Origin: Atractiella rhizophila
Lineage: Eukaryota
Reading direction: 5' to 3'
Length of the DNA stretch: 41,882 bases
NCBI GenBank assembly: GCA_021432655.1
Contig: MU271583.1
Coordinates: 1 to 41,882 of the forward strand
Shown here: piece after piece, positions 1-41,882 of the stretch
How positions within the stretch are numbered: position 1 is the stretch's first letter
How the letters are laid out: each line of letters opens with the position of its first letter
The notes under the pieces: generated by a model
Databases searched by the model: none
What the model was told of the DNA's origin: nothing
What the model saw: only the letters and a program-made list of their open reading frames with translations
Program-made: the position numbers and the translations under genes

Positions 1-503
1 TAAAGAGCATCGTTAATGTATGCATTTCACTCCACTAAATAACAGATAGCACAATGCATTAGGGATTTTATATCTCTGCAAAGAATTGAGGTAAGTCAGG
101 CAAGGTAAGGGTTGAGAAAGGGGACATTCCAAAGCATAAGTCGAGAAGGACTGAATTAATTCACTTTTCAAGCAAGGAGTCGGAAACGAGACCGGAAGGA
201 AGAGAGGGGGAGGACCTAAAAGAGAAGAGAAGAGAGGGAAGGGAGAACAACAACGCAGACGATCGTTCGGTAAGGTAACGATGATAAACTGGCAATTTTC
301 AGATTCAGAGCAGGAATTGGCAAGAAAGTGGTACGGATGCTTGTTTAACTTAATAAACGGAAACGGGAGCGTAGGCCAGCCAGTACAAAGGCTGGTTGGC
401 TGGATTGAAATAAATGTGGACGGAAGCTTGAATATACGAGTCGAGGCAATCGAGATTGAGACCGCATTCTTGATTATTATGAGTTTTGATTGATTGTCGA
501 GGA

Positions 504-2432
504 CTACCTGCTAGGGTACGGGAAATCCTTCGATGAACGAAGCAAAATTCCTGTCAAACATACTCAGCATACAACATTGGCAAGAAAAGGGACGGGCAGG
601 GAAGAGAGTGGCTTACTAATGTTGTTAAGGAAAATGGCTACCATGGCCAAATAAGAGCTGGAGACCCCAGCTTCATGTTTTCTTCCCTCCAAGAGGAACT
701 CGCGCATAGAGATCATTTCCAGCCCCAATTCATGTGTTGGATTGGCAGCCTGATGTCGCTATTAGCTTTGAGTAAATGACGAGAAAGGCGGGAAACATAC
801 AGGATCCGAACTCTGAACTTGGGTAAGGTCGATTCGATGAATCTGGTGTGTGTACGAAACACGGTCTTTGATCCTACGATAGGATGGTTGTCCGGTAGGC
901 ACATCCTTTACTACAATTTAAGATAACAAAGGGACATCAGCCACCTAAGTTTACGACAAAGATATTACGAACCTTGGGTTTCGAGGTTCACGCTGATCCT
1001 CCAGTCGTATTCGTACTTAGGACAGTAGACGTTCAGATCCCCCAACTTGGTTTTCTGCATGACTCCATTCTCGATGATAGCATTCGTGGTATAGTCTCTC
1101 GAGACGCGACTATATCGGTAACCCAAGGATGCACAGGAGTAAACGTCGAGCGTCAGCTTGAAGGAGTAGGGACCACTTACGTCTTAACACCGCGCTGGCC
1201 GGAGGGAAAGAATTCGTCTATGGTTCTCGTTTGGACGTAATCGTAAACCGATCCTCTCAGCGTGCCCTTCATCTCGGACGCCACCTTCTCTATTCGTTGG
1301 TTCAAGAGATCGTTGAAGTGACTGTGTTGAACCTAAACGCCGGGTTGCAAGAGTTGAGTTATAATATGGTGTATAAAATCAAGAGAACTCACGGGAGGGA
1401 TGATGCTCTCGAATCGAATACCTGGCATACCAGGTGCCAAAACTGTCATGTAGTCAGTTCTCGCCTTTCGCATTCATCAGAGGGTAAGAACTTACTGGTT
1501 TCTGTCACGACGGGCAACATTAATCTCGTGCCAGTCTTATTGTCCAGGATCCTACCGATCTTAGCTTCAATCTCCACCTCCTGCTTTGGCGCATTCGGAT
1601 GCTTCCCGGTCGCGTACTTCCTGACCGCCTCCCAGATCCAATCCGCCAAATGCTTCACCACCTCGTCCAATGGCGATTCGGCAAAGAAACTGTCTTGCAG
1701 CACCATGTCTTGTTGCGGAGGCGGACGCCTGAGAGAGGCAGGGGGAAGAGCGGGCGGCGGGATGTGAGCTGAAGGAGGGAAGGCATGAGGATGTGACGGA
1801 GGAAGAGGCTGAGGTGCGACCCCTCGCATGGGCGTTCCATGATGGGATTGATGGGAAGAAGAGGATCCGGAAGCTGGGGGAGGAGGAGGGGCCGCAGTGT
1901 AAGGCATATGATGGGGATAATAAGGCGGTCCAAGCATAGGTGGCGCGCCAGGAGGGTAAGATCCACCTCCGGCTGGACGAGGGGAGTGAGAAGGGACGTA
2001 TGGACCAGGAGGACTGGGGTTAGCATCGTGCATGACAGGGACCGACGGTCGCCTCCTCACACCCATTTCGGCTTCGGGATAAGGAGGAGGGACGAATTGA
2101 CGGTCGCGATCGTACCCCGACGGCGGTCCTCTCGGATAGGGAGGTGACTCGTCCCCGTCTCCACTGTGACGATTGCGCTTCTGGCGTTTCGGTGCTGGTT
2201 CTTCGTGATATCCGTTCGAATGCGGAGGACCCCCAGCTGGCCTGTACGGGAGTTGGGCTGAGGACGAGGAGGATGTGGCGGTACCGTTCGGGGCGTCGGA
2301 CATTGGGTTCAGGACGGCAGAGAAGGAATGACGAGCTGAGGAGCCGGAGTGACCTGCAGAAGACGGAGGAGATGGGCTCGGTCCATGATCCCTGTGAGCC
2401 TGAGCGGGAGGTGCGGCCGGGGGAGAGTCCAT
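504..2432 (-). CDS. CET1: mRNA 5'-triphosphatase (capping enzyme beta subunit, Cet1/Pct1, CYTH-like) with long Pro-rich N-terminus; multi-exon
   Basis: Motif A 'EVEIEAKIGRILD..TGTRLMLPV..ET' and motif C-like 'THELGLEM'. ATG at 2432 (MDSPP). GT-AG introns, e.g. 1495-1443. Last exon reads RILLRSSKDFPYPSR*, stop 506-504. Confidence 0.88.
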
Positions 2433-5084
2433 AGTGGTTTGTAGGTTGGAAGGAGAGAGGCGGATAGGCTTAGGCTGAAAGAAAAGATTTGATGTGGCGA
2501 AACCCTTGCTTGAACGAAAAGCGAGGGAAATAAGGAAATGAGATCCCCTCGAAGCGCGAATGGTGTCAGCAGTTGAATGACACGGATGGCACGTAGAGGA
2601 AAAGTGAAATAAGCTTCCAGACGGAAGATAAGCAGAATAAGAGACTTTAGATATCTTTATAAGTAGGGAAAAGAAGAAGGGATGGTCGAGATGGTCGATA
2701 GGATTTGATGAGTTTGTGCGGGTTGGGGCATAAATCTCGACAAATAGGCAGACAAATAGCCTAGAGTGATGACCAGATCGTGAAATCGATGTAGTTGTGC
2801 TGAAAAGGTAATAAAAAAGGTCGGTCGAAGGTCCAAATCGTTCGTTCGTTGTTTGTAGCGTGAGCTCGGAAGAGTATTCAACTGTTTGCAAAGGACAAAC
2901 AGGGCGAAAGTCGCAGCTTGGCTGGGACGGAGGTGAATGCGAAGTGGCGGCTGGTTAGCTGGCTGAGCAGGGTTAAGTAGGGGTGCTTGAACTCAAACTC
3001 GGACTGAGATTGAACACTGAATGCTGACTGAAACTGAATAGGCTGGGAATACGCGAGATTAAGATTGGTTGAATGGAAAGAAGCAGATTGAGGAGAAGGT
3101 GGTGCTCACTGCCAAACAACTCAACACAACCCTCAACCTTGTCACTCTGCTGAGCACCCAAGAGCTTGCTGAGGGCCTGGCTCCCCTTTTTTCGCTTGAG
3201 CGGAGTCCGCAACTAACTACTAGCTTCTCGTCGTTCAAAAAGAGGCTTCGCAGAGTCTGTCTCAAAGTTGACTTCAAAGGGAACGCGCGAAGTAGCAGAA
3301 ACCTTATTAAGCTCATCACTATCGGGTCCGACCAAACGGCCAAGTAGCCTTTTCTTCGTCCCTATGAAAAGGGAATTTGTTACCCCACCCCCCGATATTT
3401 CAATGTGTTCAACAGAGGATAGCTCATCTTTGTGCGATCTTCTATAACCAACATCCTACTTTAGATGGATGCATCACGACTCAAAGAGCTCCGAAGGATG
3501 CCTCATCATGGGATGAGGGAACCAACTCCAGCTACATACAGCCTGGCATTGCGTCGGGGGAACTGCCAAACTGGGAATACCTGACGTGCCGATGCTGCGT
3601 CCCTTTGTCCTTCTACACTTCTCATCTATTGACAGCTGTCATGAAGAAGTGTGTTGTAAGCGCCAATGCCAATGCGACTAGCTCATGCATGGTTTGCTGG
3701 TTTATGCAAAATTATCATTTCATTTGAGTTTCCTAGCTATCGGACGAAAGAAAGAGACCTTGTCCTTGGGACAGTAAAATGTGGATAAACCTCTGACCTT
3801 TTTGAATGTTGACAGTGTTTTCTGCTCGGAGAGGAGCCAATTGCATCGTAATCGCCTCATTGAGGTTGGGCGACTGTTTTCAGCGCGTAGCAATTTATTT
3901 CGCTTTCTAGATCGATATTATGGTGTTCTTCCGATTATTATTCACAGCCAGCCTTTCACATAATATGAAGTTTAACAGCACGTGAACGCGTGAACATCAA
4001 ATGAAAGAAAAGCTCAGTCGTCATTCTTCTTATCGCTTCATTTGATGGCATGTTTTTACGCTTTGAACCTCGAATCCCTCTCTTTCGGGCCATTTCAAAC
4101 CTTTTCAGCTGAGCAAAGGAGCGGACAGCTCAATCGATCACAGCCGTGATGTTCTGTTTCTGCCACTGATAGTAAGTACCCTGTTGCGCAGAGGAAAACG
4201 TCGTCGACTATTAAGGCATCGGAGTATCAAACCCAGAGATGCACTGACAAATGTCAAAAAGACATTACTTTGCCCTTTCCGGTGATGGACCATCTAGCCG
4301 CCCGATCGTTGATGTTTTGGAGTGCATGGTGATTAATCCGATTATCAATAATGATTATTGTAACGATCAGTACAGGGGATTGGCAGATGGGAACTTTTTA
4401 CACCTTTCACACCTCGTTGGATTCAGTCAGGTTTTGTACTGACAAAAAAGAAGACAGTAGAGGACGCACTGAGTACAACGCTTTTCTTCGGTACGAGAAA
4501 GACACTAGTTCCCTTTGAAGAGCTTTCGTTATGTGATCGTGAGGGAACTACCCTTGGTTGCCTGGAAAAGTTAACGTTATGGAAATTCTGGGAGCAAGCA
4601 ACGGTGGGAAATGGAACATCCTTCCAACGCGGAATCGCGGTTAACTCGCATGTGCTCCTCGACGACATCGACAAAAGTAATTCGTTAGGTATTATGCAAG
4701 CCTCGTGTCGCAATCAGGGGTGCTCTTCGAAACACCTTCCTGTCCTACATTTTCATCCCTATCGCAATTCGTCACCTTGACGAATTGGCGCAATTGGTCC
4801 TTACCATGCACTCGCACTCTTCATCACCGTTTGCACTTCGAAATTTGTCTCTCCGAACGAGAAGGGAGGTTGGGAATAAAGGGGTGTTGTGCTTGAACGA
4901 GGACATCTTAACAGGAAGTCCCAATAAGAGGTAAGAGGTCCAAAATGAAACTTGTTCCTCAATGAAACTCAAGACTCATTCCAAACTTTGGTGAACTGCT
5001 GGATTGGGAGATAAAAAAGGAATCTTATTAATATTCAGGAGCCTACATCTACTGCTCTTTTCAATCCACCCAAACTTCATCCAC

Positions 5085-7234
5085 CTACGCAGACAGGAAG
5101 CTTGCAACATGGCTGTTCATCACCACCAAGATTAGCTCTATACTCTGCATATAAAAGAGAAGACGCACCTCTCGATCGTCTTCTTGAGGGAGGCATCGAT
5201 AGCATCAGTCATGGAACCTTTCGAAATTTCAGCCAAAAGAGACTGCTCATTCGCCCTCAGGTGCTCCAAGAAGCTCTGTTCCCAAGGAGTGATCTTCTCG
5301 ACGGGGACCTTATCAAGGAGACCGTTAACACCGGCATAAATGATGGGGACCTGGAGCTCAAAAGCCAAAGGTTGGTATTGGCCCTGCTTCAAAAGTTCCG
5401 TCAACCTCGAACCCCTGTTGAGGAGGAAACGAGTGGAGGCATCCAAGTCGGAACCGAATTGGGCGAAGGCGGCAACATCACGGTATTGGGCGAGGTAGAG
5501 CTTGAGACGACCGGCGACGGATTTCATGATCTTCGTTTGGGCGGCGGAACCGACACGGGAGACGGAAAGACCAACATCGATGGCGGGCCTGACACCCTTG
5601 AAGAACAATTCGGCTTGCAAGAAGCTGCACAAATCGTTGGCCATATGTAAGATGAATAGAAGAAGAGACAAACATTTGACCATCAGTGATACTGATGACA
5701 TTGGTCGGGATATAAGCCGACACGTCACCACCTTGAGTCTCGATGACAGGTAGAGCAGTGAGAGATCCACCACCATGCGACTCGTTCATCTTGGCGGCAC
5801 GCTCCAACAGACGGGAGTGGAGGTACTATGGAGCCCGTTAACATTCGTCTTTGAAAAGAGAAAGGAGGCAAAAACTGACGAAGACGTCACCAGGGTAAGC
5901 CTCACGACCAGGAGGACGCCTGAGAAGAAGAGACATTTGACGGTAAGCCACGGCCTGCTTGGACAGATCGTCGTAGATGATCAAAGCGTGCTTTCCGTTA
6001 TCCCTGAACCATTCTCCGATAGCGCAACCAGAGAAAGGAGCCAAGTACTGAAGAGGGGCAGCCTCGGAGGCGGTGGCAGCGACGATGATGGTGTACTTCA
6101 TCGCGTCATTCTCTTCCAGAGTCTGCACCAACTGAGCGACGGTGGACCTCTTCTGACCAATAGCGACGTAGACACAGTAGAGCTTCTGAGCCTCGTCCTG
6201 ACCATCGTTCCATCGCTTCTGATTAAGAATGGTGTCAATAGCGACGGCGGTTTTTCCGGTTTGCCTGTCACCGATGATCAACTCTCGCTGTCCTCGACCG
6301 ATGGGAACCATGGCGTCGATGGACTTGAGACCGGTCATCATAGGCTGGTTGACGGAACGCCTGGGCAAGACACCAGGAGCCTTCAAGGAGGTACGCCTCC
6401 TCTCGGCAGCCTCAATGGGTCCCTTTCCGTCGATGGGATTTCCGAGAGCGTCAACAACTCGTCCCAGAAGTTTTGGTCCGACGGGGACATCGACGATTTG
6501 TCCAGTCCTCTTGACGGTGTCTCCTTCACGAATAAGACGGTCGGATCCGAAAATGGTCACTCCGACATTGTCGGCTTCAAGATTGAGACACATGCCACGA
6601 ACGCCAGAAGAGAATTCCACCATCTCCTCTGGGAGTCGCAAGAGGGACGGCAACCATTTCGTTTAACCCGAGAATGTCCGAAAAAATGGGCATGCTCACC
6701 TGCTTGCACGTTCCGGAGACCATACACACGGGCGATACCTTAGCAATGCGTATTCGTCAGGCTTCTCTTCCTTCTACTGCAGGAAGACCTCCATACCATC
6801 ACCAATAGTCAATACACGTCCAGTTTCCTGAACGTCGGAGCTAGCACTCGTTCCGGCGATGCGAGACTCGAGAATGGAAGAGACTTCAGACACAGCTAAT
6901 AGAGAGGGAAAGAAAACAAGAGTTTGTCAGTAAACCATGTCCCACCACTTTTGACGACACCATCCCCCAACGCCGAAGAGGAGGCCGTTCTGCCGAAAAA
7001 AAATAAAAACTCACCAGCCTTGGGGGTAGCGTATGTCCTAATGGCATTAAAAGCCGGAGCTGAGCGAATAAACTGTCGTTCACAAATTGTCACCAAGCCC
7101 AACCACGTTTCCAAGGAGTGAAAATTTTTCCATGTTTTTCGTCAGGAAAAATTGGTCTGAAGAGTGAAAAAAGTGCGTACGGATTGGGCAGGCTTTGAAG
7201 ACCTGGCCAAGCTTCTGAATGCTAGCGAAGCCAT
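5085..7234 (-). CDS. ATP1: Mitochondrial F1 ATP synthase subunit alpha; multi-exon
   Basis: [18 protein letters not shown]-loop, [33 protein letters not shown]-terminal presequence [14 protein letters not shown]. Last exon HVASFLSA*. Confidence 0.98.
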
Positions 7235-8070
7235 TTTGAGGAAGTATGTGTGGTGGAGGAATGAGGGTGGTGGATGTTAGTTAGAATGTCCGGTGTGTGT
7301 CCCCTTGAGGGTTTAATGCAACCGAAAAGTGCCGGCACGCAAACACAGCCAATCGTTACTACTTCATCACCTGCAGCTTTGCAACATGTCCTTTTTCGCT
7401 GGTTTTCGACGTGAGCATCTCTTAGGCAACGTGACAATTAGATGTTGATGCACTTAACCCAGAAATGGGGACCGGAAGGCAGTTAGCTGTGAGTTTTATT
7501 ATTGTTTCCAACAAATGCCTGTCGAATTCATGCTTGCTCGACTTTAGGTCCTTGGGACCCTTGGATTTGGTGCTTGGGCTATAGGCATGTCTCTCGTGAT
7601 CCTCGGAAGACTTTCTTGACCGTTATTATAACCTGTAGGTACCATGGTATACGATGTTGGACGTCTGATTACGATCCAGCAAAACGAGCTCTCGAAAGAG
7701 CAACATCCTGTTCCCAAAGCGCCGACAATGAAGGATGTTTTCTCGAATGAGAAAGACGGTGGGCCGCGATAGTGCCTAGGCTCCTGCTTTTATTGCACCT
7801 ATTTAGCCTTTCGACTTTGTATCTTCAGAAGCATCTGTCGTTATACACGTTATGCTACTTATAAGTTTCGTGGAACCTAGCATCCCATTCTCCTACGTTC
7901 CCATTCTGATAGAAAGAAAAGGCTAAGGGAACAATCGTGAAAACTGCCTTGACATTGGCAGAAGCGGGCCAAACCACCAATTCCTTCGGAGCCGAAGCTC
8001 GTACAAGGAGCCATTCTGCATTTCCAAACCGAAAACACCAAAGTTCCAGCCTTCTTTACGACTTGATATA

Positions 8071-8546
8071 ATGTCGAACCCCATTCGTGTTCGTCTCCAC
8101 AACATCGCCAGTCGATGGCCCAAGGACCCTCTGCGGATGCGATACCAGTTTCGCGACTCCCTGAAGACTCTCCACAAAGAGTTGACATGGATGGAGAGCG
8201 ACTCTAAACCGGGACAAACACAAATGACGAAGGAAGGCAAGGAGACGAAATGGGACGAGGAAGGCATGCTGAATTCTTTAGAGAGGTTATTGAAGAATCA
8301 GGCGTACAAACGAGTCAGTTTACCTTCAAGGTCATTATTGCTGCAGAACGCTCTAATAAATTTCTGAAACAGTATCCAACGCCAGGATCGATACTTCATC
8401 CTGCAACCTCGCCACAGTATTTTGAACGGTTGACACTAGCTTTCAAGGACGGAAGAGAGAGGTATGACAAAGGTACTCCGGTGGACGTGAATGCCTATCT
8501 CGAAGGTAAAGGAGGACTGTTCTCCCGATTATTTGGGAATAAATAG
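8071..8546 (+). CDS. CBP6: Complex III assembly factor Cbp6/UQCC2-like; one intron 8314-8372
   Basis: WPKDPLR..QF, SLERLLKN.AYKRYP....LHPATSPQYFERL pattern typical of fungal Cbp6; splicing joins two ORFs in frame. Confidence 0.75.
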
Positions 8547-8650
8547 TTGTTGTGCGTGCTTTGCGACTGAAGCGAAACATTGTGCTTATGACTGTTATAT
8601 ACACAGACTTAATTGGCACAGTACGAAGTAATGCACGAGTACTACTCCTC

Positions 8651-9239
8651 TCACTTCTGGTCCCCATCGCCGAATGCATCCTTCGGTACTACGCTCTGAA
8701 TTTCTGTCAATGCTCCCTGTGATGCAGGTCACCATGCGAACAAAAGAGACAACAAACTGACATACAGGCAAGATAAACGTGAAGTCTCCCTTCCTGGGAG
8801 CAATTTCTGTTTCATAGGCGACCCAGAGCCCGCAACGAGCGCATTCAAGCCGCTGCTGAATCTCGTAATCATTTCCCCTACACATCTCCCATCAGTTCTT
8901 TCGTTTTTACAGACATTTGACGTGTGCAGCAGACCTTGGAACTGCAGTCACTTTCCCCGGCTTCGCATTAATGCGATACACCCGCTTCTCCTTGCCTAGA
9001 TCTGGCGCGTTAACGTTCCTCACTACGTAGCTTCCATCCTCTGGCCTTGCTGGAAGAAGGCGTAGACGCTTGTCAATCACACAGACGAATTCGCCACATA
9101 GACAGTAATAAACTGGGTACTGAGGTTCAGAAGCTGGCTATTCCATGAACTTGTCAGCCGAGACTTCACTGAAAGGGGCAACACTCACATCTTCGTCTTT
9201 GGAGACAGAAATATGGACTCGAGCGGCTGGATTTGGCAT
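8651..9239 (-). CDS. STEEP1/CXorf56 (UPF0428) family protein; multi-exon
   Basis: Spliced reading: VYYCLCGEFVCVIDKRLRLLPARPEDGSYVV...YEIQQRLECARCGLWVAYE...FTFILPGALTE...GDQK*; ATG at 9239. Confidence 0.8.
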
Positions 9240-9472
9240 TTTGCATCAAGTTGGTCGCAAAGTCAGGTGATTTATGATGAGAACCCACCGAAACAAAGAC
9301 AACCAATCGCATCTCAGCACGCAGTCCAGGAAACGACGACAATCTTCATTCTTCAATCTTCCTAACTTGCAGTACCTCAAGCTCCCAAGTCGCCTATGCG
9401 AGTTCCTACCCACCTACATTCCTTATAGATTTCCTTTTTTGGTTTATATTTTCCTCTACAACACAACCCAAC

Positions 9473-11883
9473 ATGGACCAATTTGAGGACGCAGCAGAGA
9501 ACATTGCGGAAGGTCATATCGAAAAGTCGATTCTTCATTTCAATTCAGTGAGTGATGAGAGGGCTAAGTTGACTATCTCTGACTTTGGAGCAGAACATCA
9601 CTCAGCTCACCCGGCTTGGGAGTTCTCGCCATGAGTCTGAAGACATAGACGTTGAGAAGTTCAAGAAGAATGTTGTGAAATGTTACTTGATCCTAGACAA
9701 GTGGCTACATAAGATCAATGCTGAACTCTGGAGAATAAGAAATGGCTGGGAACATGAACAGAGCAGGAATACTTACGGTCTCATTGTGAGTTGTCTGCAT
9801 TCAAGTAGAAAGGGAATGGGAAAAGTCCAAAGTTTAATCTCTGATCCAATTTGCGTTAGCTCTACTTCATCTTTTGGTACCTCAACATAGTCCCATTTCT
9901 GCTCTGCCTCCTTGTTTGCTATCACCTCACACCAATTCCTCTATTCTCAGCGTCGCATCCAACAATCTTGATCGACGACGCCGACTCCGGAATTGGCTCC
10001 GAAGATTCTCCAACAGACACATCACTACCGACGCCATGCGATCGTGCCAATGCGCTGGCCGCCTTCCTCTCCTCTCTCCTACCTCAGACCTCCAAGAGGA
10101 CAGAAACACCTACAAATTTTACAACATTCCAACCTCGCACTCGCCGATCCTCGCTACAACAACGCCAGTCTCTCACCTCTCTCAACTCGCCGCTGGCTGC
10201 CTACAGCTCAATACACTCCTCGTCCACCCTTTCTTCCCCCGTAGTTTCTTCCCCTGCCTCACCTACCTTCTCATCCGGCGGCTGGAGCGCCATGAGACGT
10301 CACCAGCAGACCGCAAGCACTCCTCAAACAGCCATTACGCGACCACCAAGCTGGATCGCCCCTCCTCTTCGACGCTCAGATTCAACGCCTCCTGTTCGAC
10401 CGGAAACACCGACTTTTGGAAGACCTGCTACTCCATTGCAAGGAAGATCGACTAATGCACCGAAGTTGAAAAACAGGAGCATGAGCATATCTGAGGCATT
10501 TGGACCATCATTCCTCAACTTTGTCCATCCAATCGAAAAGGTGGCAACAGGAGTGATTGAAGTGGATGAGCGTCTGAGCGCTGTCCTCGAGAGCTCACAG
10601 AATGAGAAGTTGTTGGAGCGAGAGGAGAAGGAAGAGTGGCAGTGGAAATTGGAAGATTTGATGAGGGAGGAAAACATTTCGGACCTGCACCGTGGCCGTC
10701 ATTGGTCTAAAGATCCTAAAACGGTATTGTCGCTCGCAGTCTTTGCAAGTGGACTCATCCTCGTCTCTGTCGGCCTGCGAACCATCTCTAAAGTTACCTT
10801 CGCCTTTGTTGGATTCTGGCTCTTTGGCAAACCATTTGCGGGCGTATGGAACGAGCTCTGGGCTGTCATCAAACTCAAAGCGAAAGTCGCACGGTATGTC
10901 CTTATTCATCCTGATAAAGCACCGACTGATATTTGACAGCCTGCTGCGATCTGCTTTTCCAACTCAGGTTCAGATGTCGTTTCGCACGATCCGGACGGCG
11001 AGGAAAGACGGACTATCTATCTTTGCTGTCGAACCCGAAGACGCCCCACTCTGCATCACCCCAACGAGAAGCAACTCACTTGTTATCGCGAAATCTCAAA
11101 CTTCAAGCGATGATGTGGTGCGACTTGCACCTGCCGAAGAAATCCTGCGAAAGAGGAGGAGTCCAACCCTTGAAACAAAGGAGGACAAGATAACATTTCC
11201 GACAGCCCATCCCGAACGAGTTGGTGTCGTCTCGTCTGCCTTTTTGGATGTGCAGAAGGTGCGACCTAGAAATCTCTCTGTACCCGGTCCAGCACGCAAG
11301 AGCGAAAGTCCGTCGGCTCCTACGAAGCGAAACTCAATACAGCGTGTCGACGATGCAGCGTCCGATGATGAGAGGGAGAAGAGGTGGAGTGACATGCTGG
11401 ATGAAGCTTCGCAGCGCCTTCATTCAACAACAGACAGTTTGTTTCTTCTACTGCATTGCTATTTTCTGTTGCTGAACGACCCTAATAGCGTTCTATTGCC
11501 AACACAACAATATCCCCGGTAATCTCGTCCTCTCTGTACCCCTCCCCGGAGCGCGAACCACCCGTCGTTCAAAAGCTACACTTTCTTTTGTTCCGGGAAT
11601 TGCCTCCTCCCAACTGCCCGTTAAGAGCGCTACGACATCGAAGAGTCTCTCGCATGGTCGACGGCGCAGTTCAAGACACATATTGCAGTCTCTGGAGCTG
11701 GATCTGGAGGATGTTGTATCTTTGAAGAAGCTGGATGAAGGGCTGGGAGAGGAGGGACTCGAGGTCACGACGAGGGACTTTAGAGGAGACACGGTTTATA
11801 CGTTCAACGGCGTAAAAGATAGAGATGACTGTTTTCTCAGAATGGCTGTGGGGGTGGATAAGAAGTGGGATATTGAACAATAA
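9473..11883 (+). CDS. Hypothetical membrane protein, divergent DUF3292-like, with C-terminal PH/GRAM-like segment; multi-exon
   Basis: Exons join in frame through GT-AG introns. Two hydrophobic helices (VLSLAVFASGLILVSVGL; VTFAFVGFWLFG). Segments 'KFKKNVVKCYL...LWRIRNGWE', 'FPTQVQMSFRTIR' and 'VVSLKK...GLEV...RDDCFLRM...KW' recall DUF3292 proteins. Family call from memory only. Confidence 0.55.
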
Positions 11884-12212
11884 GTGCTTTGTTTATCGTT
11901 TGCAGTTTCGTGCTTTCTTGAATGAGTTTAGTTTTGTTACAGTTATAGATATCTTATTAGGTGGCTTTGGTCTTCCTGATGTATATGTTCATGCATGCTC
12001 TCATGGACAATGGGATTGAAATGGATTTCAGCAAGCTTGGGTTTTTGCCTGCTTCGGCGTTAGCGTCGTTAACAACTTTGGAGAGCATCTCGATCATTTG
12101 TTCCACGACCATCACTTCCTTCCTTGGCAGCAGAATGGAAACCGCCACTAATCCACTCGTGCGTCATTTGCTACGAATGTTCTTTTCTGATAGTGTGCGT
12201 TAGAGCGACCCC

Positions 12213-13101
12213 ATGCAGGCTCCCGCCGCCCCAGTACCTTCCCCAATCGCACCTCCCCCATCCCCTCCCGTCCGTCAGGCCTCCCATGCCTTCGCTTCGT
12301 TCTCTTCCATCACAGGCGGCACTTCTTCGCCTTACATCACTTCGGCCGGATACAATCCAGCGAGATACGAAGACACAAATCGTATGTTCTTTTCTCTTAC
12401 TTTGCTATCGAAGGGTGATGTGGCTGTTTTTGGATCGGCTCAGGAGCTCAGGGCCAGCAACCTGCGGCTCCACAAGGGAGGAGCCAGACGCTAGAAGAGA
12501 TGTATTCCGTCCCAGAGAACTACCTCGAGATCGAAGTCCGTGACCCAAGGACACATGGTCGGTCCTCACCACTCTTTAAAACACCTCCACTCACTATCTA
12601 CATACAGAGTTTGGTCGCAAGATGTATACTGATTACGAGATCATGTGCCGCGTTCGTCTTCTCACCTCAGTGTCCTCCCCGTCTCTCTGGCTAAGTGAGG
12701 TTGCAGACAAACATCCCTGCCTTCCGCGTCAAGTACTCCTCAGTCCGCCGCCGCTACTCCGACTTTGAAGCATTCCGCGATATTCTGGAGAGGGAATCGA
12801 CGAGGGTGAACATCCCTCCTCTCCCCGGAAAGGTGTTCACAAATCGGTGAGTTTTGCCTTGTTCTAGAGAGATGGAGTTGATGTGTCGTCGCACGCAAGT
12901 TTTACGGATGAGGTGATTGAGAGCCGAAGAGAAGGCTTAGAGAGATTCTTACAGATCGTTGCGGGCCATCCTCTCCTTCAGGTGAGTTTTTTTCTTGACA
13001 CGCAGTAGGATGGACGGTGATGCGTTTGGGGAAAGACCGGATCCAAAGTGCTTTGCGCATTCTTGCAAGATCCTAGTTGGGACAAACATTCATACTACTG
13101 A
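12213..13101 (+). CDS. SNX3: Sorting nexin-3 (PX domain); multi-exon
   Basis: [72 protein letters not shown]; stop TGA 13099-13101. Confidence 0.95.
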
Positions 13102-13553
13102 ACTCACTCCCCTAGCTCTCGTCAGAAATGACAAACAGCTCCTCGGCGCGGTCCGACGTCTCCTCTCGTCTCAAGCCCTCCAGTTCAACAAATGACTCGA
13201 CGTTTCTCATTCTGTTTCTACGTTGGTTCCTTTATCTACTATATTAGGGTTCGAACTTGCCCTCTCAAACTACACTGTATATTATCAAGGCGACAGTTAA
13301 ACGTTTGTATGCCGGAATGTGATTTGTATGCAATTTCACAAGATTATCACTCTCATCGAAAGAAGACTGCTGCAGCTTTCTTATGGAGTATCTTGTGGAC
13401 GACAGCGAGCTCTCTAAGCGTTTGCTATCTCAGCCTCTGAAACAGACATTGTTGATGGGAGGAGGCGACTTTCCCTTGCTGAAAAGTCCCAAAATATCGG
13501 AGCTTCCAACTGCCAAAGCACGACCATGACCATTCCGCGCAGACGATAGCAGC

Positions 13554-15627
13554 ATGGGTATTCTGCGGTCTCATACCTATTTCACCCCCAAGCGAATCCT
13601 AATCTGCGCTATCCTTTCTCTCCTCCTCGTTTCCCTGGCTTCGTTCGCCTACCTCTTCCCTCTACCATTCGCGATCCACTTTCCAAGTTCCACGCTCACC
13701 GTTTTCGAGCACACGACTGCTAGCTTTACTACGAAGGATGGAGTGACTTATGTTGGGAATAGAGACTGGAAGCTGGACGTAGAGTTTTATTTGGGCATTC
13801 AATATGCAAAAGTGGAGCGGTTCAAAGCGCCTTTGCCAGCTGAAGAACCTGTGAAGCAAAATGAGGTGAACGAAACCGTAAGAATTCATACTTCTTATGG
13901 TCCACCATGTGCGGGTTTGGTGGGAACTCCAAAGGAGGACTGTTTGACGTTCGTTTCTTGCTTGCTCCTTTGCTTTCTTTGAGTTGGCGGTCGTGCATCT
14001 GGGTGTAGACTCGACGTGATACGCCCCGCGATAGCAGAAGACTCAGAGCTCTTACCAGTGCTTGTCTGGTGCGCTTTATCGTTCCTTTCTTGTGAAGTCC
14101 GTACCGAATTGTCGACAGGTTTGACGACGTAGCTTTCATGTCTACTAAGCGGAAAGCGCACTATCCTGCTCGCTTGGTGCAAAAATCCGTCGAGGTCAAC
14201 TTACCAACTATCCTAGTGACCTTGAAGTATGACCCAGCTCCGTTCCACAGCCAGAGTGCTTAATCTAAATCGGCACAGTTACCGTCTCGGAGCAAATGGT
14301 TATTTTGTTTTCGGAGGAATGCCAAATGAGCACCTCAGTATGGGACTGAAGGATCAACGTGCTGCGTTAAGGTACGCAGCTAGTTACAGTACTTCTAAGG
14401 CTAACTAGTGACCAAGGTGGTTGAAGAATCACATAGCAGAATTTGGTGGAGATCCTGAGAAGGTGACTTTCCTTTCTGTCTTTGTGCTGTCCTTACCGCT
14501 ATCTGCAGATAACTGTCATTGGTCAAGATTCTGGGGCAGCAAGCATAGGTCACCACCTCCTCTTCTCAGAAGACGAGCAATTGTTTCGAGCTGGTGCGAA
14601 TACTCTTCACTTCGCTCCTCAGCTGATTATGTATTATCAGCAATTATGCAATCTGGCTATCCTACCTCCTTCCCCACAAACACATGGCTCGACACCGTCC
14701 TTCGTTCATCCAACCTCCTCGGTGTAAGGGTAGGGTGTGAGCATGTTGAGCCTTGGTTGGATTGTGTGAACGATGCTTCGTTCGACGTGCTACTCGGTGC
14801 ATCGAATAGTATGTACGAGGGAGGTCTGGGCATTCCTTGGTACTCGAATATTGACGAGCAATGGATTACGGAACGACCCAGCGTTAGGATGAAAAGAGAC
14901 GGGAGCTGGAAGGCAGTGCCTGTGCTTTGTGGTTGTGAGTAATTCAACTCAGCCGCTCTGTTCACATCCAACTTTTATCCAGCTTTATTCCGAGAGTCGA
15001 CACAATATATTTTGCCAACTGTTGGTTCACCGGAGGCGCTGAAAGCTGAGCTATCCAAATTCGTCACATTGGGTCGAGAGACAGATCCGCTAGCATCAAT
15101 CTTTGATCAACTCCATTCGCTTTATTCCAAAAACTCCAGTTCTCTTCAAGAGGAATTGAGATCTCTTGTGGCTGACATTACCGTCCATGCACCGCGTCGT
15201 ATGTTCATGCAATTTGTTGAGAATGCATGGGGATATCTCCTCTCTGAGGAGGATGGGAGCGATGGCGACCTGACGTGGCTTGATCCTGAGGCACGGAAGA
15301 AATGGCCGATGCTCAGTGACACGATGGCCAAGTACTTTTTGTGTGTAGCTTTCCTTGGTATGTCCCGGATTGACAGATTGGTGCAGGAGCTTTGTATATC
15401 ATCTCGACCCTAATGGCTGGGAACACCGTCAGCACTCTTCCCTCCGAAGCTGAGTGAACTAAGTCTGATGGGGGATGGCAGAAACAACGGATACGTATTG
15501 GCCCCGCTATGGAGAGGCAGGAAACATGGTTTCACTCAAGGAGAATAACGTATCAGTCTTCAGTGACGATTTTCGAATAGAGGAACTGAGACTCATCAAC
15601 GATAACAATGACTTGTTCAATCGTTAA
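13554..15627 (+). CDS. Type-B carboxylesterase/lipase-fold protein with N-terminal membrane anchor; catalytic motifs degenerate; multi-exon
   Basis: FYLGIQYA..RFKAP, EDCL, LPVLVW, VTLNYRLG, GLKDQRAAL, HIAEFGGDPEK.TVIGQDSGAASI, AIMQSG, LDPN, WPRY; stop TAA 15625-15627. Confidence 0.85.
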
Positions 15628-16737
15628 TAATCCCTGCTTGGACCCTGTACAGTGGTTGCTGTGAATTATTGTCAATGTGTCTGAAAACAAAGACCTAATT
15701 AGTTCAAACACCGGCTTTCCTCGATGAAACGAGTTGGTTTTGGCTATGTATCCACATCACCCTTCCAATGACCGCCTGCAGAGTGAAGGAGCAAACCGAT
15801 GTATGCCGCAATCTCAATGCGTCGAAGCAGAGCTTTCTGATCATCTTGCTTCCGAGTTGCCATTGAAAGTTGAGGGCCAGGATTCACATTTCATGTCCAC
15901 ATCGCTTTATTGTGTCAGGAACCTGTTTAGTGTTCACAAGTGTGTTAACGGCCTTCGTCCCTCAGGCCCCTCACCCCACTTGCAAGGGGCATGGCCCCTT
16001 GAACCCTACTGTGGCCATTGTAAGGGTTCGAGTCCAGTACAAAACTCATTTTTCAACCCTTTCAGAATAAAATTTCCTTGTAGGTTCATAAAGGGGCAAG
16101 CATATGGGATATGATGGTGTAATACATTTCATTCCATTGTGTATGGTGAGGGAGGTGTGAGGGCTCAAAAGTGCGTCTTATGACTCATGCCAAGAACTGA
16201 TGAATCTTAGAGTATAGGATGGGATCCTTTTTTCGTCGAAATAGAGCGGTTCAGCGATATAACCCTTAGCTAAACCTTATTGGGGGCACAGAAAAAGCCT
16301 TCAGTACTGCTTTGTCCTTTTTTCCCTGCCTATCTTTGGTGTTGAAGAGGTAGTGAGGAACGAAAGAACATTCCGTTGTTATCATACCATCCTGTACGTC
16401 CTTGCCGAAATAATGTGATAGGATGTATCACAGCTTCCAGGCTTGAGAACTTGGCTTCAAAGTAGATCGGTGAGTTGGAGCTGAGAATCAAATCGCAATG
16501 CGAGTTAGTGTGTAATGGTGTTGTATTCTGATGGCGTTTTGAAAGTGATGAAATGGATCGTTCAACCTGGAAGTTGGCCAAGGTGGAATTTACCTAAGGC
16601 CAGGCTTGACAATTCGACATTTGGCGCTTCTTTTCATCATCAGCAAGATAAATACTGAACTTCTTGTGTTGAGAAGCAATGGGCTGCTCACTCATTATCA
16701 AATATTACACTAATGTCCGTCCACGGCAACATGTGTG

Positions 16738-16819
16738 GGGGTTGTAGCTCATCGGTAGAGCGTTCGCTTAGCATCCGCTCGCCTGCGAAAGGTACTGGGT
16801 TCGATACCCAGCTACTCCA
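16738..16819 (+). tRNA. tRNA-Ala(AGC) with 10-nt intron (copy 1)
   Basis: Acceptor GGGGTTG/CTACTCC-A with G3:U70; D arm GCTC/GAGC; anticodon stem TTCGC/GCGAA, loop TT-AGC-A[tccgctcgcc]T; T arm CTGGG-TTCGATA-CCCAG; T5 Pol III terminator at 16821-16825. Confidence 0.95.
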
Positions 16820-17022
16820 CTTTTTCTATTCTGTTTTTCCAGTTTTTACCCTTTGTGCATGTAACTGAACACACTCCACCTCAATGCCGTGGGGTTCTGC
16901 ACAAGAATTTCACTGATTTTCTCGTCGTGGGGCATCACTATTTCAAATTGTCGTTTCCTACCTTTTTGAACTTCAGCAATCTTGCCAGAGTGACCAGAGC
17001 TATCTTTACGTGTGGCTCCATC

Positions 17023-17828
17023 ATGTCTATTGCTTCACGGTTTGCAACTCACGGAAAAAAGGTACGTTTCTTTCTCCCGGTCGCGCTCTCCTTTAACGTT
17101 TCTGCAGATTGTAGCCATAGGGAGGTGTGTCTCTGCTCCCAAACCTCACCTCCTCTCTCCTGTCCACGATGAACAACCAACACCTGAATGCCTGAGCATT
17201 GATCTCTGATACGACGCTGCATTGTTGGATTGTTGGGTATGAAGGAACTATGCCGAACACATCAAAGAGTTGAACAACACCACTCCTCCAGAACCCTTCT
17301 TCTTCCTCAAACCCACGACTTCCTACGTCACTCCAGAGCAAAAACAAGTGATTGAGATACCTCGAGGTGTGGACGTGCACCACGAAGGTTCGCTCCCCCT
17401 TTCCACGCTTACTATTTTCCTAATTTTGATTTTTGTTTTTCATTGGTCCAGTCGAGCTCGGAGTGGTCATCTCCAAACTGGGACGCGACATTCCAGTCTC
17501 CGAAGCATTCTCCTTCGTCGCAGGGTACACTCTAGCGATCGACGTGACCGCACGGAACATCCAGAACCACGTGAAAGGGAAAGGACTGCCGTGGACGACG
17601 TCGAAGGGGTTCGACAGCTTCTGTCCGATCTCCCGTTTCATCCCTAGGGACGAGGTGAAGGATCCGTACGACCTTCAGCTTTGGTTGAAGGTGAATGAGG
17701 AGATGAGACAGAGGGAGAGGACGAATTTGATGTTGTGGAAGATCCCGGAACTCATCCATCATGTGAGAGGATACGTATTGGCCCCGCTATGGAGAGGCAG
17801 GAAACATGGTCTCACTCAAGGAGAATAA
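17023..17828 (+). pseudogene. 3'-truncated FAHD1 copy fused out of frame to carboxylesterase last-exon sequence at the duplication junction
   Basis: Identical to 19303-20047 up to ...ELIHHV, then reads RGYVLAPLWRGRKHGLTQGE*; lacks the GDFILTGTP motif. Confidence 0.8.
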
Positions 17829-19017
17829 CGTATCAGTCTTCAGTGACGATTTTCGAATAGAGGAACTGAGACTCATCAACGATAACAATGACTTGTTCAA
17901 TCGTTAATAATCCCTGCTTGGACCCTGTACAGTGGTTGCTGTGAATTATTGTCAATGTGTCTGAAAACAAAGACCTAATTAGTTCAAACACCGGCTTTCC
18001 TCGATGAAACGAGTTGGTTTTGGCTATGTATCCACATCACCCTTCCAATGACCGCCTGCAGAGTGAAGGAGCAAACCGATGTATGCCGCAATCTCAATGC
18101 GTCGAAGCAGAGCTTTCTGATCATCTTGCTTCCGAGTTGCCATTGAAAGTTGAGGGCCAGGATTCACATTTCATGTCCACATCGCTTTATTGTGTCAGGA
18201 ACCTGTTTAGTGTTCACAAGTGTGTTAACGGCCTTCGTCCCTCAGGCCCCTCACCCCACTTGCAAGGGGCATGGCCCCTTGAACCCTACTGTGGCCATTG
18301 TAAGGGTTCGAGTCCAGTACAAAACTCATTTTTCAACCCTTTCAGAATAAAATTTCCTTGTAGGTTCATAAAGGGGCAAGCATATGGGATATGATGGTGT
18401 AATACATTTCATTCCATTGTGTATGGTGAGGGAGGTGTGAGGGCTCAAAAGTGCGTCTTATGACTCATGCCAAGAACTGATGAATCTTAGAGTATAGGAT
18501 GGGATCCTTTTTTCGTCGAAATAGAGCGGTTCAGCGATATAACCCTTAGCTAAACCTTATTGGGGGCACAGAAAAAGCCTTCAGTACTGCTTTGTCCTTT
18601 TTTCCCTGCCTATCTTTGGTGTTGAAGAGGTAGTGAGGAACGAAAGAACATTCCGTTGTTATCATACCATCCTGTACGTCCTTGCCGAAATAATGTGATA
18701 GGATGTATCACAGCTTCCAGGCTTGAGAACTTGGCTTCAAAGTAGATCGGTGAGTTGGAGCTGAGAATCAAATCGCAATGCGAGTTAGTGTGTAATGGTG
18801 TTGTATTCTGATGGCGTTTTGAAAGTGATGAAATGGATCGTTCAACCTGGAAGTTGGCCAAGGTGGAATTAACCCAAGGCCAGGCTTGACAATTCGACAT
18901 TTGGCGCTTCTTTTCATCATCAGCAAGATAAATACTGAACTTCTTGTGTTGAGAAGCAATGGGCTGCTCACTCATTATCAAATATTACACTAATGTCCGT
19001 CCACGGCAACATGTGTG

Positions 19018-19099
19018 GGGGTTGTAGCTCATCGGTAGAGCGTTCGCTTAGCATCCGCTCGCCTGCGAAAGGTACTGGGTTCGATACCCAGCTACTCCA
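19018..19099 (+). tRNA. tRNA-Ala(AGC) with 10-nt intron (copy 2)
   Basis: Identical to 16738-16819. Confidence 0.95.
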
Positions 19100-19302
19100 C
19101 TTTTTCTATTCTGTTTTTCCAGTTTTTACCCTTTGTGCATGTAACTGAACACACTCCACCTCAATGCCGTGGGGTTCTGCACAAGAATTTCACTGATTTT
19201 CTCGTCGTGGGGCATCACTATTTCAAATTGTCGTTTCCTACCTTTTTGAACTTCAGCAATCTTGCCAGAGTGACCAGAGCTATCTTTACGTGTGGCTCCA
19301 TC

Positions 19303-20283
19303 ATGTCTATTGCTTCACGGTTTGCAACTCACGGAAAAAAGGTACGTTTCTTTCTCCCGGTCGCGCTCTCCTTTAACGTTTCTGCAGATTGTAGCCATAG
19401 GGAGGTGTGTCTCTGCTCCCAAACCTCACCTCCTCTCTCCTGTCCACGATGAACAACCAACACCTGAATGCCTGAGCATTGATCTCTGATACGACGCTGC
19501 ATTGTTGGATTGTTGGGTATGAAGGAACTATGCCGAACACATCAAAGAGTTGAACAACACCACTCCTCCAGAACCCTTCTTCTTCCTCAAACCCACGACT
19601 TCCTACGTCACTCCAGAGCAAAAACAAGTGATTGAGATACCTCGAGGTGTGGACGTGCACCACGAAGGTTCGCTCCCCCTTTCCACGCTTACTATTTTCC
19701 TAATTTTGATTTTTGTTTTTCATTGGTCCAGTCGAGCTCGGAGTGGTCATCTCCAAACTGGGACGCGACATTCCAGTCTCCGAAGCATTCTCCTTCGTCG
19801 CAGGGTACACTCTAGCGATCGACGTGACCGCACGGAACATCCAGAACCACGTGAAAGGGAAAGGACTGCCGTGGACGACGTCGAAGGGGTTCGACAGCTT
19901 CTGTCCGATCTCCCGTTTCATCCCTAGGGACGAGGTGAAGGATCCGTACGACCTTCAGCTTTGGTTGAAGGTGAATGAGGAGATGAGACAGAGGGAGAGG
20001 ACGAATTTGATGTTGTGGAAGATCCCGGAACTCATCCATCATGTGAGCGGGATCATGACGTTGGAAGAGGGCGACTTCATCCTCACTGGTATGTTTTACT
20101 CTTGCTCAGCGCAAGGAGATGAGGTTAACTTGGTGTGCTGGGAAAGGTACGCCCGCTGGAGTTGGACCGGTGAAGGCGGGTGATAAGGTGTTTGCTGGCT
20201 TGGTGCAGGATGGAACGGAATTGGCGAGACTCGACCTCGTCGCGAAAGCGAGGCTTGGTGGATATCAGTTCACTGGCAAATAG
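19303..20283 (+). CDS. FAHD1: Fumarylacetoacetate hydrolase domain protein (FAHD1/Fmp41, acylpyruvase/oxaloacetate decarboxylase); 4 introns
   Basis: KIVAIGRNYAEHIKEL, PFFFLKP, HHEVELGVVI, DVTARN, GLPWTTSKGFDSFCP, LEEGDFILTGTPAGVG; stop 20281-20283. Confidence 0.93.
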
Positions 20284-20591
20284 TGCCGCTGAAATTGCAG
20301 ATGTGTAGATTAACAGATCAATATAGACCTTAGATTGGGCTCTGTGTCCATGCTGTTCACGAAATGACATTCATTCTGCAGGGACTCTCGAATGAGTTCT
20401 GCTATTCATGAGGTATTTAATGTGCCGGATTATGGAGGACACACTGGATTAAGCGTCGGTATGACATGAAATTACGAAGATGATAATCCTTTACCAAAGT
20501 ACTGCCATCAAAGGTCCGAATAGCTGCATTCCATAGTTCAGTAATGCACTCTTCCACGAGAAGATGTAGAAGATGTCGTACAGGAGAAAAG

Positions 20592-21225
20592 TTAGAAGCC
20601 TTTCTCCTCCAGCCACTTCTTGACCTCATCCACCCTCTTCCCCTCGATTTTGATGATCATGCTGGGCTCCTTTAGACGGACTGTCCAATCAGGAAAAGAA
20701 GCGCGTAAGTCGTAGAGCATTTTCTACCACACACACACACGTATATCAGCTTTGTTAGTGGACTGGCAAAGAAAAACAAACAAAGGGCGATCCCTGTATC
20801 TTTCGAATCAAGGTAAACTTCTTATTATCAATCCTCCTCCTATCCGAATAGACGGGCAACATTCCACTATTCTCTATCCTCCCCACACTATACCCCCACT
20901 GCACACCGCCCTTTGGCTGATGGCTAGGGTTCAAAAACAGTCCACCATTCCTACTCCACTTCTCAACCAACGCCTCCCTCGCCTTCTCCAGCCTCGGACT
21001 CTCCTCCAACCTCCGCTGGGACGTGAACCTCGCGAAGGGCTCCGAGGCGAGCTTGAGCTCCGGAGGAGGAGAGGGGGCGATCTTGCGCGGTTTGGAACCT
21101 CCTTGCCAGGAGGAGAGGATGGTGTTCTCGTGTCGACGGAGGTGGAGGATGCGGGAGTGGGTGTTGTTGGAGGAGTGCTGCTTGAAGGAGGCGGGGTGCG
21201 GACGGGGGAACTTGACGCGGGGCAT
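20592..21225 (-). CDS. IMG2: Mitochondrial ribosomal protein mL49/Img2; one intron
   Basis: YSVGR..SGMLPVYSD....KFTLIRKIQG and terminal VDEVKKWLEEKGF*, typical of mL49. Confidence 0.85.
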
Positions 21226-21405
21226 TGCTGTGTCGGTCGTGGGGGGGTATGCTAGGAGAGGGAGAGGGAAGCAGAGAAGAAAGTTGCAATGGAGGAAATT
21301 TGTTGCACGAGGAACATCGGAAGAACCCGACGTACGGACAGCGTACGAACAGCTGACTTTTATGCGTCCTGCAAATAAGATTGTCAGCGAGCGAGCAACA
21401 GGAGC

Positions 21406-24340
21406 ATGGCACCGTCAACTCCACCCAAGTCCAAACCGGGCAAGTCGCTCGAACAGTACGCGCTCGACGTCATCTCCTCCCCTTTCGGCGGCGACAGCAA
21501 TGCGAACGGCTCCGCCCCCAGCACGTCGGTGAAGAACCTCTCCGCGCTCCTCATCTCGCACGGGTTCATCTCCCGCCCGTTCTCCCTGTCGACTCTGGAC
21601 GAGGCGGAGATAGAGCGGATCGTACGCTGCTTCTGGGCGGTATTGGGTGCACGCGCCGTACGTTGTTTCGTTTCGCTCCCTGTTTGCAATGTTGGAAAAG
21701 AAGTGGTTGAGAGGTTTGTGGTTTGTGAATAAGGACGCGTTGAGCTCGCTTTCGACGTTGACGAGCGCACACCAAGTCTTGAATTACGACCTGTCGCGCT
21801 CCCAAACCCTCTTGCACCAGTCGTTGGAGCAACAGGCGCACTTGGAGAGCGAATTCGAGGCCCTCAAATCGAAGGTAGAGTGCGTCATCTCCCTTCTACC
21901 GAGTCGATCGTATGTTAACGTTGGTCTGAGGATAGCAAGGTACAAAAGGAATTGAACCAGGAGAGCGCGTCGCATAAAACCACGAGGGAGGAACTGAACA
22001 AGTCTCGCTCCGCTTTACAATATGTCAAGACACAAACGTCTCTCACGGTCAGGCGACACGAACTTCTCTCTGCGAGCATAGCCCAGAAATTGTACGTCCT
22101 GCTCCCATCCTTCCTACTTCAATTTACATACTGATGGGAATGAAACAGCCAACAACTCTCCTCCCTATCCCCCGCAGCCCCAACCACCGTCCGCATCCTG
22201 AACCCCAGCGTATCCAACGGATTCCCCTCCGCTCCTTCGGGGGGATCAGCGGAGACGGAGCTGTTGGAAGAGAGTCTGAGGGACGCGGAGGCTCGAGCGG
22301 CGAGGGAGAGAATGGAGAATTCGAACTTGAGGAACTTGTTGAAGGAGGTGAGAGATTGGAGCGTGAATGTGAGGAGGGGGGATTTCGAGATTGAGGATCT
22401 GCTTTTGGATCCGGATACCGAAGATGTATGTCCATCTCTTCTCTCTTTCGTTCTTCTTTGCTTTTGATTCCGTTTTGACACGTTGACACGTTGATGTTGA
22501 TGGATGGGGATATGGATATGGATATGGATAGATTGAGAATTTGCCAGCGGAAACGGTCGCGATGAAGGTCCATCAAGAACTCTTCCATCTGAGGGAACTG
22601 GTCGTGGAAATTTTGAGGGAGAAGAAGGAAAAGTTCAAGGTGTTGGAAGCCGGCTTTGGGGAGAAGGAGAAGGAGTGGGAGGCGCGGAGGGAAGAGTTGG
22701 AGGCTGAACTCCGTAAGTTGTTTTCTCGTCTTCTTATCTTCCCCTCTGCAGGATGCTGCCTCGGCATCTGCGTGCATGCATGATGAGAAACTCACAGACC
22801 TGAACTGAATTCCTCTTTGGAGGAATGAATGAGGTCAACATTATTGCCTTTTTTCTGACAGGCACACATAATCATTCTCCATAAACAACAGCTTTCTAAT
22901 TTTACTGTATGTTATGCGCAGAGGACATCAAAGACCAGTTGGAGAAGGCGAACGAGATGGTAGAAGCGTTTATCAGCGCTGAATCACTACACGGACATCC
23001 CGCACTGGCTAATGGATTGCCAAATGGGAAAGACCACGACCTAGGAGACGAGACGACGTATGTTCCTCCTGCTCCATCGCGAAGACTATGTGAACTGAAA
23101 GGTGATGTATTCAGTGACGGAATCGAGGATGAGATGGTTCGACAGCGTAGATTGCTTGAGGAGGAGAGGCAGAAGTTTACCGAAGCGGCGGTCCGGTTAG
23201 GAAAAGAGAGGGGCGAGTTCGAGGTTCGTTCCTTTTCTCGAGTATCAGAATGGACAGACCAAATGATTGTGAACGGCGGCACAGGCTGAGCGGATAGCCT
23301 TTTATGAAGAACGACGAAAGTTGCAAGTCCAGCTCATGCTCTCCGATCTACCCGAGACCCCTCTTTCCGCCAAAGCTCCAGCACCGGCCGAGGAAGGAAC
23401 GAAGCCCTCAAGGAGGGTCTCTATCGCTTCTCCCCTCATCGCGAAAAGGGCAAAAAGCCCTCCGCCGATTGCCGTGCCGAAAACGACGAACAGTCGATTG
23501 AAGAATATCCTTGCGATGGCTACCGATTCTCAGGACGTACCGACACTACCTGACTCTCCAGAGCCGATCCCTACGAAAGAGAAGGCGAAGGAGAAGGTCA
23601 AGGAGAAAGAAAAGGAAAAGGAAAAGGTGCGCCGTCCGACCATCACTTCGAAACCTTCCGCCTCCTCCACACACACAACTACCGTTGTCCAATCTCGTCG
23701 CGTCGGTTCCACATCAGCAGCCACGTCTCCTCCTCCGGTACGAAAGTCTACCTCCCCTGTCGCTCCTGCGGAGAAACTCTCGAAGCCTTTAGACAAAGGC
23801 CCTAACAAACCTCTGGTGCTGTCTTCTGGGGAAGAGAGGAAGGGACTCCAGATGCGCAAGCGGAGCAATAGCACGTCAGCGCCCCCGACGAGAGAGGTCA
23901 CCAATCCAATAAGATCGAGGAAGGTCAGTGTCGGCCCTGGGGTCTCTGTTCGCGAGAAAGAGACGGCGAATGGTGCGAGTAAGATTGGAGCCTTGAAAAG
24001 GAGCAGCTCGATGAAGGTTTCTACTTCTACTACGTCAGCAGCGGCCCCTGAGAAAGCAAAGGAGGGAACGAGAAGCCGAAAGGACTCCACCCATGCCCGT
24101 GCAGCAACTGTGTCATCGTCGACTGTCCCCAAGAAGGTTGGAGAGGAGAAGAACGCGACTGAGACTAGAGCTAGGAAAACTTCCACCGTTGGGCGATCTG
24201 CCTCAACATCAATATCTCTGAAAACTGAGAAGGAGAAGGAGAGGGAGAAGGAGAAGGAGAAAAGGAGCGTTTCAGGGACAGTGTCTGCAAGCGAGCGAGT
24301 GAGGGCGCTTGTCAAGAAAGCGACCGAAAAGAGTGGATAA
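21406..24340 (+). CDS. Afadin/alpha-actinin-binding (ADIP; SSX2IP/Msd1-like) coiled-coil protein with basic low-complexity tail; multi-exon
   Basis: N-terminal 'VKNLSALLISHGF..RPF....IVRCFW' followed by long coiled coils, 'LEEERQKFTEAAVRLGKER' and an S/T/K-rich tail. Family call from memory. Confidence 0.65.
22507..22530 (+). repeat. (GGATAT)n microsatellite at an intron 3' end
   Basis: gggatatggatatggatatggatag read directly. Confidence 0.7.
22775..22862 (+). ncRNA. Intronic box C/D snoRNA, snR56/SNORD25(U25) homolog guiding 18S rRNA Gm (yeast Gm1428 equivalent)
   Basis: Box C ATGATGA 22780-22786; guide TCACAGACCTG 22792-22802 complementary to 18S CAGGUCUGUGA; D' CTGA 22805-22808; internal hairpin ATTCCTC/GAGGAAT; D CTGA 22855-22858; flanking stem GTGCATG/CAGGCAC. 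Lies in an unusually long (~210-nt) intron. Confidence 0.88.
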
Positions 24341-24756
24341 TCGACGTATGGCCTTCTTTTCCTCCTTCTATTCCTCATGCTGCCCTCTTTGCCACATTGT
24401 TCTATTATGTTGTGAATTATTGTCTCTTAGATCTTGTTGATTTATGTTGGATCCCAGATGATTCTTGTTTAACGGTTCGCACATCGCACGAAAATAGTAA
24501 TATGCTACCGCCATCTTCAATACGAATACCAGAGGTATATATGCCGAAACACTCAAATCAACGCAGACACGTAAACGGACGATCCATCTAAAGGAAGAAA
24601 AGCAGTTGTAATACAGTGTCGGTCTTGTGGTGAGGCACAAAGCAGCTCGTTAGGCTCGAGCAGCGCAAAAAAACTACATCAATGTTGTACAGAGCGGTCA
24701 CAATTTTTGTACTTCAGCCGTGTATCAAGTTACAACGACGAAAGAGTTCGCTCCTA

Positions 24757-27700
24757 TCATCGCCGACGGTAGAACAAGATATAAGCAGAACGAGCCTACG
24801 GTTCAATTGCGTTATTGAAGTTAACAAGGGAAGATGAAGAAGAGAACGCACCTGAACTTTGTCTGCATCGAATGGGATCACTCTGCTATCATCCATATTG
24901 TACCAATCCTGCCTGCTCTTGACGTAGGCAGTGTAATGACCGTTGGACAGATTGCCAAAGTGATTTATGACTCCAAAGAGGTCGTAGTGCAAGCTCTGTG
25001 GCTTAGCACACTCTGGAGGTAGATTCCAAACGGAGCACTCATTCAGGGTCGGTGTAGGTGGCAGGTACGGCGTCATGTCGAGATCCTGGAGTGGATAATG
25101 CACCTGTGTTTCGAGCTTGTCCGTAAACGGCCCTTTGAAAGAGAATCGCTTGAGGTGAATGACCAGAACTTCAGGAAGTTTCGAAAGAGTAAGGTGTTTC
25201 GTTGCTTTCCGTTGCGTCTCGCACTTTGGACAGTTCCTTCTCGACGGGTTAGAAAGAGACGGCAAGACAAAATATATCCCACCATGCATCACCCTTCTCC
25301 ATGATCTCCTCCTTCACAAACAGGTCCAGGCACTGTGTCAGCGTGACTTTGGACAGTTTAGAGTTAGGAACGGGTAGTGAGAGTGTGGTGAACGTGTTGT
25401 AAGTTGTTGATGTCTGTAATGACATCAGTTGATTGTTAGGACGATGGAGGAAGCAATGCGAACTGTGCGACAGGTCAGACACTGAAGCCGATTTCGAAAT
25501 TGTCCTTGGAACAGAGCCACGACAACAGAATGGTTACGCTGTTGATCTAACTGCCACTCCTTCTCAGCAGCAACCTGAGTCGGTAGAGATTCAAGTGCTT
25601 TCTCTCGCTCCGGAGTCATTTCTAGAGCAGGAGGTTTCCGCTGAACTAGGTTAAGATCCTCGTGTAATGCATCCAGAAGAACCGTCAAAAATTCTTGACC
25701 ATCCTGCTGTTCTGTGCCCATGAACTGCTTCGCCACCAAACCAACTCCTTGCTGTGAAAACATTAAGTACGGTTAAGGTTGTGAGAAGAAAAGCAAGCAT
25801 ACTCTGAAGCTGATAGGCGATACATAGCCATATTGTTCTCCCCACATTGCGCGCAGCAACGTTGCAAAAGCATCACTGAGCTGCCCCTTGGTCCCCAGTG
25901 GACTGTACCTGTTGACATGACCTCTCCACGTTCCATCCTTGAAGTAGGTCGCGAAAGGCACTGCTGCACTCAAGCACTGCAGCGTTGCATTCATGTAGCA
26001 AGTATTTCCAAGGTTCTTGAGACCCGTAAAACCAACTGTCGCATCCCACTGCCCACCCTTGAAGCGGCTGACGGCAGACTGCACTGGCCTCGCAACTGAA
26101 ATTGGGGCAGGAGCGCGCATGAGTTGACCATTTGAAGGTGCAGCCATGGGAGGAGGTTGCGGGACGTTCGCTGCAGGGGACGGGACGTTGTGGCGTGAAA
26201 TGGCAGGGTATTCGAAGGCGGCACGAGTAGCTGTGGGATGCGCGTATTCGATGGACGGTTGGACTTCGCCTGTCATTCGACGAGAAACGCTGGGAGGAGT
26301 TGGAGGGGCCCCGTTTAATGGCATCTGCGGTTGGTAGTTTGGTCTTACTTGAGATGGGAGAGAAGGAACAAATGTTTGATAGTCCTGTGAGTTCGATCGG
26401 TATGCAGCGACAGCGGGGATGGTAACAGGAGAGTGGCTTTGGAAGCCGACGCCATTGGGACTGGGGCGAATAGGGTAGTCCTGAGAGCGGTATGGGGAGT
26501 GTGTCGGGCGCGACGCAAGCTATAGGACGTCAATGCTGGGAGTGGGACCAAAGGAATATGCTTACTGCTTCAACAACATTGTGAGCTTGACTTGGAGGCT
26601 GTTGGACATCAGGACTTCCATTCCTTCCATCTACTCCAGTATTCACAACGCTGAACTTCCTCCTCTCCTTCTTGAGCTCATCGGCTCCGCGACCCATATC
26701 GACGCCTCCAACCGACGCCGCGGTTCCCGCTCGCGGTCTTTGAGAAACGCCTTCGACAGCAGCCTGCCCTTCAATCCCATCTGCCCCGACCTTTTTTACC
26801 CAAGCCTCCCATCCGCCAATCAATAGCATCGGCGGTTTCCGTAGGTGTTTCGACATCTCATTCTGCCAGATAATCTGCATTAGATTCCAAACTGCAAGCC
26901 GACATTCGTCCATTTCTGGTCCATGAGGAACATCTCTCGAATTTCGATCGTAGATGACGACATAATCGTAAGTGTGCCTCCGATCGAAAAGACGAGACTC
27001 GGTGATGGGAGACAAGGAGAGGGAACTTTCCAGTTGGTCGGCTGGAACGATTTTCCGCAGGACGAATGGGTCGATGCAGACGGTGTCTCCCTTCATCCTT
27101 CCCCTCTCAAACTCCTCTCTTCGTCTCACATCGATGGCCAAAATCCTTCGAACCCCTTCTCTTCCCGTCAGGCCGACCGAAAGATACTGCCACAAAAGTT
27201 CCGGTAAAATGGAGTTCTGAATCGGGAGATCTGGTAAGCTCTGTGCCCCGCTTCCCGGCGTTGGCAGTTCTCGACGTGGTCGCAGAGCAGGAGAAGAAGG
27301 AAGACCATTCGGTTGAGATTGGGAGGGAGAGTGAGCAAAGTTTCGAGCTGCTTGGACGGCTGATGAAGGTTGATTTGGATAGTGAAAGGGTCTACGTGAA
27401 GGAACCTGTTGGTAAGACGACGTGGAGGGAGGGAGGACGACGTTGGATCCGTTGGAGTTGAAGTTGGGAAACACATCTTCCTCTTCATCCTCCTTCTGCT
27501 GAAGGTCTTGATAGTTTAGATACGAGGGAGGCGGAGGCAAGACGTGAGGTGGAGGAGGTTGATAATCAAAGCCTCGTGGAGGGGGAGGGAGACCTGTTGA
27601 GGGATCGACCGAGGGAATTGAAGGGAGACCCTGTAGAAGAGTAGTTGGAAATCCATCGAGTTCCGTTACATTGTCGATTGGTGTGACAGGTGGATAATCT

Positions 27701-28972
27701 TGAGCGAACTTGACGAGAGAAGGAGTCTCGAATTGGTAGTCGGCGAAATCTGTCTTAATGGTGTTTCGAGTGGGAGGCGAAAGAGGAGGTGAAGGGAGGG
27801 AATCCAGCTGCTCTTGCGCCGCAAGATTAAATGCCTCCTCCCGTATGAACCGCGATGTTCTAGGAGTGGTAGTCGGCGGCGCAGACCCACTTCGTTGGAT
27901 GTCATCGTCCGGGCTGAAGTTGGTCTCTATTGGTGGCGCTCGAGGTCCATTCTCGGTCCTGGGAGTTTGTGGAGGAGGAATGAACGCTTGCCCTTGTCCA
28001 CTACCACCAGTTCTATTAGGAGACGGCAAAGCACTCGGCCCTGGGGAGGAACCAGATGAAGGTTGAGGTGAGGGAGGAAGAAAGTTTGGAGAAGGTGGCT
28101 GCTGATGAAACTCCCGCGGTCCAGCAGGGCTTGGGCTCGTCGGAAAGCCTGATGATGACGGAGCTGGACTTGCGAGAGAGGCAAATTGGGCGCTGGGTGC
28201 CGGACTTGCGGGAGGGACGGGAAGAGGTCGACGACTGCTTGTTGAGGGCGGCTGGATCTTCGGAGGAGGTGCGTTAGTCTTCGACAAGTCTAGCCCAGCT
28301 TGTTCCAGTGAGGTTATTCGACCCGCCAGACTACCCGATATTCGATTCGAGGTGCGCAGTGCCGTAGGTTTGACATTGGGCGGAGGTGGGGAGGAAGGAG
28401 AAGTGGGAGTCGACGCGCCTCTGAGATCGTTCCATGAGCGCGATTCAAAAGAGAGTGCAGTACACACGAGTTCGACATGTAACTATCTACCATACTGTCC
28501 GTGATGTGGACCTCGTCAACAAGACCACGCTCTTTATCTCGGTGTTGCAGCTCTTCTTCAAGGAGTTTGTATGTAGGAATTTGTCTTTGGACGTTCTGTT
28601 GATCCATCTCAGAGAAAGAACGACCTAGAGATTATGTGCATACCCCTTTGAGGTCCACAAAACTCCACCAATCGACAGATTTCCTTGATTGACACTGTTT
28701 GAATTCCTGGTGATTTGGGATCTCCTTCACGATCCTACCTCCAGCCTCAATCCTTCTGCTATCCTACAAGAAAGGTAAGATCGAACGTACTCGAAAACCT
28801 TTCTAAGACAGATATACGCCTCCTCCTTCTCTTCAGTCTGCAACTTGGCGCTAGCAATGTCAAGTAGCCTGTTGCAAGTCTTTATATAACTCTTCAAACC
28901 GAAACCGTTCAAGGTCCTGGCGTCGAAATGGCCTTTCTCCTTGAGTGCTGTAAGCGTGAGCGTACTCGTCAT
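24757..28972 (-). CDS. DOA4: Ubiquitin C-terminal hydrolase Doa4/Ubp4/USP8 (N-terminal MIT-like, rhodanese-like and USP domains); multi-exon
   Basis: GLKNLGNTCYMN Cys box, QQDGQEFL, IHLKRF, HFGNLSNGHYTAY His box, AYILFYRR*; rhodanese-like ILAIDVRRREEFERG. Confidence 0.93.
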
Positions 28973-29103
28973 TTCATCTTTCGTTCGACTGGAGTGGCTG
29001 GTCGTCGTTCTTGGCCCAGGTACGAACGAGCCTTCTTGTCCAACAAATCGCCAGACGCGACGAAATCGACAATTTCTAGTACGGTTACAGCGTGATTAAT
29101 GTC

Positions 29104-32100
29104 ATGGGGAACAACAAGTATCCCCTTCCTCCACCAGACCAGCCTCCTCCGTCCAGAGACGAGCTTCCGAAAGCTATTTTCACCGTAGTTGTCGATGGTG
29201 GTGGAAGGTTCGCGACCTCAGACAGGTCGCTGAACAGCTATGGCTACAGAGGAACAGGAGATTGGAAACGGCCTGCGGGGGAAGCATATATGCAGTACAA
29301 GCCTCCCACTGAACAAGAATTAATGAAGCAAGTGGAATACGACATGGATGAACAAGGTGTGTATCTCGTTACGATCCTCGCACAATGGGTGCCTTGATAT
29401 CGACACTTCTGTAGACGGAGCCTGGTTGGATCTAATGAACAAACAGAGAAAGTCTGCACCCGTTATCTCGCCGGAATTCTTCGAGATTGCCATGGATCGA
29501 CTTGAGAAGGAATGGTTCAAGCTGGTCCGTCTTCCTCTGTCTTCTCTCGTTGTTTCTTTGTCACACTATATGTTGTAGATGGAACTAGTCCCCAAAAAGC
29601 AAGTTCATTTGACAGAAGCCGATTCGAAATGTGCAATCTGTGATGACGGAGACGCAGAGAATTCGAACGCGATCGTCTTTTGTGACGGCTGCAACATTGC
29701 TGTGCATCAGGGTTCATTGCTCAATCTTTCCTTCTCGCGTTCTACATCTGACACTTTAGCGTGTCATAGACTGTTATGGTATTCCCTACGTACCGGAAGG
29801 CCAATGGCTATGTCGAAAGTGTGATCTCAGCCCGGAAGCGCCAGTCTCCTGCGACCTCTGTCCGAACACTTGGGGAGCATATAAACAAACTACGACCGGC
29901 TCTTGGGTTCACCTCATTTGTGCTCTTTGGATTCCAGAAACTACGGTTCAGAATGTCATTTACATGGAGCCGGTCGAGAACGTGGAGAAGATCGACAAGG
30001 CCAGGAAGAACCTACAGTGCGTTATCTGCGGCGGAAAGAAGGAGAAGCCGTGCATACAGTGCTCTGTCAATTCTTGTCGCGTCGCTTTCCACGTCACTTG
30101 CGCGAGAGCAAGGGGATTATACATGAAGCTTGGGATGAAAGTTTCTAGGGAAGAAGGGCAAAAGGATGGAGAGTTAGAATGGGAGAGGATGATTGCGTAT
30201 TGTGAAAAGCATTCGCCGGTCGGTTCATCTCTTCATACATGCAGTCTATTGCGTCTGAACAATGTTCCTTATAGAACGGCCATGCCGTCCCCCCTCTTCC
30301 TCCCGGACAGCACTTCCTCCCTTCTTCCCAACAGCAACGCTTCAACGAAATGAGCGGCGATTCTAAAGCTGCGAGAGCCTACGGCGAAGCGCCAGCCCCC
30401 TCAAGCGAGCCTAAACACCATCCCTTCAACGTTCCGAAATACATCTTTGACAAGGTGTTCGACTATCTCAAACACTTTAAAATGGGTGCGAAAGAGAGAA
30501 AGAACATGCTGCAGCTCGTGTGCAAGTACTGGGGATTGAAGAGAGAGTCAAGAAGGGGAGCAGTGCTTCTCAAACGCTTGCACCTTGAACCGTGGGGAAG
30601 TAGGAATTTCGAGGCCGATGACAAGGAGATTGCCATGAAAAGAAAGGAGTTGGAGAAATTGAGAGGAAATATCGAATCGTTTCGCGCCAATATCCTCACG
30701 AAAGTTCTGGACAGGGATGGACTCAAGCAGCAAGAAGCGGAGGTCCTCAAAAACTTTACGGATAGCCTATTGTTTGCCAAACATCACGCCATGTACAAGG
30801 GAATCGTGGACGCTCTCAAAAAGTGCGCGCTTTATCTTTCCAGGACACATTTCTAACGATAACCTTAAAAGGAACGACAGCTCGAGGTATTTCCATCAAC
30901 CCGTGAACAAAGAGCTTTATCCCAACTATCGGGATATCATTAAACGTCCGATGGACTTTGCGACTATCCTCGATAAGATTTCTCGCCGAGAATACATGAC
31001 AGTGGATGATTTCAAGGCCGATATATTCCTCATATACTCCAACGCTCAAACATTCAACCATTCAGACAATGCTTGTTATCATGCTGCCCAAAGAGGTCGC
31101 GCGAAAGCCATCGAGCTGCTAGGACAACAAGAAAGGAACATAGTATCAGCTCAATTCGACGAAGAGTACCTCAACAAAGTCCTCACCGTTCCTTTCGTTA
31201 AAGAGCTCTTCGCGCCAGGACTCAGCCCAGCTGCACCGATCGATACGCTCCTTCCTGACGTAGCCACTTTCATTGGCAGTGCAGAAAAGCCACTCGAAGG
31301 CGACACGGCTCCGAGCGAGGTGGATGAGACTTTTGCGAAGAAGGGGAAGAAGGGAAGTAAGGTGAAAGGGAAGAGAATGCGTGACAAAGAGGACGACGGC
31401 GCACCGCCAGCAAAGAAGAGGAGGACAGAACAGACAGAGCCTCAGGCGCTCGGCGAGACTCAAACTGCTACGAACAGCCTGTCGGCTGACGACAACGCCG
31501 CATTTAGCAATCGAGTTCGTAAGTCAAAGGCTGATAAGTCGAAAGCACCACGAGATGCCGTAATCCAAGTTGCCCCAGCTGCTCAAGTAAACGCCTCTTT
31601 GGAACACGCACGGGTGGAACAATCCACAATACCAGTTGGCGTTGTTGGAATGGCGGGGACCGCTGACCAGACTATGCTTACGGAGAGAGATTACATTCTC
31701 AATCTCTACGAGGGGAGAAATCTAATTTTGCCTGAAGGGACGAAGAGGGCCAGAAAGAGTGCGTCTCCATTCTAAGCTAGGCATTGTTAACCATGTAGTA
31801 GCTCTCCAGCCAACTACACCAGCACCGTCCCGCAAGATTGCCGCTACAGCCCAGAAACCTACCCCTTCTCATTCTGTGAGCGTGTCGTCTCCTCTTCCTG
31901 CCAACGTTGCCCCTCGTCCTTCTAGTTCTCCGCTGGTTACAAGGTCGCCCCAAAGCGCAAAAGCTCAGGAGGATCAGGAATCATCCGAGCTCTCGGAACC
32001 ATCGAGCGATGACGAGATGGTTCCAAAGACGATACGAGAGACAGTTCCGAAGTCAGGACCTCAGAGTAAGAAGAGGAGATTGACTGCTGACTGGCCGAGT

Positions 32101-33787
32101 CAGAAGAAGAAGTTGCAGAAGCAGGACCATCCTACTGGTTCGTCGGCTTTGCCTTCTCATACTTAATCAAATAGGGATTTCTGTGTAGGGCCGTCTAAAC
32201 CTGGAGCTTCATGGGGGCGAGGTACTTTAACGGGTTTGCCTGACGAACTCCTTTCTCCACAAGGACCTTCTATTTCCCAACCTCTCCCAGTCACATCCCC
32301 GACTCCAGTTATTGCAGGCAGTGCAAACGATCAAATGAAATCGGCTGAAACGTCCCCTCTCTCTTCCCCGAATGACGCGCATTCTGTACTACCAATCATC
32401 GCGCCAACAGGATCTACAACGAGGCCAACTCATGCGGCAGTCAAGGACAGGGAAGAATCTCCTGCCTCTTCATCTTCGCTTTCATCGCTTGAACCTTCGA
32501 CAGAAGTTGGCCTAAGCGATACTCCCGCTTCATTTGCATTCGCCAGTCTCCCAGCCTCCGACGACCCACCCAGCGGCTCTCAGAGTAGAGATGCTCCGAC
32601 GACTCACAAGAGCAAAAATCCACGAAGGAGCACGCGTTCTCTCCTTACTCAGGTAACAGAGAATGATGAGCCGACATCCACTGGCCAACTTGCGTCGACA
32701 TCCAAAATACCGCCGGATCTCGATGCCCCTGCGAATCAACATTCGAAGTCTTCGTCACGACGTCCAACCAGAAGTTCCAGAATTAGCAACAATCTCAACT
32801 TGTCAATCCGTCATTTGTCCAATTTGGACGGTACCGAAGCAATATCAGAACCTCAGAGTGAAAAGTTTCGTTCGCCAACTCCAGCTCCTGTGTCAGCTCC
32901 AGACTTCAATCCGCCCGTCAGCCCACAGAAGCCGGGGAAGAGGATTCCTGAGCTGAAAAAGAAGTACGGTTACTCGGAAAAGCATAACTTCGAGGATGGT
33001 GAGCTAGTATGGGCGAAGCACAACAGCAAACAATACCCTTGGCTCCCGGCGGAAATTGATCATGATTTTGGACACCTACAAGCTCTTCTTGACAAGAAAG
33101 AGAAGTCAGCGGTGCCGCTATATGGCGTCATGTACTTTGACTGGTTGGGTGAGAATCGTCGGACGTCGTTAGTGTTTTTCTACCTTTGAGTCGGTTTCCC
33201 ATACTCAAATATCCCTACAATAGGGACGCGCTGCCTTTGAGAAGCTTGCTCCCTTTTGCAGAAGAAGCGAGCAAAGAAGTTGACGACTATCTCTCCACCG
33301 AAGCAGCTGTTCGCGAGGCCATCCCACTGAAGGGGGCGAAGCTTGAGGAACAGATTGACCACCTAAAAACGGTTTATAAGTGGGCGCTAGAGTTCCTAGC
33401 ATCCGACGAGGAAGACGATGGAGATCAACAACATAAATCGTTCGGTCCTGCTGGACATCGTGATAAAGAGAAGAGAAGGCAACAAGAAAATGGGGAGATC
33501 CGGTCATCCGTCAAGAGGGGTGGACCTGACAGAGGAAGCGACAAAGAAAGATCAAAGCGCAAACATTCGTCCGCCGTTTTTCCATGACTTCTGTGGATCC
33601 TGATTTGTCTTTCACAGGGCTTGTGACGCTTGTCGCCGTTCGAGAAAGGGATGTCGCCGCGATGAGGAAGATGAGGACTTGAGTTGCCTGCCTTGCAAAA
33701 TGTACGTTTCGTTGAAGTACAACGGCTATGCCTAACGTCCTTCGTGATCTTTCCAGGTCCAACAAGAAATGCTCTCTCGCGGTTTAG
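29104..33787 (+). CDS. NTO1: NTO1/BRPF (peregrin)-like histone acetyltransferase scaffold: EPL1-like, PHD-Zn knuckle-PHD, bromodomain, PWWP and predicted C-terminal Zn2Cys6 cluster; multi-exon
   Basis: [70 protein letters not shown]...NAQTFN bromodomain, LVWAK...YPWLPAEI. Introns 33569-33617 and 33702-33756 extend the frame to TAG 33785-33787 (the unspliced stop is at 33587). Confidence 0.88.
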
Positions 33788-34217
33788 GATCTCTCATTCG
33801 ATATGGTGTGCATCATGGAATACGAAGATTCTGTGTTTCCCTTTGTACCTTCTCTCAGTCTTATTCGCTGATTCCTCAGAACCAAGCAATATATTTACCA
33901 TGTTTCCAAATATTTCTCACTGAGTGGAACAAGACGGTAGACAAGAACGGTAACCTGAGGAGATCTGAGAACTTGCTCGATCCAGGACGCTGCTCAGCAA
34001 AGTCCATTGGTTAAGGTCTTGGGAACAGACTGGTGTAGCCTGCATGTACACTGCAATCTGATAGAACTCAGGTGGCTCTATCATTAGTTTTCAAACGAGA
34101 TTCAAAGCCTGTCTCCTAATCATTCCACATATGCACAAGAACATGGGGCGCTGATTTCTGTAGATATATTTTTGATGATTCCTCAGAATGAAACTTCCTG
34201 ATCCAGAAAGGACACAA

Positions 34218-35736
34218 CTAATCATCGTCATCATAATCATAGTCGGCTCCTACGTGCAATCATGAGTTCATAAAGGATTGTCACGGCCGCAAAACTCACC
34301 ATCTGGACTTTCATCTCTGAAGGCTTTCCTGTAATACCCCGCTTCGGAGTCGACATCGCTCTCATCATCCTCATCGTCTTCGCCTTCAGGATAATCGTTG
34401 CGATAGAAATCCTCATCTGCATTCCACCGTCATGGTCAATTCGCAAGACCCAAGTGAGGCGAAGACGCAAGGAGCCATTTGGCATACCATTAGAGTCCTC
34501 ATCTGCTTCATCTGGCGCCTCTTCATCTGTGTCTGCGTTATTCTCGTCGACAAGAATATCCCCGTCTTCAAGGCCCGCACTACCAGTCATTGAGGCTGCT
34601 GCTGCAGGGAAATGAAGGAAAGAGGACGAACACAATCCCAATTCGTTGTAAGCCAGCAAGACTCCCCACATCATTCTGGTCTCCAACATCAGTTGATGCA
34701 GGGGTGAGATCCGGGTAGTAGACGTCGTATACATAGTCCCCTTCTGGAGGGGGAGGAGCCGTGCCTTCTTTTGCCTTGCCCTCTTTCTCCACATCGTCCT
34801 GCACTATAGGTCCACCATCAAATCGCTTAAATCACTTTCGAACATGATGAATAAAAAGAAATAAGGCGCACAGACGAGATATTTCTCGACCATCTCCAAC
34901 AACACTCTGTCCTCCTCTTTCTTCCCCAGCAACTTGACACCCCCTCCCTCTATCCCATCAGTCTCGTCCTCCGCCACAGCATCAATGATCCTCATCTTCC
35001 CGGGTTCCTGTTTGACACCTTCCGGTGAAGGATCATCGATATCCATCGCGATATCCTCGTCTTTCTGTCTGACGACGCGGAAACGCAAGGGACCACTGTT
35101 TGGAGGAGGAGCGATGGGTTTGCCGGGATGTGACTTTAGGATTGGAGCTCGACGGAGAGCTGAAGAGCGCTTATATTTCTTCGTTGGAGGGTCTTCGCTG
35201 GTTGAAGCTGTTGGAAGAGAAGCAAGAGCAGCAGGAGGGGACGACATGGAGGCGGTTGGCGCAGCGGATGGGAGGGACTTTAAGACGGGAGGTTTGAGAA
35301 ACGCCTGGTGAAAGATAAGCCGATTGGAGAGGAAGACATATTTGGACGATATACCTGCATCATTGACTGAGAGCTCATGGCGCTCCATTCGGACTCCTCG
35401 ACTGTCTTTGCAAACTTGTATTTCCTTCCTTCACACAAACCAATTACTTTCCATCCTCGTGTAAATCACCACAGATAAAGTACGCACCATGTTCCAAAGG
35501 GCTCGTCAGTCCTTCTCCTGGCTCATCAGCGGCCAAATCACTCCTGCTACGCTTCACACCCTTCTTCCCAGCTGCATCCTGCAACACTACCGGCCAACAT
35601 GAGCTCATACATCCGAGAAACAACGTGCATACGTCGCACCTAGTGTTTCGAGGGGATTATGGTCTGCTTGTCGCTTGCGCTTGATACGGAGAACGGAGAG
35701 ATAGGCCGGATCTTGTGGAGGGATGGCAGTCGCCAT
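34218..35736 (-). CDS. IWR1: Iwr1-like RNA polymerase II nuclear import factor; multi-exon
   Basis: N-terminal VLRIKRKR, then DYVYDVYY, DEDSN|DEDFYRNDYPE and an acidic tail ending DYDYDDDD*. Confidence 0.82.
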
Positions 35737-36106
35737 TTCTCGCCGTCAGTCGCCACCAACTGAGTTTTATAAAGCCTGGTACAGCTGCACCTTCGAGACT
35801 TGAAGGTAACTGCAACTGTTTGCTGTACGACGAGTCTAAGGATGAGTCTTGGACATTGATCGTGGAGATTGCCTGCTTGCCTTTCTCGGAAATTTGGATT
35901 CCTTTGTACAAGATATGACGTAAATAAAGTTAGCCTCAAGCGGTTTGAGCTGCAGCTGGAGAAGTGATGCTTTCAGGTGGAGTGGCGATTTTTTTGTCAC
36001 AAAAGTATAACACTCCTACTAGGTGCACTGTTGTGAGGGGAAAAACAAGAAATTGAAGCAAATTATTGGTACAATTCATGTAGTACAAGAACATTGTTAG
36101 TTAAGC

Positions 36107-37386
36107 CTACAACTTCTTCTCTGCCGCCATTTCCTCTCCTCTCACAACAGCCAAAAGGTTCTTGGCACACAGCAATCCCATCGCTTGTCTAGTCTCAAAG
36201 GTAGCGCTTCCAATATGCTATCGAATCCGCATGAGCACTCAACGTGAACGAAAGGAGGTGTGAACAACTCACAGGGAAAATGACGCATCTAGGCAGCTTC
36301 CCCAGACCCTCGCTCCCCTTCACATTCGGTTCTCCCTCGACCACATCCAGACCAGCACCCCATATCTTTTCCTCCTTCAAAGCAGCCTCTAAAGCTTTAT
36401 TGTCGACTATTGGTCCTCTAGCAATATTGACCGCCGTCTTCTTCATCCTCGCGAGGAAGACTTCATCTACAAGGTGGAACGTCTTTTCGTTCAGACTGCA
36501 TCCGACGATCAACACGTCGCTCTCCACCGCCAACCGGTCCATCGAATCCACCGGCGTCAGTTTCCCGTCTTGAAGAGAGGGATGGGAGAGCAGTCCGTAG
36601 TGATCGGAAGAGGAAGAAAGTGGGGAGCCAAGTTGGGAAGTTGTGTAGATGGCGCGGGAGATTCCGAAGGGCAACAAGCGGAGGAGGAGCGCTTGGGATA
36701 TGCGTCCAAAGCCTAGGAAGCCTACGGTTGCTTTGGAGAGTGAAGGTCCCCAAAGCATCTCGGGAGACCAAGGAGTGACGGGCCACTGTTGGTAATGCAA
36801 CCTTCCGTGTAAGAACATTTCGGTGGATTGGTGTGTTATGGAGGACGAACCCTGTCTTCCTGCACGAGCCGGATTGCTTCTCCTGCTCGCCTCATTGCTG
36901 CCAGAACGAGGAGCACGCCGAGATCTGCGACTGCATCCGTGAGGACGTCTGGAGCTGGGTGCGACTCCACTTGTTAGTTACGTCAATGATTGATAAAGGA
37001 GGGAACGGCTCACTGACTCCCAAACGAATATTCCTCTTCTTCAGAGCGCCAATGTCAATGTGATCGAAGCCTGCAGACATGGTGGAGACGACCTTAAGGG
37101 ATGGCCCAGCCTTGTCCAAGAACTCTTCGTCCACCTATGAACTCACATATCCATCTTCAGCACTTAATACAAGGATTGATTGAAGACTCGCCTTCTCAGT
37201 CAGGGTCAAAGCTACGCCCTCTGCGCCGTGGATGTTCTTCAAGAGCCATTCGCGATCGCATACCTTGTCCTCTGGCTCGGGATAGATGATCAGGTCGAGA
37301 TCGGCGGCTTCTTTGAGCAGGGAAAGCCCTTCAGAGGGGATCTGGCGCGCTACGACGACCTTGTGCTTCTGCTTTCCGGGCGCCAT
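36107..37386 (-). CDS. Glyoxylate/hydroxypyruvate reductase (D-2-hydroxyacid dehydrogenase family); multi-exon
   Basis: [35 protein letters not shown] Rossmann motif, [23 protein letters not shown]. Confidence 0.92.
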
Positions 37387-37802
37387 GATCTCTTCAGGTT
37401 CTGAAGCGAGATCGTTGATGCAGATGCTAAGCAGGAGGAGATGATATATTCATTACTGCTGATTTGTTGTTCCGTGTGCCGCAATACAGCCAAGCACAGT
37501 CGAAATTGAAATTGATAGTGATCTCATCGAAATAATTATGCGGCAAAGAAGGCAGTGAAGACGCAACGTGAAGTGAGAATGAGTTCGCCTGTTCTTTCAC
37601 TGTCAAGGGTATTATAATTGCAGTAGTTCTAAGCAAATATGTGACCATTTGGCATCAGGAGTCTAAGAAGTTGCCATTGTTCTCAGTATCATTTACATCC
37701 GAGTAAAAACGCTTTAACGACTCATCGATTTGATCAGAATTCCATCCTTATAAGCGCCGAAACAATCTACCACAACTTAACAGAATAATATAGCTCAACG
37801 CA

Positions 37803-39570
37803 ATGTCGTATTACAATCAGCCTCCCTACCCTCCGCCACAAGGATACGGTCAGGGATACAACGTTGGATATTCTCAAGGACCACCACAGCCACCGTACCC
37901 ACCTCAGGCTCCAGGAGGCTATCCAGGTGGGTTTGGACCTCCTCCAGCTCCATACTATCCTCCCAAGACTCCCTCTCCCAAGCCTTACCATCGCAATAAC
38001 CCAGGCTATGCGCCGTACCCACCACCACCTGCTCCGTCAGGCTACGGTCCACCTCCTCCCATTCCTTACGGCGCACCACCCGGAGCACCTCCTGGCCCAC
38101 CCCCTCCAATTCCAGCTCCTTACGGCGCACCTCCCCCCGGTCCGCCTGCTCCCAACCACTCCGCGCGTCCCCCGCCACCAGGAGCTCCACCCACGAACGC
38201 ATATGGAGCACCAGTGCACAACCCAAATGCGCCTCCCGCTGGTGCCGGGACAGGTCAGTGGGTGAGCGGTGGACACAGTTACGGGGATCATTCGTCCCAG
38301 GCCAAACCGGCCTATCTAGGCTGCGTCCTCCTCCTCGATCCTTCCCTCCCTCCTCCTCCTTATCCACCGCCAGTATCCCTCCCCACTTATAACGCCGCCG
38401 CCGTTAACGCCGACGTCCAATCTCTGCGTAATGCCTCCAAAGGATTTGGGACGGATGAGTCGGCTCTCATTAGGACTTTGATATCGACTAAGAATGCGAA
38501 CCTTGAAGTCCAAACCCTCAGAAACGTCAGAAACGCTTTTGCTCAACAGACCGGAAAGACGTTGATCGATGAACTCAAAGGAGAGTTGAGCAGCTGGTTC
38601 GAGTTCGGAATGACAGGCGAGTCGACCTTCCGACTCGTAGGAACTGGGCACTGACACGCTGTTCGCCTGACAGGCATAGTTTTTGGACCTGTCGAGTTCG
38701 ATGTTGAGCTCATCGAGCGCGCTTCGGCGGGTATAGGCACCAAGGAGGACTTGCTCACTGAGATTTTGTTGGGAAGGAGCTCGCAAGAGATGAGCATGCT
38801 CAAGGCTGAATATCAGAGGAGGACTCGACGTCAATTGGAGGCGAAGGTCCAAGGTGAACTCTCCCTGTGAGTCTTCGTTCCGTCCTCCTTCCCCTCCCTT
38901 CCTTCATGAAAAGTTCCGTTGAAGTGACATGTTTTGATCGGGATCACAGGAAAACGGAACGAATGTTCAACATCGCCATGGCCGCTCGCTACGAAGATCT
39001 CCTCCAGCCACCGCAACAGATCGAAAGCCTCTTACAAAGTGACCTCCAAGCACTCAACAACTCTCTTCGCACCGGAAGGACCGACGAGATCGGGGTCTGC
39101 TCCATCATTCTCGCGCGTTCACCAAAGCATTTACACGAGCTCCAAAAGAGGTACCAGTCCCAGAACCGGAAGACGTTGACCAAAGTCATCAAGTCCCATT
39201 TCTCCGGTATGTCCCCTCCATCTTATATCTTATGTGGTTGTTCACGACGCAAGTAGGTCACATGGAACAAGGCCTCGTCTACGTCCTGAACGGTGCGAAG
39301 AAGGACACGACTGGAGCGTGGAGAGATGCGAAGTGGATAGAAAAGTCGATGAAGGGCATGGGAACGAAAGATAACGAACTGGTGTATCGCGTCTTGAGGG
39401 CTGCTTGGAACCCTCAACATTTCGTGCAGGTCTCGTTAGCTTATCAGAGCAAATATAAGAAGAGCTTGAAGGATCGTATCAGGGGAGAGACGAGCGGAAA
39501 GTATAGGGATATGTTGGTCGCTATTTACGATAATGCTACTAGGTTGGGAAGCGTCACAGCTTTTCATTAA
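37803..39570 (+). CDS. Annexin with long Pro/Gly/Tyr-rich N-terminus (annexin A7-like); multi-exon
   Basis: Four annexin repeats (KGFGTDE, AGIGTKE, GRTDE, KGMGTKD), with GELS, SHFSG and GETSGKY motifs. Confidence 0.93.
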
Positions 39571-39752
39571 GTGTTCTTGTTGTGTTATATGAATACTAAA
39601 TCTTCTCTTTTTCCTTATTGATTATACTGACACCTTTCGAGACTTGTCGTTGTCCTTTTTGAGCTTGAGCGTTGATATATACAATTGAATGTAAGGAATA
39701 AGTTATGATACGACACCTGAAGCGCCAAAGTTACAAGCTCTTTCCACTGACC

Positions 39753-41645
39753 TCAATCAAACGATATGAGTGGTGTTGATAGAGATACCTCCTGATTGAG
39801 TTGTTCAACAAGGCTTTCTTGTAAGGCGGTTCGTATCCGTTCCCACTACGAACCAATCAACTTGAATTCAATGTCTGGAGCGAGACTTACTTTCGAGAAA
39901 TACCTCGTCCGTACGTCATCATCCAGCTTAGACACCAATTTGGAGATGGTCGCATCAAGAGGATTTCTTTCTGAAGCAGCAATATCCCAAATCGAAGAAT
40001 CCGATGGCCGGCTTTGATATTCCATCTTATGGTCCAGCACACCCTATGAAAATGTTACGGAGTTACAACTGAGCGTCGTTGTAGGACTGACCCGGATGAC
40101 TAGCTTCTGTATGAGAACGCTCATTTCTGCGATAATGAGCTGTAATCGTCCCTTCGTCCCACGCAGAAAATTCGTCGTCCAAGGTTCGTGCCCAACGGAT
40201 CGACATAACGCGACCACTGAATGAAACGATTCTTTAAGAATCGGTTCTAGTAGTTTTCCAGCTTCTTCTCGAGCCTTAAGAACATCATCCATCGTCGATA
40301 AGCCCAAACAAGCCATGGTGAGTCTAAAGTGTTGATATGGAAACAAGACGTTGAACAAGAAAATCCAGAAGCATTTATGTGGTGGAGGGACGGTAGAAGG
40401 CGCTTGCTCAAGTTGGAGGAGACGGCTGTACCAAGAGGAGTACCAGTGATTGAGCTCCCCATGAAAAATCTTCAAGATCTTTACCCTAGCCTTCAAAGTG
40501 AAACCTGCGTGATCTTTTTCGAGCCGAAAGACCTTTTCGAGATGTTGCACCAGAGTACAAAGTTCCGCCCAAGCCGCAAGTCGAAGATCATCCTCGCTCC
40601 CTGTCGTATCGCACACCTTCATAGCGTAAAGACGGTGATCTTGGCTCGTGGTGTGAGGTTGAAGAATTTCCAACGCAAGAGCAACGCGAACGTATCGACA
40701 GTTCTCCGCTGTTGCAGGTGCCTTATAATCGAATTGTTCTCGAAGGTCGCAACAGCGTCTACACATGCTCGTGAGGATGCAATTGCGGGATAGGACGGCA
40801 TTCGTCGACGCTTCCGGAGTGGTCCAGAAACACCACACCAAGAGCGAGGCAACTAGGTCGTAATCCCAATCTCCAACTGGAATGCCCTCCAGTATTTTTC
40901 GTCCTATTCGTCCTTGAAAAGCAGATGAGAGGATCCGCGATTGCGGTGTCGAAACAATTGGGCTCGCTGAGCAAATGGACAGTGCAGTTAATGGGTAATC
41001 TTTAACTAGGTCTGCTGTCGCGAGTTGTCGAAGTTGGGGCATAAAAGGCAGAAATGGGTGCAAGTATTTGAAGAAACTGTATTTTCCTGGTAAATAAACT
41101 TCGAATGGTATTGGAGAAGGTGTTTACTAATCAAAGCACTCTTCTATCTGCTCGATCTTCACCAGCTTATCCACGAATGGCAGAGGCGGGGCTTCAGCGA
41201 GCAGCTGAATTTCGTTTGATAGAGGCTTATGAGCGAGGGTACATTCCAGCTCAGTCAATCGAGCTTTTATCGCACTGATTCTTCCCACCATATTCAGAAC
41301 GTAGAGCAAATGTATGCGCGAGGCTCACTGAGATACCACCGTCTGCGATCCGACAGACGACGATGAACTCGAACCATTGTCAAAAACGCAGGCTACATTC
41401 CTCCTAGATCAACGATAAAATCAGACAATACAGCTTAAATTTGTGCTAGAATCATACTTCTTACAACGGACACAGCTCCCATCCCGCTCATCGGTACTAG
41501 CACCATCAGTAACACACTTCACTTTCCCACGTTTGCAGCGTACGCAGGCCCTATCCCATTTCTTTTAATCAGTGGGTTTGCTTTAGGAATAAGAGACTCA
41601 CCTCCGGCTTCTCTGCGTCTTGCTCTCAAGTTTTCCATCCATCAT
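39753..41645 (-). CDS. Fungal Zn(II)2Cys6 transcription factor with middle homology region; multi-exon
   Basis: Spliced ACVRCKRGKVKC-x13-CVRCKKRNVAC (introns 41601-41551 and 41457-41404), then FFKYLHPFLPF and a helical C-terminal region. The 3' end is approximate. Confidence 0.85.
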
Positions 41646-41882
41646 CAATCTACAGTCAACATGGGAAAGTCAGGACGTTCTTGGCCATGGGACCCCTTTT
41701 GAAGAGCATTGGCCATCATCCGCGCTGAATCGCTCCTCGCGCGGACCAAACAGGGAAAGGGTCACGCCGCTGATTCATCCGCGGCTCACCGACGCGGTGA
41801 TAAATCAAATCGTGGCTACTGCACGTGTGGCTCAAAGCGGACAAGTGCGGTTGAAAGCCAGTTCGAGTTGGGAGGAACATAG

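What the first reader, a model, noticed from the sequence alone, without database searches (positions are those of the whole stretch)
33541..33787. Hidden Zn(II)2Cys6 DNA-binding cluster fused to the C-terminus of an NTO1/BRPF-like chromatin reader
Seen: removing two ordinary-sized GT-AG introns (33569-33617, 49 nt, branch-like CTGAT; 33702-33756, 55 nt, branch CTAAC) continues the PWWP-containing frame into [45 protein letters not shown]. This is a perfect C-x2-C-x6-C-x10-C-x2-C-x6-C preceded by a basic patch, and it is invisible in the ORF track. Known: Nto1/BRPF proteins scaffold MYST acetyltransferases (NuA3, MOZ/MORF) and are targeted through PHD, bromo and PWWP readers, while Gal4-type clusters are usually N-terminal in transcription factors. 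Inference: this is a HAT scaffold carrying its own sequence-reading module (compare Rsc3/Rsc30 in RSC). I do not recall this architecture being described.
Basis: partly seen in the sequence, partly recalled or inferred. Interest (0 to 1): 0.85.

Follow-up and report, generated by a model that had tools for sequence, protein, structure and literature searches.

The report
Possible zinc-cluster tail on chromatin scaffold
A fungal chromatin-scaffold gene of the BRPF/Nto1 type appears to carry two tiny extra exons that would add a Gal4-like six-cysteine zinc cluster to its tail, but no RNA evidence could be obtained and no relative examined has it.

Summary
The window is a whole 41,882-nt scaffold of Atractiella rhizophila, a basidiomycete.

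**Observation: confirmed.** Removing 33569-33617 (49 nt) and 33702-33756 (55 nt) keeps the PWWP frame open to a stop at 33785-33787. The result is C-x2-C-x6-C-x10-C-x2-C-x6-C after a basic patch.

**For a real feature:**
- The five-Cys core occurs once in the window, against 0.0067 per simulated window.
- Both introns match the gene's other introns in size, donor type, branch motif and T-richness.

**What the gene is:** a BRPF/Nto1-like scaffold (EPL1, PHD-zinc knuckle-PHD, bromodomain, PWWP). The public 700-aa model is truncated; my open model has 1384 aa.

**Against, or untested:**
- No transcript evidence could be obtained.
- The unspliced exon scores below Pfam's Zn_clus cut-off: 11.2 against 21 bits.
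- 0 of 149 best homologues carries the pattern, and 40 of 40 scanned lack Zn_clus.
- No annotated protein holds the exon.
- The cluster has an acidic loop, and no linker or coiled coil follows it.

**Verdict:** probably a real zinc-cluster tail that the relatives examined lack (about 0.55). Its role as a sequence reader is unsupported. Interest is moderate.

The parts
29104..31466 (+). Exons 1-6 of the BRPF/Nto1-like gene as in the public 700-aa model (EPL1, PHD, zf-HC5HC2H, bromodomain). Introns at 29357-29414, 29525-29578, 29712-29769, 30219-30274 and 30823-30871.
   Evidence: Exact spliced mapping of P0001; Pfam; P0001 named 'hypothetical protein BT69DRAFT_688160 [Atractiella rhizophila]'.
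31467..33164 (+). Continuation of the coding region beyond the public model: a low-complexity Ser/Pro-rich linker and the first half of the PWWP. Inferred introns at 31759-31798 (40 nt, GTGCGT) and 32138-32188 (51 nt, GTTCGT).
   Evidence: The frame stays open over exons of 339 and 976 nt. PWWP partial hit 18.7 bits. 28 of 28 homologues carry a C-terminal PWWP in the same protein.
33165..33223 (+). Intron inside the PWWP (59 nt, donor GTCGTT).
   Evidence: The model with this intron scores 46.7 bits against an HMM of 28 homologue C-termini. A 113-nt alternative scores 25.3 bits.
33224..33568 (+). Exon with the second half of the PWWP, a helical segment, an acidic stretch and a Lys/Arg-rich tail. 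If intron 33569-33617 is retained, the protein ends at the TGA at 33585-33587.
33569..33617 (+). Proposed intron 1 (49 nt; donor GTCCGC; CTGAT branch-like motif; pyrimidine-rich acceptor; T 0.41).
   Evidence: The donor resembles GTCCGT (29525) and GTGCGC (30823) of the same gene.
33618..33701 (+). Mini-exon (84 nt) encoding Cys1-Cys5 of the Zn2Cys6-type pattern.
   Evidence: Pfam Zn_clus 11.2 bits, E 0.41, profile 1-24 of 39. LAC9 E 0.27. The Atlas's three nearest clusters are Zn_clus, at 0.85/0.80/0.80.
33702..33756 (+). Proposed intron 2 (55 nt; donor GTACGT; CTAAC; CAG acceptor; T 0.33).
   Evidence: It is the only match to the strict intron motif in 29000-33900.
33757..33787 (+). Last mini-exon (31 nt): completes Met, supplies Cys6 at spacing 6, then four residues and TAG.
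   Evidence: No further intron of comparable quality follows.

Best explanation
The two mini-exons are real. They are spliced, at least in one isoform, to the 3' end of the Atractiella rhizophila BRPF/Nto1-like gene. The result is a protein of about 1384 aa: EPL1, PHD-zinc knuckle-PHD, bromodomain, a long disordered linker, PWWP, a basic patch, and a terminal 33-residue Gal4-type Cys6 cluster.

Shown:
- The motif, the phase-correct introns and their likeness to the gene's other introns.
- The identity of the host gene.
- The absence of the motif from 149 homologues.

Inferred:
- The introns are removed in vivo.
- The six Cys bind two zinc ions.
- The cluster, next to the PWWP and a Lys/Arg patch, adds a DNA contact for the presumed Sas3/MOZ-type acetyltransferase complex.

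Because there is no linker or coiled coil, any DNA reading would be monomeric. That means a single CGG-type half-site at best, as reported for AlcR, or plain non-specific affinity. Retention of intron 1 would give the canonical family C-terminus, so splicing could switch the tail on and off.
For: - Pattern present once, against 0.0067 expected per window.
- Intron 2 is a textbook intron (GTACGT, CTAAC, CAG, 55 nt). Such motifs arise about 2.0 times per strand per 42 kb in simulations.
- Intron 1 (49 nt) is in the right phase, 17 nt before the stop. Its donor GTCCGC is like GTCCGT and GTGCGC elsewhere in the gene.
- The five GT-AG introns of the public model are 49-58 nt long.
- T content: exons 0.16-0.26, other introns 0.31-0.48. 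The Zn exon is 0.24 and the last exon 0.26. The proposed introns are 0.41 and 0.33.
- The Zn-exon ORF has no in-frame ATG and opens just after a stop at 33601-03, so it cannot start a gene of its own.
- Weak family signals: Pfam Zn_clus partial hit, LAC9, Atlas Zn_clus clusters.
- A real intron 115 nt downstream of the 33585 stop would be an unusual 3'-UTR intron (inference).
Against:
- The public annotation does not use these exons, and no protein of 77-2000 aa in the 5.8-billion-cluster database shares three words with the exon.
- 0 of 149 best homologues has the pattern.
- 40 of 40 scanned by Pfam lack Zn_clus, and 38 of those 40 have a PWWP hit. Among the 28 the PWWP hit ends 1 to 158 residues before the C-terminus, mostly under 75. 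The unspliced end therefore fits the family norm.
- Pfam score of the exon is below the cut-off (11.2 vs 21 bits, E 0.41).
- The codon score of the exon is low (-4.9, reached or exceeded by 94.5% of stop-free non-coding windows), probably because of its Cys/Arg-rich make-up. The synonymous-only score is uninformative.
- With bare GT-AG as the only demand, the splice completions are cheap (12% and 69%).
- By inspection, the Pro usually found before Cys4 is absent and the Cys3-Cys4 loop carries six acidic residues (consensus recalled, not from a call).
Confidence: 0.55

Rival explanations
1. Relic or unused exons. The gene ends at the TGA at 33585-33587, like its homologues. The Cys6 mini-exons are then the decayed 5' remnant of a former Zn2Cys6 transcription-factor gene, or a captured fragment, lying in the 3' UTR or intergenic space and not made into protein.
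For: - The unspliced tail, an acidic stretch followed by a basic end, resembles the ends of many homologues.
- No homologue has the cluster.
- No annotated protein holds the exon.
- The exon is below Pfam's cut-off.
- Its codon score looks non-coding.
- Zinc clusters usually sit at the N-terminus of their own genes (passage of PMC4025492).
Against: - Only about 480 nt separate the stop at 33787 from the end of the convergent ORF at about 34268. The rest of such a gene would have had to vanish while the Cys6 pattern, its internal intron and an in-phase upstream intron all stayed intact.
- There is no in-frame ATG for an independent start.
- The T-content alternation fits exon/intron/exon/intron/exon.
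Confidence: 0.3
2. Real spliced tail that acts as a sequence-specific targeting module. On this view the cluster recognises defined CGG-containing sites and recruits the acetyltransferase complex to particular promoters, as Rsc3/Rsc30 do for RSC.
For: - All the evidence for splicing given above.
- A basic patch lies directly upstream of Cys1, and basic residues lie between Cys2 and Cys3.
- Monomeric binding by a zinc-cluster protein is on record: AlcR, cited in PMC4025492 (passages).
Against: - No linker or dimerisation element: the protein ends four residues after Cys6.
- Acidic Cys3-Cys4 loop, and no Pro before Cys4 (inspection; consensus recalled).
- Sub-threshold family score.
- Seen in one species only, so no evidence of selection.
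Confidence: 0.15
3. Pure coincidence: a Cys-rich stretch in non-coding DNA that happens to complete a Cys6 pattern when arbitrary GT-AG pairs are removed.
For: - Bare GT-AG completions are easy: 12% for the sixth Cys and 69% for the upstream link.
- The finding was picked from a very large scan, so rare coincidences are expected somewhere.
- The codon score is low.
Against: - The five-Cys core is expected 0.0067 times per window.
- Both introns carry donor, branch and acceptor signals and the typical length.
- The residues around Cys1-Cys3 follow the family consensus well enough for Pfam, PDB and Atlas each to point to Zn_clus, though each only weakly.
Confidence: 0.07

Closest known systems
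BRPF1-3 (animals) and Nto1 (yeast NuA3): scaffolds of MYST acetyltransferase complexes
   Same: EPL1/Epc-N, PHD-zinc knuckle-PHD, bromodomain and C-terminal PWWP in the same order as 28 of 28 close fungal homologues. This is the BRPF-type layout rather than the shorter yeast Nto1, where the PWWP is supplied by a separate subunit, Pdp3 (recalled; listing).
   Different: It would carry an extra Cys6 cluster after the PWWP, which is not seen in 149 homologues. Association with a Sas3/MOZ enzyme was not tested.
Gal4-type Zn(II)2Cys6 binuclear cluster (Pfam PF00172)
   Same: Cys spacing 2-6-10-2-6. Ala before Cys1, Asp after it, Arg after Cys2. Basic residues between Cys2 and Cys3. A basic patch upstream. 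Weak hits to Zn_clus, LAC9 and Zn_clus clusters.
   Different: C-terminal instead of N-terminal. No linker, coiled coil, middle homology region or activation domain. Acidic Cys3-Cys4 loop without the usual Pro. Below the Pfam cut-off as far as it could be scored.
Ume6 (S. cerevisiae)
   Same: A zinc-cluster protein whose cluster lies near the C-terminus and which brings chromatin-modifying complexes to DNA (recalled, from no call).
   Different: Ume6 is a dedicated DNA-binding recruiter, not a subunit built of histone-reader domains. There is no sequence relation beyond the cluster.
Rsc3/Rsc30 of the RSC remodeller
   Same: Zinc-cluster proteins that are stable subunits of a chromatin complex: the idea of a built-in DNA reader (recalled; named as zinc-cluster genes in PMC4025492).
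   Different: They are separate full-length zinc-cluster proteins with N-terminal clusters, not a tail fused to a reader scaffold.
AlcR (Aspergillus nidulans)
   Same: A Zn2Cys6 domain that binds DNA as a monomer (reference list of PMC4025492). This is the only mode open to a cluster without a dimerisation element.
   Different: AlcR is a classical N-terminal-cluster activator. Its cluster details are recalled, not compared here.

Membership tests
BRPF/Nto1-type MYST scaffold | EPL1 (Epc-N) region | tested here: met
   PF10513 is among the precomputed domains of P0001. The first-exon fragment alone scores 24.9 bits, just under the 25.4 cut-off.
BRPF/Nto1-type MYST scaffold | PHD-zinc knuckle-PHD module | tested here: met
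   zf-HC5HC2H_2 96.5 bits, zf-HC5HC2H 73.2 bits, PHD 25.3 bits.
BRPF/Nto1-type MYST scaffold | Bromodomain | tested here: met
   PF00439 79.8 bits, E 1.5e-22.
BRPF/Nto1-type MYST scaffold | C-terminal PWWP in the same polypeptide | tested here: met
   Partial Pfam hit of 18.7 bits on the first half; the domain is split by an intron. 46.7 bits, E 4.8e-16, against an HMM of 28 homologue C-termini. The open frame links it to the upstream exons through three short inferred introns. Continuity of the transcript is not shown by RNA.
BRPF/Nto1-type MYST scaffold | Binds a MYST acetyltransferase with ING and Eaf6 subunits | not testable with these tools
   No interaction test was run.
Zn(II)2Cys6 binuclear cluster (PF00172) | Six Cys spaced C-x2-C-x6-C-x5-12-C-x2-C-x6-8-C | tested here: met
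   Met only in the spliced translation. Five of the six are in one exon.
Zn(II)2Cys6 binuclear cluster (PF00172) | Score at or above Pfam's gathering cut-off (21 bits) | tested here: inconclusive
   The unspliced 43-aa ORF gives 11.2 bits, E 0.41, covering profile positions 1-24 of 39. The spliced peptide was not scanned, because joined sequences are not accepted by the tools.
Zn(II)2Cys6 binuclear cluster (PF00172) | Conserved Lys/Arg between Cys2 and Cys3, and Pro before Cys4 | tested here: inconclusive
   By inspection, four of the six residues between Cys2 and Cys3 are basic. There is no Pro before Cys4, and the loop has six acidic residues. The consensus is recalled, not from a call.
Zinc-cluster transcription factor (Gal4 class) | Linker plus coiled-coil dimerisation element after the cluster, with regulatory and activation regions | tested here: not met
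   The protein ends four residues after Cys6. No credible further intron follows. The family layout is taken from passages of PMC4025492.
Zinc-cluster transcription factor (Gal4 class) | Zinc-dependent binding to CGG-containing DNA | not testable with these tools
   Needs the recombinant domain.

The most novel reading that the evidence does not exclude
Atractiella makes two isoforms of its NuA3/MOZ-type scaffold by splicing or retaining a 49-nt intron. One has the canonical C-terminus. The other ends in a monomeric, AlcR-like Zn2Cys6 cluster that reads a DNA motif next to the H3K36me-reading PWWP. A histone acetyltransferase complex would then carry its own sequence-specific DNA reader instead of relying on separate transcription factors.
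Probability: 0.12. Interest if true: 0.65.

Novelty: new variant of a known kind. Interest (0 to 1): 0.4.

Why it matters
MYST-scaffold proteins are thought to be aimed at chromatin by histone-mark readers, with sequence information coming from separate factors. A scaffold with a built-in zinc cluster would be a natural experiment in fusing mark reading and DNA reading. It would also be an example of a fungal-specific DNA-binding fold recruited as a C-terminal add-on.

As it stands it is a single-species, unverified gene-model extension. Its immediate practical value is a corrected gene model: about 1384 aa instead of the 700 aa in the public record.

Tried and rejected
- **Whole genome.** None is held for this window, so paralogous zinc-cluster genes in Atractiella could not be searched.
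- **Protein searches with the last large exon and the Zn exon.** The last large exon (33261-33566, longer proteins) gave no hit. The Zn-exon ORF gave no candidate. Both say only that no annotated protein of 180-2000 or 77-2000 aa holds these exons.
- **Metagenome contigs.** An exact search for the 84-nt exon gave 0 matches. An alignment of PWWP halves (A1) was too variable for the search for related loci. P0001 gave 3 loci (L001-L003, 1.3-3.2 kb), none of which reaches the 3' end of the gene. Hidden exons in relatives could therefore not be checked at DNA level.
- **Codon-based coding potential.** The composite score is negative for the Zn exon, but it is confounded by the Cys/Arg-rich composition. 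The synonymous-only score does not separate coding from non-coding here.
- **113-nt PWWP intron (33149-33261).** Rejected in favour of 33165-33223.
- **A third intron extending the protein beyond 33787.** Only a poor GTTTAG donor is available, with extensions of 51 aa or less. Rejected.
- **Earlier notes of this scan.** Nothing was found.
- **Neighbouring ORFs.** No Pfam family.
- **Literature.**
  - Zn2Cys6 + PWWP + bromodomain: 0 papers.
  - Nto1 + BRPF1 + PWWP + fungi: 0 papers.
  - Zn2Cys6 / bromodomain / PHD finger / domain architecture: 146 papers hold at least three of the four terms and 15 were listed. The one listed paper holding all four terms (PMC6804344) was read in passages and is unrelated to a fusion.
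  - Supplements of papers were not consulted.

Full report
**What the window is.** A protein search with the bromodomain ORF returned one hit: a 700-aa NCBI protein named 'hypothetical protein BT69DRAFT_688160 [Atractiella rhizophila]'. It is 98% identical to the query, and its longest contig is 41,882 nt, the length of the window. The window is therefore a whole scaffold of this basidiomycete (Pucciniomycotina, Atractiellomycetes). No whole genome is held for it.

**The observation.** The sequence shows GT at 33569-70 and AG at 33616-17, and GT at 33702-03 and AG at 33755-56. Joining the exons by coordinates in a script gives an open frame. It runs from the Lys/Arg-rich end of the PWWP-containing exon into a pattern C-x2-C-x6-C-x10-C-x2-C-x6-C, then four more residues and TAG at 33785-87. 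Five of the six Cys lie in a contiguous 43-aa ORF (33604-33735); only the sixth depends on intron 2.

**Is it more than chance?**
- The stop-free five-Cys core occurs once in all six frames of the window. It occurs 0.0067 times per window in 300 first-order Markov simulations.
- If any GT...AG of 40-70 nt is allowed, completion of the sixth Cys succeeds in 12% of random flanks (6% more succeed directly). An in-frame link to the upstream ORF succeeds in 69%. The bare splice arithmetic therefore adds little.
- Introns with signals are much rarer. GTRNGT + CTRAY + YAG at 40-70 nt gives 2.0 donors per strand per simulated window (real: 6 and 4). The looser GTNNGY version gives 10.1 (real: 16 and 12).
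- Intron 2 fits the strict form and is the only such match between 29000 and 33900. Intron 1 fits the loose form.
- These definitions were chosen after seeing the data, so the numbers are indicative only.

**Comparison with the gene's own introns.**
- Exact spliced mapping of the public protein gives five GT-AG introns of 58, 54, 58, 56 and 49 nt. Their donors are GTGTGT, GTCCGT, GTTCAT, GTCGGT and GTGCGC.
- The proposed introns are 49 and 55 nt. Their donors are GTCCGC and GTACGT.
- T content is 0.16-0.26 in exons and 0.31-0.48 in the other eight introns. The Zn exon has 0.24 and the last exon 0.26. The proposed introns have 0.41 and 0.33.
- Among 62 GT-AG combinations leaving the last large exon, the 49-nt one is one of two that read through the whole five-Cys core. 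The other is 115 nt long with donor GTCATC.
- The Zn-exon ORF opens right after a stop at 33601-03 and has no in-frame ATG, so it cannot be the first exon of a separate gene as it stands.

**The host gene.**
- Pfam finds EPL1, PHD, zf-HC5HC2H_2 (96.5 bits), a bromodomain (79.8 bits) and a partial PWWP (18.7 bits) in successive ORFs of one strand.
- The public model ends at 700 aa through a 41-nt GC-AG intron followed by four codons. This looks like a prediction artefact, because the frame stays open far beyond it.
- With inferred introns at 31759-31798, 32138-32188 and 33165-33223, the whole gene is open from 29104 to 33787: 11 exons and 1384 aa.
- The 59-nt PWWP intron was chosen by homology. 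Against an HMM built from the last 260 residues of 28 homologues, that model scores 46.7 bits and a 113-nt alternative scores 25.3.
- All 28 close homologues scanned have EPL1, PHD, zf-HC5HC2H, bromodomain and a PWWP in one protein. This supports joining the Atractiella exons into one gene.
- The PWWP hit ends 1 to 158 residues before the C-terminus in those 28, and mostly under 75 residues.

**Conservation.**
- An exhaustive HMMER search with the 700-aa protein found 12,619 homologues at E up to 0.001. The best 150 were listed, one of them the query itself.
- None of the 149 others contains the Cys6 pattern.
- Forty of the 149 were scanned with Pfam: 28 picked among the best-scoring rows and 12 picked for length, between 1615 and 2201 aa. 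None has Zn_clus.
- Many homologues end in an acidic stretch followed by a Lys/Arg-rich tail. The Atractiella protein would end the same way if intron 1 were retained.
- These are predicted proteins, and a predictor could miss such mini-exons as easily there as it did here. Their DNA could not be examined: three metagenome loci related to the gene stop short of its 3' end.
- No annotated protein of 77-2000 aa shares three 5-residue words with the Zn exon. None of 180-2000 aa matches the preceding exon.

**Family signals of the exon.** All are weak, and all point the same way:
- Pfam Zn_clus: 11.2 bits, E 0.41, profile positions 1-24 of 39, below the 21-bit cut-off.
- One PDB match, the LAC9 zinc cluster, at E 0.27.
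- The three nearest ESM Atlas clusters are all Zn(2)-C6 clusters, with scores of 0.85, 0.80 and 0.80. By the tool's own calibration these are leads only.
- Codon statistics do not help. The composite score is low (-4.9), but it reflects the unusual amino-acid make-up. The synonymous-only score does not discriminate.

**Transcript evidence.** Splicing is therefore untested. This is the main gap.

**Mechanism.**
- If spliced, the tail is a complete but bare cluster: a basic patch, six Cys, and four residues to the stop.
- Passages of PMC4025492 state that the cluster is quite often N-terminal. They also state that many zinc-cluster proteins dimerise through a coiled coil after the finger, and that monomeric binding has also been reported (AlcR is cited).
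- Here there is no room for a linker or coiled coil, and no credible further intron. Any DNA reading would thus be monomeric.
- The Cys3-Cys4 loop has six acidic residues and lacks the usual Pro (inspection; consensus recalled). This argues for a divergent module.
- My preferred reading is an auxiliary zinc-stabilised DNA or nucleosome contact beside the PWWP. A true sequence reader is possible but less likely.
- A real intron 2 would sit 115 nt downstream of the 33585 stop in the unspliced form. That is an arrangement expected to destabilise the mRNA in organisms with junction-dependent decay. This mildly favours the spliced form as the productive one (inference).

**Verdict.**
- The gene identity is confirmed and the public model is extended.
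- The fusion is plausible (about 0.55) but unproven, and it is not shared by any homologue examined.
- The functional claim is speculative.
- It would be a new variant of a known kind. Interest is moderate until RNA evidence is in hand.

Noticed in passing
window 31467-31522: The public 700-aa model of this gene (BT69DRAFT_688160) ends through a 41-nt GC-AG intron plus four codons. The frame in fact stays open, and the gene most likely continues for about 2.3 kb to include a PWWP domain (about 1384 aa with the Zn tail, about 1353 aa without it).
   Followed up: yes
window 33165-33223: The PWWP domain is split by a 59-nt intron with an unusual donor (GTCGTT).
   Followed up: yes
window 31799-32990: A linker of about 380 residues, rich in Ser, Pro and Thr and of low complexity, lies between the bromodomain region and the PWWP. 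It has no Pfam match and was not analysed further.
   Followed up: no
window 26530-28482 (-) and 34237-35430 (-): The flanking long ORFs give no Pfam family at E up to 0.01. They are a Pro-rich 650-aa ORF upstream and the convergent ORFs downstream, one with an acidic C-terminus ending near 34268. Their gene models were not worked out.
   Followed up: partly
P0003 and P0088 (homologues): Two long relatives carry four tandem PHD-zf-HC5HC2H modules plus other add-ons: BRK in P0003, and an MSL3 chromodomain-like region at 27.6 bits (just under its 28-bit cut-off) in P0088. P0003 also ends in a Cys-rich stretch. The family therefore does pick up extra modules in some lineages.
   Followed up: no
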